Assembly: GCA_963675595.2 (NCBI GenBank)
Contig: CAXXLZ010000001.1
Span: 1,696,001-1,760,000 of the forward strand
Length of the DNA stretch: 64,000 bases
Direction: 5' to 3'
DNA from: Thermodesulfobacteriota bacterium
GTDB lineage: Bacteria > Desulfobacterota > Desulfarculia > JACQYL01
The notes below the pieces were generated by a model. That model made no database searches and was not told the origin of the DNA. It worked only from the letters and a program-made list of their open reading frames with translations. Positions 1 through 64,000 of this stretch are shown one piece after another. The translations under genes were made by a program, and so were the position numbers. The stretch's first letter is position 1. Each line of letters begins with the position of its first letter.

Positions 1-347
1 GCACCATCCGCGAAAATCGCTTCCCAAAATGAGCTAGTGACGAAATATGGTTCGTATTCATAGTCCACCTGCACTGTTACATTTTTGGCTACTTGATCCG
101 TGTTTACCGTGGTGACTATGGAGGTTTCGGGCAGGTGCGCCGTCAACTTCTCCATCAACGTTTGGACGTCGGCCAGCTGGCCCTCACGCTGTACCAAACG
201 GGCTCCTTCCCGCGTGGCTTCGAAGAGCGTAAAGTAGGTCTTGAGCATGTTCGACCCTTCGAATACCAGGAACAGCATGGGCACAAGAATGCTCAGGATC
301 AGTCCGAACTCGACGACCATCGACCCTTTTTGTTTCCGGTTACCCAT
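1..347 (-). CDS. tadE: TadE/TadG-like pseudopilin (3' end outside window)
   Basis: Hand translation from ATG at 347: MGNRKQKGSMVVEFGLILSILVPMLFLVFEG...ATREGAR. Has the G/xxxxE prepilin site, a hydrophobic helix and the TadE 'AxREGAR' motif; GGAGAGG RBS upstream. Absent from the ORF track because it is truncated. Confidence 0.85.
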   Translation of the reverse strand, partial: MGNRKQKGSMVVEFGLILSILVPMLFLVFEGSNMLKTYFTLFEATREGARLVQREGQLADVQTLMEKLTAHLPETSIVTTVNTDQVAKNVTVQVDYEYEPYFVTSSFWEAIFADG

Positions 348-497
348 TTTCCCTCTCCCAAGAAACGATCGTTTCCAACTGTGCGGCGACTCTCCATTCC
401 CCCAGTGAACCCCCAAGCCGCCAACCGACTGCAACCGCCGGCCTTCACTGCAGGTTATCTTTTCCGGTTAACCAATGGACGCGCCCTACCGGCCGTT

Positions 498-818
498 TCA
501 CTTGTCTTCTTTCTGAAGGCTGGTGAGACCGATCTTCTTGCTGCTCTTACTCTTCTGGCCACTCTTATCCTCAATGATCCGGAACTTGGACACGACCCCT
601 TCGGCGTATTCACCGTCCAAGCCTTCCACCGGGACCGGAGGCGTGGGTTCAGGGTTAAGCTTTTGATTTTCCAATGCCATTCTGACGGAACCTCCCAACA
701 CGGGCTGCGGAGGATCCCTGAGAGGATCCTCGAGTATTCCACATGAACTCACCGTGATGGAGAGCATCAGCACCAAGATCGCCGGTCCCACCCATGTCAT
801 CCGCCTGGAATTTTTCAT
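498..818 (-). CDS. Small lipoprotein of the Tad operon
   Basis: Basic N-terminus, hydrophobic stretch and lipobox-like VSSC; lies between cpaC and tadE on the same strand. Confidence 0.65.
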   Translation of the reverse strand: MKNSRRMTWVGPAILVLMLSITVSSCGILEDPLRDPPQPVLGGSVRMALENQKLNPEPTPPVPVEGLDGEYAEGVVSKFRIIEDKSGQKSKSSKKIGLTSLQKEDK

Positions 819-849
819 ATCGTGCTCCGCTTTTCGGATAATGCATCAA

Positions 850-2343
850 TCATTTGGGATAGGAGTGGCCGAAACTGCCGTCGAAGCCAAACCCTGCGGT
901 CCCCGTTCCGGATGCCGGCTCACGAGAACTCGTATCGACCGACGGAGCAGGTTCCTCTTCCTCTTTCGCCGCAGCCTCTTTCGAGCGATACATCGTCCTG
1001 GGGTACGTATCCGTTGCGGTGAACTGATCCGTGGGCAAGGTCTGCTTGGCTACGTTCAGAGGTTTTGCCAAGTGAGGAGTCACAATGATGATCAGTTCCG
1101 TCTCGTTTTTCTGAAAGGAAGAGCTGCGAAACAGCTTACCCAGAATGGGGATGTCTCCCAGGATGGGGAACTTCTGGATGTCTTCCTTCACGCTTTCCTT
1201 GAGCAGCCCCGCAATGGCGAAGCTCTGACCGCTGTCCAGCTCCACCGTGGTGCTCGCCCGTCGACTTGTAATGGCCGGAATCGTAACGCTGCTGATCAAG
1301 ACCGCATTGGAAAAGTCCAGTTCGGACACTTCCGGGGTCACCTGCATATGGATACGATTGCCACCCAGCACGGACGGAGTGAACTTCAAACCGACGCCGA
1401 AGGCCTTCCATTCGATGCCCACCGTGCCCAAGCCCTGGGGCACGGGCACGGGAATCTCGCCACCCGCCAGGAAGCTTGCGGTCTGACCGCTGAGACAAAT
1501 CAGATTGGGCTCCGCGAGAATCTTCACCAAGCCGTCCGTCTTCAAGGCGTCGAGAAAACCGGTGAATTCACTGGAGTCCCCGCCCAGCGAGAAAAGTCCG
1601 GTTACATCGTTTGAGAACCTGAGGATCCCATCTTCATCCAAGAAGGAAAGACCGTTGAGAAACGAATAGAAGATGTCCCCACCATTCACGTACCGGAAAT
1701 TAAACCCCAGTCGATCCACCAGACTCCTGGCCACTTCCGCAATCTTTACTTCGAGCATTACCTGATGGACGCCGCCGACCTGCATCAAGTTGAGGACCTT
1801 GCCGGCCGAATACGCCTGAGCCAAGGACAGTGCCGTGGACATGTTGACCGCGGACGAGACGGGACCCGCCAGAGTGATGGAATCCTTCGACGGAAGCACT
1901 TTGATGCCGCTTTCGTCGGGCATCACATTATGTATGATCGCCTTGAGTTGCGTCAGATCGGCGTTCACTTCGAGGTTGAAGACGCGCATGATCTCTTTGT
2001 CGGAACTCCACAGAGTCAGATTCGTAACTCCCGGGGCTTTTCCGGTGAGATAGACCTGTCGAGGCGAGAGCAACAACATGTCCGCGAAGTCGGGAGACGC
2101 CATGGAAACCCGGTGGATGGGGCGTTCGCTCTTCAAGATGATCGACTTGCCCATGGTCACCTGAACCGTCTCCGGGAGCTCTACCTGATCCACATAGACG
2201 GAAGAAGCCGGTGCCGCTCCGCAAAGGAGTATAAGGAGAAGAAACGCTCCGCACAGATGAAGGCCGATACGGGTCAGCGCCGGTACTCTCTTTTGTCCAA
2301 GTCTGTTCACTGTTGATCGAACCCGGCCGTTCATGTCGTTCAC
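850..2343 (-). CDS. cpaC: Tad pilus secretin CpaC/RcpA
   Basis: N-terminal pilus-formation domain (GKAPGVTNLTLW), QVMLEVKIAEV, LAEPNL..SG..ASFLAGGEIPVP and the secretin signature KFPILGDIPILGKLFRS...ETELIIIVTP. Confidence 0.95.
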   Translation of the reverse strand: MNDMNGRVRSTVNRLGQKRVPALTRIGLHLCGAFLLLILLCGAAPASSVYVDQVELPETVQVTMGKSIILKSERPIHRVSMASPDFADMLLLSPRQVYLTGKAPGVTNLTLWSSDKEIMRVFNLEVNADLTQLKAIIHNVMPDESGIKVLPSKDSITLAGPVSSAVNMSTALSLAQAYSAGKVLNLMQVGGVHQVMLEVKIAEVARSLVDRLGFNFRYVNGGDIFYSFLNGLSFLDEDGILRFSNDVTGLFSLGGDSSEFTGFLDALKTDGLVKILAEPNLICLSGQTASFLAGGEIPVPVPQGLGTVGIEWKAFGVGLKFTPSVLGGNRIHMQVTPEVSELDFSNAVLISSVTIPAITSRRASTTVELDSGQSFAIAGLLKESVKEDIQKFPILGDIPILGKLFRSSSFQKNETELIIIVTPHLAKPLNVAKQTLPTDQFTATDTYPRTMYRSKEAAAKEEEEPAPSVDTSSREPASGTGTAGFGFDGSFGHSYPK

Positions 2344-2367
2344 TCCTGTTGGCTTGTGCCTTTTCGG

Positions 2368-3219
2368 TCAGAAGGTGACCGTGCTCATTTCATTTCCGGT
2401 TATCATCTGAACCGATATGACCCGCCGGGGCGCCTTGGCGGTACCGCTCGCCGCGCGCACTCCCGGAATGTAAGGGCGGAAAGAGGAAAGGCTGCCCTCA
2501 ATGGTGGCCCCGCTCGTTAGGACCATATCCTCGTCCTCGCCGTTTCTCAGGGCGAAATGCAGCGTTCCCAACGTGGCCGCCAATCCCAGCTTCTCACACT
2601 CTTCCGGACTCATTTCCAGGGTAAACGTGTCCACCGGAGAAAGTTCCTGCCCGTCGGCCGAGGCTTCCAGCTCCGTTCCCGTACCTAATACGAGCACGTT
2701 CTGGAGCACCACCTTGGTGAACGGTTCCTGTTTCTGGTCCGTTTGATAGCTTTGAGGCTGCATCGTGACCAGGACATCCACGTGGTGGCCGGGTCGAATG
2801 TGCCCGGCGAGCCCCAGCACTTTGGTGCCCTTTACCGCCACCGCTCGCTTCCCCTTGGAGATCAAGGCGCTCATGCCGCCCGCGGTCACATCCATCGAAG
2901 CCAAACGGGATTCCGTAATGGGTTCGTTCTTGCCGATATGGGCGATGAGCACACGGCCTTCCACAGTCGCCAAGTCGGGATAGTGATGTTCCGGAACGCT
3001 CTCTTTGAGATAATCGACCACCTTAACCATGCCTTCGCCAAGCTTGGTTCCGATGGTCAAATCCGCCGTGGCCACGGCCACGGGAACGGTTTCCGGTTCC
3101 ACCACCTTCACCACTTGAGCCACACTACGGCTGCTCATCCAATAATAAATGAGCGTTCCGGCGCATACGGCCAAAATGAACGCTACTCCCAATTGCATGA
3201 ACGCTTTGGACTTGTTCAT
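2368..3219 (-). CDS. cpaB: Flp pilus assembly protein CpaB/RcpC (SAF domain)
   Basis: N-terminal TM, SAF domain, GKRAVAV...GHIRPGHHVDVLVT and VLQNVLVL motifs; operon context. Confidence 0.93.
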   Translation of the reverse strand: MNKSKAFMQLGVAFILAVCAGTLIYYWMSSRSVAQVVKVVEPETVPVAVATADLTIGTKLGEGMVKVVDYLKESVPEHHYPDLATVEGRVLIAHIGKNEPITESRLASMDVTAGGMSALISKGKRAVAVKGTKVLGLAGHIRPGHHVDVLVTMQPQSYQTDQKQEPFTKVVLQNVLVLGTGTELEASADGQELSPVDTFTLEMSPEECEKLGLAATLGTLHFALRNGEDEDMVLTSGATIEGSLSSFRPYIPGVRAASGTAKAPRRVISVQMITGNEMSTVTF

Positions 3220-3234
3220 GATGCAACCTCTCCG

Positions 3235-3780
3235 TCAGAGCCCGAAAACGCCCTTCGGCGCCAAATAGTTCAGACCCATGGCCGCCGCAGCCCCAAATGC
3301 GATGGCTAAGCCGTAGCAGAGCCTGGGTAGGCGACTATCCGGGTCCGGAGCCTCATACTGGAACTTGCGTGTCGCCATGTAAGCCATAACCGCGGCCCAA
3401 AAAGCGGACATGATTCGGCGGACCGTACTCCAATGAGGCACCAGCATAATGAGCGCATAGAGCCCGCCGAAAAGACTGGTGAACACAAAGGCCACCAGAA
3501 CCCCCGTAGGCCCCAGAGCCGACCCCACCACCGCCATGAGCTTCACATCGCCGGCGCCCATGAGACCCATCAAATGAGGTACGATCATCACACCCAGACC
3601 CAGGGCAAGGCCGCCCAAACCAAACAGCAGACCGTCCATGCCCTGGGTCAGACCGTGATAACCAATCCCCACAATCATGGCGGGAAAGGTAATCAGGTTC
3701 GGAATCCGTTGTTTGCGAACATCGGTGATCGCGGCGACGGTCAATACGATGCTCAGAAAGATGACTACGAACGGATCCAT
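3235..3780 (-). CDS. cpaA: Prepilin peptidase CpaA/TadV (A24 family)
   Basis: DVRKQRIPN and MGAGDVKL catalytic Asp motifs, multiple TMs, YGLAI near the C-terminus; start taken at ATG 3780. Confidence 0.93.
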   Translation of the reverse strand: MDPFVVIFLSIVLTVAAITDVRKQRIPNLITFPAMIVGIGYHGLTQGMDGLLFGLGGLALGLGVMIVPHLMGLMGAGDVKLMAVVGSALGPTGVLVAFVFTSLFGGLYALIMLVPHWSTVRRIMSAFWAAVMAYMATRKFQYEAPDPDSRLPRLCYGLAIAFGAAAAMGLNYLAPKGVFGL

Positions 3781-3984
3781 TCCTTGCTCCCAACCTTTCG
3801 TCAAAATACCTTTTTTCTCTTCCTTTACATGCCTGGGCGGAACCCGAAGCCCTTTGAGACTCCTGCCGGTTCCGCCCGTCCATCGATTCTGCTTTCAGCC
3901 GTGAGCCTGTGCGAACTCGATTCTTCCCTTCGTGACCGGAGGAGGCGACGATCGCGCCCCCTCTTGTCCTTTTCAGACCACGAC

Positions 3985-4149
3985 CTAAGGCAGAGCGGTG
4001 TCGATGGTGGTAAACGTACCCTGCAGCTTGGTTCCGATGCTCGTCACCGCCGTAATGATCACCGCGGCGATAAGGGCCGCCAGCATACCGTATTCAATGG
4101 CCGACGCGCCTTCTTCGTTCTTCAGAAAATTCATGATCATCTTTTTCAT
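3985..4149 (-). CDS. flp: Flp/Fap type IVb pilin (copy C, last transcribed)
   Basis: 54 aa, EEG/ASAIEYGMLAALIA Flp motif; GGAGGGG RBS. Confidence 0.95.
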   Translation of the reverse strand: MKKMIMNFLKNEEGASAIEYGMLAALIAAVIITAVTSIGTKLQGTFTTIDTALP

Positions 4150-4325
4150 GGTTCCCCTCCCTCGGGCGTTGGACTTTTCAAATTCGTAATTCGTATTTCG
4201 GGTGGGCTTACCGCCCCTTGCTTCCCGCATTCGATCGTCGCTTGAGGCCGCTCCGAGATCGGCTCTCCCGTTTCGGGAGCGCCTCTCTCATCGCCTACGC
4301 CTTACTGCATCGCTTCAAATTACGA

Positions 4326-4490
4326 CTAGGGCAGAGCAGTATCGATGGTGGTGAACGTACCCTGCAGCTTGGTTCCGATGCTCGTCACCGCCGTAATGAT
4401 CACCGCGGCGATAAGGGCCGCCAGCATGCCGTATTCGATGGCCGATGCGCCTTCTTCGTTCTTCAGAAAATTCATGATCATCTTTTTCAT
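4326..4490 (-). CDS. flp: Flp/Fap type IVb pilin (copy B)
   Basis: Protein identical to copy C; same RBS context. Confidence 0.95.
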   Translation of the reverse strand: MKKMIMNFLKNEEGASAIEYGMLAALIAAVIITAVTSIGTKLQGTFTTIDTALP

Positions 4491-4672
4491 GGTTCCCCTC
4501 CCTCGGGCGTTGGATTTTATCTTTCGGTATTCCGTGTCTTTTTCGATGATGGACTTCTTCCCCGTTACTCCCCGCATTCGATCGTCGTCGGAGGCCGTTC
4601 CGAGATCGGCTCTCCCGTTCGGGAAGCGCCTCTCTCATCGTTTACGCCTCATTGCATCCTTTCAGATTACGA

Positions 4673-4837
4673 CTAGGGCAGAGCAGTATCGATGGTGGTG
4701 AACGTACCCTGCAGCTTGGTTCCGATGCTCGTCACCGCCGTAATGATAACCGCCGCAATCAGGGCCGCCAGCATGCCGTATTCGATGGCCGAGGCGCCTT
4801 CTTCGTTCTTCAGCAAATTCATAATCTTCGATCTCAT
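4673..4837 (-). CDS. flp: Flp/Fap type IVb pilin (copy A, first transcribed)
   Basis: Leader MRSKIMNLLKNEEG differs but the mature peptide is identical; GGAGG RBS. Confidence 0.95.
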   Translation of the reverse strand: MRSKIMNLLKNEEGASAIEYGMLAALIAAVIITAVTSIGTKLQGTFTTIDTALP

Positions 4838-4883
4838 GGTATCCTCCGTTGAGTTTATTTTCCGTGTCGTTGCCTTCCTTAAA

Positions 4884-4900
4884 AGCAATAGGCATGCCGG
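4884..4900 (-). promoter_or_regulatory. Sigma-54 (-24/-12) promoter of the flp-tad operon
   Basis: Minus strand CCGGCATGCCTATTGCT: GG-N10-GC, close to the TGGCACG-N4-TTGCW consensus, 47 bp upstream of the flp ATG, next to a sigma-54 activator gene. Confidence 0.85.
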
Positions 4901-5235
4901 CATTGAGGGAATCGGGAGGTTCATCGATAAACGCCCACGTTCAAGCGCTTCCCGAGAAGAAAAAAATCGGTTGGACGAATCTCACAGAAAAGCGAAGCGG
5001 AAAAGGGATCCATGAACGATAGATCTGTATTTGAACTCAGCTACTTTGCATTACAAGGAATGGGGCGGGGTCCTTCCGGTAGAACAGCCCATCGTTGCGC
5101 TCAACCTACTGGAATTACTAAATATACTTGGAGTTCGACGTACCAAGGCAGACCTCGAGATGCCAATCGACCTGGAAATCCACAGGCATTAGATCCCTTT
5201 CAGGCGACTTTTCTCGAGATCTATCAAGAATGGAT

Positions 5236-6633
5236 TCAGTGATCGGCTCGCTGTTCGCGATGGCAGGAGGAAGGGTCGATGTGATGTTTCTGAATCTTGT
5301 TCCAGAGGTTCTTGGGACTGATGCCCAGGAGTTTGGCGGCTTCGATCTGAACCCCGTTGGCGCGCTGCAGCGCGTTCAAAATGAGGCTTTTCTCCATTTC
5401 CTGAAGCTGCTCTCGCAGCGACAACGTCGGTGAAGGTTCGGAATCGGGTAGTTGAATCGGACCGCGTTGCAGGGCAAGTTCGATATCCCTGGTCGTCATT
5501 ACGTTGCTCTTGCAAAAAATTGAAGCACGTTCGAGGATATTCCTCAATTGTCTTACATTTCCCGGCCAATCATGCCGAAATAAGGCTTCCATGGCGTCAC
5601 TCGAAACCGTGGCGATATCCGTACCCGTCTTAAGGTTGATTCCTCGGACGAAGTGATCCACCAGGAGAGGGAGATCCTCTTTTCGTTCCCTGAGCGGAGG
5701 GATGTGAATCGTGGCGACATTGAGACGATAATAGAGGTCTTCACGAAATTTCTTTTCCTGGATCAGGCCTGCGAGGTCCTGATTCGTAGCCGCGATGATT
5801 TTAACATCATAGGTAATCGGCTTGGAGCCGCCGATTCGTTCCACTTGCTTCTGCTCCACGGCGCGAAGCAGTTTCGGCTGAAGGTGCAGAGGCATGTCGC
5901 CGATTTCATCCAGCAGAATTGTTCCGTGTTCCGCCAGCTCGAATTTTCCTTTCTTACCCGCGCTGGCCCCGGTAAACGCCCCTTTTTCATGGCCGAACAA
6001 CTCACTTTCCAGAAGCGTCTCGGGAAGCGCGGCACAGTTGATCTTAATGAAAGGTCCCTTGGCTCTAGGGCTCAGAGCGTGGATCGTGTCCGCCACGATT
6101 TCCTTCCCCGTGCCTGATTCCCCGGTGATCAGCACGTTGGTTTCCAACCGCGCCACCCTCTCCACCACGGCTTTAAGGCGCTTCATGCATTCGCTCTGGC
6201 CCACGATCATCTTGGACGGGCTCTCGCGCTGCATGCTTTCCTGTAACGCCTTGATCTGACTTTGCAGACGACGCTTCTCCAGAGCCCGTCTGATGACGAT
6301 TTCCATCTCGCCCAGACTGAACGGCTTGGGGAAGAAATCGTACGCTCCACGCCGTATGGCTTCCAACGCGGAATCCTTGGCCGAGAACGCCGTCATCACG
6401 ATAATGTCCACACGTGGATCTGCTTCGAGCAGCTTCGGGATGGCCTCAATGCCCGACATTCCGGGCAGCATCACGTCCAAAAGCATGACCCCGAAGGATT
6501 TAATCCGCAGAAGAGGTATCGCCTCCTCGGCCGAGGAAGCGTGATCCACCTCGTAGCCCTTCTCGGAGATCGCTTCGCAGAGCATCCTACGGAAAGAATC
6601 GTCGTCATCCACTACCAGTATTCTTTCCGGCAT
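5236..6633 (-). CDS. Sigma-54-dependent response regulator (NtrC/AtoC/PilR family; REC-AAA+-HTH)
   Basis: REC domain (VVDDD, LLDVMLPG), GESGTGKE Walker A, intact GAFTGA, WPGNVRQL and a Fis-type HTH. No histidine kinase adjacent. Confidence 0.96.
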   Translation of the reverse strand: MPERILVVDDDDSFRRMLCEAISEKGYEVDHASSAEEAIPLLRIKSFGVMLLDVMLPGMSGIEAIPKLLEADPRVDIIVMTAFSAKDSALEAIRRGAYDFFPKPFSLGEMEIVIRRALEKRRLQSQIKALQESMQRESPSKMIVGQSECMKRLKAVVERVARLETNVLITGESGTGKEIVADTIHALSPRAKGPFIKINCAALPETLLESELFGHEKGAFTGASAGKKGKFELAEHGTILLDEIGDMPLHLQPKLLRAVEQKQVERIGGSKPITYDVKIIAATNQDLAGLIQEKKFREDLYYRLNVATIHIPPLRERKEDLPLLVDHFVRGINLKTGTDIATVSSDAMEALFRHDWPGNVRQLRNILERASIFCKSNVMTTRDIELALQRGPIQLPDSEPSPTLSLREQLQEMEKSLILNALQRANGVQIEAAKLLGISPKNLWNKIQKHHIDPSSCHREQRADH

Positions 6634-6743
6634 TTCTTTACTTTCCGGCTTTTGCGCCGCATGGCAACGGCTTCGGCAAGAGGATCCTCGGAGGGTAAAC
6701 CCGGCTGAGATCCCGCACTGGTTTCCCTGACTGTCTGTTGGGA

Positions 6744-6760
6744 TTGGCCCGCTTCTTGTA
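6744..6760 (+). promoter_or_regulatory. Possible sigma-54 promoter for the large surface protein
   Basis: TTGGCCCGCTTCTTGTA: strong -24 element and correct spacing, but -12 reads GT instead of GC. Confidence 0.45.
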
Positions 6761-6893
6761 GGTAACTACTCAAACAAATGAAGCCTTGAGTGTCAAGACC
6801 TTTGGGGCGAAGCCCAGAGGATCCGCGCCGGATTTATGTTTATCCTGACGGCGGGTCCGCCCCGTTTACACACATTCGAAGGAGAAGTGGTCC

Positions 6894-9800
6894 ATGCCCC
6901 CAAGAAACGATACCATTAATTATAAGCAGCGCGACAAAACGGCGGCGCCGATCGGAGAGAAATCCCGGACACCTTTCTTATCGACGATCTTGGGCGTCAT
7001 CCTCCTGGTTTCAGGAGCCGGACCTTTCACGAGTGCGGCGGCCGCGTCTCACCCCGAGTCGTTCGCAGCGCGGATACAACATCAGAAGGTGATTCCAGCC
7101 GAGAGTCCAAAAAGCCCGTTGCGTTTCGCCGGTCTCGGGGATAATGGCCGCCCGTCGGTCAATAAACCCGAGGCACAAGACCTGCCGGAGGGTCTTCGCG
7201 AGCGTATCCGTGAGGAAATCGCACAGACACAATTCACGGCGCGCTCCTTGGGAGCCCCGGCCTCCGGACCCGACGGTCCCGCATACGAAATGGTTAATCG
7301 TCCCAACAACGTTCGGATCATCTTCACCCGGGAAGGTCTGCGCCTGGAAACCCCGGAAGCCCCTGCGAACGCCGGCCACATCGACATCGCCTTGGATTCT
7401 TGGGGCCGAATCGGCTCGGAAGCGACCGCCTCCCCAACCCAGCCCATCGGAAGGGGTGCCCGTGTGGATTACCGCCGTGGAGTGCTCACCGAATGGTATA
7501 TCAACGAAAAGCGTGGAGTGGAACAGGGGGTGACTTTGTCCGCACCGCCTGAAGGGCAAGGCTCCGGAGACATCAGACTCCGATGGCGCGTGAGCGGCTC
7601 GCAGGGATCCCTCATGAGGCAAGACGACCAAGCCCTCGTCTTCCTGGACCCGGATGGCCGCGTACGGCTCCGGTATACCGGACTCACCGCTTGGGACGCC
7701 TCCGGAAAAACGCTCCCCGTGGAAATGCGCCTCGCCGATTCCTCGGCCTCCGCCGGCCACGAACAGATCATCGTGCTCGAGGTGGATGATCGTGGTGCGG
7801 CGTATCCGATTACCATCGACCCTTTCTTTACTCAATTGCAGAAGATTTCGGCGAGTGATGCGGCACTGGACAACGAGTTCGGTTACGCCACGGCCATGAG
7901 CGGGGATCTGGCCGTGGTAGGCGCACCCGGTAACAACAGTGGAGCCGGCGCTGCGTATATCTTTGAGCGAAACCAGGGTGGAAAGGACTCTTGGGGTCAA
8001 GTTACCAAAATCACCGCTTCCGACGGGGCCGGCGGGGACGGCTTCGGCACCTCCGTGGCCGTCAGCGGACACACCGTCGTGGTGGGTGCTCCCGATGACG
8101 ACGGCATGGGCTCCGCTTATGTGTTCGAACGAAATTCGGGCGGAAGCGATACTTGGGGGCAGGTTTCCAAGATCACCGCTTCCGACGGAGCAACCGGCGA
8201 TGAGTTCGGCGCCTCTGTGGCCGTCAGCGGGGATACGGTCGTGGTGGGCGCTCCCAGCGACGAGTCGAATACGGGCGCGGCCTATATCTTCGAACGTAAT
8301 GAGAATGGTCAGGACTCCTGGGGTCAGATAACCAAAATCACCGCTTCCGACGGAGCCGGCGGAGACAACTTCGGCACCTCCGTGGCGATCAGCATTGACA
8401 GCGTGGTTGCGGGAAGCCCCGGCGACGACGACGGAGGCGAAAGCTCCGGTTCCATGTATGTGTTTGCCCGTAATCAGGGTGGAGCGGACAGCTGGGGTCA
8501 GGTTCGAAAGATGGTGGCGGACGACGATGCCGCCGGAGATGCCTTGGGAACATCCGTTGTGATCAAAGGAGATGTGGCCGCCGCGGGAGCTCCGGGCAGT
8601 AACTCGGCAACCGGTTCCGCATACGTTTTCTATCGTAACCAGGGCGGAGTGGACAACTGGGGTCAGGTGAGGCAACTCCTCGCCCTCGACGGCGAAACGG
8701 GAGATGAGTTCGGTCATTCCTTGGGGTTCAACGGGGACTGGATTGTGGTAGGCGCTTACTTGGAAGACGACGTAGCCTCCGGCGCCGGATCCATCTATGT
8801 TTTCGATAGAAACCAGGGAGGAGCCGACAATTGGGGTCAGATGATTAAGATTCAGGCCGGCGACGCCGCCATGGACGATCAATTCGGTTTCTCGGTTGCC
8901 ATTGGAGGTGACACCTTGATTTCCGGCGCCAACCTCAACGACGACGGTTATTCCGCTTCCGGTTCGGCTTATCTGTTCGGGATCCCGGCCCTCACCGCGG
9001 GCAACTGGGGGGAAGTGAGACGTACCGTGTCTCAGTCGCCCGGAGACGATGAATATCTCGGTTCTTCGGTGGCCATCAGCGGGGATTTGGCGGTTGTGGG
9101 AGCCTACTTGGACGGAGATCAGGGAACCGATGCCGGAGCGGCCTACATCCTGGAAAGGAACCAAGGGGGCATCGACCAGTGGGACTTGGTCATGAAGATT
9201 AGCGGTTCCGATACCACGGGTGGAGACTGGTTCGGAACCAGCGTGGACATCCACGGAGACGTTGTGGTGATCGGATCGCCGAATCACAATACTTACGCCG
9301 GAGCTGCGTACGTATTCTACCGGAACCAGGGAGGAGCGGATAACTGGGGGCAGGTGGCCAAGTTGTCTCCCGGTGATTTGCAGGTGGGCGACGCATTCGG
9401 CGTTTCCGTGACCGTTTCGGGCGACGTCATCGTGGTTGGAACACCGTCCGACAATGACGACGTCGATGATCAGATTACGGATGTGGGCTCAGCCTATATT
9501 TTCTATCGCAATCAGGATGGAGCGGACAACTGGGGTCTGTTGAAGAAGATTCATTCGGGAGATTCGGATCAGGACGACAATTTCGGCAATGCGGTATCCT
9601 TGAGCGGCGACACCTTGGCGGTGGGTGCCTGGGGAGATGATGCCGTTGCGGTGGATGCGGGAGCGGCCTACGTTTTTCGTCGCAATGAGGGCGGCGCCGA
9701 TAACTGGGGGCAGGCGGCCAAACTGACCGCCGCCGATGCCGCCACACAGGATTATTTCAGTTCCACCGCGGTCAGTGTGAGCAACGACACCATCGTGGTC

Positions 9801-12155
9801 GGAGCCTCGGGCAAGTCCAGCGCCGCCGGCGCGGCCTACCTGTTCGAACGCAACGTCGGGGGAGCGGACAACTGGGGACAGGTGACAAAACTGCTGCCTT
9901 CGGACCCCTCCTCGAGCAGCTATTTCGGGGTTTCCGTTTCCATCAGCGGCGACACCATCCTGGTGGGCTGCGACGGCATCGACAACAACCGAGGGGCGGC
10001 CTATGTATTCCAGCGCAACTATGAGACCGCAGACGAATGGGGGTTGATCAAGAAGCTGGTCGCCTCCGAAAGAGCGGACCAGGATTTCTTCGGACGTGCG
10101 GTGGCCGTGGACGGGAACAAGGCCGTGATGGGCACACCGGGAGACGACGAGCTCGCCGCGTCCAATTGCGGCTCGGCCTTCTTCTTCCATGTGGACGTGG
10201 CGGGACTCACCTTGACCATGAGTGACGTTGAAGACCCTGTGATCCTGGAGCAGAGCGGCAACACGACCATCACCTATAATCTCACCGTATATAACAATGG
10301 TCCCTCCGCCGCTTCCTACGTCGCCCTGACGAATACCCTGCCGGATACCGGGGCGACCTTTGTTTCCGCCACACCGTCGCAGGGCTCCTGTGAACAATCC
10401 GCCGGAACCGTCACCTGCGATCTGGCGACGCTGGACAACGGAAGCAGCGCCACGGTGGCCATCGTTGTCGAACCCACGCAAACCGGCTGGTTCGAGAACT
10501 CCGCCCAGGTGATCTCCGCGAGTACGGACCCCGATTACAGCGACAACACGGCCAGTGAAACCACTCGCGTGGTCGTATACACCGACTTGGCCGTGTCCCA
10601 AACGGACAGCACCGATCCCATCCGGGTCGGAGATACATACACCTATACGGTCACCGTGGACAACAACGGACCGGAAAACGCCTACAACGTGGTGGTCACC
10701 GATACGTTGCCTTCGCAGGTTTCCTACGATTCGGCCAATCCTTCCCAGGGCAGCTGCGTAGAGGACTCAGGGACGGTGACCTGCACCTTCGGTCAGATCA
10801 ACAACGGAGCGGACGCCTATGTGGACATCCAGGTTTCGGCGGACCAGGACGGACAGGCACAAAACCAGGCGACGGTGAGTGCGGCCCACGTGGTGGATGA
10901 AACGCCGGGGAACGATACCACCCAGCTCACCACCCAGATCGACCCCGTAGCCGACCTGGGCGTGACCAAGACGGAGAGTGCGGATCCCGTCTACGCCCTC
11001 ACGAACCTCACCTACACCATTCAGGTGAGTAATGCCGGGCCTTCCACGGCCACGGAAGTGACCGTGACGGACACCTTGGATGCAAGCCTCACCTATGTGT
11101 CGGCAACTCCGTCGCAGGGAGACTGCAACCACGAGGCGGGAGTCGTGACCTGCGACTTGGGGAGCGTAAACCAGGGCGGAACCCCCACCATCGAGCTGGT
11201 GGTTCGACCCGCCCAGCCGCCCGGAGAAGATGCGAACTACACGGTCGACAATACGGCTCAAGTCTCATCCGCCGCGTACGACGGGAATTCGGCCAATGAC
11301 TCGGACACCGAATCCACAACCGTGAACCGCGCGGTGGCGCTGGTGGATTTGAGCATCACCAAGACCGACGGCGCCGATCCCGTACTGGTGGACTCCAATA
11401 TCACCTACACCATTACCGTGGCGAACGGCGGACCCGATGACGCCGAAGACGTCACCGTTTCCGATGTGCTGCCGCAGGGGCTCTCCTATGTCTCCGCCGA
11501 AGCGACCCAAGGAACCTGCGGCGAGGCGGGCGGCACCGTTACGTGCCAGGTGGGAACTTTGCTCAACGGGAACAACAGTGTAATTACCCTGGTGGTCACC
11601 GCGACTCAGGTGGGCCAAATCGAGAACACGGCTACGGTGGACACGAGTTCTTCGGATACGGCCTCGGGGAACGACTCGGCTTCGGAAACCACGGACGTCC
11701 AGGCACCACAGGCGGATCTGGCCGTCAGCGTCGTCGACGACCCGGACCCCGTGCAAATCTCGGCAAGCCTCACTTATACCGTCACCATCGACAACCTGGG
11801 ACCCCAGGACGCGGAAGACGTTACCTTGGCGGATACGCTGCCGGACCACTGCGTGTTCGTGTCCGCCACGCCTACCCAGGGAACCTGCTTTGAAGATTCG
11901 GGAGTGGTGACCTGCGACCTGGAAACTCTGGCCAACACCGCACAGGCGGTGGTCACCATTCAGGTAACTCCCCAGGCATCCGGCAACCTGTCGAACAATG
12001 CCGCCGTCGACGCCACCACTGCAGACCCCGACGGGTCCAACAATTCCGTTGTGACGTATACCTCGGCTGATTCGGACGATGACTTGATTACCATGATCAC
12101 GGGAATCATCCTGGCAATCAAGAAAAGGCAGCAGCAACAAGACCCACTGCCTTGA
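6894..12155 (+). CDS. Large secreted protein with 14 FG-GAP repeats (two predicted beta-propellers) and 5 DUF11 domains; putative adhesin
   Basis: Sec-type hydrophobic segment; 14 countable repeats (D.FG.SV.ISGD..VVGA...GAAY.F.RN.GG.DNWGQV); five DLxVTK...DPV...LTYTI.V.N.GP..A..V...D.LP domains; AAGGAG RBS. Confidence 0.9.
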   Translation: MPPRNDTINYKQRDKTAAPIGEKSRTPFLSTILGVILLVSGAGPFTSAAAASHPESFAARIQHQKVIPAESPKSPLRFAGLGDNGRPSVNKPEAQDLPEGLRERIREEIAQTQFTARSLGAPASGPDGPAYEMVNRPNNVRIIFTREGLRLETPEAPANAGHIDIALDSWGRIGSEATASPTQPIGRGARVDYRRGVLTEWYINEKRGVEQGVTLSAPPEGQGSGDIRLRWRVSGSQGSLMRQDDQALVFLDPDGRVRLRYTGLTAWDASGKTLPVEMRLADSSASAGHEQIIVLEVDDRGAAYPITIDPFFTQLQKISASDAALDNEFGYATAMSGDLAVVGAPGNNSGAGAAYIFERNQGGKDSWGQVTKITASDGAGGDGFGTSVAVSGHTVVVGAPDDDGMGSAYVFERNSGGSDTWGQVSKITASDGATGDEFGASVAVSGDTVVVGAPSDESNTGAAYIFERNENGQDSWGQITKITASDGAGGDNFGTSVAISIDSVVAGSPGDDDGGESSGSMYVFARNQGGADSWGQVRKMVADDDAAGDALGTSVVIKGDVAAAGAPGSNSATGSAYVFYRNQGGVDNWGQVRQLLALDGETGDEFGHSLGFNGDWIVVGAYLEDDVASGAGSIYVFDRNQGGADNWGQMIKIQAGDAAMDDQFGFSVAIGGDTLISGANLNDDGYSASGSAYLFGIPALTAGNWGEVRRTVSQSPGDDEYLGSSVAISGDLAVVGAYLDGDQGTDAGAAYILERNQGGIDQWDLVMKISGSDTTGGDWFGTSVDIHGDVVVIGSPNHNTYAGAAYVFYRNQGGADNWGQVAKLSPGDLQVGDAFGVSVTVSGDVIVVGTPSDNDDVDDQITDVGSAYIFYRNQDGADNWGLLKKIHSGDSDQDDNFGNAVSLSGDTLAVGAWGDDAVAVDAGAAYVFRRNEGGADNWGQAAKLTAADAATQDYFSSTAVSVSNDTIVVGASGKSSAAGAAYLFERNVGGADNWGQVTKLLPSDPSSSSYFGVSVSISGDTILVGCDGIDNNRGAAYVFQRNYETADEWGLIKKLVASERADQDFFGRAVAVDGNKAVMGTPGDDELAASNCGSAFFFHVDVAGLTLTMSDVEDPVILEQSGNTTITYNLTVYNNGPSAASYVALTNTLPDTGATFVSATPSQGSCEQSAGTVTCDLATLDNGSSATVAIVVEPTQTGWFENSAQVISASTDPDYSDNTASETTRVVVYTDLAVSQTDSTDPIRVGDTYTYTVTVDNNGPENAYNVVVTDTLPSQVSYDSANPSQGSCVEDSGTVTCTFGQINNGADAYVDIQVSADQDGQAQNQATVSAAHVVDETPGNDTTQLTTQIDPVADLGVTKTESADPVYALTNLTYTIQVSNAGPSTATEVTVTDTLDASLTYVSATPSQGDCNHEAGVVTCDLGSVNQGGTPTIELVVRPAQPPGEDANYTVDNTAQVSSAAYDGNSANDSDTESTTVNRAVALVDLSITKTDGADPVLVDSNITYTITVANGGPDDAEDVTVSDVLPQGLSYVSAEATQGTCGEAGGTVTCQVGTLLNGNNSVITLVVTATQVGQIENTATVDTSSSDTASGNDSASETTDVQAPQADLAVSVVDDPDPVQISASLTYTVTIDNLGPQDAEDVTLADTLPDHCVFVSATPTQGTCFEDSGVVTCDLETLANTAQAVVTIQVTPQASGNLSNNAAVDATTADPDGSNNSVVTYTSADSDDDLITMITGIILAIKKRQQQQDPLP

Positions 12156-12161
12156 GTTCAT

Positions 12162-12348
12162 CGGGGGGCCGCCTTACCAGGCTGTTGAAAAACGCGATCT
12201 GCGGCGTTGCGCTTCATCACTCGTCACTGCGACGTACTCTATGTACGTCTCATTCCTCAGGATTTGCGCGCCTTGCATCTCATCGTTTTTCAGCAGCCTG
12301 CAGCAACCGGCTTTTTTCGACGGGCTGTTGTGGTCCCCCGTTCTTTTT
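12162..12348 (+). terminator. Intrinsic terminator of the adhesin gene, interrupted by the MITE
   Basis: CGGGGGGCCGC (12162-12172) pairs with GTGGTCCCCCG (12330-12340; 11 bp with 2 G-U), followed by TTCTTTTT. Confidence 0.7.
12178..12300. mobile_element. 123-bp MITE-like element with terminal inverted repeats
   Basis: Left end CAGGCTGTTGAAAAACG; right end reverse-complements to CAGGCTGCTGAAAAACG (16/17 match). Internal GACGTAC...GTACGTC palindrome, no ORF, second copy at 56613-56722. Confidence 0.85.
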
Positions 12349-12539
12349 CCCTTGCCGAACGGCTCTCAACCGTTGTAGAAGCCGCCCGGAATTCCCACCT
12401 TCTTCATTCGCCGTATCCATATGGCAAGACTGCCGGGATCGGTCCGGGAAGCGTTCCGCCCCTCAGCGGACACGTTTGCATGCTCCCTGTGATCTCCCGA
12501 CGCGCTGAACCAGGCATTGAAAGAAGCCTTGAAGGGGCT

Positions 12540-13793
12540 TCAAGAATCTTCTTCGATCAACCCGGATCGCTGATCGGATGAGCGGTCCACAGAACCTGTT
12601 TGTCCCTTGTATCGTCTATCTCTCTTTTCCACCGCCGACCAGACGAATTCCTGAAAGAGAACTCTCACGATACACGCCGTCGGAACGGCCACCACCATGC
12701 CCATGATGCCGAATTGAGCGCCCACCACGAGAGCCAGTATGATCAGCAAAGGATGAAGCCCCGCCCCCTTGCCCACGATTTTCGGCTGCAATACGAACCC
12801 CTCAATGGCTTGGATCAGGGCGAATAATCCGACCACTCCCAACAAAGCCGCGATCTTTGCGTTCCACGAGGCTCCTCCACTGAACAAGACAATGAGCAAA
12901 GCCGGGGTCACGCCGATGATGGACCCTAAGTACGGAACGAAGCCGGCAACGCCGGCAACGGCTCCGATAAGGATGCAATAGTTGCGCAGAGCGGGAAATC
13001 CGATGAAACTCATGACGAACAGCCCCACCGCGAACAAACCACCTACAATGCCCGCCACGGTCAATTGGCCTCGAAGAAAGCCGCCCACCGCAGTGTCCAA
13101 TTTCTTGAACACGTCCTGCGCGGTATCTCTGTATTTGGGCGGTGCCAGCTTGTTCAATATGGGGCCGATCTTCTCCCAATCCAGGATCAGGTAGAAGTTG
13201 ATCACCACTACGAACGCCACGAACGAGAAAAATCCCGCCACGGATCCTATGCTGCTGAACAAAGCGCGGCTCACAACGCCAAAGGCTTCAAAGCCCCCGC
13301 TCGCCACTTGTTTGACTGCCGGCACCAAGGCGTCGGCGATTCTCCGATAATCGATCTCCACACGGCTCAACCTATCCCGCAGAGACTCGATCAACTGCCG
13401 ATCAACTTTGAAGTACCGGTTTTCAGACAACGTATCGAGCCATACGGGCAAGGCCTTGTTCAACGTCTGGAAAAGATCGATCATTTGGGAGAGGACAATG
13501 GGTACGAGGTAGGTCAAGAGTAGGAAAACCACAAGCAGGATGACGAGGTTCACGATCAATGTGCCCATTACCCGTCCCAACTTGAGCTTTCGCTGAATGC
13601 TGACCACAATGGGCGACAGAATATAGGCCAAAATCAAAGCCACAAGGAACGGTGACAACACTCGAAAAAAGAACGCGAGGGATTTGGCGAAAAGAGAGAA
13701 AGTATGGAATGCGAGCACCAATAGGGTCATCACGGCGATGGCATAGACCATTCCCCTGAACAAAGGACTGTCGATCTTCCATTCCGAACTCAT
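12540..13793 (-). CDS. AI-2E family (PerM-like) transporter
   Basis: PFLVALILAYILSP, FLRGQL, FVPYLGS and QAIEGFVLQPKIVG...LHP motifs; start taken at ATG 13793 after a GGAAAGGA RBS. Confidence 0.92.
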   Translation of the reverse strand: MSSEWKIDSPLFRGMVYAIAVMTLLVLAFHTFSLFAKSLAFFFRVLSPFLVALILAYILSPIVVSIQRKLKLGRVMGTLIVNLVILLVVFLLLTYLVPIVLSQMIDLFQTLNKALPVWLDTLSENRYFKVDRQLIESLRDRLSRVEIDYRRIADALVPAVKQVASGGFEAFGVVSRALFSSIGSVAGFFSFVAFVVVINFYLILDWEKIGPILNKLAPPKYRDTAQDVFKKLDTAVGGFLRGQLTVAGIVGGLFAVGLFVMSFIGFPALRNYCILIGAVAGVAGFVPYLGSIIGVTPALLIVLFSGGASWNAKIAALLGVVGLFALIQAIEGFVLQPKIVGKGAGLHPLLIILALVVGAQFGIMGMVVAVPTACIVRVLFQEFVWSAVEKRDRRYKGQTGSVDRSSDQRSGLIEEDS

Positions 13794-13881
13794 CGTTTCC
13801 TTTCCAAAGCCTTTGACCGCTTTCGGCATGAACGCCCGGCCGTGGGTCGCGCACGAAGCGCCGTCGAAACGTGCGGCGATG

Positions 13882-16566
13882 CTAATCGAACTCCGCCCGA
13901 TCAAGATCAATGTTCAGTTCGTATTCATGCGTGCCCGGAACCAGATGTGTTGAAAAACCCAACTTACGTCCCAATTCGAGCATCCTTGAGTTTTCCTGAA
14001 GCACAGTGCCCCAAACATGCCGGATCCCCAGTTTCTTGGCCGACTTGAGACATTTCTTTAGCAGTTCGGCTCCCACTCCTTTCCCCTGCCAGGGGTCTCC
14101 CACCAGAACCGCAAACTCGGCGCCGTCCTTCTCGGCCCCCGCGATGACACGAGCCACTCCCAGCATCCGTTCCTCTCCCTCGATGGTTTTGAGAGCCACC
14201 AGAGCAATCTCGCGGTCATAATCGATCTGAGTGAAACGCGCCAGCATCTTCTGGGGCAAGGATTCCAGATATCCCATGAAACGGAAGTAGATGCTCGTCT
14301 TGGACAGGGCTTCGAACAATTCCACCAACAACGGCGCATCTTCCGGCTTTATGGGGCGAAGGAAAATCGGCATTCCCTCGGAAGTGGTCACCTCATATTC
14401 CTGTTGACTCGGATAAGGACTGACCACCAAGTGAAGCGGAGAGACGACCTCCGTGGGCTCCAGAATCACCCTCGCGTCCACGGCACATGGTTTCCCTTCG
14501 AAGATAAGAACGGGATTCATGTCCAACTCGGAAATCTCCGGGAAATCGATCAACAGATCGGACAACCTCAGGACCATCTCCTCCATGGCGCCCATGTCCG
14601 CCGGGGGCAGGTTCCGGAATCCTTTGAGCAGGCGTGCCACGCGTGTCTTCTCGATCAGCCGCCTTACAAGTAGTCGATTCAGAGGAGGTAAAGCCACGGC
14701 GGTATCTTTGAGCACTTCCGTGAGTATGCCTCCCAACCCGAATACAATCACGGGACCGAAATCTTCGTCCCTTTTCGCACCAAGAAGGACCTCATATTCG
14801 CCCTTTTGAATCATGCTCTGAAGGGTGACCCCCAGAATGCGGGCTTGGGGATCATGTCTTCGGGCGTTCTCCAATATCTCGCGATGGGCCGCGCGAACAT
14901 CATCCTCACTCCCGAGGTTCAAGCGCACTCCTCCCACATCGGACTTATGCGAAATATCCGGCGAGTTCAGTTTCATGGCCAAAGGGTATCCCATTTGAGC
15001 ACCGATCCGCACGGCCTCCTCCTCCGATTCGGCCTGTTCCGTCCGGTTCACGGGTATGCCGTAGGCTTCCAGCAATTTCTTGGACTCCACTTCCGTAAGA
15101 AGCCGTCTTCCGCTGCGGAGCACCTCATCAACGACCCGCCGAGCCCGAGTCTGCTCTCTGGGGAAAGGCCCTGCCGGGCCGGGGGGAATTTGCTGCAGCA
15201 TTTCCATCTTACGGTTGTATTCCACCATGAGCATAAAGGCCTTCACAGCGCGCTCCGGTGTCGAATAGGTGGGCACCTGCCCCTCGTTGAGCAATTCCAT
15301 GCTCGGTTCAACCCACCTGCCCCCCATCCAACAGGCGAAGACGGGACGTGAAATGTTTTGCGCGCTCTCTTTGACCGCCCGAGCCACCTCGGTGGGGTCG
15401 GTCATGGCTTGTGGAGCCAGAATGGCAAGGACGCCGTCGACGTCCTCGGCCCGAATGCAGATATCGAGTGCTCTGCGATAACGTTCCGAGGTCGCGTCAC
15501 CCAAAACGTCCACGGGATTCCGCCGACTCCAATAAGGCGGCAGCACTTTGTCCAATTCTCCCATTGTCCGGTCGTTCAGCTCCGCAGGTTCAACTCCGAA
15601 TGACGCCAGGGCGTCCGCGGCCATCACTCCCGGTCCCCCCGCATTGGTAATCACGGCCAAACGCGATCCTTTGGGGCGCGGTACCTTGGCCGCCGGTTCC
15701 GCCACGTCGAACAGATCCTGAATCGTATCCACGCGAAGAATTCCCGCCCTTTCAAAGGCCGCATCGTACACCGTGTCTTCTCCGGTCATGGCTCCCGTGT
15801 GGGAGGCCGCGGCTTTGGAACCCGCAGCGCTCCTTCCCGCCTTGAGCACGATGATCGGTTTCACCCGGGAAACGGCTCTGGCCGCACTCATGAACTTACG
15901 AACCTGGGTCAGGCTTTCGATGTACAGAAGGATGCTCTTCACCTGTCCTAAGTTCCCAAGATAATCGACGAAATCTCCGAAATCCACATCCAGCATGGAG
16001 CCCACACTAACGAAATGGCTGAAGCCGATGCCTTCCTTGAGCGACCAGTCCAGGATGGCCGAGCAGATAGCGCCGCTTTGAGACACGAACGCCAGATTCC
16101 CCGCCCTCGGACTTTGGTTGGCAAAACTAGCATTGAGCAAGCTTCCGGGAGCCATAAGGCCCATGCAGTTCGGCCCCACAATTCGCAACTCGCTTCCTTC
16201 CGCGGCCTCTCTGATCCGTGCTTCAATACGCCTGCCTTGTTCTCCGATTTCTTTGCCTCCCGCGGAGAAGATCACGCATCCGGAGGCTCCGATACGCACA
16301 CAGTCTCGGACGACCTCGGGGACACCCGCAATCGGGACCGCAATGAGAACCAATTCAACCGATTCACCGATATCGCTCAGGGAGGCAAAAGACTTTATCC
16401 CATGAATATTCTTGTAGTTGGGATTTACAGGAAAAATTGCTCTCCGTTCTCTCCCCTCCAGGAGATTCTTCATCAGGGCATCGCCGATGACGGACGGACG
16501 TTCCGTCGCACCCACCAAAGCCACCGACTTGGGGCTGAATATTCGATCCAGATTCATAATTCCCAT
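13882..16566 (-). CDS. Acyl-CoA synthetase (NDP-forming)-like/GNAT fusion; Pat/PatZ-type protein lysine acetyltransferase
   Basis: CoA-binding domain (GPNCMG, SQSGA, SHTGA), ATP-grasp-like region (HKSDVGGV) and C-terminal GNAT (WQGKGVG). Confidence 0.92.
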   Translation of the reverse strand: MGIMNLDRIFSPKSVALVGATERPSVIGDALMKNLLEGRERRAIFPVNPNYKNIHGIKSFASLSDIGESVELVLIAVPIAGVPEVVRDCVRIGASGCVIFSAGGKEIGEQGRRIEARIREAAEGSELRIVGPNCMGLMAPGSLLNASFANQSPRAGNLAFVSQSGAICSAILDWSLKEGIGFSHFVSVGSMLDVDFGDFVDYLGNLGQVKSILLYIESLTQVRKFMSAARAVSRVKPIIVLKAGRSAAGSKAAASHTGAMTGEDTVYDAAFERAGILRVDTIQDLFDVAEPAAKVPRPKGSRLAVITNAGGPGVMAADALASFGVEPAELNDRTMGELDKVLPPYWSRRNPVDVLGDATSERYRRALDICIRAEDVDGVLAILAPQAMTDPTEVARAVKESAQNISRPVFACWMGGRWVEPSMELLNEGQVPTYSTPERAVKAFMLMVEYNRKMEMLQQIPPGPAGPFPREQTRARRVVDEVLRSGRRLLTEVESKKLLEAYGIPVNRTEQAESEEEAVRIGAQMGYPLAMKLNSPDISHKSDVGGVRLNLGSEDDVRAAHREILENARRHDPQARILGVTLQSMIQKGEYEVLLGAKRDEDFGPVIVFGLGGILTEVLKDTAVALPPLNRLLVRRLIEKTRVARLLKGFRNLPPADMGAMEEMVLRLSDLLIDFPEISELDMNPVLIFEGKPCAVDARVILEPTEVVSPLHLVVSPYPSQQEYEVTTSEGMPIFLRPIKPEDAPLLVELFEALSKTSIYFRFMGYLESLPQKMLARFTQIDYDREIALVALKTIEGEERMLGVARVIAGAEKDGAEFAVLVGDPWQGKGVGAELLKKCLKSAKKLGIRHVWGTVLQENSRMLELGRKLGFSTHLVPGTHEYELNIDLDRAEFD

Positions 16567-16622
16567 CTATGTCTCCGTTCCTTCCTGCAATTCCGAGATT
16601 CCGCTCCGCGAGAACGTTCCGA

Positions 16623-19421
16623 TCATCTATCCTCGGTACCTACGAGAAGAGCGACGGGAAACCGGCGTATAACGCCGGACAAGCTGAGCTCACGGGAAGA
16701 CGAAACAGTCTCTCCCGTAAACCGATTCCGCCACAGTTTAGGGGCCTCGCTCGGCAGGATCAGAGCCGTGTCTTCCCAGCCTTCCTTTCCCAAAGGATAT
16801 TTCCCACATTCCAACCAAGAGGAACAAAATCTAGGCACAACCGTATAAATCCAGGTTCCCCCTATTTCCCGTGCGTACGAAACCACGTGCTCCGCACGCA
16901 AGCCTGAGGCGTCCCCCGGAACATACCGACCGTTCATGAAAACGGAAGGAAACTCTTTCCTGACCTCAAGCGCTTTGTGAATGACATACAGCTTGATTCC
17001 ACCGTCCACGAGATTCGCCGACAATTCCTTACAAAGGGTCGGTGCATCGGCCTCTCGGCGTTCCTTAAGGTCCTTGAGCATGGCGTGTCTCTTTGCGTAA
17101 TCCACGGGTCTGCGGTTGTCCGGGTCCACCAGGCTTAAATCCCAAAGCTCCGTTCCCTGGTAAATATCCGGCACGCCCGGGGCCGTCAGCTTGATGAGCG
17201 TTTGGGCAAGGGAGTTCAGTACCCCCCAATGGGAAACAACCTTTCCCATGTCCGCAAGGCTCTCCTGCAGGCGTTCCCCGTCTTCACCACGAAGAGATGC
17301 CTCCACGAACTCCAGGAAAGCCTTTTCGTAATCCAAATCCGGGCTGAGCCAGTTGGTGTGTACCTTGGCCTCCCTCACCGACTTGATGACGTATTCCTTT
17401 ACGCGTTCCCCAAAGGAATCGTGATCTTCCTCCAGAAAGGGACGGGCACCAAGCACAGTCTGTAGAAAGAAGTACCGATCGTTGTCATCGGGCACTTTCG
17501 TATCGTCATCCTCTTCGGGAGGCGGGGCTTCTTCCTTGAGACTCCGCAAAACACCGGACCATTCGGCGGGCATTTCGGAAAGCACGTTAAGGCGCGCTCT
17601 CACATCCTCACCGCGTTTGGTGTCGTGTGTGGCCGTGGCGTTCATGGTATGAGGCCACCGGAGCGCACGCGCGGCCATGGCTTCATGAAAGGAAGAGAGT
17701 GAGACGCCGAAGCTGCCCGGGAATCCCCCTACTTCGTTCAACGACAACAGGCGGTTGTAAACATAGAGCGCCGTATCTTCCAGCCCTTTTGCCATCAACG
17801 GGCCGCTCAGTTGCTGGAAACGCATGACGAAACGGACCCATTTATCCCGGTATTCCGCCTGAGTCCCATCGCCGAATTCGAGCAAAAGGAATCTCTCCAG
17901 GAAACGGATTTCATGGGCAAGTTCCGGGTTCGCCCGAAGCGCCCTTCCGGTCGCCGCGCGGACATGAGCACGGTCCGTCTCGCTGATGCCGCCGGGGCGG
18001 ATATAGGTCCTGTAAACCGGCAGGTAGGCGAGGACCTCCATCAGGACCCGACGGATGCCGTAGATGGTGATATCGTAGCCGTGGCGGTCTCTCGAGGCCA
18101 ATTCTTTGAAAAGCAACGCCAGGTTGTCCAAATCACCCGCCATGCGCTTGCCGAGAATGAGCTTCTTTTTCTCGTATACCACGTCCTCGAAGGACCCTTT
18201 CACCTGTGTGAATGCGCCGTAGACGTCTTTGAATTTCTTTTTGTTATCCTGTTTGCAGAACAATCCGTTGACCTGATTCAGAAAATCATACCCGGTGGTG
18301 CCTTGCACCGGCCAGGAAGCGCACAGCTCCTCATCGGGCTCCAATATCTTCTCGACAACAAGATAGAGGTCGCCGATCCGTTTTCTGATTTCTTCCAGAT
18401 AGGTCGAAGGGTCATACAACCCATCGATATGGTCGACCCTTATTCCGGTAAATTTGCCTTCCCCCACCAATTTCAGAATCAGAGCATGCGTGGTTTCGAG
18501 AACCTCGGGTTCCTCCAATCTCAGAGAAATCAGTTCATTAATGGTGAAGAATCGGCGATAGTTGATCTCTTCGGTGGCCACTTTCCAGAAGGACAGCCTA
18601 AAGAACTGTCGGGCCAGTAACCGGTCCATCAAATCATAGCTTTCGGAGCGCCCTTTGGTCCCGTTATGCGCGGCCACGCTTTCCAGGACGAACTCCCGAA
18701 TTGTCGGGTTGCGTTTATAAAGCTCCCATAGAACGCCTTTGATGAAACGTGCCTGAGCGGTGCGTTCCTCCACGTCCCCTTCTTCCGGAAGAGCTTGCAG
18801 GACGTGAACAATCCCGAAAAGTCGTGCGTAATCCGGGTCGTCCACGCCAAGTTTCGCCTTCAAATGGTCCAATCGATATTTGAGGACCATGGGATAGGAC
18901 CGAAGATTCAGAGGAAACGAGGTATCATAATACCGGATTCTGAATCCTTCCGATTCATAACTTAGCCGGATATTTCCGTTTTCCAGGGCTTCCCGATAGA
19001 ACGTGCCGAGAAAAGGCGCCAACACTCTCCCTTTGACGGCACCGTAGGCGTGCTCCCAGTCCACGTCAAAGAAACGGAAAAACCTGGACAGGGGACCGTT
19101 TTCCAGAACGTCCGCCAACATATGGTTCGCTTGATGAAATGCCATGTGATTGGGAACGATGTCTTGAATCCACCCCATATCGTGTTTTTTCAGCTCTTCA
19201 AACAGGAGATCGAATTCCCTCCGAGTCCCCAGTTCGGGATTCAGAGCACACGGGTCCACCACGTCATACCCGTGCGTACTTCCTTTTCTGGCTCGGAACA
19301 CGGGCGAAGCGTACAAATCGGTGATGCCCAGTTCCGACAGATAGGGAATCACCTGCTTGAGGGCTCGAAAGCCGAAATCAGGGGTCAACTGGACTCGATA
19401 GGTGGCGGACGGCACTCGCAT
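16623..19421 (-). CDS. treY: Malto-oligosyltrehalose synthase
   Basis: PSATYRVQ, GSTHGYDVVD, DIVPNHM, NYRRFF, RVDHIDGL, THDTKRGED and LVDPDNRRPVD motifs; ATG at 19421 with GGAGG RBS. Confidence 0.96.
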   Translation of the reverse strand: MRVPSATYRVQLTPDFGFRALKQVIPYLSELGITDLYASPVFRARKGSTHGYDVVDPCALNPELGTRREFDLLFEELKKHDMGWIQDIVPNHMAFHQANHMLADVLENGPLSRFFRFFDVDWEHAYGAVKGRVLAPFLGTFYREALENGNIRLSYESEGFRIRYYDTSFPLNLRSYPMVLKYRLDHLKAKLGVDDPDYARLFGIVHVLQALPEEGDVEERTAQARFIKGVLWELYKRNPTIREFVLESVAAHNGTKGRSESYDLMDRLLARQFFRLSFWKVATEEINYRRFFTINELISLRLEEPEVLETTHALILKLVGEGKFTGIRVDHIDGLYDPSTYLEEIRKRIGDLYLVVEKILEPDEELCASWPVQGTTGYDFLNQVNGLFCKQDNKKKFKDVYGAFTQVKGSFEDVVYEKKKLILGKRMAGDLDNLALLFKELASRDRHGYDITIYGIRRVLMEVLAYLPVYRTYIRPGGISETDRAHVRAATGRALRANPELAHEIRFLERFLLLEFGDGTQAEYRDKWVRFVMRFQQLSGPLMAKGLEDTALYVYNRLLSLNEVGGFPGSFGVSLSSFHEAMAARALRWPHTMNATATHDTKRGEDVRARLNVLSEMPAEWSGVLRSLKEEAPPPEEDDDTKVPDDNDRYFFLQTVLGARPFLEEDHDSFGERVKEYVIKSVREAKVHTNWLSPDLDYEKAFLEFVEASLRGEDGERLQESLADMGKVVSHWGVLNSLAQTLIKLTAPGVPDIYQGTELWDLSLVDPDNRRPVDYAKRHAMLKDLKERREADAPTLCKELSANLVDGGIKLYVIHKALEVRKEFPSVFMNGRYVPGDASGLRAEHVVSYAREIGGTWIYTVVPRFCSSWLECGKYPLGKEGWEDTALILPSEAPKLWRNRFTGETVSSSRELSLSGVIRRFPVALLVGTEDR

Positions 19422-19777
19422 CTTCCCTCCACAAGTGGGCATGATCACATCGGTGAACAGGTTCAAGAGCGTCTCTTGCCTTTACTATGGGGAAGACTTT
19501 TTGGAAAGTCCAAGTCGTTCCCCTCGAATTCCCCTCGAGAGGAAGAGTTGCCGGTAGGGACACAGGGGTGCGGCCGTATACGGCTGAAAGAGGCGTTCGA
19601 CGCGTTGCGGCCCGAAACGGGAAGCTAGGCGTTATCGGCATCCACCGCGGTATGATTCGCCTGGGACGTCGCACGACGTGCGTCGCGCCGAGACGATGCC
19701 GGTTGCCTAAATCTCTTTTCCAAACACCCGGCTCCGGCAACAGTCGTTAGGCGTTTTGGGAGACTTCGAACGAACGC

Positions 19778-20188
19778 TCACAGGCCCCAGAAGAAGTGCA
19801 CCTTGACGGGCTTGCTTTGGATCATCGCCTCTTTTTGCCGAGCAACGTCCCGATAGACGGCGGTCACCCTATACTTTCCCGCAGGAAGATCGGCGAAAAA
19901 CCAGGGACCGTCGGAAAGCGCGTCGAGGATTTCCTTTCCTTCCGAATTCTCTATGGTCACCCGCACGCCGGCCACATAAGATCCCGAAGTTTTTGAAAAT
20001 ACGAGTTGTAGGTTGTAGTCAGCGGCCAGTAACTTCATGGCCTCCCTTTCCTCGATTCCGACCCCTCCGCTGATGTGCCGGATACCCTCGAACATACCGG
20101 CAAATGTGGGAGGAACTCCCAACCATGAGCCCAAGACCAGCGAAACAAAGACGGAAAAAAGAATCCCTCTCCGAAACTTCCTGTTCAT
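19778..20188 (-). CDS. Secreted carboxypeptidase-regulatory-like domain protein
   Basis: Signal peptide; SGGVG.EER..M...YNL.LVF...GPW...LPAG.Y.V.A family pattern. Confidence 0.75.
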   Translation of the reverse strand: MNRKFRRGILFSVFVSLVLGSWLGVPPTFAGMFEGIRHISGGVGIEEREAMKLLAADYNLQLVFSKTSGSYVAGVRVTIENSEGKEILDALSDGPWFFADLPAGKYRVTAVYRDVARQKEAMIQSKPVKVHFFWGL

Positions 20189-20592
20189 TCCACTTTCTCC
20201 TTGCTCGACTCTATGGTCGGTTCAGGTTCGCTATCGGTTGCCGTACCCATGAGGCATCCGACGACCGCGATCAGGCCTGATTCCATGTGCGTCTCCGCCC
20301 CGTGTCCTTTCGCGACCATAAAACTCGACGCCCCCGGCAATTCCATGCAGGACCATTCAGCTTGCGCACGGTACTTCAACAGGGCATTCTTTTTATTTTA
20401 CGATGATGATTCTACAGCGATAAATCGGGTCTTCGAGGTATCTTCCCGTTCAGCGAAGTGTGCCGGGGGAGAAGAAACAGTGGATAGCCGGTGGGTAAAT
20501 CGTGACTTATGAACCTGAAACGACAGGAAGGGAAGGGGTACAACGAGCCGGGCGGTCAGCGGCAGGTCGTCGGAACCGACCATAAGGACGCG

Positions 20593-21609
20593 CTATTGCC
20601 ATCTGAGCGAAGACACCTCGAAAGCGAGCCAGCAACGAGATCCAGGACTGAGACACAGCCGACCGAATTGGGCCGTTTCCATTTCGGCCACCCACTGGAG
20701 CCCTCCACCGGATAGGCCCAAAGCCAGTTTTGCCGAGTCGTTTTCCAAAGCGACGTGAAGCAACGTACATTCCAGAACATTCTGCCCCGGTCGAGATTCC
20801 GGCGGCGCCGGATGAATATGCATGTCGGCCGCCTCCAACACAGCCTGCGAGGTTCCCGAGGGTTGAGCAGGCAGCCGAATCTCGGTGCCTCCCTCTAAGA
20901 CTTTGACCGGCCCTTCGGCCGATTTGAGTTCAAACGGCCCATGAATGAATGTACCCGGGCCGGAACAGGTCAGCCGACCTTCAACAAGAGTCAGGGTCCG
21001 ATCCGCCACCGCTTGCAGCCAAAACCGGTCATGAGTGGCAATGATCAGTGTAGCGCCCCATTCTTCTCTCGCGCGCACCGAGGCCGTTTTGATCAGGGAG
21101 ACGCTGGGGGCATCAACACCGGAAGTAGGTTCGTCGAGCAAGAGCACCCGGGGTTTCAGAACCAACCGGGCGGCCAGAGCCACTCTTCTCGCCTCTCCTC
21201 CGGACAGGGCATACCAAGGCCGACCGGCGAACTTCTCCGGTGACAACCCTACCCACTTCAGCGCCTCACCGACCCGTTCCCTCATCCTCCCGGTCTCGCC
21301 GCGGGCTCTCAGACCATACGACACGTTTTCGAAAACGGATCGCTTAAGCAGGTAAGGTTCCTGAAAAAGGAGCGTGACCTTCTTGCGCAGAGAAGGGTCT
21401 TTAGGATCGGCGGCACGTCCCTCGAATCTGATCTCGCCACGGGTGCACTCTTCCAGAAAGCCGAGTATTCTCAAGAGGGTACTCTTCCCGCTTCCGTTGG
21501 GCCCCACCAATCCGGTGATCGAACCTTGAGCGATGGCCAATCGATCGATGGCGACTGCAATGGAAGCACGGTACCGATGCTCCAGACGTAGAATCTCGTA
21601 GAGGTCCAA
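20593..21609 (-). CDS. tupC: Tungstate ABC transporter ATPase
   Basis: GPNGSGKST, LSGGE and LLLDEPT motifs; follows tupB. Confidence 0.85.
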   Translation of the reverse strand: MDLYEILRLEHRYRASIAVAIDRLAIAQGSITGLVGPNGSGKSTLLRILGFLEECTRGEIRFEGRAADPKDPSLRKKVTLLFQEPYLLKRSVFENVSYGLRARGETGRMRERVGEALKWVGLSPEKFAGRPWYALSGGEARRVALAARLVLKPRVLLLDEPTSGVDAPSVSLIKTASVRAREEWGATLIIATHDRFWLQAVADRTLTLVEGRLTCSGPGTFIHGPFELKSAEGPVKVLEGGTEIRLPAQPSGTSQAVLEAADMHIHPAPPESRPGQNVLECTLLHVALENDSAKLALGLSGGGLQWVAEMETAQFGRLCLSPGSRCWLAFEVSSLRWQ

Positions 21610-21615
21610 GCTTAT

Positions 21616-22308
21616 TCAGACGCTTTTTCGTTTAAGAAAGGAGAGGCTCACGTTCACGGCCAAGGCGATGGTCAAAAGAACAATCCCCAGAGCGATGCCC
21701 TGGGCGAACTCACCTTTGCCGGTTTCCAGAGCGATGGCGGTGGTCAGAGTTCGGGTGTGCCATTTAATGTTTCCCCCGACCATCATGGAAATTCCCACTT
21801 CGGACACGATCCGCCCGTAAGCCGTCACTCCCGCCGCCAAGAGCGCCGTCCGCGCCTCATGGACCGTGGTCCACAGAAGTCTCGCGCGCCCCGCACCCAG
21901 CGTAAGTAGTGTTGGGGCGAGACGGGAATCGAGTCCCTCCACAGCCGCGGCCGTAAGGGCGATCACTATGGGAAGCCCCAGGAGCGTCTGCCCAACGGCA
22001 ACACCGGGGAGAGTGAAAAGGAGCCCCCACTCGCCCAGCGGTCCATGCCTTGAAAGGAGGGCGTAAACCAGTAGCCCTATGACTACGGTGGGAAACGCCA
22101 GAAGTGTCTCCACCAGGGTCACGACCACACTTCTGAAAGGGAAACGGCAATGTCCCAAAAGGAAGCCGCATGGCACTCCGAGAATAATGCTCGCGGCAAC
22201 GGACAGCGAAGATACCTTGACGGTAGTGGAAATAGCCGACACCGTTGCCGGATCACCGGAGAAGAGAAGTTCTAGAGCGTTGTTGAACCCCTGCAGCAGG
22301 TAATTCAT
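21616..22308 (-). CDS. tupB: Tungstate ABC transporter permease
   Basis: PTVVIGL...SRHGPLG and SEVG.SMMVGGNIK..TRT.TTAIALET motifs. Confidence 0.92.
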   Translation of the reverse strand: MNYLLQGFNNALELLFSGDPATVSAISTTVKVSSLSVAASIILGVPCGFLLGHCRFPFRSVVVTLVETLLAFPTVVIGLLVYALLSRHGPLGEWGLLFTLPGVAVGQTLLGLPIVIALTAAAVEGLDSRLAPTLLTLGAGRARLLWTTVHEARTALLAAGVTAYGRIVSEVGISMMVGGNIKWHTRTLTTAIALETGKGEFAQGIALGIVLLTIALAVNVSLSFLKRKSV

Positions 22309-22333
22309 GCGGCGGGCCGGCGTTGACGGCGGT

Positions 22334-23179
22334 CTAATGCGACGCGTTGGGTATGAAGAGTGGTTTTCCCAAGATGCGAAAGTCGCCGATCAATTGCTGC
22401 GCTTTCTCGGACCGCATCCACTCGATGTACTTCACTGCGAGGTCGTAGCGAACGTTCGGGCATCGCTTTGGACTTACGGCTATGACGCTGTATTGGTTAC
22501 GCAACTCCGGGTCTCCCTCGACAAGAATCACCAAGCCGGGTTTCCCCTTCTCCAGGGACTCGTACTTCATGTATGTGCCGCGGTCCGTCAGGGCGTACCC
22601 GTGCCGCTCGGTTGCGGTCATCAGCGTGGTCATCATGCCCTGCCCCGTCTGTACGTACCACGTCTCCTTGTCCGGAGCGTCGACGCCGGCCTTTTTCCAG
22701 AGTTTGAGTTCCATGAGGTTGGTCCCGGAACGATCCCCTCGACTCACAAAAGTCGAGCCTTTCTCCTTCAAAGCCCGCAAAGCTTGGGCGGCCGACATGG
22801 ACTTGACCGCGGCCGGATCCGATTGGGGACCGACGATCACGAAATCATTGTACATGATCTGAGTTCGACTCACCCCGTAACCGTCGGACACATAAACCGC
22901 CTCGGCATCCGGAGCATGAACAAGCAACACGTCCACGTCGCAGTTCTTCCCCAACTCCAGTGCCTTACCGGTGCCCACCGAAAGCCACTGGAGATCCACG
23001 GAAGCCCACTTCTCGAAGTGGGGCTCCAGATAATCCAGGAGTCCCGTATTGTCGGTGCTCGTTGTCGTGGCGAGCCGGAGTACCGGTTCGGCCTCGGACT
23101 TTCCCCACCCCGACGGACACGTCATTACAACCAACAGGATGGAAAGCAGCAGTATCGAAAGACAGTTCACCCGTCTCAT
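22334..23179 (-). CDS. tupA: Tungstate ABC transporter substrate-binding protein
   Basis: TupA signature ATTTS, VGTGKAL, VHAP, MYNDFVIVGP and SRGD.SGT. Confidence 0.94.
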   Translation of the reverse strand: MRRVNCLSILLLSILLVVMTCPSGWGKSEAEPVLRLATTTSTDNTGLLDYLEPHFEKWASVDLQWLSVGTGKALELGKNCDVDVLLVHAPDAEAVYVSDGYGVSRTQIMYNDFVIVGPQSDPAAVKSMSAAQALRALKEKGSTFVSRGDRSGTNLMELKLWKKAGVDAPDKETWYVQTGQGMMTTLMTATERHGYALTDRGTYMKYESLEKGKPGLVILVEGDPELRNQYSVIAVSPKRCPNVRYDLAVKYIEWMRSEKAQQLIGDFRILGKPLFIPNASH

Positions 23180-23745
23180 TACTCACCTCCGTCTGGATCT
23201 CTCGTCCGGATTCTCGAGGGAACGGGTCGCTCCGTGAAATCAATGCCGCTGAAGAAAATCGCTGATGAACTCCACGTAGACCGTCGACCCGCAGCGCAAC
23301 AGAGCAGACTCGCCTTCTCAAATCGAAAACGGGAACAAGGCCGTTATGCCCGTCATGCAAGTCCCTGATTTGGGAAGCTCACGCCGGCACAAAGCCGATC
23401 CCCTTCATCATTCCGCTATAGGAAGGAATTCCTACATCGCTTGGGAAATTATGTCAAGATTGATACATATGACATCCAGTCCCTGCTTTCATCCCGCCAC
23501 GGGTCCGACCGCTCGCCAAACTCATAACAGATGATTTTGTTTTGCAAAATCTGCAGCGGACGGTTATAAATCGTACGCGGCACTATGTAACACTTCGTAA
23601 TATGCCGCCGAACCGGTGATGCCGCAATTTGCGAACTCCCCGTGTGTATTGGAAATTTCGGATTTCTCGGCCCGAAACATAATACGGATGCCTATGCGAA
23701 GGCTTTTCCTTCGCTTACAGCCCACGGGCATTCAGTGGAGATACT

Positions 23746-25416
23746 ATGCCGACCGACCCCTTTACTCTTCCCCTTCACGACCAGGAAAGCATCATCCGAC
23801 GATTCTGGAACAAGGACGCCGGTCTATATTCTTCCGAGCCCGCCGTCCGGGAAGCCGTAAACAATCGTCTGGGCTGGATCGATGTCTCGGCTTTTACCAA
23901 GACGCGTTTAGACGAAATCACGGCATTTGCAGGCCAAGTCCGGGACTCCGGGATCAGGAACGTCGTGCTCCTGGGAATGGGAGGTTCCAGTTTGTCGCCT
24001 TTGGTGTTCAGGGAAGTTTTCGGGTCGGCCGCCGGGTATCCTTCCCTGTTCGTGTTGGACACCACGGATCCGGAAGAAATTTCAAGAGTTGAGGCCGCAA
24101 TAGCCCTGGAACACACTATCTTTTTGGTGAGCAGCAAGTCGGGAACCACCATCGAACCCAATGCTCTACTCGCCTACTTCCATGAACGACTGAAAACGGT
24201 CGTCAAAGAGCCGGGCAGACATTTTGTCGCCGTCACCGACCCCAACACAGAACTTCAGCGACTCGCGGAAGAACGAGGGTTTCTGAAGGCCTGGATCAAT
24301 CCCTCCGACATCGGCGGCAGGTATTCCGCCCTGTCCTTGTTCGGGATGATCCCCGCGGCGCTGTTGGGTTTGGATGTGGGCGGAATGCTTGAACGTACGG
24401 CAGGAATGGAGAATGCCTGCAAGGCTCCTGCGTTCGACGACAACCCGGGAGCCCGACTCGGCGCATTCATGGCCAAAATGGTAAATTCGGGCAGAAACAA
24501 ACTCACTCTCTTTACTTCACCGGCTCTGGCCTCGTTCGGGCTTTGGGTGGAACAGCTTATTGCCGAAAGCACGGGAAAGAGCGGCACCGGCGTGATTCCC
24601 ATCGTGGGGGAACCTTTCGCCGAAGGTTACGCTTACCCGTCCGACCGATGTTTCGTGGTCATGCAGCTAGCAGGAGACGACGACCGATCTTTGAAGGAAG
24701 CCACGGCTTCCCTGCGGGGACGAGGGTATCCTCTGGAAACCGTCGAGCTCAGCGATCGCCTTGATTTGGCGGGGGAGATGTTTCGGTGGGAGATGGCGAC
24801 GGCCCTTTGCGGGGTTTTCTTGGGAATCAACCCGTTCGATGAGCCGAACGTCTCGGAAAGCAAGGCCAACACCACGCAGATACTCGACCATTTGAAAACG
24901 CAAGGGGAACTCCCCCTCTCTCTGTCCCCTCCCCTTTATCACGGAATCCGGTTTGGAGACTCTGAGATCACCAACCCCCAAAAGGTCTTTTCCCAACTTT
25001 TCGAGAGCGTTCCGGAAAACGGCTATGTCGCCTATCTGTTCTACCTCCCTTACGGGAGTGCGGTCGAAAAAGTACTTGACCGGCTGCGGCGCACCACGCT
25101 GAACCATTTGAAATGCGCAACGGTGGCCGGATTCGGGCCTCGCTACCTCCATTCGACAGGGCAGGAGCACAAGGGGGGACCGAGAATCGGCGCCTACGTT
25201 CTGGTAACACGCCCTCCCCTCCGAGAGCCCGTCGTCCCGGGTTTCGGTTTCTCTTTCGGGGACCTTGAGACGGCGCAAGCGCTGGGAGATTATAGGGCCT
25301 TAGCGTCCAGACAGCTTCCGATCGTTCACGCACACCTCCCCGAAGACTGGGAGAACGCCCTGGAACCTCTGGAAAATTCGGTTCGGGAAGCATTAATTTC
25401 TCTTACGGCCGGATAG
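23746..25416 (+). CDS. pgi: Glucose-6-phosphate isomerase (type resembling the PGI half of Tal-Pgi fusions)
   Basis: NRLGW, LGMGGSSL, SSKSGTT.E, GGRYSALS, EQLIAESTGK, NPFDEPNV and GPRYLHSTGQ.HKGG motifs. Confidence 0.9.
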   Translation: MPTDPFTLPLHDQESIIRRFWNKDAGLYSSEPAVREAVNNRLGWIDVSAFTKTRLDEITAFAGQVRDSGIRNVVLLGMGGSSLSPLVFREVFGSAAGYPSLFVLDTTDPEEISRVEAAIALEHTIFLVSSKSGTTIEPNALLAYFHERLKTVVKEPGRHFVAVTDPNTELQRLAEERGFLKAWINPSDIGGRYSALSLFGMIPAALLGLDVGGMLERTAGMENACKAPAFDDNPGARLGAFMAKMVNSGRNKLTLFTSPALASFGLWVEQLIAESTGKSGTGVIPIVGEPFAEGYAYPSDRCFVVMQLAGDDDRSLKEATASLRGRGYPLETVELSDRLDLAGEMFRWEMATALCGVFLGINPFDEPNVSESKANTTQILDHLKTQGELPLSLSPPLYHGIRFGDSEITNPQKVFSQLFESVPENGYVAYLFYLPYGSAVEKVLDRLRRTTLNHLKCATVAGFGPRYLHSTGQEHKGGPRIGAYVLVTRPPLREPVVPGFGFSFGDLETAQALGDYRALASRQLPIVHAHLPEDWENALEPLENSVREALISLTAG

Positions 25417-25487
25417 CATCTTCGGCAAAACCCGACGCCGTTGAGCTTTTCTTTTTCTCCAATGATTGAACAAGGATAGGGTTTCCA

Positions 25488-26498
25488 TTGATGCATCCAT
25501 CCACTCCGGAGGCCGCACAACGCGTTCTGGCCGGAGACATCGGCGGAACAAAGGTTAATATCGGTCTGTTTTCCATGGATTCCGGTCGACCGGTACCGTT
25601 GGCGATCAGGACCTATCCGAGCAAAGGTCACCGTAACCTGGAAGAAATTATCGAGGTGTTTCTCGGGGAGACGGAATCGCACCGCGGCCCATGCTGTTTC
25701 GGCGTGGCGGGTCCCGTGGTCAATGGAAAATGTTTCACCACAAATCTGCCCTGGGTGGTGAGTGAGCAATCCCTCAAATCCGCCTTTGGATTCTCTTCCG
25801 TTTCGTTGATAAACGACCTCGTGGCCACGGCTGAGGCCATCGCCGTATTAGGCGAATCCGACTTTCACGTTCTGAACCCCGGAATCAGTCAACCTCGGGC
25901 GGGAATCGGGCTCATAGCAGCCGGTACCGGACTGGGCGTTGCGCTGATGGTGTGGAACGGCGACGAATACATCCCAGTGGCATCCGAAGGCGGACACGCC
26001 GATTTTGCACCCGCCAATCCGCTGCAGGTGGAGCTTTGGTATTACCTCAGGAGGAAATTCGGCCACGTTAGTTGTGAACGGGTGATTTCAGGCCCGGGTC
26101 TCGCCCATATCTATGACTTTCTGCATAAAAAGGGTGAGGCGGAGGCCGATCCGGAAACAGCCGCCAAGCTGAAGTCCGAAGACCCTTCCCGCGTGATCGC
26201 GGAAGCCGCTTTAGCGGGCAAATGCGGCCTTTGCCGGATGGCCCTGGACATGTTCGTCCATGCCTACGGGGCCGAAGCCGGCAACTTGGCACTGCGTGCG
26301 TTCACAGTGGGCGGAATGTTTCTTGGGGGCGGCATTGCCCCCAAAATTCTGGGAAAACTAACGGACAGGGGCTTTATGAAGGCCTTTGTGGCGAAAGGGC
26401 GGCTGGGAAGCACACTCTCGAAAATCCCGGTCAAGGTAATTCTAAATGATAAGGCGGCGCTTTTGGGTGCGGCTCGAAGGGGCTTCTCTCAGGTCTGA
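25488..26498 (+). CDS. glk: Glucokinase
   Basis: AGDIGGTK, TNLPW, LIND, AGTGLG, SEGGH and GGGIAPKI motifs. Confidence 0.95.
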   Translation: MMHPSTPEAAQRVLAGDIGGTKVNIGLFSMDSGRPVPLAIRTYPSKGHRNLEEIIEVFLGETESHRGPCCFGVAGPVVNGKCFTTNLPWVVSEQSLKSAFGFSSVSLINDLVATAEAIAVLGESDFHVLNPGISQPRAGIGLIAAGTGLGVALMVWNGDEYIPVASEGGHADFAPANPLQVELWYYLRRKFGHVSCERVISGPGLAHIYDFLHKKGEAEADPETAAKLKSEDPSRVIAEAALAGKCGLCRMALDMFVHAYGAEAGNLALRAFTVGGMFLGGGIAPKILGKLTDRGFMKAFVAKGRLGSTLSKIPVKVILNDKAALLGAARRGFSQV

Positions 26499-26673
26499 CG
26501 ATTTCGCGGCGCCGGTGCCGCCCGCACCACTGGAAAAAAAGACTCAATCAGAAGGTAATATTGAACGATCTAATATTATGGTCTCACGGCCTAATCGATC
26601 AGAAAGGTTTAAAAACCATCGGCGCTACTAAGCGAGACTCGCCCATCGGAGGATAAGCAAAGACGCTACCGGT

Positions 26674-27438
26674 ATGGATATCGCAACTGTTATAGGCCTT
26701 GCAGGCGGCACAATCCTGATCGTCCTCGCCATTGTATTGGGAGGCAATGCTCTCGTATTCATGAACATTCCCGGCCTCCTGATCGTCATTGGAGGCACCT
26801 TCGCGGCTTCGTTCATCAAATTTTCCCTTGCGGACGTCGTGAACTCTGTGAACGTTGCCATGCAGGCATTCAAGTCCAAAGAAGAAAACCTGGAAACGAT
26901 CATCGCCAAGATGGTGGAACTAGCCGGAGTGGCCAGACGCGACGGCCTTATCGCCTTGGAACAGCAGCGCTTTGATGACGATTTCGTCGACAAGGCAATC
27001 CAGTACCTGGTTGACGGCTACGACGAGTACGCCATCAAGGAAACCCTGGAGCAAAACATCCAACTCACGGTTTTTCGGCACTCGGTGGGACAAAATGTGT
27101 TCAAAGGGATGGGGGATTCCGCACCGGCTTTCGGAATGATCGGAACCCTGATCGGGCTGGTGCAGATGTTGAGCAACCTGTCCGACCCCAAAGCCATCGG
27201 CCCGTCCATGGCGGTGGCGTTGCTGACCACCCTTTACGGGGCTCTTATCGCCAACCTCGTTTGCCTGCCGCTGGCCGACAAGTTGGCTTTGAGGAGTCAA
27301 CACGAACAAATCAGAAAGAATCTGATCCTCGTGGCCGTCCAGGGAATCAGCAAAGGCCTGAACCCGAGAGTGCTCGAGGAATCCCTCAAGGCCTTCCTGG
27401 ATCCCAAAAAGAGGAAAGCTTCTTCTCCGGCGACCTGA
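26674..27438 (+). CDS. motA: Stator A subunit, PomA/MotA family (Na+-type signature)
   Basis: ARRDGLIALE, APAFGMIGTLIGLVQML and MAVALLTTLYG motifs. Confidence 0.93.
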   Translation: MDIATVIGLAGGTILIVLAIVLGGNALVFMNIPGLLIVIGGTFAASFIKFSLADVVNSVNVAMQAFKSKEENLETIIAKMVELAGVARRDGLIALEQQRFDDDFVDKAIQYLVDGYDEYAIKETLEQNIQLTVFRHSVGQNVFKGMGDSAPAFGMIGTLIGLVQMLSNLSDPKAIGPSMAVALLTTLYGALIANLVCLPLADKLALRSQHEQIRKNLILVAVQGISKGLNPRVLEESLKAFLDPKKRKASSPAT

Positions 27439-27444
27439 GGAATT

Positions 27445-28413
27445 TCAGCTTTCCGCCTTCTCGCCGGCGGGCGCCGAGAACGGATTATCGTGGGGCTTCG
27501 TCCAGATGATCTCGACTCTGCGGTTCTTGCTTCGCCCCTCCGCATCTTCGTTGGAAGCCACCGGGCGATACTCCCCGAATCCCATGGTTGCGATGCGATT
27601 GGGTTCGATCAACCCTCTCTCCATGAAGAATTCGGCCACCGAGGCTGCTCGCGCAACCGAGAGCTCAAGATTGGACTTGAACGGCCCCCCGCGGATGGGG
27701 AGATTGTCCGTATGGCCCGCAATGATTACGTCACCCGGCCGTTCCTTAAAAAACTTGCCCACTTTCTCGAGGATGGGAATCATCTCCTTTTGGATGTCGG
27801 CTTTTCCGAGCTCAAAAGTAGGTTCATCGGATAGAACCAGTCTGACCTGCCCTCCGCCCTGCTCGACCGTAACATTCTGTCCCATGTCTTTAAGCTCGAA
27901 TTCGAGCTGTTTGACGTCCGACAGGTCTTTGTCGCTCAAAGCGAGCGCTTGCTCCTTCTCATCGAGATCTTTGGCCTTTTCCTGCTCATCTTTTTGGGAT
28001 TCGGCTTTTTTACCTGCATTTTCGCCCTTTTCTCCCTTTTCGGACTTTTCTCCCTTTTCTCCTTTCTTCGTTTCCTCCGAATGCCGTTTGCGGCCTTTTT
28101 CCAGACTCTTCGTCACTTCATAACGAGTGGGTCCGTACTTCTGATCCTCACGCGTTTCCAGCATGGACTGATCGAAGTCCTTGGAAACCATGGTGGTGCC
28201 TCTGGGCATCTGGAAAACGGGATTCTGCTTCTGGACACCGAAGGCTTGTGCGAGAGAGCCTGCAAGTTCCTTGTATTTCTGTGCGTCCATCTCCGAAAAG
28301 GACAGCAACAACACGAAGAAACACAAGAGCAGGCTCATGAGGTCCCCGAAGGTAACAACCCACATGGGGGCCCCCTTTACTTCACCTCCCGATTGTCCGA
28401 TCTGTGCAGCCAC
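27445..28413 (-). CDS. motB: Stator B subunit, PomB/MotB family with OmpA-like peptidoglycan-binding domain
   Basis: WVVTFGDLMSLLLCFFVLLLSFSEMD TM with the conserved Asp; GHTDN, SNLELS..RA and NRRVEI motifs; GTG start with GGAG RBS. Confidence 0.93.
   Translation of the reverse strand: MAAQIGQSGGEVKGAPMWVVTFGDLMSLLLCFFVLLLSFSEMDAQKYKELAGSLAQAFGVQKQNPVFQMPRGTTMVSKDFDQSMLETREDQKYGPTRYEVTKSLEKGRKRHSEETKKGEKGEKSEKGEKGENAGKKAESQKDEQEKAKDLDEKEQALALSDKDLSDVKQLEFELKDMGQNVTVEQGGGQVRLVLSDEPTFELGKADIQKEMIPILEKVGKFFKERPGDVIIAGHTDNLPIRGGPFKSNLELSVARAASVAEFFMERGLIEPNRIATMGFGEYRPVASNEDAEGRSKNRRVEIIWTKPHDNPFSAPAGEKAES
28021..28065. repeat. Imperfect 9-bp tandem repeat (5 units) encoding KGE/KSE within motB
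   Basis: ttcgccctt/ttctccctt/ttcggactt/ttctccctt/ttctccttt. Confidence 0.8.
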
Positions 28414-28783
28414 GGTTGGCCCTCTCCGTTCTCAGAATTTTCGGAGCGACTCCGCTCTCAACGGCGGCCCGGGCTCCGAGACGGTGCTTTGCCACCGTCG
28501 CTTTGGGTAAGGTGCCGGCGGAACCCGGCGCTTGCGCCCATCCTTGCAAGCGTGAATTTTCTAGTTTTGTATTATAGGCCTACATTCTTAAGCAGTCAAA
28601 AGTGCCTGTCGGTATCATCGGCAATCACACCGGTAGTACTTGAGTCCAAACCCCGCGGTTTCCTGATGAAGATTTACCGGATAATCGGAACCCCTAAAAG
28701 CGAGCGGGTTTTGACAGCTTAATCCGCGAAAGGTAGAATACGCTTCCATGCTTAGTAGGTTATCGGACAACTGTGGAGACTTC

Positions 28784-29887
28784 ATGCGATCCACGAAGTG
28801 GTTTTTCCCCTTCCTCTTCTGCTTTCTTTTCCTCAGCGGTTGCGGCAAGCTCCACCAAGTTCGTATTGAAGACTCTCCACAGCAGCATTTCCGGAACGGA
28901 ATGACCTTTCTGGCATGGGGTAAAACCTCCGAAGCCGAAAGGGAATTCGCCGATGTGCTCCGCTTGGACCCCAACCACTCAATGGCGTTTTCGGCACTGG
29001 GCATCATCGCTTCCCGGAACCGTCATTTTCTCAGGGCGCGTTTGAGCCTCTCCCAAGCGGGCGCCCTGGCTCAAGAGCCGTCGAGTCGGGCATGGGTTCA
29101 CTGCGCATACATTGTGCTCCATACGGAACAACAGGGACCGGAGTGGTTGTCTAAAGCTTCATCGGAGTATGAAAAGGCGACCCGATTGCTGCCGGGAAGC
29201 GGTGATCCCCACTTTTTGATGGGACTGGCTCTCAAATCGGCCCACCGGTTTTCCGAGGCGGAGAAGCAGCTTCGTGAGGCCTCGGATATGGAGGGATATT
29301 TCTCTGCACTCGCAGCATCCGAGGCGGACATGGTACGTCGAATTCAGCAGGCGGCCCCCAAGAGCGAGGTCACAAATCGGATCGCTTTACTTTCCAAACT
29401 CAGAAGGGTTGATCTCGCCGAACTTCTCGTACACGAATTTCGCCTGCGGAGCCTCGCGCCTCTCGGCATGTCGGTCGCCACGCCGAAAAAGGCTCCGGTT
29501 GTGGACATGGAAGGATCGGAACACGGTGAAGACATACGATTTGTGGCCTCACTGGACCTCGAAGGACTGCGGACTTACCCGGACGGAACTTTCCGCCCCC
29601 TCGAATCGGTCACACGGGGGGAATTGGCTCAGGTGCTCTTCGCCCTTTCCGAAATCGTCCACTTGAATGCGGATGTGATTAAGGCGGGGAAAGTCAAAGT
29701 CGTGCCTTTCTCCGATGTCCATGAAGACAGCCCGTACCGTGAGGCAGTGTATACGCTTGCGGCTTGGGGCATCATGGGGCCGGTCAACGAAAGGACCGGA
29801 GAATTCGATCCGTTGGGACACGTTTCCGGCCCGGAAACCCTGGACGCCTTAATGAAGTTCAGGGCACTCATCACCACGTCTGAATGA
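28784..29887 (+). CDS. Lipoprotein with TPR repeats and C-terminal SLH-like domains
   Basis: Lipobox LSGC; TPR helices (LRLDPNHSMAF..LG); SLH motifs YPDGTFRP...VTRGELA and FSDV...PY..AV..LA..GIM...FDP. Confidence 0.8.
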   Translation: MRSTKWFFPFLFCFLFLSGCGKLHQVRIEDSPQQHFRNGMTFLAWGKTSEAEREFADVLRLDPNHSMAFSALGIIASRNRHFLRARLSLSQAGALAQEPSSRAWVHCAYIVLHTEQQGPEWLSKASSEYEKATRLLPGSGDPHFLMGLALKSAHRFSEAEKQLREASDMEGYFSALAASEADMVRRIQQAAPKSEVTNRIALLSKLRRVDLAELLVHEFRLRSLAPLGMSVATPKKAPVVDMEGSEHGEDIRFVASLDLEGLRTYPDGTFRPLESVTRGELAQVLFALSEIVHLNADVIKAGKVKVVPFSDVHEDSPYREAVYTLAAWGIMGPVNERTGEFDPLGHVSGPETLDALMKFRALITTSE

Positions 29888-29920
29888 ATATCATCAACCT
29901 AATGGAATACAACCCACACA

Positions 29921-30538
29921 ATGTTCCGAAAAAATCGACAAAACGCAGATAATCGACCGAAGGGAGAAAAGCTGGGGCTGCTTTCCTACATGGGGAGCTT
30001 CGCCATGTTCTACCTAATTCTCATCGCCCTGACGGGAATCCCTCTCCTCGTGGTCTTAGTGGTCTTCCTTATTCGTACAATCATGGATTTCCGTGTCTGG
30101 ATCATCCTGGGCACGCTTATCACATTGGTCGGACTCGCCTTGCTGATTTTCCGACACAGAAAACGGATTGGAAGACGCATCGACGAAGAGAAGCAGGACG
30201 TTATGGAAGTGATCCGCGCCGCAGCTCAAGAAGGTCACGACGTGAACATCTCCTTCATGCACGGACTCGTTCGCATCGACTATAAAGGGGACGCGGGAAA
30301 GACCCGTTGGCTTGAAGCGCCCTCCGACGGGCCGAAAAAGGCTCTCCCCATGCCCACCGGCCACGCCGTGCACCAGACGCCGATCATCGACTCGATGTCT
30401 TCCGGGGATGTTGAACGCACAAGCATCACCGAAGAGTTGGAGAGACTAAACGGTTTGTTCCTGAGAGGAATCGTGACCAGGGAAGAATTCGACGAACTCA
30501 AGGCCCGCCTCCTTCGGGAGCCGGAGCCGCATGGCTGA
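29921..30538 (+). CDS. Membrane protein with C-terminal SHOCT domain
   Basis: Two TM helices; C-terminal EELERL..L..RGIVTREEFDELKARLL SHOCT pattern. Confidence 0.8.
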   Translation: MFRKNRQNADNRPKGEKLGLLSYMGSFAMFYLILIALTGIPLLVVLVVFLIRTIMDFRVWIILGTLITLVGLALLIFRHRKRIGRRIDEEKQDVMEVIRAAAQEGHDVNISFMHGLVRIDYKGDAGKTRWLEAPSDGPKKALPMPTGHAVHQTPIIDSMSSGDVERTSITEELERLNGLFLRGIVTREEFDELKARLLREPEPHG

Positions 30539-30708
30539 AATGCCGGAACATGCCCCTGCGCGGTCGGTGAAGACCGTCGGGAAACCCATCACCATCGAGC
30601 TCCCGACGATTTCATAATGTCCGGAGCGCAGCGCCGCCGAGCGACCCGGTTCGGCCGGAAGCGAAGCCCGGCAGTACGGACTCCCGGCCTGAGAACGATA
30701 ATTCATTC

Positions 30709-31746
30709 ATGAAAACCGACTACATCGAGATTCAGCCCAGTCTAGTCAACTTCTACATTGATTTTCCCATCTACATCATCCATCCAAAGGAAGACAAACT
30801 AGTACGCTTTCTTCCCAGAAAGGACGAATACGCCAGGAAGGCCATCGATGAAATGGTCTCCCGGGGCATCAAGGTTTACGTCAGACTTGTCGACCATCAC
30901 CATCGGAGCGAAGTCATTGAGGCCAATCTGGCCGAATTCCTCAAAGGCCCTTTCAATCAAGAGAAAGCCGCAGTTATCAGGGACCTGACAATCCAGTTGG
31001 TCAACGAATTCTTCGCTGGAAGGTTGTCGAAAGACAGAGATCAAACGGTGGATTCTTCGGCCCTCAAGCGCATGGACGAGATTGTGGGCCATTATGTGCG
31101 TTTACTCGACCTCGAAAACGCTCAAGACGTATTGAAAATGCTCCAACGGGTCATGGTGAAGGATTTCTCGACCACGGCACACTCGGTCAATCTCATGCTG
31201 CTTGTGATCCGCTTTCGCGGCCGAGAGAGAGAAAGGTTGTATCCGGTCCGAGCCGTGCCGGATGAAATGGTATCCAACCGGGGGCAAATCCGGGAGGAGA
31301 TTCACTGGGAAGATCGAAGGTGGGCGTTGGCCGCCCTGCTTCACGACATAGGCAAGATTTACGTACCGGATGAAATCGTCAAGTCTCGTAGAAAGCTGAC
31401 TCCCCGAGAGTTCAAGTTGATGCAGCAACATGTGGAGTTCGGATGGGAGTTCGTTCGCTCGGCGGGACTGAGATACGGTTACAACGACGTGGTTCGCAGC
31501 GCGATACTGGAACACCATGAAAGGCTGGATGGTTCGGGCTATCCTTTGAAGCTCACCAATGTCGGCACTGTGGGGCAAGTGATGGGTATTCTGGACGCCT
31601 ACGAAACCTTGACCACGCCCAACCGCCCGCACAACAAGGGCAGCACACCCTTCGAGGCTCTGATTGCCCTGAAAAAAGACACCCAGGAAGGTAAATTCGA
31701 CTCAGTGCTATTCAAAAAGATCGTCGAGCTACTGGCCCAGGACTGA
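30709..31746 (+). CDS. HD-GYP domain protein (putative cyclic dinucleotide phosphodiesterase)
   Basis: HS.N, LLHDIGK, HHERLDGSGYP and D.YE.LT..RP motifs. Confidence 0.9.
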   Translation: MKTDYIEIQPSLVNFYIDFPIYIIHPKEDKLVRFLPRKDEYARKAIDEMVSRGIKVYVRLVDHHHRSEVIEANLAEFLKGPFNQEKAAVIRDLTIQLVNEFFAGRLSKDRDQTVDSSALKRMDEIVGHYVRLLDLENAQDVLKMLQRVMVKDFSTTAHSVNLMLLVIRFRGRERERLYPVRAVPDEMVSNRGQIREEIHWEDRRWALAALLHDIGKIYVPDEIVKSRRKLTPREFKLMQQHVEFGWEFVRSAGLRYGYNDVVRSAILEHHERLDGSGYPLKLTNVGTVGQVMGILDAYETLTTPNRPHNKGSTPFEALIALKKDTQEGKFDSVLFKKIVELLAQD

Positions 31747-31869
31747 TGGGCCGGTTTCCTCATCCGTCACGCCTTTCCCGATCTCTCGCATAAGCGGTCC
31801 AAGAGGCACCCGGCCGCCGATAAGTTAAATAGAGAACCGCCGGCGCTTCGGGGGCTCCTTTCGAGACCG

Positions 31870-32187
31870 TCAAATCGGCGGAGCGATGGTCACGATGACC
31901 CGCATGTTCGTCCGCGCTCGAACACCGTGAGGTTCTGAAATCTCCGAGATGAGCACATCGCCGGGTCTCGCCGGCAAGGTTGCATTGTCCTTGCCCAGGA
32001 ATTCGCCTTCACCTTCCACCACGGTGATACTCAGTTGACCGTCCACGTCATGGGAATGAACGGGCAACTCCTGTCCCGCCGTGAAATTGAAGTTCAGTAT
32101 TTTGAAGTACGGCGAATCATGCACCAACAGCCGCGAAAGGCCCAACTCTTTGAAGCCGTTTTCCTCAATAATGTTTGTCTTTTTCAA
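31870..32187 (-). CDS. Cupin domain protein
   Basis: GQELPVHSH...VVEGEG...PGD...EPHG cupin motifs; TTG start with AAGGAG RBS. Confidence 0.85.
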   Translation of the reverse strand: MKKTNIIEENGFKELGLSRLLVHDSPYFKILNFNFTAGQELPVHSHDVDGQLSITVVEGEGEFLGKDNATLPARPGDVLISEISEPHGVRARTNMRVIVTIAPPI

Positions 32188-32339
32188 TCCATGGTCTCCT
32201 TAATGATCCTCGGCCTCCGGGAAGGAGAATTTGCTCGTTCACACTCCTGAAAGCCGCCTGAGCGAATAGAAGATTTCCACGATCCTCCACCGTCTCCGTT
32301 TCACGACCGATCGTGTCCTCGATCCGACAAGGCATCGAT

Positions 32340-33107
32340 TTACGAAGCGATTCTCCGTCTTTCGAGAATTTCTCCACCCCTGCCGATCACCACATCTTCG
32401 ATGGGAATCGCTTTCCCCGCTGCTTCGGCCCCTTTGCGGACAACGGCGGGAAGCGCCGAACAACACGGGACTTCCATATCCAAAACGGTGACACTCCTGA
32501 TTTGGCCTTGTTGAAAGATTTCTTTGAACCTGCGAACGTACTCATCGGTATCATCGAACTTGGGGCAACCAAGCAGCACTACTCTGCCCTTCAAAAAGTC
32601 GCGATGAAACGACGGATAGGCCACAGGCACGCAGTCCGCCGCAACCAATAAGTCCGCTCCTTTAAGAAACGGGGCGGTTGGAGGTACTAGTCGTATCTGG
32701 ATCGGCCAATGACTTAGGGCCGAATCTTCCCCGCCCCGGCTCACCGGCTTGTTCGCCTCCGCGCAGGAAACCCCGGCCTCAGGCGACCTGGCAAGCGTAA
32801 CAGGACGGGCGGACGGACAACCTCCGGGGCTTGCCGCTTCGAACTCCTTGTCCCGTGATTCCATCTCCGCGAGATATTCTTCCACCGCCTCCTCGTCGAA
32901 TTCCTCGGCCTCACGTTCTATCACCCTGAGAGCGCCGGTCGGGCAATCCCCCAAGCACGCCCCCAGCCCATCACAGTATCTCTCCGCGACCAACACGGCT
33001 TTTCCATCCCTGATTTCAATCGCTCCTTCGGCGCAAGATGGTACGCAGTTTCCGCATCCGTCACACAGTTCATGATCGATTTCGACAATTTTTCTCAGCG
33101 TTTTCAT
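32340..33107 (-). CDS. 4Fe-4S ferredoxin-domain protein of hcp loci (FrdX-like)
   Basis: CDGCGNCVPSC and CDGLGACLGDCP clusters, GGCPS, L.HWPIQIRLV, AADC, GCPKFDD and MEVPCC. Confidence 0.88.
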   Translation of the reverse strand: MKTLRKIVEIDHELCDGCGNCVPSCAEGAIEIRDGKAVLVAERYCDGLGACLGDCPTGALRVIEREAEEFDEEAVEEYLAEMESRDKEFEAASPGGCPSARPVTLARSPEAGVSCAEANKPVSRGGEDSALSHWPIQIRLVPPTAPFLKGADLLVAADCVPVAYPSFHRDFLKGRVVLLGCPKFDDTDEYVRRFKEIFQQGQIRSVTVLDMEVPCCSALPAVVRKGAEAAGKAIPIEDVVIGRGGEILERRRIAS

Positions 33108-33119
33108 AGGCTCCTCCAA

Positions 33120-33872
33120 TCAGGCCTCCGATCCCGGGTCGCTCGAGGGTATCAGATTCCGACGTGCCAGGTCTTTGCCGGTGGGAGTCATGAATGATTT
33201 CTCTATGATCCGCTCCAACCGCTCCCGAGTCACCCCATCGGTCTTCTGCTTTTCCTCAAGATTCACAATAAGATCGGCATCGTACACCGCTTTGAAATTC
33301 TCGGTTTCTTCCTCCCTCGGCGTATGATGGTGACCTACGATATCGCACACCTCTTCGACCAGCCCTTCGCCGGCTCCCAGCCGCTCCATTATCTCCCTAG
33401 CAATGGGCGGTCCCTCTTCATGCTGAAAACGGGCGGCGGTGCTGTTATGTTTTCTCTCGGCCTCGTGGATGCCGATATCGTGCAGGTATGCCGCACAAAG
33501 GACAACGGCTGGATTGCCGCCTTCCTCTTTGACGATAAGTTCCGCTAACCGCGCCACCCGGCCGGCATGCCCTATGCGCCGAAAATCCTTGCCGAAATAC
33601 CGCTTCATTTCCAGCGCCACACGATCCTTGAGCAGGTCTTCCCGTTGGGCCAATAATTCCGGTGACAAACCTCCGATGCATTTTTCGGCATACCTGCAAT
33701 AGGATGCACAGCCGAAGTCCATGTTCGGATTCACAAACCGGTGTCCACATTGCTTACAGATTCGCGAGGGCTCATCTTTGAAAAACTCCACCTCGCCGCC
33801 GCAGTTTGGGCACTTGGCCTCGAATATGGCTCCCGGCTTCCAGTACTGTGTTTCCTGTCCGGGACACTTCAT
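33120..33872 (-). CDS. Cys-rich (Zn-ribbon-like) domain fused to an HD phosphohydrolase
   Basis: N-terminal CPG, CPNCG, CKQCG and CASYC...C; HD core H...LHDIG...H...HHH...DAD. Confidence 0.82.
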   Translation of the reverse strand: MKCPGQETQYWKPGAIFEAKCPNCGGEVEFFKDEPSRICKQCGHRFVNPNMDFGCASYCRYAEKCIGGLSPELLAQREDLLKDRVALEMKRYFGKDFRRIGHAGRVARLAELIVKEEGGNPAVVLCAAYLHDIGIHEAERKHNSTAARFQHEEGPPIAREIMERLGAGEGLVEEVCDIVGHHHTPREEETENFKAVYDADLIVNLEEKQKTDGVTRERLERIIEKSFMTPTGKDLARRNLIPSSDPGSEA

Positions 33873-33939
33873 GATCGTCTCCGTTTCAAAAGGTGGAGGG
33901 TTTGGGAGAGGAGCCGACCTCCTCTCCCTTTATCTCAAG

Positions 33940-35568
33940 TTAACCCAAGATGGCCTTGATGTCCGCTTCGGGTGTGGTAATCGGCATAATGTTGAAGTTT
34001 TTCACAAGCACATCCAATACATTGGGAGTAACGAACGCGGGCAACGAGGGCCCAAGGCGGATATCCTTGACCCCCAGGTGCAGCAGGGTCAGCAAAATCG
34101 CGCAAGCCTTCTGCTCGTACCAGGAAAGGATCATGGACAAAGGCAGATCGTTCACGCCTACGTTGAAGGCCTGAGCCAAGGCGACCGCGATCTGGATGGC
34201 CGAGTATGCATCGTTGCACTGACCGATATCCAGAAGCCTCGGAATGCCTCCGATGTCGCCGAGTTGCTTGTCGAAGAATCGAAACTTTCCACAAGCCAAA
34301 GTCAGGACGACCGTATCTTTGGGAAGCTTTTCGACGAACTCGGTATAATAGTTGCGGCCGGGTTTGGCGCCGTCACACCCCGCCACCAAGAAGAAACGCC
34401 GGATGGCGCCGCTTTTCACCGCTTCGATAACCTTATCCGCCACTCCCAGCACCGCGTTGTGGCCGAACCCGCACAGCACGTTTCCTCCATCGGAGTCTTC
34501 CGCATAACCGGGCATGGCCAGCGCCTTTTCCACCACCGGTCCGAAATGGGGGCTTTCGACGTGCGTTACGCCCGGCCACCCAACCAGTCCGGTGGTGAAG
34601 ATGTTGTCCTTGTAGGAATCTTGGGGTTTCTGGATACAGTTCGTCGTCATCAGGATCGCGCCGGGAAAGTCGACGAATTCTCGGATTTGATTCTGCCAGG
34701 CGGTTCCATAATGACCATAGAAATGCGGGTACTTTTTCAGCTCGGGGTATCCGTGAGTGGGCAGCATTTCCCCGTGAGTGTATACATAGATTCCTTTGCC
34801 TTCGGTTTGTTTCAAAATCTCTTCCAGGTCTTTGAGATCATGTCCGGAAACGAGTAATGCCTTGCCCTTCTTGTGTCCAAGAGGTACGGACGTGGGCACG
34901 GGATGCCCATACTTACCGGTATTCGCGGCATCGAGGAGTGCCATGGCTTTGAGATTGGTCTCGCCGGTTTTCAGCGCCAGCCCCACCCAATCCTGCAACG
35001 ACAGTGCCGAATTCTCCATCGCGGCCAGTGTCTCGTGCACGGATTCATAAATGGAATCGTCGTATTGACCCAGGATATGCGCGTGGTCGGCATAGGCGCA
35101 CAATCCTTTGATCCCATAGATCGTGGTCTGCTGCAGCGAATGGATGTCGGGATCGATGCTCGGATCCGACTTGACACCCACTTTTTCCGCTTGTTGAAGC
35201 ATGCCTTCGAGGCTCGAAGCGGGTTTGAAATTCACCGAGTCGTTGGGAAGATCAACCTTCCCGCCGGCTTTCCGCACATCCTCTTTGAGCCGGTCCCTGA
35301 GGTCGGCACATTTACGAATATATCCCACGAACCGATCCGGATCGAAGTTGACGTTCGTAAGGGTCGCGAAAGCCGCTTCCGCGGTGAACACGTTAACCTC
35401 CCGGTCATTCACGCCCACCTTGCGACCTTCCACCGCCACGTGAGACAATCCCTTGAGCCCGTGTAACAGGAGATCCTGGAGCGCCGCGACTTCGGCGGTC
35501 TTGCCGCACACGCCGATCTTCGTGCAACCCTCGCCTTTGGCCGTCTGTTCACACTGGTAACAAAACAT
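33940..35568 (-). CDS. hcp: Hybrid cluster protein (hydroxylamine/NO reductase)
   Basis: MFCYQCEQT...GC...GVCGK, SGHDL, YTHGEMLP, TTNC, GCDG, LACGK, GQCNDAYS and WYEQKA motifs. Confidence 0.98.
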   Translation of the reverse strand: MFCYQCEQTAKGEGCTKIGVCGKTAEVAALQDLLLHGLKGLSHVAVEGRKVGVNDREVNVFTAEAAFATLTNVNFDPDRFVGYIRKCADLRDRLKEDVRKAGGKVDLPNDSVNFKPASSLEGMLQQAEKVGVKSDPSIDPDIHSLQQTTIYGIKGLCAYADHAHILGQYDDSIYESVHETLAAMENSALSLQDWVGLALKTGETNLKAMALLDAANTGKYGHPVPTSVPLGHKKGKALLVSGHDLKDLEEILKQTEGKGIYVYTHGEMLPTHGYPELKKYPHFYGHYGTAWQNQIREFVDFPGAILMTTNCIQKPQDSYKDNIFTTGLVGWPGVTHVESPHFGPVVEKALAMPGYAEDSDGGNVLCGFGHNAVLGVADKVIEAVKSGAIRRFFLVAGCDGAKPGRNYYTEFVEKLPKDTVVLTLACGKFRFFDKQLGDIGGIPRLLDIGQCNDAYSAIQIAVALAQAFNVGVNDLPLSMILSWYEQKACAILLTLLHLGVKDIRLGPSLPAFVTPNVLDVLVKNFNIMPITTPEADIKAILG

Positions 35569-35658
35569 GCTGTCCTCCTCCTTATTGCGGGTTCCGTTTC
35601 ATCTTCTTATGTCGTGTCCTTATCGGACGCGACCCGTTTTTCTGTTGACGTTGCGGTG

Positions 35659-35701
35659 ATGTTAAGAGAAAGAGCGGAAGAAGACCTTGATCTAAGTCAA
35701 G
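35659..35701 (-). promoter_or_regulatory. HcpR (Crp/Fnr) operator with class-II promoter for hcp
   Basis: Palindrome CTTGA-TCTAAG-TCAAG at 35686-35701; minus-strand -10 TAACAT at 35664-35659 puts the site at about -41.5. Confidence 0.85.
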
Positions 35702-35812
35702 CCTCCACGTTTTTTTCGTGTCGAGCCGAATGATATTCCTCCACGGGGGTTCTTTTTGACTTGCGGCGATTCACGTTGTATTTTCATTACAATTCACTTC
35801 TGAGGGCGCGAT

Positions 35813-36505
35813 TTGACCAACGGTAGAGTTCAATTCATTTCTCAAGTCCCGCTGTTCCAGGGTTTGCCCGAACGGCAACTGGTCGAACTCACCGAAATCA
35901 CAGTAGAACGGAGTTTCGCGAAGGGCGATCCCGTCTTCTTTGAAGGAGACGAAGGAAACGGCTTTTACGTGATCACGTCCGGAAAAATCCGTATTTTCAA
36001 GGTATCCCCGGAAGGAAAAGAGCAGATACTCCACATGTTCGGTCCGGGTGAGCCTTTCGGCGAAGTTCCGGTCTTCGAAGGCGGCCGCTTCCCCGCCAAT
36101 GCCGAGGCGTTGGAATCCTGCTCTCTCCTGTTCTTTCCCAGACGGGATTTCGTACGTCTTATCGAGAAGAATCCATCTCTTGCTCTGAACATGCTCGCCG
36201 TGTTGTCCCGCCGGCTCCGTTTTTTCACCCGCCTGGTCGACGATCTCTCTCTAAAGGAGGTTCCGGGACGACTGGCGGCCCATCTACTGAATCTGAGTTC
36301 GAGGAACGGGCTATCGGACCTTGTGGAACTGGACATGGCGAAGACTCATCTGGCGAGTCTGTTGGGTACCATTCCGGAAACGCTTTCCCGGATACTTTCC
36401 AGGCTGGTCAAAAGTGAACTGATCGAAATGGAGGGACCGAGGATTCGGATTCTGGACAGGGAGAACCTGGAGCATCTGGCGGAAACAGGCAAAGGATTAG
36501 TGTAG
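35813..36505 (+). CDS. hcpR: Crp/Fnr family regulator HcpR
   Basis: cNMP-binding-like domain (GKEQILH.FGPGEPFGE) and HTH LGTIPETLSR; divergent from hcp. Confidence 0.88.
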   Translation: MTNGRVQFISQVPLFQGLPERQLVELTEITVERSFAKGDPVFFEGDEGNGFYVITSGKIRIFKVSPEGKEQILHMFGPGEPFGEVPVFEGGRFPANAEALESCSLLFFPRRDFVRLIEKNPSLALNMLAVLSRRLRFFTRLVDDLSLKEVPGRLAAHLLNLSSRNGLSDLVELDMAKTHLASLLGTIPETLSRILSRLVKSELIEMEGPRIRILDRENLEHLAETGKGLV

Positions 36506-36558
36506 TTTCTCTTTTTGTTACTTTTATTACACAGACGACGTTCATAATTCGAGGACAA

Positions 36559-37377
36559 ATGGCATCCGCCAAGAAAACGGCCTCCCAAGGGTTCCACAAC
36601 AATTTGGAGCGTCTTTATCAAGCCTACAACCGACGCAGCCTGGTTCGCCCCGATCCTTTGGTCTTCCTATACGATTACCCCAAAGTGGAAGATCGCGAGA
36701 TCGTCGGCCTGATCGCAGCCCTTCTCGCATACGGCAGAGTGGAACAAATTCTGAAAAGCGTCGGCCGGGTATTGACCGTCATGGGTGCCCCTCGACAGTA
36801 CCTCGTGAATAACGATCCCGCCTCCATCCGAAACGACATGAGAGGTTTCCGGCACCGTTTTACCGGAGGTGAAGACCTGAGCCTTCTTCTTGTCGGAATG
36901 AAGGCGGCGATATCGGAGTTCGGTTCCCTGGAAGCCTGTTTCAGCGCGGGCGTCACGGCCGGCGACGAAAACGTGATGCCTGCTCTTGAACGTTTCGTCG
37001 AGACTCTCTCCCGACCGGCCGGAAACACGCTGCCTTTCCTCTTGCCTCTTCCAAGCAAAGGAAGCGCCTGCAAAAGGCTTCACCTGTTCCTTCGATGGAT
37101 GATCCGCAAGGATCGGGTGGATCCGGGCGGATGGAGGCAGGTTCCCCCCTCGAAGCTGATGGTCCCCATGGATACGCATATGCACCGCATCGCAACGAGT
37201 TTGGGGCTCACGTCCCGCAAATCTCCCAACCTGAAAGCCGTGGAAGAAGTCACCGCGGCATTTCGCCGAATGGTCCCCGAGGACCCCGTCAGGTATGACT
37301 TCGCCCTGACCAGATCGGGAATCCGGCCGGACTGCCCTCTCGAACCCTTTCTATCCCAAAAGAGGTCCGACTGTTGA
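36559..37377 (+). CDS. TIGR02757/DUF2400 family protein
   Basis: DP...DREI...A.LAYGRV.QI, SACKRL.LFLRWM.R.D.VDPG.W, P.DTH and DPVRYDFAL motifs. Confidence 0.9.
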   Translation: MASAKKTASQGFHNNLERLYQAYNRRSLVRPDPLVFLYDYPKVEDREIVGLIAALLAYGRVEQILKSVGRVLTVMGAPRQYLVNNDPASIRNDMRGFRHRFTGGEDLSLLLVGMKAAISEFGSLEACFSAGVTAGDENVMPALERFVETLSRPAGNTLPFLLPLPSKGSACKRLHLFLRWMIRKDRVDPGGWRQVPPSKLMVPMDTHMHRIATSLGLTSRKSPNLKAVEEVTAAFRRMVPEDPVRYDFALTRSGIRPDCPLEPFLSQKRSDC

Positions 37378-38204
37378 GCACTCACCCACCCAAGCCGGGT
37401 ATGAAGAAGAAGCTTCGACCAAACCGTTTAGGCAGGTTCGGCTCTTTCATCAAAAAGCATTCATGGTTCTTGTCTTTGGCCGTGACCTTGTTGGCCTGTT
37501 CCTTATTCCTTTATGAGCTTCACTATCTGCTGTTCGACGACCTTCATCACATTCTCGTCTTTCTATTGCACCACTTGGCGTTCATCCCCATCGAGGTGCT
37601 CCTCGTAGGCTTGGTTATCGAGCGCATTCTGGCTCGGAGAGAGAAGAAGATGATGCAACAGAAACTCAACATGGTCATCGGAACCTTTTTCAGCGAACTC
37701 GGCAAGGATCTGGTGAAGGACCTGGCATCCGCCGTGCAGAATCTTGATGAAGCCGTGGACTTCCTGACGGTAAAAGGCAACTGGTCCGACAAGGACTACC
37801 GCCGTGCTTTGGAGTTCGTGCAGCATTTTCGGTTCGCCGTGGATCCGGAAAGGCTTGATTTCTCGGCATTGCGTGACAGACTGATCCGTGAGCGAGACCT
37901 GTTGGTTCTGCTGTTGGGAAATCCGAACCTGCTCGAAAACGAGGAGTTCACCGAGCTGCTCTGGTCCGTCTTCCATTTAATCGACGAACTGTCGCACAGA
38001 AGTTCTTTCGACGATTTACCGGAACCGGACTCGAGGCATCTCGCTTTTGATGTGCATCGCGTATACAAAAGGCTTGTGCACGAGTGGATCAAGTATTGTC
38101 GACATCTTCAGCGAACCTATCCATACATGTTCGCATATCTTGTTCGAACCTACCCGCTGAGGGGCCATATTGCGCCGTCGTCCTCGACGGAACCGCATCC
38201 TTGA
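37374..38204 (+). CDS. Hypothetical membrane protein
   Basis: Two TMs then LAFIPIEVL...KLNMVIGTFFSELG and LL.NPNLLE.E.F..LLW.VFHL; overlaps the upstream stop; start uncertain (37374 or 37401). Confidence 0.7.
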   Translation: MSTHPPKPGMKKKLRPNRLGRFGSFIKKHSWFLSLAVTLLACSLFLYELHYLLFDDLHHILVFLLHHLAFIPIEVLLVGLVIERILARREKKMMQQKLNMVIGTFFSELGKDLVKDLASAVQNLDEAVDFLTVKGNWSDKDYRRALEFVQHFRFAVDPERLDFSALRDRLIRERDLLVLLLGNPNLLENEEFTELLWSVFHLIDELSHRSSFDDLPEPDSRHLAFDVHRVYKRLVHEWIKYCRHLQRTYPYMFAYLVRTYPLRGHIAPSSSTEPHP

Positions 38205-38261
38205 TCAGATGTAATCCAACGTGCCGCCGGCGAACACTTTAAAGCTCCGGGAGATATTTCA

Positions 38262-38600
38262 ATGACCGCCTCCATCGCGGAAACTATAATGGAAGACCGG
38301 GACCTCGGAAAGCTCGTCCGGGTATTGGTCGGCAGGTTCGACCCCGAACGGGTGTATTTGTATGGTGATGCGGCGCAAGGGTCGACAACGGACTGCGAAA
38401 CCTATCATTTGGTCATGGTCGTCTCATCGGCCCACGATCCACAACATCAAGAGAAGGAAATCGCCGAAATCACTACCGGGTTGGGGGCTTCGACGCCGGT
38501 CCGTGTTCTCACGAGACACGAATTCGAGGGTCAGCTTGAGATACCCGAATCGCTCCCGAACCTCGTTGCACAAAACGGCTGGGTCCTTTACGGAATTTAA
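38262..38600 (+). CDS. Minimal nucleotidyltransferase (MNT)-like protein with degenerate catalytic motif
   Basis: FDPERVYLYG..A.G start and G.VLY end match the MNT fold, but GS is GD and DxD is replaced. Confidence 0.65.
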   Translation: MTASIAETIMEDRDLGKLVRVLVGRFDPERVYLYGDAAQGSTTDCETYHLVMVVSSAHDPQHQEKEIAEITTGLGASTPVRVLTRHEFEGQLEIPESLPNLVAQNGWVLYGI

Positions 38601-38645
38601 CCGGACCGGGCCGAATTCTTTGCTCATAAGAAAGGGGGAAAACGG

Positions 38646-38828
38646 ATGAACGACAAAGAAGAGAAGGTGCTCGAAGCCATGAAGAACGCCGGACAACCCG
38701 TCCGTCCCGGTGACGTGGTCACCTCCACCGGACTGTCCAAAGAAGAGGTATCCAAGACCATCACCTCTCTGAAGAAGCAGGGGCTCATCATCTCGCCCAA
38801 GAGATGCTACTACTCACCAGCCGAATGA
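38646..38828 (+). CDS. Small winged-HTH protein
   Basis: 60 aa VLEAMK.AG.P..PGDV...GL.KEEV.K.I..LKK.G.I.SPKRCYY; GGGGG RBS. Confidence 0.8.
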   Translation: MNDKEEKVLEAMKNAGQPVRPGDVVTSTGLSKEEVSKTITSLKKQGLIISPKRCYYSPAE

Positions 38829-38950
38829 GCGAGGGCGAACCGCCATGATTCGAACGGGCGCGGTTCCCGCCGGCCCGTTCAAAACGCATTCGCCCTCTCA
38901 TCCAATAGCGGAGATCCCAACGGACTTAGCAGCCCTTAAGCGGCTTCGCC

Positions 38951-40588
38951 CTATTCATCTCGGCCGGCGACCACCGGCTCTGTTTGCTCGGAACCGGCCC
39001 AAAGCCTGATCAGGAACGTCTGCATCAAAGACAACACGACGAAGTAGCCCATCCACGAGGGAAATCCCGCGATCACGGCATTGGAATCGGACCACTGCCA
39101 CCAGTCCAGCGAAGCAAAAAACAGGATCGCGAACGCCGCTCCGAACCCGATCACTCGTCGAGAAACGTTCTCCATCACCAGCCTCGCGGAAGGCAGAAGA
39201 GCCGCTGTTACGATATAGACTCCGAAAGTCGTGATAATGATCGGCACGGCGGGTAGAAAGTTCCCCGAGGGCAACACCTTGAAGTAGGAGAGAATGACGA
39301 GGGTTTCCCCCACGAGAATCGACGATACGGCGGCCACCGTACTTGGTTTTTTGGAATAAAGCCCGAAAAAAACCGTCGGGAAGAGCACGGCCAGACCAGT
39401 GAAGGTTTGGGTTGCAATCTGGATGATGGTCGACGAAGGCCGTATGGCAAAGAAAAGTCCCACCGCCGCCAGACCAAGCACGAAGATTCTACCCGGCAAA
39501 GCCGTGGTGCGCTCATCCGACCGCCTGAAGATGGGATATATGTCCCTCGTGAAAATGGAACTCAACGTCAGAAGCTGAGAGTCCATGGTGGACATCAACG
39601 CAGCCAGCCCGGCGGAAATGATGAGCGTACCCATGAAGTCCCCACCGATTTCCTTCATCATCAGAGGAAGAACCCGGTCCGCTTCTTTTCCTTCGAGTCC
39701 GGGGAAGGAAAGATGCCCGAAAACTCCCAGGGCTACCGGGAGGAAAAACACCACAGTGCACACCAGTGGATAAAACAACATGGTGGACCTCAGCGCCGCC
39801 GGATTCTTCGCGCTGAAGAACCTCTGAAACAGCTGCGGGAACATGGGATCACAGAAGAACCAGAGCATTATGAAGCTGAACCAGAGTTCCGGTCCAAACC
39901 GTCCCAGTCCTCCCGGTCGCGAGAGCAGCTCGGGGTGTGAATGCCGAACGGCTTCGTTGGCGGCACTCAATCCCCCGTAATGATCCGCCACCATCCAAAG
40001 CGCTAGAATCATTAAGAACAACATCAGGAACCCCTGAAAAACGTCCGTCCAAGCAACAGCCCTGAGCCCGCCTCGAAAGGTGTACAAGACGATGACCAGA
40101 GTGATGATAAGAGCCCCTGTTGCTTGAGGAATTTCCAGCAGTTCGTTCAGCACGTACCCCCCTGCCATGGGCTGCAACGCCAAATAGGGTATGGTGAACA
40201 CGATCATCACCAGAGCGAAAAGTACGGAGAGTCCCCGACTGCCGTAAAGCTCGGCCACCAGCTCGGGCGGCGAAACCAATCCCTTCTCCCGCCCCACTTG
40301 CCAAATCCGTTTGCCGATGACCCAAAACGTCAGAGCCATGAATCCGGTGCCGAACCCCACAATGGGGAAGAAAGCATAACCGTCTCGGTATCCCGCGCCG
40401 GATGCACCAAACACGGTGAAAGCCGAAAAATTGGTCGCCGCCATGGTCCCCAGAAGAACGATTCCGCCAAGCCCCCTACCCGCGAGAAAATATTCGTCCG
40501 GACTGGAACGCCAGCGCGTTCGCGCAAAGAACCCGATGGCAAGAACGACTAAAAAATACCCAGCGATCACGGCAATTCGAACAGACAC
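38951..40588 (-). CDS. Sodium:solute symporter (SSS) family protein
   Basis: EYFLAGR, ATNFSAF, GGLRAVAWTD.FQG and AALMSTMDSQLL motifs; GTG at 40588 with GGAGGT RBS (the ORF-track start at 41023 is over-extended). Confidence 0.93.
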   Translation of the reverse strand: MSVRIAVIAGYFLVVLAIGFFARTRWRSSPDEYFLAGRGLGGIVLLGTMAATNFSAFTVFGASGAGYRDGYAFFPIVGFGTGFMALTFWVIGKRIWQVGREKGLVSPPELVAELYGSRGLSVLFALVMIVFTIPYLALQPMAGGYVLNELLEIPQATGALIITLVIVLYTFRGGLRAVAWTDVFQGFLMLFLMILALWMVADHYGGLSAANEAVRHSHPELLSRPGGLGRFGPELWFSFIMLWFFCDPMFPQLFQRFFSAKNPAALRSTMLFYPLVCTVVFFLPVALGVFGHLSFPGLEGKEADRVLPLMMKEIGGDFMGTLIISAGLAALMSTMDSQLLTLSSIFTRDIYPIFRRSDERTTALPGRIFVLGLAAVGLFFAIRPSSTIIQIATQTFTGLAVLFPTVFFGLYSKKPSTVAAVSSILVGETLVILSYFKVLPSGNFLPAVPIIITTFGVYIVTAALLPSARLVMENVSRRVIGFGAAFAILFFASLDWWQWSDSNAVIAGFPSWMGYFVVLSLMQTFLIRLWAGSEQTEPVVAGRDE

Positions 40589-40602
40589 AGGTCCACCTCC
40601 CC

Positions 40603-40639
40603 AAAAAAAAGCGGCCACCCCGCAAGTCGGGATGGCCGT
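40603..40639 (-). terminator. Intrinsic terminator in the symporter 5' leader
   Basis: Minus strand CGGCCAUCCCG-ACUUG-CGGGGUGGCCG-C-U8, ending directly before the RBS. Confidence 0.88.
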
Positions 40640-40677
40640 AAGCCTGACATAACCTGCAAACAACTGACTAATTGTTG
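40603..40677 (-). ncRNA. Candidate riboswitch/attenuator leader (Na+-sensing class is the first hypothesis)
   Basis: Short structured segment between a sigma-70 promoter and a terminator whose 5' arm overlaps it; family identity not verified. Confidence 0.55.
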
Positions 40678-40683
40678 CGCGGG

Positions 40684-40712
40684 AGTATACGGGACTTGCC
40701 GCTCCGGGACAA
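40684..40712 (-). promoter_or_regulatory. Sigma-70 promoter of the symporter
   Basis: Minus strand TTGTCC-N17-TATACT. Confidence 0.75.
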
Positions 40713-40910
40713 GAGGAAAAAATCAAAAAATAGGATAACCCAAGTTCGTTGCAAGGCCGCCAAACAAACAATACAATATCCGGCATCCCAATACGTTTTA
40801 TGTAAGGTGCGATGAGCGTGCTGAACATCGACAACGGAAAGCCTTGATCGCCGGGCTGGGCCAACGCCGAATCGGGCTTGCCGTGTGTCGTTTTGCGAAA
40901 AGGAGAACGT

Positions 40911-41690
40911 TTGAACTGGAGAGTGGCCACATTCAACGCCAATTCCATTCGATCCCGGCTTGACCTGATATTGGGCCGGCTCGAAAAACATCGTCCCAAT
41001 GTCTTATGTGTCCAGGAAACCAAGGTTCGGGACTCGGAATTTCCGCGAGAGGCTTTCGCCGGAACCGGGTTCGAGGTGGTCTTCCACGGGCAGAAAAGCT
41101 ACAACGGTGTCGCGCTGATCACCCGCAGCCGGCCGGAAGATGTCATTGTGTCTTTCGGCGACGAAGGAGCTGAAGGAGAGGCCAGGATGATTATGGCAAC
41201 GGTGGACGGAGTGAAAATTCTGAACACCTATGTTCCCCAGGGAAGAGATCCGGACAGCGAGCATTTCGAGGCCAAGATCGCTTTTTTCCACCGAATCAAG
41301 GAATTCTTAAGCGAAAACCATGATCCCGCGGCGCCCCTCATCTGGGCGGGCGACTTGAACGTCGCCCCCGAGCCCGAGGACGTGTATGACCCGAAACGGA
41401 TGGAGGGCCACGTTTGTTTCCACCCCCGAGAAAGGGAGGCTCTGGCGGAAATCAAAGAATGGGGATTGATCGACGTGTTCCGTCTTCACAACAAGGAGGC
41501 GAAGCAATATACATTCTGGGATTACCGTCTGCCCAAAGCACTGGAGCGAAATCTGGGTTGGCGGTTGGACCACATTTTGGCGACCCGTCCGCTCGCGGAC
41601 GCCTCTCGGGGGGCATGGATCGATTTCGAAGCACGGGCGTTGCCGAAACCTTCCGATCATACGTTTCTGGTGGCCGACTTCGAGCTGTGA
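40911..41690 (+). CDS. xth: Exodeoxyribonuclease III
   Basis: ATFNANSIR, CVQETK, YNGVA, YVPQG, GDLNVA, YTFWDYR, GWRLDH and PSDH motifs; TTG start with AAGGAG RBS. Confidence 0.96.
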   Translation: MNWRVATFNANSIRSRLDLILGRLEKHRPNVLCVQETKVRDSEFPREAFAGTGFEVVFHGQKSYNGVALITRSRPEDVIVSFGDEGAEGEARMIMATVDGVKILNTYVPQGRDPDSEHFEAKIAFFHRIKEFLSENHDPAAPLIWAGDLNVAPEPEDVYDPKRMEGHVCFHPREREALAEIKEWGLIDVFRLHNKEAKQYTFWDYRLPKALERNLGWRLDHILATRPLADASRGAWIDFEARALPKPSDHTFLVADFEL

Positions 41691-42228
41691 TAGTCCAGCC
41701 CGCATTACGCGAAACTCCGGCGAAGCGAACGTGAATCATACATACTGTTCCAACCATTGATGGAAACCGTCCCTCATGGACGACCCGGGGCGGGGGCGGC
41801 CTTCGCCTTTTTTCTCCTGCATCGGGAGCCGCGCTTCCCGCGCCCTTGAATCACTCTCAACGATTTGCGGGCCATATTATGCTCCGGATATGTTTTCCGG
41901 AAGTCTCAGTACCACACTTTCAGATGTTGCAATTATCGATCCGGTCTTCTACAATTAAGAATTTGCGGCATGATCAATCACTGTCGTGAGGCTTGTCGTA
42001 TTCCATCCCATCAATTTCTCTTGAATAGACTGAATTTCATCGCATGTTTTTCCTGTGACGGCCCGTTTGAAAATGAAGACATGCGAGGCATGCGAACGTC
42101 CGGAAACAATTCGCTCGCCGAGTATACCGTGGTAACGGGAAATCGGCCACAATCCGTTTACTGCGGACGGATCGTCTCCGGGGACCCGACACCGGAAGGC
42201 TCTGCATCGGTATAGAAGGTTCCAAATC

Positions 42229-42795
42229 ATGCATCAGGAGTCGAGGACCATGCCCTGGATGGCGCTGATTGTGCTACTGTTCCCTCTCTGGTTCGCTGCG
42301 CCCGGCTGTACACCGACGCCCACGGATGAAGCGCTGGAATTCAGGAACGAAGTCATTTCCAGATCGGTACCCCTACGAAGCGAAACGGCATCTCTGATTG
42401 CGGAGGGAAATCCGGGAGGAATTCGGACTCTGTTCGTATCGTTCTTCGAAAAATACTGGGATGAAAAGAGTCCCTATCTGGGACTCGTTGCCTTCGACAA
42501 CGAAGCCAAGGTACTGTGCGCCTACAGTCCCGTTGAAGACGCCACCCGCGTAAAAGGTTTGAACTTCTCCAACTACGAGGCCATCAGGAAAGCCTTGAAA
42601 TCCGAGCGGACCACGACCATGGTGCTCTATTACCTTCAAAACGGTAAACGCTTCACCATGCCGGCGGTCAACTTCCCTTTGGACCGAAACGGTGAGGTCG
42701 TCGGGATATTGAGCGTCTTCTTCCTGAGAGAAACCCTTGAAGCGGAATACGGTATCAAGGTCGAGGAGTTCGAAAGATTGGAATTCGGGGACTGA
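42229..42795 (+). CDS. Lipoprotein with probable Cache/PDC-like domain
   Basis: Hydrophobic signal ending APGC; NFSNY..I.KAL and P...NGEVVGIL patterns typical of Cache domains; start may be 42250. Confidence 0.55.
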   Translation: MHQESRTMPWMALIVLLFPLWFAAPGCTPTPTDEALEFRNEVISRSVPLRSETASLIAEGNPGGIRTLFVSFFEKYWDEKSPYLGLVAFDNEAKVLCAYSPVEDATRVKGLNFSNYEAIRKALKSERTTTMVLYYLQNGKRFTMPAVNFPLDRNGEVVGILSVFFLRETLEAEYGIKVEEFERLEFGD

Positions 42796-42846
42796 AACCT
42801 CGGATCGCACCCTTGACGTTCCGATCGACGTCCGGTATTCGGCACT

Positions 42847-43518
42847 TCAGGAAATCTCCATTCCCTTTTCCGTCTTCGGCCCCGCATCCCCTTCCGTCAA
42901 CCTGCTCTCAACGGCTGAATAGACATCCCTGATCAAAGACTTGGAGAACGCTTCCGCCGCACGACTCATTGCCTCCGCCACGGCCTTGGGGCCCTTTCCC
43001 TTGCAGGGCCTTTTCTCATGGTATGTCTTGTCCAAAATTACACGTTTCGACGCGTCCTGCGTGAAGTCGTCCACCAGCATGACGGCCACGGTAAGCACGG
43101 CGTACCAGGCGCTCTCTTCGTCCAGCTCGTAGAATTCCTCAATATCGCCCATCAGAAGAAATCGTGGCAGATTCAAGTCGCTCGATCGAGGCATCACACG
43201 GACGATACCAGACGCTCGCAGATCTCGAGCAAGGAAATCTCCCAGCATATCCGCGGGACTTTCGAGCCAAGCGTGATAGACATAGGTCTTTCTCTCGAAT
43301 GGGTTTTCCCTATAGACGATGGGGAGGCTGTTATAGATGGAAGCGATTTCAAACCGCTCGACTCTCAAGTCGGCGTCCAGAGGATTCATTCCCTCCAAGA
43401 ACGGCGGAGAATATTCCAGCACATAATGAACCATCCTCTCCTCCGGCGGCGGGCCGGACGCACACGAGAGGAGAATTGCCGGAATCAGAAAAAGGCACAA
43501 CCAGTTGAGCCTGGCCAT
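42847..43518 (-). CDS. ABC-type transport auxiliary lipoprotein (PqiC-like)
   Basis: Lipobox LLSC; Y....IVYR and W...PA.ML motifs; last gene of the MCE operon. Confidence 0.85.
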   Translation of the reverse strand: MARLNWLCLFLIPAILLSCASGPPPEERMVHYVLEYSPPFLEGMNPLDADLRVERFEIASIYNSLPIVYRENPFERKTYVYHAWLESPADMLGDFLARDLRASGIVRVMPRSSDLNLPRFLLMGDIEEFYELDEESAWYAVLTVAVMLVDDFTQDASKRVILDKTYHEKRPCKGKGPKAVAEAMSRAAEAFSKSLIRDVYSAVESRLTEGDAGPKTEKGMEIS

Positions 43519-43532
43519 AGGCAGCTCCTCAT

Positions 43533-44498
43533 CTACCAGTTCCGCTCTGGAACGGGCCTGTCGAACAAGAGGCCCGAAGGTCTTCGTTCGAGGTTTTTTG
43601 AAAAAGTCTTCAGGTTCTCGCCGGTGGTTTCCAGGTCCCGTGTGATGCGTTCCAGCCTTCGCTGAAGGACCTCCGTCTTCTGATCCACACCCTGAATCAG
43701 CGCAGTTCCGGAATCGGTGAGCCGGTCCAGCTTGTTCATGCTGTTCGCGAAGCGTTTTTCAACCTCCAGCTTTTTCACGATCGCCCGGATTTCCCCGGTG
43801 GCCTCCCGCGCTTCCCGAAGCAGCGCGTCGGCGTTCTTGAGAGAGTTTTCAACGCGGGGGTCTCCAACGATCCGTTTCAACTCGGATATCGTTGCCCCCA
43901 GGTCCCCCGTCATTGTCTCCAAATTGGTGATCAACGTACCCCACCTGGGATCCGAGGCAAGACTGTTCAAGGCCGCGACCATGTTATTGATGCCGGCAAC
44001 CAAGCCTTCCAGATCGAGCTGGTTCAAGCGGCTGAAGACATCGTCCAGGCCCTGAAAAAACTGATGCAATGTGGAGGGCTTGGAAGGAATCTCCGGAGCG
44101 GGTGTAGGAAAATCGATCGCGAGAGGCTCCGGTTGAGACGACGATGTGGGGTCCAATTGCGCGAGCTCGATGAAGCGAATACCGGTGATGCCGACTTCCT
44201 TCAGTTGGGCCCGTACGTCCCGGGTAATCTGGATTTTCGGATCAATCCGCATGGATACCTCGATCAGTTTACCGTCAGGAGCCACACTGATCCCATCCAC
44301 CCGGCCTACGGTCACTCCGCGATATTTTACCGAGGCATCCGTGCTCAGACCGCTGACGGACTCGTCGAAATAGGTCACATAGGCCTTGGTTTCCTCGAAC
44401 ATCCGTGAGGCGCCCAGCCAGATCACGGCGGTCAACCCCACGACAATCCCGATCAAGAGAAACAGGCCCACGCGAAACGAACTCGCTTTTGTAAGCAT
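43533..44498 (-). CDS. mlaD: MCE/MlaD family protein with long helical tail
   Basis: VGLF TM, FDESVSGL...SVKYRGV.VGRV, GITG..FIEL and a coiled-coil C-terminus ending PS.LLF. Confidence 0.9.
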   Translation of the reverse strand: MLTKASSFRVGLFLLIGIVVGLTAVIWLGASRMFEETKAYVTYFDESVSGLSTDASVKYRGVTVGRVDGISVAPDGKLIEVSMRIDPKIQITRDVRAQLKEVGITGIRFIELAQLDPTSSSQPEPLAIDFPTPAPEIPSKPSTLHQFFQGLDDVFSRLNQLDLEGLVAGINNMVAALNSLASDPRWGTLITNLETMTGDLGATISELKRIVGDPRVENSLKNADALLREAREATGEIRAIVKKLEVEKRFANSMNKLDRLTDSGTALIQGVDQKTEVLQRRLERITRDLETTGENLKTFSKNLERRPSGLLFDRPVPERNW

Positions 44499-44545
44499 GA
44501 ATGTCTTTCCTCGACAGAGTGGTTCCCCACGGGCGATTTCCGGCT

Positions 44546-45322
44546 TCAGGAAACCGTTGCCCGCTGCATTGCCTCACGCCTGAAAAAACTTCGGACCTTG
44601 CTGTTTTCACTGTGTTCGCGGAGTTCCTTGGGATCTCCGGCCGCGATGATCGTTTTAGCGGCCTTGTCCAGCACGATGGCGCGCTCAATCACCGTGAAGA
44701 TGCTGTCCAAATCATGAGTCACGATGACCATGGTCGTGTCCAAACTCCGATTCAGCGTCAGGATCAATTGGTCCAGTTCGGCAGCGGTGATGGGATCCAA
44801 CCCCGCGGAAGGTTCGTCGAAAAACAACAACTGAGGGTCCAGCGCCATGGCCCGGGCCAGGGCGGCCCGCTTCTTCATACCCCCGCTGAGTTCGTCGGGA
44901 TAGTAGTCTTCATACCCGGAGAGGCTGACCATCTGGAGCTTCATGCGCACCATGGTTTCGACCAAGGCACCTCGAAGTTCCGTATTTTCCAGGATAGGCA
45001 GAGCCACGTTTTCGAAAATGGTCAGGGAACTCAGCAAGGCTCCGGCCTGAAACAGCACCCCCATCTTTCCGATCACACGATCCATTCCATCGTGAGAGGC
45101 TCGGGTGGTCTCTTCTCCGTCCAACCATATGCGCCCTCGGTAAGGCGCGAGAAGGCCGATAAGAATCTTGAGCAGCGTGCTTTTTCCGCAACCACTGCCT
45201 CCAAGAATCCCGAAAATCTCCCCTCGCCGGACCTCGAAATTCACTTCCCGGAAGATGGTGGTTTCACCGTAGCGACCTTCAAGGTCCTCGACTCGAATGA
45301 TGAAATCGCTTGCTTTGTTCAA
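44546..45322 (-). CDS. mlaF: MlaF-like ABC ATPase
   Basis: GGSGCGKST, ELSGGMKKR and FFDEPSAGLDP motifs; TTG start overlapping the mlaE stop. Confidence 0.9.
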   Translation of the reverse strand: MNKASDFIIRVEDLEGRYGETTIFREVNFEVRRGEIFGILGGSGCGKSTLLKILIGLLAPYRGRIWLDGEETTRASHDGMDRVIGKMGVLFQAGALLSSLTIFENVALPILENTELRGALVETMVRMKLQMVSLSGYEDYYPDELSGGMKKRAALARAMALDPQLLFFDEPSAGLDPITAAELDQLILTLNRSLDTTMVIVTHDLDSIFTVIERAIVLDKAAKTIIAAGDPKELREHSENSKVRSFFRREAMQRATVS

Positions 45323-46473
45323 TTCAGAGCCTGATGACCGATTCGGTAGAGAGCGTTGGCAAGGACCACTAGAAAGATTCCCGTAACTACGGCGGACGTT
45401 GTTTGACGCCCGACGCCCTCGGCCCCACCCCGAGTCTGGAATCCTCGCAAGCAGCCCACGCCGGAGATGAGCACGGCAAAAATCATACTTTTGATGGACC
45501 CGTGGACCACGTCCCACAGTTCGATGGAGCTCATGGTTTCGACGACATATCCGCTGAAGGAGATGTCGAGCATGGACACACCCACGATCATGCCTCCCGC
45601 AATGCCGACGACGTCGGCGTAAAGAGTCAGGAAGGGCATGACCACCAAGGTGGCGATCACCTTGGGCACGGCAACGAAGTGAGTGGGAGATATTCCCATG
45701 GTCGTCAATGCATCGATCTCTTCCGAAACCGTCATTGTCCCGATCTCGGATGCGAATGCGGAACCGGAACGACCGGCGACCATGATGGCGGTAATCAGCG
45801 GGCCCATCTCCTGCACGAAAATCAGCCCCACCAGCTTGGCGAGAAGGACTCCCACACCGTACTCACTTAGGGAAACCGCTCCCTGAAAACCCATGACCAA
45901 ACCCACCAGCAGGCTGATGAGGCCGATGATGGGTAAGGCGTCCACTCCAACGCGCTCCATGGAATTGACGACGTCGCCCCACCGCACTTTCGCCGGATGA
46001 CGCAAGGAGAAGCCGAACGCGTAAACCAATTCACCCACGAAGTTGATCTGAAAATAAACGTCCCTCACAAGTTGGATGGCGGCGTGCCCCAACCGGTCGA
46101 TCAGTCCGGAGTCTCTCCGCCTCGCCGGGATTCCCCGCTTTGCCGCCAGTTCATCCCAATCCACGAGTGAAAGCAGGCTCCCAATACGCTCCCCGGGGTT
46201 CACCAAGGTGAAGCCCAACCCCAAGTGCTTCGCTTCCCTCTCCACCGCCATGAGCGCCGAAAGGCCCGCACCATCCAGATAGCCGACTCCTGAAAGGTCC
46301 ATGTGGACCTCGCCGGCCGACTGTTCTCGGAGACTGTGAAGGCACGGCTTCAGAAAAGCCGGAACCGTGGCTTTGTCGAGCTTTCCCTTGACCGAAAGGG
46401 TCAGCACATGATCCGACGAGTTCACGTCCAGGTCAAAATCCTTGTGCTTGGAATCGGATGGAGCGGGACTCAT
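45319..46473 (-). CDS. mlaE: MlaE family permease with N-terminal STAS domain
   Basis: STAS (DLSGV.YLD.AG) followed by EMGPLITAI.VAGRSGSAFASEIGTM.V.EEIDAL and A.GVG..TTSAVV. Confidence 0.93.
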   Translation of the reverse strand: MSPAPSDSKHKDFDLDVNSSDHVLTLSVKGKLDKATVPAFLKPCLHSLREQSAGEVHMDLSGVGYLDGAGLSALMAVEREAKHLGLGFTLVNPGERIGSLLSLVDWDELAAKRGIPARRRDSGLIDRLGHAAIQLVRDVYFQINFVGELVYAFGFSLRHPAKVRWGDVVNSMERVGVDALPIIGLISLLVGLVMGFQGAVSLSEYGVGVLLAKLVGLIFVQEMGPLITAIMVAGRSGSAFASEIGTMTVSEEIDALTTMGISPTHFVAVPKVIATLVVMPFLTLYADVVGIAGGMIVGVSMLDISFSGYVVETMSSIELWDVVHGSIKSMIFAVLISGVGCLRGFQTRGGAEGVGRQTTSAVVTGIFLVVLANALYRIGHQALN

Positions 46474-47630
46474 GTCTGATCCGGATCGGACGAGGGCTGA
46501 GGATGGTGGACGGCGATCGATACCGGGACCAGTTCGTATCCTTCGCCTTTCAACCGGGGAACCATGTCCAGAAGCACCTTTCGCGTACTCGCTTTAGTGA
46601 TGTGTCCGATGGCGATGGGAACGACGGTCGATGAGGCTTTTTCCTTCAAGCGGTTCAAATGTGCTCGTACTTCTTTCTCACTGTCGTGGTTGTCAAGAAA
46701 AGGCACGATCCGCACGCCGTAAGGCACGCCGAGCCGCCTGGCCACCCGAAATCCCATGGTGTTGCGACCGGTCCAGCTGTCCACAAAGAGCAGTCCTCGG
46801 CTTTCCAGAAATTTCATCACCGTTTCCATCGTGGAAGCGTCCGAGGTCGCAATGGAACCCTGATGATTGTTAATTCCCACCGCATTTGGTAGAGCCTCGT
46901 ACCATTTGTTCAGGAGGCCCCAAATGCGGGATTCCGAATCCCCTTTTCGTATGAATTCCTTCTCCGTACATCCGGAACTCCCCTCAAAGGGCGCATGGAT
47001 AATCACCTCATTTCCGAGAACCGCGGCTTCGTTCATCACCTCTCTCGAGTAAGCGTGCCCAGGCAGAATGGCAATGTTGATTCCGGGGTCCAACTCCATG
47101 ATTTCTCTAACATCCTCTGTCAGACTATATCCGAAATCGTCCAGGATCAGGCAAATTTTCTTCAGAGACGGTCCGCTTCCTTCAGTCGGTATGGGTCGAG
47201 GTTCGGCTTTCGGCGCGGGTTCGATTTTCGTTTCCAGACCCGACGGAGCCGGTATGGACACCACCCGTATCTCCCGTTTTTCTTCATTCACAGGCTTCTT
47301 GGTAACGGAAGACCGCTTTGCAGCCGAGGCTTCGGGAATAGGCGCTTCAGCCCGGCTCTCTTTCCGAGGCCGCTCGTTATGAAGGGCTTCGGCGGCGACC
47401 CCCACGACTTTGCGACCCCGTTCCAGCCAGCGGTCCACGTGAGGTCGAGCCCAAAGGCCCGCGGAAAAACAAAGTCCGATGAGGACGAACAAAGCTCCAA
47501 CCCCGACGAACAGGGGCCACTTCTTTGAGGACTTTTTCTTTCTAGACGTCTTACTCCGAACGCGCGCCTTTGCAGCGACGGATCTCTTGCCGGTATTCGA
47601 GCTTGAGGTATTCTTTTTACGAGGAGCCAA
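46470..47630 (-). CDS. Divergent polysaccharide deacetylase (YibQ/DUF610-like), membrane anchored
   Basis: Basic N-terminus plus TM and linker; IL.DDFG, AILP, H.P.E, GINNHQGS, FVDS.T, FLDN and AIGH motifs; 4-nt overlap with mlaE. Confidence 0.87.
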   Translation of the reverse strand: MAPRKKNTSSSNTGKRSVAAKARVRSKTSRKKKSSKKWPLFVGVGALFVLIGLCFSAGLWARPHVDRWLERGRKVVGVAAEALHNERPRKESRAEAPIPEASAAKRSSVTKKPVNEEKREIRVVSIPAPSGLETKIEPAPKAEPRPIPTEGSGPSLKKICLILDDFGYSLTEDVREIMELDPGINIAILPGHAYSREVMNEAAVLGNEVIIHAPFEGSSGCTEKEFIRKGDSESRIWGLLNKWYEALPNAVGINNHQGSIATSDASTMETVMKFLESRGLLFVDSWTGRNTMGFRVARRLGVPYGVRIVPFLDNHDSEKEVRAHLNRLKEKASSTVVPIAIGHITKASTRKVLLDMVPRLKGEGYELVPVSIAVHHPQPSSDPDQT

Positions 47631-47707
47631 TGCGTTCAGCCTTGTCTTTCTTTAGTCCGATAAAAGAGTTCACAGATGATGGACAGGAATCAAACATATT
47701 TATTCTT

Positions 47708-49583
47708 GATGCCGTCGTAAGAACCCCCCTTTACGAACAGGGCTGTTTTTTGGAGCATTGGAAGTTCAAGCGGCCATTGCAACACTGCCAAGGTTACTGT
47801 CATCGTGACATAGGCTACAAAGACGACGGAAATTATCGTTGCTGCCTCCCTCTATCGAGTTGGAAAGGGCCTTCTTGGCCTTATCAAGGCGGCTCTGGAC
47901 GAACCTCTTGATGTTGATGGCCAGGGCCTTCATGAAAACAGATAAGGTGACCCGTTTTTTGCCTCGGGTCCACGATCGTTTCAATCCCGTGACCCGATCC
48001 GCTTCGGAGATGGTGGCCTCGATGCCGGACCGGATTTTGTAGCGTTCTTTGAAATCATGGCTTTCCTGCTGTAGTCTGCGCTTGGAGGTCGCCATGTCCT
48101 TGCGCTTGTACTTCAGTCGATAATTTCCGCCCTTGATCCGTTTTACCGGACAGATGGGGAGAAATTCGCATAGGAGACAGTGCTCGCGGGAAAACACGGC
48201 TTCCACCGCTTTGCCGCGGTCAACGATCTTGCATTCAAGTGGCGCGTGCCCCCGGATACAGTAAACGACCTGGGTGCAGTCCTCGTTCGTTTCAAAGTCA
48301 CTCAACTGCATCTTATTGAGATCCGGCGCTTTTCCGCAAGTCACCGGAGCGGTAAGCTCGACTCCGTGCTCGTGAGCTTGAAGGATGTTCTCGCCGCTGC
48401 CGTAGCCTGCGTCGGCGAACAACTCTTCGGGTTTGCGGCCCGTTTCCTCCAGGCGTTCGATAACGGGCATCACGTCTTTCTGGTCGCTGTCATAGGAAGG
48501 GGCCACGTCCACATCGGTGATCACCTGGAAGGGATTTTCCTTCACGCAGGTCTCCGTGAGGGAAGCCTTATATCCTTTGCCCTTGCGCCCATAGGTGGCG
48601 TCGGGATCCGAAGGATTCTGCAGGGAGTCCGCAGGGATTTCCTTGGGCTTCTCGAGTTCTGTTTTGTCGGGATCTCCCTCGGTGAAACGGCATTGCTCCG
48701 ACAGTAGTCGGGCCATCAGCCGGTATTCTTTCATTCGGCTGATTTCCGGATGACCTCGGAAGCGGTCCACCAGGTCGGCGAGATGGCGGGCGGACTTGTC
48801 CAGACGACGCTTGGCCCGCGATGATTTTGCATCGGCAAAATAGCCTGCGCGCTTCAAGTAGGCCTTGTCGTAAAGTCGGGGCAGTTTCTCATACAACTTG
48901 GGATGTTTCTTATGGAGCCGTTTCAAGAACGCCTCGATGGTGCGCGTAAAGAGCCCCAGACGGCTCAGATGAGCCATGTTGGAAGTGATCTGTGTGGAGT
49001 CCAACCGCTGTTTGTCCGTGCTAAGGGCCGCCGTCTCGATGATGGCGTCCGTGATTCCGGTAAAGAGGCTCCGCGCTTGCTTGTTGTCGGTAATCAAGGT
49101 CCGGAAATTGTGCAGGGTCTTCTGGCAGACGTGAGATTCAAAGGCGTTGATGTTGAAGGCATATTGCCAACGCAGATCGAAGTCCAGAGCGCCCAAGACT
49201 TCCGCATCGGTCAGGCTGTTCATTTCCTTCAAAACACACGCTCCGACAAGGATGGCCACGGGTCTGTTGGGCCTGCCGTTGTCCTCACAGTAGAAAGGCC
49301 GGAAAGACTCCTCATCGATCATGGGAAGCACCAGGCGCCGGAACGGACCGGCCCACGTCTTCTCCAACGCCTCGATCCTGTCTGCGGGAAGGCAAATATC
49401 GTGGTCGAAAATGGTCTTTTGCGTTCTCTTAGGCCGAAACAAAACAACCCCCCTAAGGACCATATTATTAATCAAGTCAGATACTTATCATACAGGACCC
49501 AAAAGAAAGGTCAACCCATAAATGCCATTTTTATTCATATTTTCAACTAGATACCTTTACGGAGAGGTTTTTACGAACTCATC
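47708..49583. mobile_element. Complete insertion sequence (1876 bp; IS1182/IS5-like DDE)
   Basis: Imperfect TIRs GATGCCGTCGTAAGAACC and GATGAGTTCGTAAAAACC (14/18); direct repeat ATTCTT on both flanks (47702-47707 and 49584-49589). Confidence 0.9.
47766..49442 (-). CDS. DDE transposase (DUF772-like N-terminus, DDE_Tnp_1_6-like C-terminus)
   Basis: GRP, DST, D.DATY..K..GYK, ADAGY, CxxC..CP and YKIRSGIEATISE motifs; uninterrupted ORF, probable TTG start at 49442. Confidence 0.92.
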   Translation of the reverse strand: MFRPKRTQKTIFDHDICLPADRIEALEKTWAGPFRRLVLPMIDEESFRPFYCEDNGRPNRPVAILVGACVLKEMNSLTDAEVLGALDFDLRWQYAFNINAFESHVCQKTLHNFRTLITDNKQARSLFTGITDAIIETAALSTDKQRLDSTQITSNMAHLSRLGLFTRTIEAFLKRLHKKHPKLYEKLPRLYDKAYLKRAGYFADAKSSRAKRRLDKSARHLADLVDRFRGHPEISRMKEYRLMARLLSEQCRFTEGDPDKTELEKPKEIPADSLQNPSDPDATYGRKGKGYKASLTETCVKENPFQVITDVDVAPSYDSDQKDVMPVIERLEETGRKPEELFADAGYGSGENILQAHEHGVELTAPVTCGKAPDLNKMQLSDFETNEDCTQVVYCIRGHAPLECKIVDRGKAVEAVFSREHCLLCEFLPICPVKRIKGGNYRLKYKRKDMATSKRRLQQESHDFKERYKIRSGIEATISEADRVTGLKRSWTRGKKRVTLSVFMKALAINIKRFVQSRLDKAKKALSNSIEGGSNDNFRRLCSLCHDDSNLGSVAMAA

Positions 49584-49775
49584 ATTCTTGGGTCTCAGGT
49601 CATCCCTGTCAAGCAGTATCTTGTAATCATGAGGAAACGTTAAAGATAAACAATAGAAAGTCACAAAACTTGGTCGGATTTAACCAATTTATACGGAAAG
49701 ATTATCTATTAAAAAACTAATTTCGCTTTGATCGACCGACTGTAATCAATCACTCCACTGTTTCGCCTATATAGA

Positions 49776-51425
49776 CTAATCAATGATAAATCCAGGAGGA
49801 AGGCTCCGGCCTCCCTTATCTTGTTTCTCTTCAGGCATTTCATCCGGAACGAATTCTTCCTTCATGCCTTCTTCAGCGTGAAATACCAGGCCGTACGTCC
49901 GGGCGTGCGACTGATAGGAGCCTGAGGACAGCCGGACCTCTCCGTGGGGTGAAACCCGGATTGCCGCGTTGCCCAAAACCGGGCATTTTTGCTCGCAGTA
50001 GCCGCATCCGTTGCATCGCGACTCGTTTACATAAGGAACGGAGTTCGTGTTCGCCCTGACCCCCCGCATGACGATGGCGTCGTAAGGACATATCTCATCA
50101 CAGATCAAGCACTTACGATCTTCTTCCCACGCGATGCAGCGGGAACGATCAATGTAGGCGCTGCCGATCTTCGCGTATTTTTTCTCTTCAAGACTCAAAA
50201 AGCGAATGGCTCCGGTGGGGCAAACTTGTCCGCAGAGATTGCAGCCCTGCTCACACCCCGCGTATCGCGCATGGGTCTTCGGAGACCAGAGTCCGTCCAC
50301 ACCGGCCTCGAGCAAAACCGGCTGTAGGGTGTTGGTGGGGCAGACCTTCATGCATTCGCCACATCCGATACACCTCCGTACGAACTCCTCTTCGGGTACG
50401 GCACCCGGCGGACGAATCAAAGTGGAACGTCGGTCTATCCGTATCGACGACTCCCCATGTACGGAATCCAACTCCACGATGGCGAGAAGGCCCGCAGCAA
50501 TCCCGGAGGCGCCCGCCGCCAGCACTCTTCTCCTCCCCAGGTCCAGCGACACGCTTTTCTCCGGTTTGGACGGCCTTGAAAAATCAATGGCTCCCTCCGG
50601 ACAGAGGTCTCTGCATTTCAGGCAAACAATGCACTCCCCGTGTGCGGTTACGGTGGGGTCCTCTTTGATGGCGCCCATGGGGCATTTCCGAATGCACAAC
50701 CCACATTGAGTGCACTTCGCATCCACATTCCGTCTGAGCAGGGGCCGTCGGGAAAACAAAGCCATAAGGGCTCCGGCGGGACAAATCGTTCGGCACCAGA
50801 ACCTGGACTGTATTCGACCCAGAAGAAGAATTCCCAGGAAAAGGAGCATCGAAAGAAACGCGGTGCCGAAGTGAACCTGGTCGATTTGCGCATACCGTAA
50901 CCACCCGAATCCCGGGAGCGCGGACAGAGCGTCCGTCAGCGCCAAACCCAACCTGCCCAATTGGAGCAAGACCGGATAAACGACAAGCACATAGGACCGC
51001 GTGACCAAAGCCAAAGGTGAAAGAAGAAATGTGTAGGATACCCCCAACACGGCGGCACACAGTAGGGCAACCAGGACGAGATACTTCCAGCGACAAGACT
51101 TGAGTTGCGAGGGACCGGCGTTTCGAAAAGCTCTTCCTGCGGGCCTGCAGATGAAGCGATCGCTGAAATCGATGGTCGAGCCCAACGGGCAGACATAACC
51201 ACAGAAAAAGCGACCTACCACCAACGACACCCCGAGGACCGCGAAGCCCCATGCAGGAGCTCCGATCCACGTCCTCGCGGCGATCATCGTGGAGACCGAA
51301 ACGAAGGGATCAAGCCTCACAAACAGGTCTACAGGTACCCACCCCGGGAGCGGATAGGTCGCACGCCACAGAAGAAAGATGAAACAGCCGAAAAGGACGA
51401 GTTGGACGATTCGCTGAAATCTCAA
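49776..51425 (-). CDS. Membrane polyferredoxin (NapH/MauN-like fused to NapG/MauM-like)
   Basis: GRFFCGYVCPLG and RFWCRTICPAG motifs, several CxxCxxCxxxCP clusters, IRPPGA..EEEF...CI.CG.C..VCP. Confidence 0.88.
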   Translation of the reverse strand: MRFQRIVQLVLFGCFIFLLWRATYPLPGWVPVDLFVRLDPFVSVSTMIAARTWIGAPAWGFAVLGVSLVVGRFFCGYVCPLGSTIDFSDRFICRPAGRAFRNAGPSQLKSCRWKYLVLVALLCAAVLGVSYTFLLSPLALVTRSYVLVVYPVLLQLGRLGLALTDALSALPGFGWLRYAQIDQVHFGTAFLSMLLFLGILLLGRIQSRFWCRTICPAGALMALFSRRPLLRRNVDAKCTQCGLCIRKCPMGAIKEDPTVTAHGECIVCLKCRDLCPEGAIDFSRPSKPEKSVSLDLGRRRVLAAGASGIAAGLLAIVELDSVHGESSIRIDRRSTLIRPPGAVPEEEFVRRCIGCGECMKVCPTNTLQPVLLEAGVDGLWSPKTHARYAGCEQGCNLCGQVCPTGAIRFLSLEEKKYAKIGSAYIDRSRCIAWEEDRKCLICDEICPYDAIVMRGVRANTNSVPYVNESRCNGCGYCEQKCPVLGNAAIRVSPHGEVRLSSGSYQSHARTYGLVFHAEEGMKEEFVPDEMPEEKQDKGGRSLPPGFIID

Positions 51426-52333
51426 GCCGAGACCTTCTTCACGTCCAGATTTCCAATGTCCATTCGGCCAAGTCCGCGTTCATGGGCTTGCCGGATGTGC
51501 TTGACCTGACCCGGCTCGAATTTCCGACCGTACCATTCGCCCAACGACACCGTCAGCGCGTCCGCGGTGACAAAATCGGCGGATGCGATCACGGTGTTCA
51601 ACTCGATGACCTTGCCCGGGCCGCCGGGACCCCGTGTGGACAAGAGCCGTGTGGCATCCACAACGGAAAGGTGAGGACGAACCGCGGAGCACAAATCCAC
51701 GATAGCCGTGTGCAGGTCGTATCGCCAATGGAAAACCGCCCGGTCGTAGATCACGCCCATGAGGTTTTTCATGCTCAGGCTCACTCCCGCCGAGCTGTGA
51801 CACTTAGCCACCGGAGCCGAGATCAGCACATCCGCCTCCAACACATCCTTCATCACTCTGGTGCTCTTCAGATCAACGCCTTCCGGCACCTTGATTTCCC
51901 GGAAGAACTTTCGGTCCTGAAGTCCAAGGACCGATGTATCGGGGAAGAGCTCGCACGCACGGGCCAGCCCGCTCTTTTCCAGGCACAGCTCGACATCCTT
52001 CAAAGGATTGTCCAGAACGAGCACGCGGGAGGCTCCCGAGGAAACACATTGCGCGACGAGTTCTTTGACCACTTCGGGATGAGTGGTGGTCGCCCAACTC
52101 GGGGGGTTGGAAAAGCTCATGTTAGGTTTAACAACCACTTTATCCCCCTTCTTCACAAAGCGGGACATCCCCCCAAGACCGTCCACCGCAGCTTTCACGG
52201 CAGCCGAAGGACTCCCTTGGGCAAGCACGGCATACGGCGTGGTCCCCATCGATCCATCATCCGCCCAAGCCGACGGCACAACCGTTGCCGCCGCCATCAG
52301 CGCTGAATTTCGCAAAAAATCGCGTCTCTTCAT
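51422..52333 (-). CDS. DUF362 domain protein with Tat signal
   Basis: MKRRDFLR twin-arginine; LGGM.RFV..GD.VVVKPN, T.P.VV, P.AK.H and SLSMKNLMG motifs. Confidence 0.9.
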   Translation of the reverse strand: MKRRDFLRNSALMAAATVVPSAWADDGSMGTTPYAVLAQGSPSAAVKAAVDGLGGMSRFVKKGDKVVVKPNMSFSNPPSWATTTHPEVVKELVAQCVSSGASRVLVLDNPLKDVELCLEKSGLARACELFPDTSVLGLQDRKFFREIKVPEGVDLKSTRVMKDVLEADVLISAPVAKCHSSAGVSLSMKNLMGVIYDRAVFHWRYDLHTAIVDLCSAVRPHLSVVDATRLLSTRGPGGPGKVIELNTVIASADFVTADALTVSLGEWYGRKFEPGQVKHIRQAHERGLGRMDIGNLDVKKVSA

Positions 52334-52509
52334 CGTTTCTCCATCTTCTCGGCCCGTCCGCTAGCCGCTTCCCTCGGGCGAGCAGGCAACACCATTGGAA
52401 TTCGAGCAACCAGCCCCTCTATATTAACACGGAATTGTCGAGAATGTTTAAAGGTGCAGCGGATGAAGCTTCCCGTCCCGTCCCCGGCGCTTTAAAAACG
52501 AACGCAACG

Positions 52510-52531
52510 AAAAAGGGGGCTTTCGGCCCCC
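52510..52531 (-). terminator. Intrinsic terminator after the TRAP permease
   Basis: Minus strand GGGGGC-CGAAA-GCCCCC-UUUUU. Confidence 0.75.
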
Positions 52532-52557
52532 TGCAAGCGAGCAAAGACCAAATGCCC

Positions 52558-54282
52558 CTATGCTCTCACAAACACCCGCTTCAACGGCTGCCACCATGCA
52601 AGACTCAAGAGATAGGCGTACAAATAGGTCCCCACGGCGATCAGCACGAAGACTTTGACAATGTCCCACGTATCACCCTGCAGAGTGAAACCGGGGACAT
52701 AGCCGAACAGGAACGGGCCCAGATAGAGAAATTTCGCGAACTTGAACGAGCTGAAGGCGGTTTTCCACATGTTGGCGCCGGCGATGGTCGCACCGGCAAA
52801 GGCGGCAATACAAACCGGAGGCGTAATATTCGAGTCCTGAGACAACCAATAGACAATCATATGTGACGCGACTTCATTCACACCAAGATGGGTCAGGGCC
52901 GGAACAGCCACAACCGCGGTAATCAGGTAGGCAGCCGTGACAGGCACACCCATGCCCAGGATGAGGGACGCGAGTGCGATGAGAAGAATGGTGAGGAACA
53001 GCTTTCCGCCCGCCAACTGGATCACAATGTCCGCGAACGTCAGGATCAGACCGCTAAAGGTGAGCACCGATATGATGATGCCGATCACTCCAACGGTGGC
53101 GCCGATTTTCAGACTGCTCGCCGCGCCCGATCGTGCGGCTTCCACGAAACGTTTAGGTCCGATGCGGGTTTCCTTGTTGATCCAACTGATCACGATACAT
53201 GAAAAGATTCCGGCAATGGCGGCGAAGCCCGCGGAATAACCTTTGAGCATGATCACCGTAATGAGAACCAGCGGAAGAATGTAATACCATTCCTTTCTGA
53301 AAATCTCCCACGCCCCGGTTTCGTGTTTGGCTCCCCGTATGTGATGGATCTTCGCCTCATAGTGCACCATGACAAAGACACTGAGAAAGTACATGAGCGC
53401 CGGGAAAATCGCGATGAGCATGATCCGGGAATAGGGAACTCCCGTAAGCTCCGCCATGATGAAACCGCCCGCCCCCATAATGGGCGGCATGAACATGCCG
53501 CCGATGGAAGCCGCCGGCTCCACGGCTCCGGCCACGTGTGGCCTGAATCCCGCCTTTTTCATCAGGGGAATAGTGAAGGCTCCTGTGGAAACCGTGTTGG
53601 CGATGGCACTGCCGGAAATGGAACCGAACAGCGCGCTGGCGATCACCGCCACTTTGGCCGGTCCTCCGGTCCTGTGACCCACCGCAGCCAAGGGAAAATC
53701 GATGAAAAAACGTTGGGCGCCGGATTTTTCGAGAAAGGCTCCGAACAGGACGAAGAGCAGTACGTAAGTGGCCAGGACATTGGCCATAATGCCGAAGACC
53801 CCATCCGCCTTGAAGAAAATGGTGGTGCACAGGCCTCGTAACGTGTCTCCCGGATGCGCGAAAAGCTCCGGCATATAGGGTCCGTAAACCCCATACAGGA
53901 TCATCAGGACGCCGATAATCACGAACACCGAGCCCACGACCCTTCGCGCGACTTCAATGCCGATGAACACCCCGACGACGCCGACAAGCATATCCGTGGA
54001 AGTCTCAGCGCCGGCCCGGTAGGCGATGGCTTCGAAGTTGACCATCCAGTAAATCACGGTGACCATGGAAAGCGCCATCAGGACATAATCCCAGATTCTC
54101 AAGCACCACGTCTTGGATCGATGAAGAAGAAACACCAAAACGTAGGTAATGAAAACGTAAACTCCACGATGGAACTGCGTGGCCGCAGGCTCCACCACGG
54201 CCGAGTAGGAATAGAAGACCACGAAGACCACCGCGAGAATATCGAAAATCACCTTTTCGACTCGATGCAAATTCTCGTACAC
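52558..54282 (-). CDS. TRAP transporter fused permease (TAXI type)
   Basis: GGPAKVAV.AS..FG.ISGSA.AN, EPAASIGG..MPPIMGA, LGMG.P.TA.Y and ITPPVC.AAF motifs. Confidence 0.93.
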   Translation of the reverse strand: MYENLHRVEKVIFDILAVVFVVFYSYSAVVEPAATQFHRGVYVFITYVLVFLLHRSKTWCLRIWDYVLMALSMVTVIYWMVNFEAIAYRAGAETSTDMLVGVVGVFIGIEVARRVVGSVFVIIGVLMILYGVYGPYMPELFAHPGDTLRGLCTTIFFKADGVFGIMANVLATYVLLFVLFGAFLEKSGAQRFFIDFPLAAVGHRTGGPAKVAVIASALFGSISGSAIANTVSTGAFTIPLMKKAGFRPHVAGAVEPAASIGGMFMPPIMGAGGFIMAELTGVPYSRIMLIAIFPALMYFLSVFVMVHYEAKIHHIRGAKHETGAWEIFRKEWYYILPLVLITVIMLKGYSAGFAAIAGIFSCIVISWINKETRIGPKRFVEAARSGAASSLKIGATVGVIGIIISVLTFSGLILTFADIVIQLAGGKLFLTILLIALASLILGMGVPVTAAYLITAVVAVPALTHLGVNEVASHMIVYWLSQDSNITPPVCIAAFAGATIAGANMWKTAFSSFKFAKFLYLGPFLFGYVPGFTLQGDTWDIVKVFVLIAVGTYLYAYLLSLAWWQPLKRVFVRA

Positions 54283-54310
54283 GTTTCATCCCATGCCGGA
54301 AGTTGTACAG

Positions 54311-54340
54311 AAAAAAGGCGGCAGGTTGAACCTGCCGCCT
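54311..54340 (-). terminator. Terminator/stabilising hairpin between the TAXI binding protein and permease genes
   Basis: AGGCGGCAGG...CCTGCCGCCT perfect stem followed by a U-run on the minus strand. Confidence 0.8.
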
Positions 54341-54357
54341 CGTACCCGCTCTCAGGG

Positions 54358-55320
54358 TTATTTTAGGACGCCCTTCTCCTTCCAGAACTTCTCGGCACCC
54401 GGGTGCAAAGGAGTGACCACTCCTTTCACTCCGCCCTCGATACTCATTTCTTTAGCCGATTTGTGTACGCTGACCATGTATTCCAAGCCCTCGGGGCTGA
54501 ACACGGTCTCAAGCAATTTGTAAACCACGTCTTCGGGAACCTTGCTGTTGGCAATCCATAGAGTCGAATCCTGGAAAGTGTTGACGTCTTGGTCCTGGCC
54601 TTTGTAAGTCCCCGCGGGAATCACCACCCTGGAGAAGTAGGGATATTTGGTGAAGAAGTCCACCTCTTCCCCGTCTTTGTAGGTGTTGAGCAGCCTTACG
54701 TCTACCTGGAGCGCAGCCTCGAGCACTGCGGCGTTGGGGAAGCCCGCGAAAACCCAGAAAGCGTCCAGTTGTTTATTCTTGAAGGCATCCGCCGCCGCCC
54801 TATATCCCAGAAAATTCTGGTCTATGTCCTTCCATATGCCCAACGCGCTGAAGAACAACTCGCAGCTGGCGGCCGCTCCTGAGCCCGCGTTACCGACCCC
54901 GACCCTTTTGCCTTTGAGATCTTTGGATTTCATGATGTCCGAGTCGGCTCGGACCACCAACTGAGCAGGTGCCCCATAGAAGTAGGCAAGCGCCAGCACG
55001 TCCGTATATTTCTTGTCGTCCTGCTTCAGCATGCCGTTTCGCGCTTCAAAGATGTTGCCGGAATAAGCCACGGCGAATTGGGCTTTGCCTGAGTTGACCA
55101 AGCGTACGTTCTCCACGGATCCTCCCGAGGAACTGGCGAGCATCTTGATCCCGGCCTTCTTGGCAAGCGTAGCCACTGCGCTGGCATAGTATTGGAAAGT
55201 CCCGCCGGACGGACCGCCGGAAAATTTGTACATGGCGGCAAAAGAGCTTGAGGAAAAGGTAAGGAAGATGGTTGACAAGGTGATTACGGCGAGAACGAAC
55301 CAAAATTTCCGGGCCTTCAT
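54358..55320 (-). CDS. TAXI family TRAP solute-binding protein (copy 1)
   Basis: GGP.GG.F, SGGSVEN, DLKGKRV.VG..GSG and PLHPGA.KF.KE.G motifs. Confidence 0.93.
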   Translation of the reverse strand: MKARKFWFVLAVITLSTIFLTFSSSSFAAMYKFSGGPSGGTFQYYASAVATLAKKAGIKMLASSSGGSVENVRLVNSGKAQFAVAYSGNIFEARNGMLKQDDKKYTDVLALAYFYGAPAQLVVRADSDIMKSKDLKGKRVGVGNAGSGAAASCELFFSALGIWKDIDQNFLGYRAAADAFKNKQLDAFWVFAGFPNAAVLEAALQVDVRLLNTYKDGEEVDFFTKYPYFSRVVIPAGTYKGQDQDVNTFQDSTLWIANSKVPEDVVYKLLETVFSPEGLEYMVSVHKSAKEMSIEGGVKGVVTPLHPGAEKFWKEKGVLK

Positions 55321-55536
55321 AAACTTCCTCCTATTTTTTAGCGCTTACATCAGTGGCTGGGGCTCAAACCGCCTCTCTTTCCCTTCATAGATTAAATACA
55401 AAAAAATAGTTAGCTCTGCAAGAGAAAAGCTGGAACAACCGCCGCAATCCGTTGTCCGGGCCACGGTCCAGGACGACGAATTAGTTCCCTGAAAGGAACC
55501 ACCCTGATCCCCTGTTACTGCTTTCAACTTTTCTAC

Positions 55537-56493
55537 CTACTTGAGCACGCCTTTTTCCCTCCAAAACTTCTCGGCGCCCGGGTGCAAAGGCGTGACCACG
55601 CCCTTGACGCCGTTCTCAATGCTCATCTCTTTGGCCGACTTGTGCGCATCCATCATGTATCGAAGCCCTTCCGGACTGAAGACGATTTCCAGCAGCTTAT
55701 AGACCACCTCGTCCGGTACTTCCGCGTTGACAATCCATAGCGCCGAGTCCTGGAAGGTGGTGACGGGTTCGTTTTGTCCCCTGTAGCTGCCCGCGGGGAT
55801 GACGACTTTGGAGAAGTTGGGGTATTTGGTGAAGAAACCGACCGCTTCACCATCACCGTAGAGATCCGGTAGCCTCACGTCCGTTCGGCGTTCCGCCTCG
55901 AGCACGGCCGCATTGGGAAATCCCGCCAATACCCAAAAAGCGTCGAGACGGTTATTCACGAGAGCCTCCGCAGCGGCTCGATATCCTATGAAACTCTTGT
56001 TCATATCCTCCCAGATGCCTAATTGTCGGTAAAACAGCTCACAACTCGCGGCGGCACCGGATCCTGCGTTGCCGACGCCCACTCTCTTTCCTCTAAGGTC
56101 GGAGGGTCGAACGATATCCGAATCGGCCCGCACCACCAGCTGAGCGCGAGCACCGTAGAAGTGCGCCACGACCAGGACCTCCGAATATTTGCCGGCATCC
56201 TGTTCAAGCTGTCCCTTCCGTCCCTTGAGCACATTTCCGGAATGCGCCACCGAAAACGGGACTTGGCCGGTGCCCACCAGGCGAACGTTCTCAACGGATC
56301 CTCCCGAAGGGCTGGCCGCCATATTGATCCCGTGCTCCCTCGCCAGTGCGGCCACCGCGTTCGCATAATTCTGGAACGCGCCGCCCGAGGGCCCGCCCGA
56401 AAATACATACTCAGCGGCATAGGTTCCCGGGGATGAAATGAGCAACAAAGCCGAAAGCATGATGACCGAAATCACCAACCGAACTTTACGCAT
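55537..56493 (-). CDS. TAXI family TRAP solute-binding protein (copy 2)
   Basis: Clear paralogue of 54358-55320; ATG at 56493 with AGGAGG RBS. Confidence 0.92.
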   Translation of the reverse strand: MRKVRLVISVIMLSALLLISSPGTYAAEYVFSGGPSGGAFQNYANAVAALAREHGINMAASPSGGSVENVRLVGTGQVPFSVAHSGNVLKGRKGQLEQDAGKYSEVLVVAHFYGARAQLVVRADSDIVRPSDLRGKRVGVGNAGSGAAASCELFYRQLGIWEDMNKSFIGYRAAAEALVNNRLDAFWVLAGFPNAAVLEAERRTDVRLPDLYGDGEAVGFFTKYPNFSKVVIPAGSYRGQNEPVTTFQDSALWIVNAEVPDEVVYKLLEIVFSPEGLRYMMDAHKSAKEMSIENGVKGVVTPLHPGAEKFWREKGVLK

Positions 56494-56612
56494 TCTTGAG
56501 CTTCCTCCTGTATTGAGAGAGTCATCTCGCCGGCTCAAACAGGAACCTCGGAGCCTCAAGAGACGATCCATCCGGTTTCTTCACCTTGATCGGAGATTGC
56601 CGGACGGCCCGA

Positions 56613-56722
56613 CGATAAGATGCAGGGCGCGCGAATCCCGAAAAATGAAGGCACAGATGTGAAGCGGTCGTGGTGACGAGAGATGATGCGCATCGCCGCG
56701 GACCGCGCTTTTCAACGACCCG
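56613..56722. mobile_element. Degenerate second copy of the MITE (inverted relative to 12178-12300)
   Basis: CGATAAGATGCAGGGCGCGCGAATCCCG...GTGACGAGAGATGATGCGCATCGCCGCGGACCGCGCTTTTCAAC aligns with the reverse complement of copy 1. Confidence 0.8.
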
Positions 56723-58234
56723 TCAAAGAGTGGTCGTGAGGAAGTGGAAACCGTAGGGCTCCAACCTCACATAAAGGCCCGTGTTTTTCAGCTCCTCCAC
56801 TGATCGGGTGTAGACGGTCTCTTCCGCGGACAAACGGTCCGCCAGTTCGACTTCTCCTTCTCCTTCCCAGGACTCCTCGGAGAAAGGCAGGAAGGCGGAT
56901 GCGACCGTCGGCCCGTGGTTCACCGCGATGATCGCGCGTTCCTTACCCATGCGGTAAAAAAAGCCTACGATGGAGCGATACCCCTGATCCTCCCCATAAG
57001 CGGTCACCGCTTCCAGAAGTTCCCATGCGCCTTCCTTGAACAACGGTGAGGAGGTTAATTGCAGCAGCCTTTCGTAAAACGCGACGACTTCGGCGTTCTC
57101 GTTTTCATCGGGTTCTCGGACCAACTGTACTGGAACGTGGACCTTTTTCCCCTGCCATTGGCCGTGATGGAACAAACGCATTCCAGGAGAAGTTGCGTGC
57201 AGCAGGGCCGCACTCTTCCAGGACTCACCGGAAAACACGGCGGCCATTCGCTCCTCGTCATGATTCTCCAGAAATCTGACCATATTCGTGGAGCGGCCGA
57301 ATTCGGCATACAGGTTTTCTTTGTAGGCCGTTACATCGCCGCGCAGCAGAGCGTCATATCCGGTCTTGTCGTAGGCATAGCCGAAACCCAAGTCCAGTAA
57401 CTCGATTTCTTTTCCCCAGTAGGCCTCCGCCATGAACAGGAATTCGGGTTTCACTTTTTTGGCTTCATGGATCAAACCGGTCCAGTACTCTTTCTCCGGA
57501 AGGGTGATGCCGAATCGATCCATCCACTCCTGCCACGTCTGCGCAAAAACCTGGTTCAAAACAAGCATGGCCATATCGCATCGTACACCGTCACAAACCC
57601 CGGCCAATCGAACGATTTCTTCTATGGCCGACGCTCTGGCCGTTTCCGAAATTGCACAAATCTGAGCGGTGTCCGTCCATGGTGGGAAATACGGGTCGCG
57701 TCCGTGGGCAATCCATTTTACAGCTCCGCCCCGACATGTTGCTTCGAAGCATCCATCGGGGCCGAAGGCGTCTTCCGAATCCGAGTGAACGAACCTGTCG
57801 GGATTGTTGGTCACGGAAGCATGATCTCGGGCCGTGTGGTTGGGGACGAAGTCCAGCATAAGTCCGAGTCCGGCGTTGTGCAGGTCTTTGCGAAGCCTGT
57901 CCAAATCCTTCTCGGAACCCAGCGCCGAGGCGGGCTTGTATTCGGCAACGGCAAATGGGGAACCTCCCACGTCTTCATCCATATATCCCGGAAGCACGGA
58001 ATCGTATACCTTCTTCAGGTCGGGATGGTTTCGTGATATTTCCACGGACTTGTCGCCGGGCCGCCAGAGCCCCATGAGCCACACAATATCGATCCCGTTG
58101 GCCTTTAAACTCGACCAGAATTCTTCGGGAACATTCCCCAACGTGGTTTTCCGCCCCAGTTTCCGCGATAGGTCGGAAAGCCAAGTCCTTGTGTTGATCT
58201 CATAAAGTTGCGGGTGCAGGGGCAATGCGTACAT
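56723..58234 (-). CDS. GH13 alpha-amylase family glycosidase
   Basis: YEINTR.W, GSPFAV..Y, MLDFVPNH, DGVRCDMAML, AEAYW and FLENHDE motifs. Confidence 0.9.
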   Translation of the reverse strand: MYALPLHPQLYEINTRTWLSDLSRKLGRKTTLGNVPEEFWSSLKANGIDIVWLMGLWRPGDKSVEISRNHPDLKKVYDSVLPGYMDEDVGGSPFAVAEYKPASALGSEKDLDRLRKDLHNAGLGLMLDFVPNHTARDHASVTNNPDRFVHSDSEDAFGPDGCFEATCRGGAVKWIAHGRDPYFPPWTDTAQICAISETARASAIEEIVRLAGVCDGVRCDMAMLVLNQVFAQTWQEWMDRFGITLPEKEYWTGLIHEAKKVKPEFLFMAEAYWGKEIELLDLGFGYAYDKTGYDALLRGDVTAYKENLYAEFGRSTNMVRFLENHDEERMAAVFSGESWKSAALLHATSPGMRLFHHGQWQGKKVHVPVQLVREPDENENAEVVAFYERLLQLTSSPLFKEGAWELLEAVTAYGEDQGYRSIVGFFYRMGKERAIIAVNHGPTVASAFLPFSEESWEGEGEVELADRLSAEETVYTRSVEELKNTGLYVRLEPYGFHFLTTTL

Positions 58235-58559
58235 GGTGTCGAACCTCCCTTGATGGTGGTGAATACAGGGTATCACAAGCCCGGACCTCTTCTCCATATA
58301 CTTTTCACCGTTCCGCTCGGGAGCATGCCGTCTCAGGGCCCTTTCAACCGGGTAACCGAAACCGATTCAGCTCCGATGCGATAACCGATTGACGCAAGCG
58401 AGTGATTGTGGGTAAGGTTCCTTTTTTCGGAAAAGGCTCCTCTTGGATCCGCCGGATTGCGTCGGAAATGCCGGAGCAAAGCAGTTAATCTCGTTCCCCG
58501 GGAAGGACTTGTAGTCCGCCGCGTATCTCACCCAGGGACGGATTCGGAGAAACGGACCA

Positions 58560-60317
58560 GTGTCGTCACCCAACGAACGAATCGAGCGCTTTCTTCTCAA
58601 ATGGCACGTGAGCGATCACCTCTATACCTCTCTGATCGCCATTCTAATTGGAATATTAGGAGGATACGGTGCCGTTCTCTTCAGAATTCTGATCCGGGCC
58701 TTCCAGTACGTCTTCTACCAGAACGATGCGGACTTTCTTGAAATAGCCGATCAAATCCCATTCTACGCAAAACTCCTGATACCCGCCCTGGCAGGGGCCG
58801 TCGTCGGTCCCATTGTCTATTTTGGTGCCAAAGAGACTAAAGGGCACGGAGTCCCCGAGGTCATGGAGGCGATGGCACTGCGCGGTGGGCGCATCCGATC
58901 CCGCGTGGCCGTAATCAAGATACTCGCGTCCGCCATAACCATCGGAGGCGGCGGTTCCACCGGTCGTGAAGGACCCATCGTCCAAATCGGCGCTTCCGTC
59001 GGTTCATCGGTGGGGCAGTTCCTCAAAGTCTCTCAAGACCGTCAGAGAACCTTCCTCGGTTGCGGCGCCGCGGCGGGCATCGCCGCCACTTTCAACGCTC
59101 CCATTGCGGGAGTCTTTTTCGCCCTCGAACTGCTTTTAGGCGATTTCGGAGTCTCCACCTTCGCTCCCATCGTTATCGCTTCAGTGGCCGCAACGACGAT
59201 ATCCCGCTACCATTTCGGCAATTTTCCCGCTTTCGTCGTGCCGCCGTACGAACTGGTCAGCTATTGGGAGTATTTCTTCTACGGGATTCTCGGACTCCTG
59301 GCGGGGTTGGTGGCCCTCCTCTATATTCTTTCCGTGTACAAAGCGGAGGACCTTTTCGATCGAATGCCCATCCCGGATTACACAAAAGGGGCGGTGGGCG
59401 GCTTGATCCTGGGCTCCATGCTGCTGGTTTATCCTCATCTTTTCGGCGTCGGCTACGGCACCATCGATTTGTGTCTCATGAACCGACTTACCATCGGACT
59501 ACTGTTCGTTCTGATTTTCGCCAAAATCGCCGCCACATCCATCACTCTGGGCTGCGGGATGTCCGGAGGCGTCTTCGCTCCTGCTCTGATGATCGGAGCG
59601 CTGACCGGAGGCTTCTTCGGCCAGGTCTTGAACATGGTCGCTCCCCAAATCACCGCCTCGAGCGGTGCCTATGCCCTGGTGGCCATGGGTGCGGTGGTAG
59701 CGGGCGCCACCCACGCGCCCATTATGTCCATCCTGATCCTCTTCGAGATGACTTCGGACTACCACATCATCCTCCCGCTGATGCTCTCCTGTATCACAAG
59801 CAGTTTGGTGGCGAGCACTCTCAAGAAAGGGAGTATTTTCACCACCAAACTGCGAAGAAAAGGGATAAACCTTCACATGGGGCGTGAACGGGGCATTCTT
59901 CGACGTATGACCGTCCAGGACGTCATGCTCGAACATACCCATATGGTGCCCGAAAGCATGCATCTCGTGGACATTATTGAAACGTTCAAGCGCACCAACG
60001 CGTCCTACCTGCAGGTCGTGGACCAACGACGTGCGCTGGCGGGCATTATCTCCTTCAGAGACGTTCGTGCCGTGCTGCAGGAAGAGGACCTCGGACACTT
60101 GATCATCGCTCGGGACGTCGCGACCACCGACGTCATCACCGTGAAGAGGACGGAAAGTCTGGAAGAAGCTCTGCGCAAGATGGGAAGTAAGGGGATTTCA
60201 CAACTTCCCGTGGTTGATGATTTGGATCCGCGCAAAGTCGTGGGGGTCTTGCAGGAAAAAGATCTCCTGTCCGCCTACAACCGGGAAGTCTTCGCCCAAG
60301 AAATGCGGCAGCAGTGA
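58560..60317 (+). CDS. ClC chloride channel/antiporter with CBS pair
   Basis: GHGVPE, GREGP (gating Glu), FNAPIAG..FA.E and GGVFAP motifs; two C-terminal CBS domains. Confidence 0.94.
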   Translation: MSSPNERIERFLLKWHVSDHLYTSLIAILIGILGGYGAVLFRILIRAFQYVFYQNDADFLEIADQIPFYAKLLIPALAGAVVGPIVYFGAKETKGHGVPEVMEAMALRGGRIRSRVAVIKILASAITIGGGGSTGREGPIVQIGASVGSSVGQFLKVSQDRQRTFLGCGAAAGIAATFNAPIAGVFFALELLLGDFGVSTFAPIVIASVAATTISRYHFGNFPAFVVPPYELVSYWEYFFYGILGLLAGLVALLYILSVYKAEDLFDRMPIPDYTKGAVGGLILGSMLLVYPHLFGVGYGTIDLCLMNRLTIGLLFVLIFAKIAATSITLGCGMSGGVFAPALMIGALTGGFFGQVLNMVAPQITASSGAYALVAMGAVVAGATHAPIMSILILFEMTSDYHIILPLMLSCITSSLVASTLKKGSIFTTKLRRKGINLHMGRERGILRRMTVQDVMLEHTHMVPESMHLVDIIETFKRTNASYLQVVDQRRALAGIISFRDVRAVLQEEDLGHLIIARDVATTDVITVKRTESLEEALRKMGSKGISQLPVVDDLDPRKVVGVLQEKDLLSAYNREVFAQEMRQQ

Positions 60318-60369
60318 CGCGTCGGCCTCTCTCCCTTTCCTATGACCGTGCGCACCTCTCCGGTCTCGA

Positions 60370-61098
60370 TTAGGGCGTCCCTCCCGGTTCGCCGGAACCT
60401 AATGCTTTCCCCCACTTGTTCATGAGGATGCCGGGCAGAGGGAACGGCATGCCGGCTTTGGGCGACATCGAACCCAGGTCTTTCAAAGCCTCGAGGATAT
60501 CATTCAGGTTGATGTCCTGAACACGGATTCGGGCGGATCTGGCGGGGAGAGTCATCACAAAGGGCTTCTGTCCGGGCCGATACTCCTTGTACACAATCCG
60601 ACGAATCTCCACCGTGGCCAGTTTCACCCACACGTTCCAGGGCTTATCGGGATATTGTTCACGACTGTCTCCCCGACCTTCCGCCTCTTCCACACGGCGG
60701 TCTTCCCGAACCGCCTCCTCCACGTTCAGCCTGCCTTCCCGGTTGCGGACGAGGGTTAGTTCCTCGACATCGAGTGTGACTCGGTCCAAGACCAGATTTC
60801 GATTCAGCAAAGGACGGAGACGATAATCCGCGAAGGCCCCGGCGATGAGGAGCATGGGCTCTCCCGAAAAACCGGGAGGGCTCATGAGCGTCATTTCCGT
60901 CAATTCGGCTTTAGACCCGGGAAATCCCGTCCGAAACCCGCCGATGCGGACCTCACCGTTGAAGTTCTCCTTGAGAATTTCGGAGACGACACGTTCCGCC
61001 AAGGGGTCCACAAGGAAAAACAGCGCCGCGAGGCATAGAACCAACACCGCCGTTGGAAGGCCCAGAGTCCGGCCAAAGCGAAAACCCGCCGACCTCAT
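60370..61098 (-). CDS. AsmA-like N-terminal domain membrane protein
   Basis: N-terminal TM then beta-rich P.GF...P / L.RN..G.LN pattern. Confidence 0.55.
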   Translation of the reverse strand: MRSAGFRFGRTLGLPTAVLVLCLAALFFLVDPLAERVVSEILKENFNGEVRIGGFRTGFPGSKAELTEMTLMSPPGFSGEPMLLIAGAFADYRLRPLLNRNLVLDRVTLDVEELTLVRNREGRLNVEEAVREDRRVEEAEGRGDSREQYPDKPWNVWVKLATVEIRRIVYKEYRPGQKPFVMTLPARSARIRVQDINLNDILEALKDLGSMSPKAGMPFPLPGILMNKWGKALGSGEPGGTP

Positions 61099-61125
61099 TC
61101 CTTTTCTCCCCGAGAGACCAAGGAA

Positions 61126-61626
61126 TCAGCCCACATCTTTGAATTTCTCTTTCACGGCCCCGCAAATGGGACACTTTTCCGGCGGATGATCTTCTCCGAT
61201 ATAACCGCAAACCTGACACACATAATAACGTGTTTCTCGTTCTTCCATCAGATCGTTCATGGCTCTCTTGTATAATTCCGCATGTCGCGCCTCCACGTCC
61301 CTGGATTGTGAGAATGCGGTCAGCGCCGGGCGAACGCTTTCCTCTTCCGCGTCGCGGATCATGGGAGCGTATTCTTGGACATTGGCTCTGATCTCGTTCT
61401 CGAAAGCGGCTTTTAGATTCTCCTCGGTCGATCCTATTTTGCTTCTCATGAGGTTCAGGTATCTGCGGGCATGGACGGATTCCGCCTCGGAAACCGCCCG
61501 GAAAAGCATGGCGATCCCCCGGTATCCTTCATGATCCGCTTTCAAGGCAAAGGCGCTGTTACGCGCCGCGGCTTTGGATTCCGCAGCAAAAGCCACGGCC
61601 AGGTTCTTGTCGGTTTTGTCGGGCAT
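61126..61626 (-). CDS. rbr: Rubrerythrin family protein
   Basis: T.KNL..AFA.ES, E..HA twice and a C-terminal CQVCGY...CPICG rubredoxin site. Confidence 0.9.
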   Translation of the reverse strand: MPDKTDKNLAVAFAAESKAAARNSAFALKADHEGYRGIAMLFRAVSEAESVHARRYLNLMRSKIGSTEENLKAAFENEIRANVQEYAPMIRDAEEESVRPALTAFSQSRDVEARHAELYKRAMNDLMEERETRYYVCQVCGYIGEDHPPEKCPICGAVKEKFKDVG

Positions 61627-61903
61627 CACGTCCTCCCTGCACGGCATCTGGGGGTAGCGGTTTACCGGATTACGTCCTTGATCAAAATATGCAGGATGAA
61701 CTCCGGATTTCCATCCGTCAAGTTCCGATTCCCATGGCGCGCAACCGGAGATTCGCCGAATCCGTGTACATCGCCCCGATCCGCATCCTTGCCGCCTTCA
61801 ATTCCCGAATCGAGGGCCTGCGCGTAAGACATTGACAAGCGCTTCGAATCTCACGCATAACCAACCGTGGCCATTCCGAACCGAAATCATTGAGGAGGCG
61901 CTT

Positions 61904-63085
61904 ATGCCGGGACCCTTGGCCGGTTTGAAGGTTCTCGACTTCACCACACTTCTCCCCGGACCCTTCGCTACGATGATGATCGCGGACATGGGGGCGGACG
62001 TAATACGCATCGCTTCCGGCAGTCGTCCGGACCTGGTTGCAATCCATCCACCGTTCATTGCGGAAACCGGGTTATCCACCAATTTGGCTTATCTGTGCCG
62101 AGGCAAGCGGTCTATCGCCCTGAACCTGAAGAACGAATCGGCGGTGAATATCGCACGCAAGCTGATCGAGAGAAGCGACGTGCTCGTGGAACAATTCAGG
62201 CCGGGCGTAATGGCCTCTTTCGGGCTGGATTACGAAAACGCGAGTCGAATCAATCCGTCCTTGGTCTACTGTTCCCTGACGGGCTACGGTCAGAAGGGTC
62301 CGTTGTCCGAACGGGCGGGCCACGACATCAACTATCTGGCTTTGTCGGGCTTGATGGGCTATTCCGGTAGAGTGGCCGAAGGACCGGCGTTGACCGGCAT
62401 GCAAATCGCCGATCTCGCGGGAGGCAGTCTGCACGCCGTGGTGGGTATCCTCGCCGCCGTAATCGCACGTTCTTCCACAGGCAAAGGACAGCATGTGGAT
62501 GTGGCCATGCTGGACGGCGTCATGGCCTGCAACGGCTTGGTCGGATCGGCTATCCTCGCGGGCGGGCGTAATCCCGGTAGGGAAGACACCCTCCTTAACG
62601 GCGGCTCTCTGTACGATTTCTACGAAACGAAGGACGGCGGGCACATCTCGGTAGGATCACTGGAGCCCAAGTTCTTCTCGGCCTTCTGTGAGGGAATCGG
62701 ACGTCCGGATTTGGCCGAAGGAGGAATCCACCCTCCCAACGTCCAAGAGGTCAAGGAGGAAGTCCGGCGGATCGTGAAGAGCAAGACGCTGAGGGAGTGG
62801 GAAGAAACCTTCTCGAAAAGAGACGCGTGCGTCGAACCGGTGTTGAGTCTCAAAGAGGCCCTGAACCGACCTCATGTCCGCGAGCGCGAATGCGTGGTGG
62901 AAGTTCCTCTTCCAAAGGGCGGTACCGTGCGGCAGCTCGCAACCCCCATCAAGTTTTCTCAAACTCCTCTGCAGTACTCGGGATCGGGAGACAGGGCCGG
63001 TGCACACACGGTGGAAGTGCTTGAGGAGTTGGGTTACACAAAAGACGATATCAATGGCTTCGACCGGGCCGGAGCTTTTTCCTGA
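61904..63085 (+). CDS. CaiB/BaiF family III CoA-transferase (AMACR-like)
   Basis: L.GLKVLDF...LPGP, RGKRSIALNLK, EQFRPGVM, TGYGQ.GP and GHDINY motifs; GAGGAGG RBS. Confidence 0.93.
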   Translation: MPGPLAGLKVLDFTTLLPGPFATMMIADMGADVIRIASGSRPDLVAIHPPFIAETGLSTNLAYLCRGKRSIALNLKNESAVNIARKLIERSDVLVEQFRPGVMASFGLDYENASRINPSLVYCSLTGYGQKGPLSERAGHDINYLALSGLMGYSGRVAEGPALTGMQIADLAGGSLHAVVGILAAVIARSSTGKGQHVDVAMLDGVMACNGLVGSAILAGGRNPGREDTLLNGGSLYDFYETKDGGHISVGSLEPKFFSAFCEGIGRPDLAEGGIHPPNVQEVKEEVRRIVKSKTLREWEETFSKRDACVEPVLSLKEALNRPHVRERECVVEVPLPKGGTVRQLATPIKFSQTPLQYSGSGDRAGAHTVEVLEELGYTKDDINGFDRAGAFS

Positions 63086-63294
63086 TCCCCTGCCCACAAG
63101 CGCTCGGTGAAACGGACCGTGGCTCATTGCACGCAGTTCCATGCGTTCCGGAGTGATGCCGGATCCGGCTGATGGTCCGTGAACGCCCCTCTGAACAAGC
63201 GGGGAGAGTTTCACGAGTGCCGTCGCCCCACTGCGCAATCTTGAACATTCGGAGCCGAGGGTTTGCGATCGTTCCTCACTGAGGTCAATTTCTT

Positions 63295-64000
63295 TTGACG
63301 GGCTGGATGAACAGAGTCCTTCATGTGGATCTCCGCAGGAAGACCGTCGATGTGGTCCAAGTGGAAGAAACCACCCTCCGGAGCTTCATCGGAGGGAGGG
63401 GACTGGGTGGCTGGTTTCTCGCGGAACGAATTGCCCTGCCCTGGAATGATCCGGACATGCCGATCCTGATCTTCACCGGCCCCTTGGTGGGCACAACGGC
63501 ACCCACATCCGGCCGCTCCTCCATCATGTCCCGCTCCCCGCTCACAGGACTGGCATCCGACTCCTCGGTGGGAGGACGGCTCGGCACCGAGCTGAAGAGG
63601 GCCGGGTGGGACGGAATATTCATCACCGGGGTGGCGGACTCTCTCTCAGGAATCGAGATATCGGACCGGAGAGTCTCCATCCGGAACGCCGGTGCCCTCG
63701 CAGGGCTGGAAACCACGGAGGTTCTGGGGCGGTTCCCCACGAACTGCTCAGTGGCCGTGGTGGGTCCTGCGGCCGAAAACGGGGTTCGTTTCGCCAACAT
63801 CGTGGTGGACAGACATCATGCGGCAGGTCGAACCGGTTTGGGGGCGAATCTGGCGATCAAGAATCTTAAATACTTGCTGGTACGGGGCACCGGCAAAGTA
63901 CCGGTCGCCGACCGTGGGAGCCTAAAGGAAGCCCGGGAAGAAATCTTCCGCCTGACGGCCGCTTCTCCCATCCTCATGGGAAGACACGGCTTCTCCGATT
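63295..64000 (+). CDS. aor: Aldehyde:ferredoxin oxidoreductase family, N-terminal part (runs off the window)
   Basis: Hand translation from TTG 63295: MTGWMNRVLHVDL...FIGGRGLG...FTGPL.GT.APTSGR...SPLTG...SSVGG..G.ELKRAGWDG...GPAAENGVRFANI...AAGRTGLGA...KNLK. Confidence 0.92.
   Translation, partial: MTGWMNRVLHVDLRRKTVDVVQVEETTLRSFIGGRGLGGWFLAERIALPWNDPDMPILIFTGPLVGTTAPTSGRSSIMSRSPLTGLASDSSVGGRLGTELKRAGWDGIFITGVADSLSGIEISDRRVSIRNAGALAGLETTEVLGRFPTNCSVAVVGPAAENGVRFANIVVDRHHAAGRTGLGANLAIKNLKYLLVRGTGKVPVADRGSLKEAREEIFRLTAASPILMGRHGFSD

Follow-up and report, generated by a model that had tools for sequence, protein, structure and literature searches.

The locus described here lies in a 64,000-nt stretch of DNA from a Thermodesulfobacteriota bacterium (the window, in what follows), and consists of a gene for a protein of the sodium:solute symporter (SSS) family together with the leader that precedes it, the elements of which are as follows.

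38951..40588, minus strand: symporter gene, 545 amino acids from an in-frame GTG at 40588; sodium:solute symporter family, proposed p-aminobenzoate (PABA) importer
40596..40600, minus strand: Shine-Dalgarno sequence GGAGG, 7 nt before the GTG start, read from the sequence
40603..40638, minus strand: intrinsic terminator found by a terminator search, with its stem at 40638-40612, a C at 40611 and U8 at 40610-40603
40658..40675, minus strand: 7-bp hairpin AACAAUU-AGUC-AGUUGUU between promoter and motif, specific to the window and outside the conserved element
40684..40712, minus strand: sigma-70-like promoter, with TTGTCC (40712-40707), a 17-nt spacer and TATACT (40689-40684), matching the consensus at 9 of 12 positions

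Since the upstream neighbour is a divergent exodeoxyribonuclease III gene (xth) on the plus strand, the terminator hairpin ends no co-directional gene and serves only the symporter leader. A preliminary description of this DNA had reported a promoter of the form TTGTCC-17-TATACT and an 11-bp GC-rich terminator whose U8 tract ends just before the symporter ribosome-binding site. Both are present, the promoter as a consensus match, and the terminator with GGAGG following it directly. The terminator stem (CGGCCATCCCG / CGGGGTGGCCG, minus strand) has 11 pairs, 9 of them G-C, around a 5-nt loop, and it was both the first in the list and the one with the most pairs among the terminator-like sites of the 4-kb stretch scanned. 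Between positions 38500 and 42500 we counted 7 promoter-like sites, compared with 1.6 +/- 1.1 in shuffled sequence. Two relatives from the same family (L002 and L003) have similar promoter boxes, read by eye, 22-27 nt before the helix called P1 below, and in most other orthologues a -10-like box sits closer to P1 than it does in the window. A conserved promoter at a fixed distance was nonetheless dropped from consideration, since only 17 of 102 leaders have a site close to the motif under strict sigma-70 criteria.

To place the leader among described RNAs, the whole window was compared by cmscan with all 4227 models of Rfam 15, which gave no match at the gathering thresholds. With the leader alone, and E values of up to 10 admitted, only suhB/mmgR and BcKCsr2 appeared (E 1.2 and 1.9), at 14.7 bits against a gathering score of 41 and 13.7 bits against 40, and both through the terminator. 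Twenty orthologous loci searched at gathering yielded tRNAs only and nothing on the motif, and 15 diverse loci searched with E up to 5 yielded nothing on the motif apart from a chance-level sRNA match (E 0.94). The ZTP model (RF01750), run over the whole genome with E values of up to 0.001 admitted, gave nothing, in a search that was positive for 3 of 14 control genomes. Membership of an Rfam family, the Na+, Li+, THF and ZTP classes included, is ruled out by this absence of covariance-model matches.

These searches bear directly on the nature of the leader, for which the preliminary description had offered two options: the Na+-I (DUF1646) class or an undescribed small aptamer. The first did not survive, as no family, DUF1646 and nhaA-I among them, reached its gathering score. 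According to the available portions of PMC9337991 and PMC9646797, the Na+-I (DUF1646) and Li+ (nhaA-I) riboswitches are, like the motif described here, small ON-type elements that precede cation-coupled transporters, and the gene downstream of the leader does belong to the sodium:solute symporter family. Given that the 4227 Rfam models returned nothing save terminator artefacts at E up to 10, and that the same motif also precedes pabA-pabB(-pabC) operons, PABA biosynthesis genes unrelated to sodium, in 5 + 5 + 13 genomes (see below), we give a Na+ or Li+ riboswitch virtually no chance of being the answer. The second option has held up: the leader contains a conserved, aptamer-like element that matches no described family.

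This element emerged from comparison with related genomes. Orthologues of the symporter, at 52-72% identity, are encoded in 26 of 61 related genomes (25 of 60 when the window's own is excluded), and all 26 are preceded by the motif, at 46-176 nt before the start codon. The 26 leaders follow the pattern GCARGUUAUGYY..AGGY..GGCCAUCCC, after which come a variable stem top, GGGRYGGCC and a U-tract. When the first alignment was folded with RNAalifold, the terminator alone was returned. The weaker full-length matches of the first covariance model (R1) included the variant CGAGU...CCAGACUCG, and it was by comparing such variant sequences that the helix P1 was recognised, in which the hexamer ahead of UAUG is paired with the hexamer behind AYCCMR. 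In the window this helix is GCAGGU/ACUUGC; elsewhere it is GCAGAU/GUCUGC, GCUGGU/ACCAG, CGAGU/ACUCG, GCAAGC/GCUUGU or GUAGAU/AUCUAC. The conserved element as a whole is a 36-nt hairpin (window positions 40657-40622, minus strand) made up of the covarying P1, an asymmetric internal loop (UAUGYC-A on the 5' side, AYCCMR on the 3' side) and a second helix, P2 (GGY/RCC). Its parts in the window are these.

40652..40657, minus strand: 5' strand of P1, GCAGGU, pairing with 40627-40622; identified by covariation
40645..40651, minus strand: J1/2, the 5' side of the internal loop, UAUGUC-A, with UAUG nearly invariant
40634..40644, minus strand: P2 hairpin, with GGCU (40644-40641), loop UAC (40640-40638) and GGCC (40637-40634); identified by covariation
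40628..40633, minus strand: J2/1, the 3' side of the internal loop, AUCCCG, strictly conserved and forming the middle of the terminator 5' arm
40622..40627, minus strand: 3' strand of P1, ACUUGC, coinciding with the terminator loop and the first base of the terminator 3' arm; identified by covariation

This fold replaces the pairings put forward in the preliminary description, as the helices conserved between genomes are GCAGGU/ACUUGC and GGCU/GGCC. The AACAAUU/AGUUGUU stem proposed there does exist in the window as the hairpin at 40675-40658, with other sequence in its place in L002 and L003, and for the competing GUUUG/CAGGC stem no support was found.

The evidence for the helices comes from two alignments, and in both the pair-count shuffle controls take no account of kinship between the sequences. 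In a MAFFT alignment of 34 distinct sequences, fitted to no structure, 92.4% of the paired cells can pair, compared with 84.2% after shuffling and 17-44% when the partners are slid, and 35 cells are changed on both sides where 11.1 would be expected. None of 500 shuffles reached the observed covariation score, and double changes occur in all six P1 pairs. Pair 3-40, for example, is AU in 23 sequences, GC in 7, UA in 3 and GU in 1; pair 4-39 is GC in 18, AU in 12 and GU in 4; and pair 5-38 is GC in 25, AU in 6 and GU in 3. A further 72 distinct sequences, aligned by fitting to the model and hence leaning towards its structure, gave 83 double changes against 28.5, again with no shuffle in 500 as high. 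The third pair of P2 is CG in 54 cases, UG in 10 and UA in 7, and the P2 loop varies in length, with UUCG and GAAA tetraloops and long insertions among its forms. The unpaired positions hardly vary at all. Across 102 distinct sequences, a set prefiltered for P1 pairing and used for the loop consensus only, UAUG is present in 100, followed mostly by UC (48) or CC (23), and AGG comes after UAUG plus two bases in 100. J2/1 reads AUCCCG in 73 of them, AUCCCA in 15, ACCCAG in 8 and AUCCAG in 5.

Conservation and covariation upstream of orthologous genes, both of which the preliminary description had left to be looked for, are in this way found together, and the leader contains what is generally expected of a riboswitch at this level, a conserved and structured 5' UTR domain with covarying helices. 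The alternation of U-A with U.G makes sense as RNA on the minus strand only. A DNA operator was rejected on these grounds, as the spacing of the blocks varies, the compensatory changes preserve pairing and the G.U pairs are sensible on one strand alone. Attenuation by a leader peptide, which the invariant AUG of the loop might suggest, was rejected too: reading frames opened by this AUG enter GGCCAUCCC in all three frames or, in L006, L011, L016 and L018, end after 2 codons, in keeping with the absence of a leader peptide reported in the preliminary description. In the window's own 6.8-Mb genome the covariance model has a single match, at E 1.4e-14, with all others at E 3 or above; this, together with the recurrence of the element before orthologous genes in several classes, places it beyond chance.

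How the hairpin might act is suggested by its position. The 5' arm of the terminator is composed of the 3' strand of P2, J2/1 and the start of the 3' strand of P1, so that the 3' part of the leader doubles as terminator arm, as the preliminary description had proposed. A terminator overlapping the hairpin in the same way is found in 74 of 75 related leaders, and an expression platform that overlaps the putative aptamer, a second general feature of riboswitches, is present in this form. In the window the 3' strand of P1 runs into the terminator 3' arm with 0 nt in between, which prevents P1 from forming together with the complete terminator stem. A pseudoknot between P1 and the terminator is likewise ruled out there, as no linker is available to cross P1. 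The computed fold energies in the window are -10.9 kcal/mol for the aptamer and -23.1 kcal/mol for the terminator. When only the aptamer is folded, the minimum free energy (MFE) structure includes P1 in 99 of 102 sequences; on adding 30 nt downstream, the mean MFE of these 102 goes from -9.9 to -27.0 kcal/mol. Among the leaders the terminator keeps an invariant 5' arm while the opposing 3' arm drifts, tolerating U.G and A.C, which argues that the 5' arm must have another role too.

These features would fit a simple sequence of events. The more stable terminator would form by default, ending transcription about 15 nt before the start codon. A small molecule, most likely, would settle in the conserved internal loop and stabilise the hairpin, which would then withhold the 5' arm of the terminator (with J2/1 as the toehold) and let RNA polymerase read through. 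The mutually exclusive hairpin and terminator bear out the ON layout given in the preliminary description, and it is from this layout that we infer the polarity in vivo. The opposite arrangement, in which PABA or a folate binds the fold that contains the terminator and the P1/P2 hairpin is the ligand-free antiterminator, would agree with the end-product repression that is usual for genes of vitamin synthesis and uptake, and an aptamer embedded in a terminator has a precedent in the HMP-PP riboswitch (available text of PMC6478431). Such an OFF switch seems to us improbable. Conservation does not extend to the terminator 3' arm (GGGGUGGC, GGGAUGGC, GGGACGGC, GGGGCGGC), making the stem an unlikely candidate for a specific pocket; all of the conserved unpaired nucleotides sit in the internal loop between P1 and P2; and with no spacer between P1 and the 3' arm in the window, docking of the 5' region on the loop is impossible as long as the full stem is paired.

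We determined the range of the motif by scanning genomes with the RNA models alone, using no protein query. In the window's class, 39 of 95 genomes carry it, 32 before an SSS symporter gene, 5 before a pab operon and 2 before an ABC system (remaining matches, above E 1e-4, were left out). A sample of the phylum gave 16 genomes out of 151, with 8 SSS genes, 5 pab operons and 2 ABC binding-protein operons, the remaining match being a weak one before an isochorismatase-family gene and without a terminator. In the class of genome G246 the motif was found in 27 of 151 genomes (12 SSS, 13 pab, 1 ABC), with one copy (L189) that has no gene within 600 nt. The class of G186 has the motif in 5 of 9 genomes, always before the symporter, and the 2 genomes of the class of G159 added nothing. 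Three lower-scoring matches (L062, L066 and L067) were set aside as ordinary terminators without P1 and the loop consensus. The motif occurs once in every genome examined; in most leaders its end lies some 30-230 nt before the start codon, and the largest distances are 415 and 578 nt. A separate, protein-guided scan of 185,579 species genomes identified 411 relatives of the symporter; among the best 80 of these the motif lies upstream in 75, and the other five loci have different upstream arrangements. By record title, the carriers are Desulfobacterales, Desulfatiglandales, Desulfarculia, Syntrophus and Desulfonema magnum 4be13, together with five metagenome-assembled genomes (MAGs) titled Dehalococcoidia and one titled Leptospirales, for which the binning could be wrong; the Dehalococcoidia-titled copies form a sequence group of their own. 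About 100 distinct motif sequences were collected in total.

The pab operons open with a glutamine amidotransferase of the TrpG/PabA subfamily, and their 'MIDNYDSFT' genes were first taken as trpG. NCBIfam profiles showed the operons to be pabA-pabB-pabC, and a tryptophan regulon was rejected. In six of six cases tested, the second protein scores above the PabB cut-off (329.1-357.3 bits; cut-off 328.4) and fails that for TrpE (342-390 bits; cut-off 517.7). L182 and L195 encode fusions of PabB to a class-IV aminotransferase domain (PabB-PabC fusions), and L061, L186 and L190 have a separate PabC-like gene after pabB. The ABC operons under the motif code for systems with a Peripla_BP_6-type binding protein, which are putative importers. 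In the genomes examined, no fol or pur gene was seen downstream of the motif. The element is found, in other words, before functionally coherent genes across lineages, a third general feature of riboswitches. From the pabA-pabB(-pabC) operons, the importer genes and the lack of a second, PabB-type enzyme in genomes of the symporter type (below), PABA supply, by synthesis or uptake, appears most likely to be the common function of the regulon.

This regulon also bears on two readings in which the leader acts otherwise than by sensing a metabolite in cis. In one, the promoter, the transcript of about 75 nt and the terminator make up an independent gene for a trans-acting small RNA, as termination would yield a short, stable RNA ending in a hairpin and as the weak sRNA matches in Rfam (E 1.2 and 1.9) might hint. 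On this reading the location ahead of the symporter gene would be a coincidence, or the attenuated leader would have taken on a further function. These matches are driven by the terminator and fall far under gathering, and the element stands directly upstream of, and co-directional with, one of three functionally linked gene sets; we consider a small RNA gene very unlikely. The other is antitermination by a protein. In RAT hairpins, the targets of BglG/LicT-type proteins, a short imperfect hairpin lies over the 5' arm of a terminator, and its stabilisation leads to read-through. The hairpin described here has the same architecture, is small and follows an ON logic without an obvious effector, and might be bound in this manner by an RNA-binding protein that senses PABA or folate status. 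Set against this, the motif differs from RAT/BglG systems in governing vitamin-precursor gene sets rather than sugar genes, and no PRD-type regulator gene was seen nearby. Nor was any conserved neighbouring regulator gene of another kind, and the flanks differ by lineage, with xth in the window and tRNA-Asn in 9 of 10 loci scanned with ARAGORN. (A link to tRNA or to T-box regulation was rejected, as the adjoining tRNA-Asn, or tRNA-Val in 1 of the 10, is on the other strand and reflects synteny only.) Moreover, the leader travels with its gene into the Dehalococcoidia and Leptospirales MAGs, which is easier for a self-sufficient RNA, and its roughly 14 loop nucleotides are kept strictly across classes, as is typical of metabolite pockets (compare THF-II, available text of PMC6800512). 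Protein-dependent antitermination is in our view an unlikely explanation, if the most serious of the alternatives considered.

What the symporter carries was approached through its family assignment and through the genomes that encode it. The protein scores 179.4 bits against PF00474 (cut-off 22.8) and 194.7 bits against TIGR00813 (cut-off 184). Its nearest curated families, PanF and PutP, are both far from being reached, with 191.8 bits against an equivalog cut-off of 328.05 for PanF and 153.6 against 515.5 for PutP. In the window's genome (G000), which is 98% complete, the PabB query detects a single chorismate-binding homologue, at 33% identity; this is TrpE, encoded in a trpE-trpG-trpD cluster, and a PabC query found no match in that genome. 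Among genomes of the symporter type, G000, G009, G246 and G249 each encode just one such homologue, with 33-38% identity to the PabB query, its identity as TrpE being established for G000 only, and a fifth (G247) has none. A second, PabB-type chorismate enzyme is absent from all five symporter-type genomes tested. The pab-type genome G012 has two chorismate-binding homologues, and no orthologue of the symporter was found, at E up to 1e-50, in the pab- or ABC-type genomes G012, G051, G003 and G004. Genomes would thus appear either to make PABA or to import it, a complementarity that supports, though it does not prove, a role for the symporter as PABA importer. PABA is proposed as the substrate on the basis of the common regulon and the lack of PabB in the genome. 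In the literature searched, no dedicated PABA importer of the SSS type or of the Peripla_BP_6-ABC type was found.

An ON layout makes PABA itself, or folates, unlikely as effectors; a signal of PABA or folate shortage would fit better. Our favoured candidate is 6-hydroxymethyl-7,8-dihydropterin pyrophosphate, the partner substrate that dihydropteroate synthase would leave unused, or a related pterin, because the regulon stays within the PABA branch, with no fol or pur gene seen in it. A second candidate could be ZMP/ZTP, described in the available text of PMC7266159 as a known alarmone of folate stress. That the motif is a new class of the riboswitch kind is well supported by its structure and regulon, and the hairpin is a strong candidate for a new riboswitch, direct binding of a ligand being what the pattern of conservation suggests. 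We hold it reasonably probable that the hairpin is an aptamer-like ON switch that controls PABA supply in answer to a shortage signal. The fuller proposal, a new riboswitch class that is the first regulatory RNA known to be dedicated to the PABA branch and that turns genes on by sensing a metabolite whose level rises under PABA shortage, we put forward more tentatively, at somewhat below an even chance. No description of a regulatory RNA linked to pab genes or PABA was found in the literature searched, and the main texts of PMC11109978, PMC8632094, PMC5737381, PMC7266159 and bioRxiv 10.64898/2026.10.21.760802 held nothing relevant.

If the fuller proposal is true, the switch would keep the pterin and PABA branches of folate synthesis in balance, and identifying its inducer would show how cells set the one against the other. 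The SSS symporter and the Peripla_BP_6-type ABC system would then be the long-missing bacterial importers of PABA, and by linking pabABC operons with two types of transporter the leader provides testable assignments for both. Many sulfate reducers need PABA, as is familiar from culture practice, and such importers would account for the scavenging of this vitamin by them and by their relatives. At 36 nt, the candidate aptamer would be among the smallest, which suits it to structural work and to use as a compact genetic part. The finding also implies that Rfam still lacks riboswitch-like classes with many members.

Several known systems resemble the motif in part. In adenine ON riboswitches of the pbuE/ydhL type, aptamer and terminator compete for one stretch of RNA, the 3' part of the former serving as the 5' arm of the latter, and the ligand causes read-through. 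The motif shares this direct competition; it differs in that the adenine aptamer is a three-way junction, and in having no spacer between the aptamer and the 3' arm of the terminator. The HMP-PP riboswitch (thiS motif) acts as an OFF switch. Like the motif, it is very small, belongs to a vitamin-precursor branch and overlaps an intrinsic terminator, but its aptamer is embedded in the terminator, as described in the available part of PMC6478431, whereas the fold of the motif excludes the terminator, and there was no match to its model. The ZTP riboswitch (pfl motif, RF01750) is likewise of the ON type and connected with folate stress, ZTP being a signal of 10-formyl-THF deficiency and the switch being linked to numerous folate and purine genes (PMC7266159, in part); its model has 86 positions to the 36 of the motif, which is found before genes of the PABA branch only. 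Nearest in architecture is THF-II (folE motif), in which P1 and P2 are joined by an asymmetric bulge that holds most of the conserved nucleotides. In the available text of PMC6800512, THF-II occurs in Rhizobiales only and without exception before folE, has the ribosome-binding site in P1, is known from 86 unique representatives and is interpreted as an OFF switch at the level of translation. Regulation of the folate pathway and a similar number of representatives are common to both. No THF-II model match was obtained for the motif leaders, and folE was never downstream in the genomes examined. The motif is set apart from THF-II by its terminator, its ON layout, its association with pab operons and transporters, and its occurrence in records titled as Desulfobacterota/Thermodesulfobacteriota groups and in MAGs titled Dehalococcoidia and Leptospirales.

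Upstream of P1, the first stem of the conserved motif, the window's leader carries a short additional hairpin, and on the far side of the leader promoter-like site a divergent unit begins:

40658-40675 (-): 7-bp hairpin AACAAUU-AGUC-AGUUGUU, between the promoter-like site of the leader and P1
40749-40777 (+): promoter-like site TTGCAA-17-TACAAT, divergent, facing the exodeoxyribonuclease III gene
40878-41690 (+): exodeoxyribonuclease III gene xth (TIGR00195, 266 bits)

The hairpin is peculiar to the window's genome, since two relatives of the same family (L002 and L003) have in the same place a different sequence of similar length. The true start of xth is likely to lie near 40911, at a TTG behind AAGGAG, rather than at the first start of the ORF (40878). 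Elsewhere in the window, an ORF of 569 aa (47766-49475, minus strand) was judged by eye to be transposase-like in appearance.

A number of related loci depart from the usual arrangement of motif and gene. Two of these are the ABC-type loci from the taxonomic order to which the window belongs:

L059, 1937-3120 (-): binding-protein region
L060, 1854-3114 (-): binding-protein region

In both, the motif is followed by a periplasmic binding-protein gene that is present as two consecutive ORFs, of about 220 aa and then 164-263 aa, whereas L176 and L087 have a single ORF of about 400 aa; either a frameshift or an error in the assembly could account for this, or the gene could truly be split. At L197 (1034-2212, plus strand), the motif-preceded pabA is followed not by pabB but by a myo-inositol-1-phosphate synthase-family gene. 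At L086 (1501-3039, plus strand) the motif match is weak (28 bits) and lacks a terminator; the genes behind it encode an isochorismatase-family protein and a pyridine nucleotide-disulphide oxidoreductase. This match could be due to chance, or it could represent a variant that acts on translation and serves a different chorismate-derived pathway. A full motif with its terminator is present at L189 (150-800, plus strand), where no ORF of at least 90 aa was found within 600 nt downstream, and which may be an orphaned leader or the remnant of a decayed gene.

Of ten loci scanned with ARAGORN, nine (L005, L006, L008, L009, L010, L012, L016, L018 and L019) have a tRNA-Asn (GTT) gene that lies some 110-180 nt upstream of the motif and is encoded on the other strand; the tenth (L023) has a tRNA-Val, located elsewhere. 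The tRNA-Asn beside the motif is conserved synteny, unconnected with the switch.

Two symporter loci, L111 and L120 (900-1200, plus strand), have no leader. There the symporter is closely preceded, as if co-transcribed, by a conserved gene ending in ...GVKLGKIVKK, and this proximity, together with the absence of the leader, suggests that these two symporter genes are controlled in another way.

The symporter and its leader also occur together in metagenome-assembled genomes (MAGs) assigned to other phyla:

L125, L138, L145, L153, L155: MAGs titled Dehalococcoidia or Dehalococcoidales
L161: MAG titled Leptospirales

Common to the Dehalococcoidia copies is an unusually long, purine-rich terminator loop. 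Unless the binning of these MAGs is wrong, the occurrence of leader and symporter together in other phyla suggests that they have moved as a cassette by horizontal transfer.
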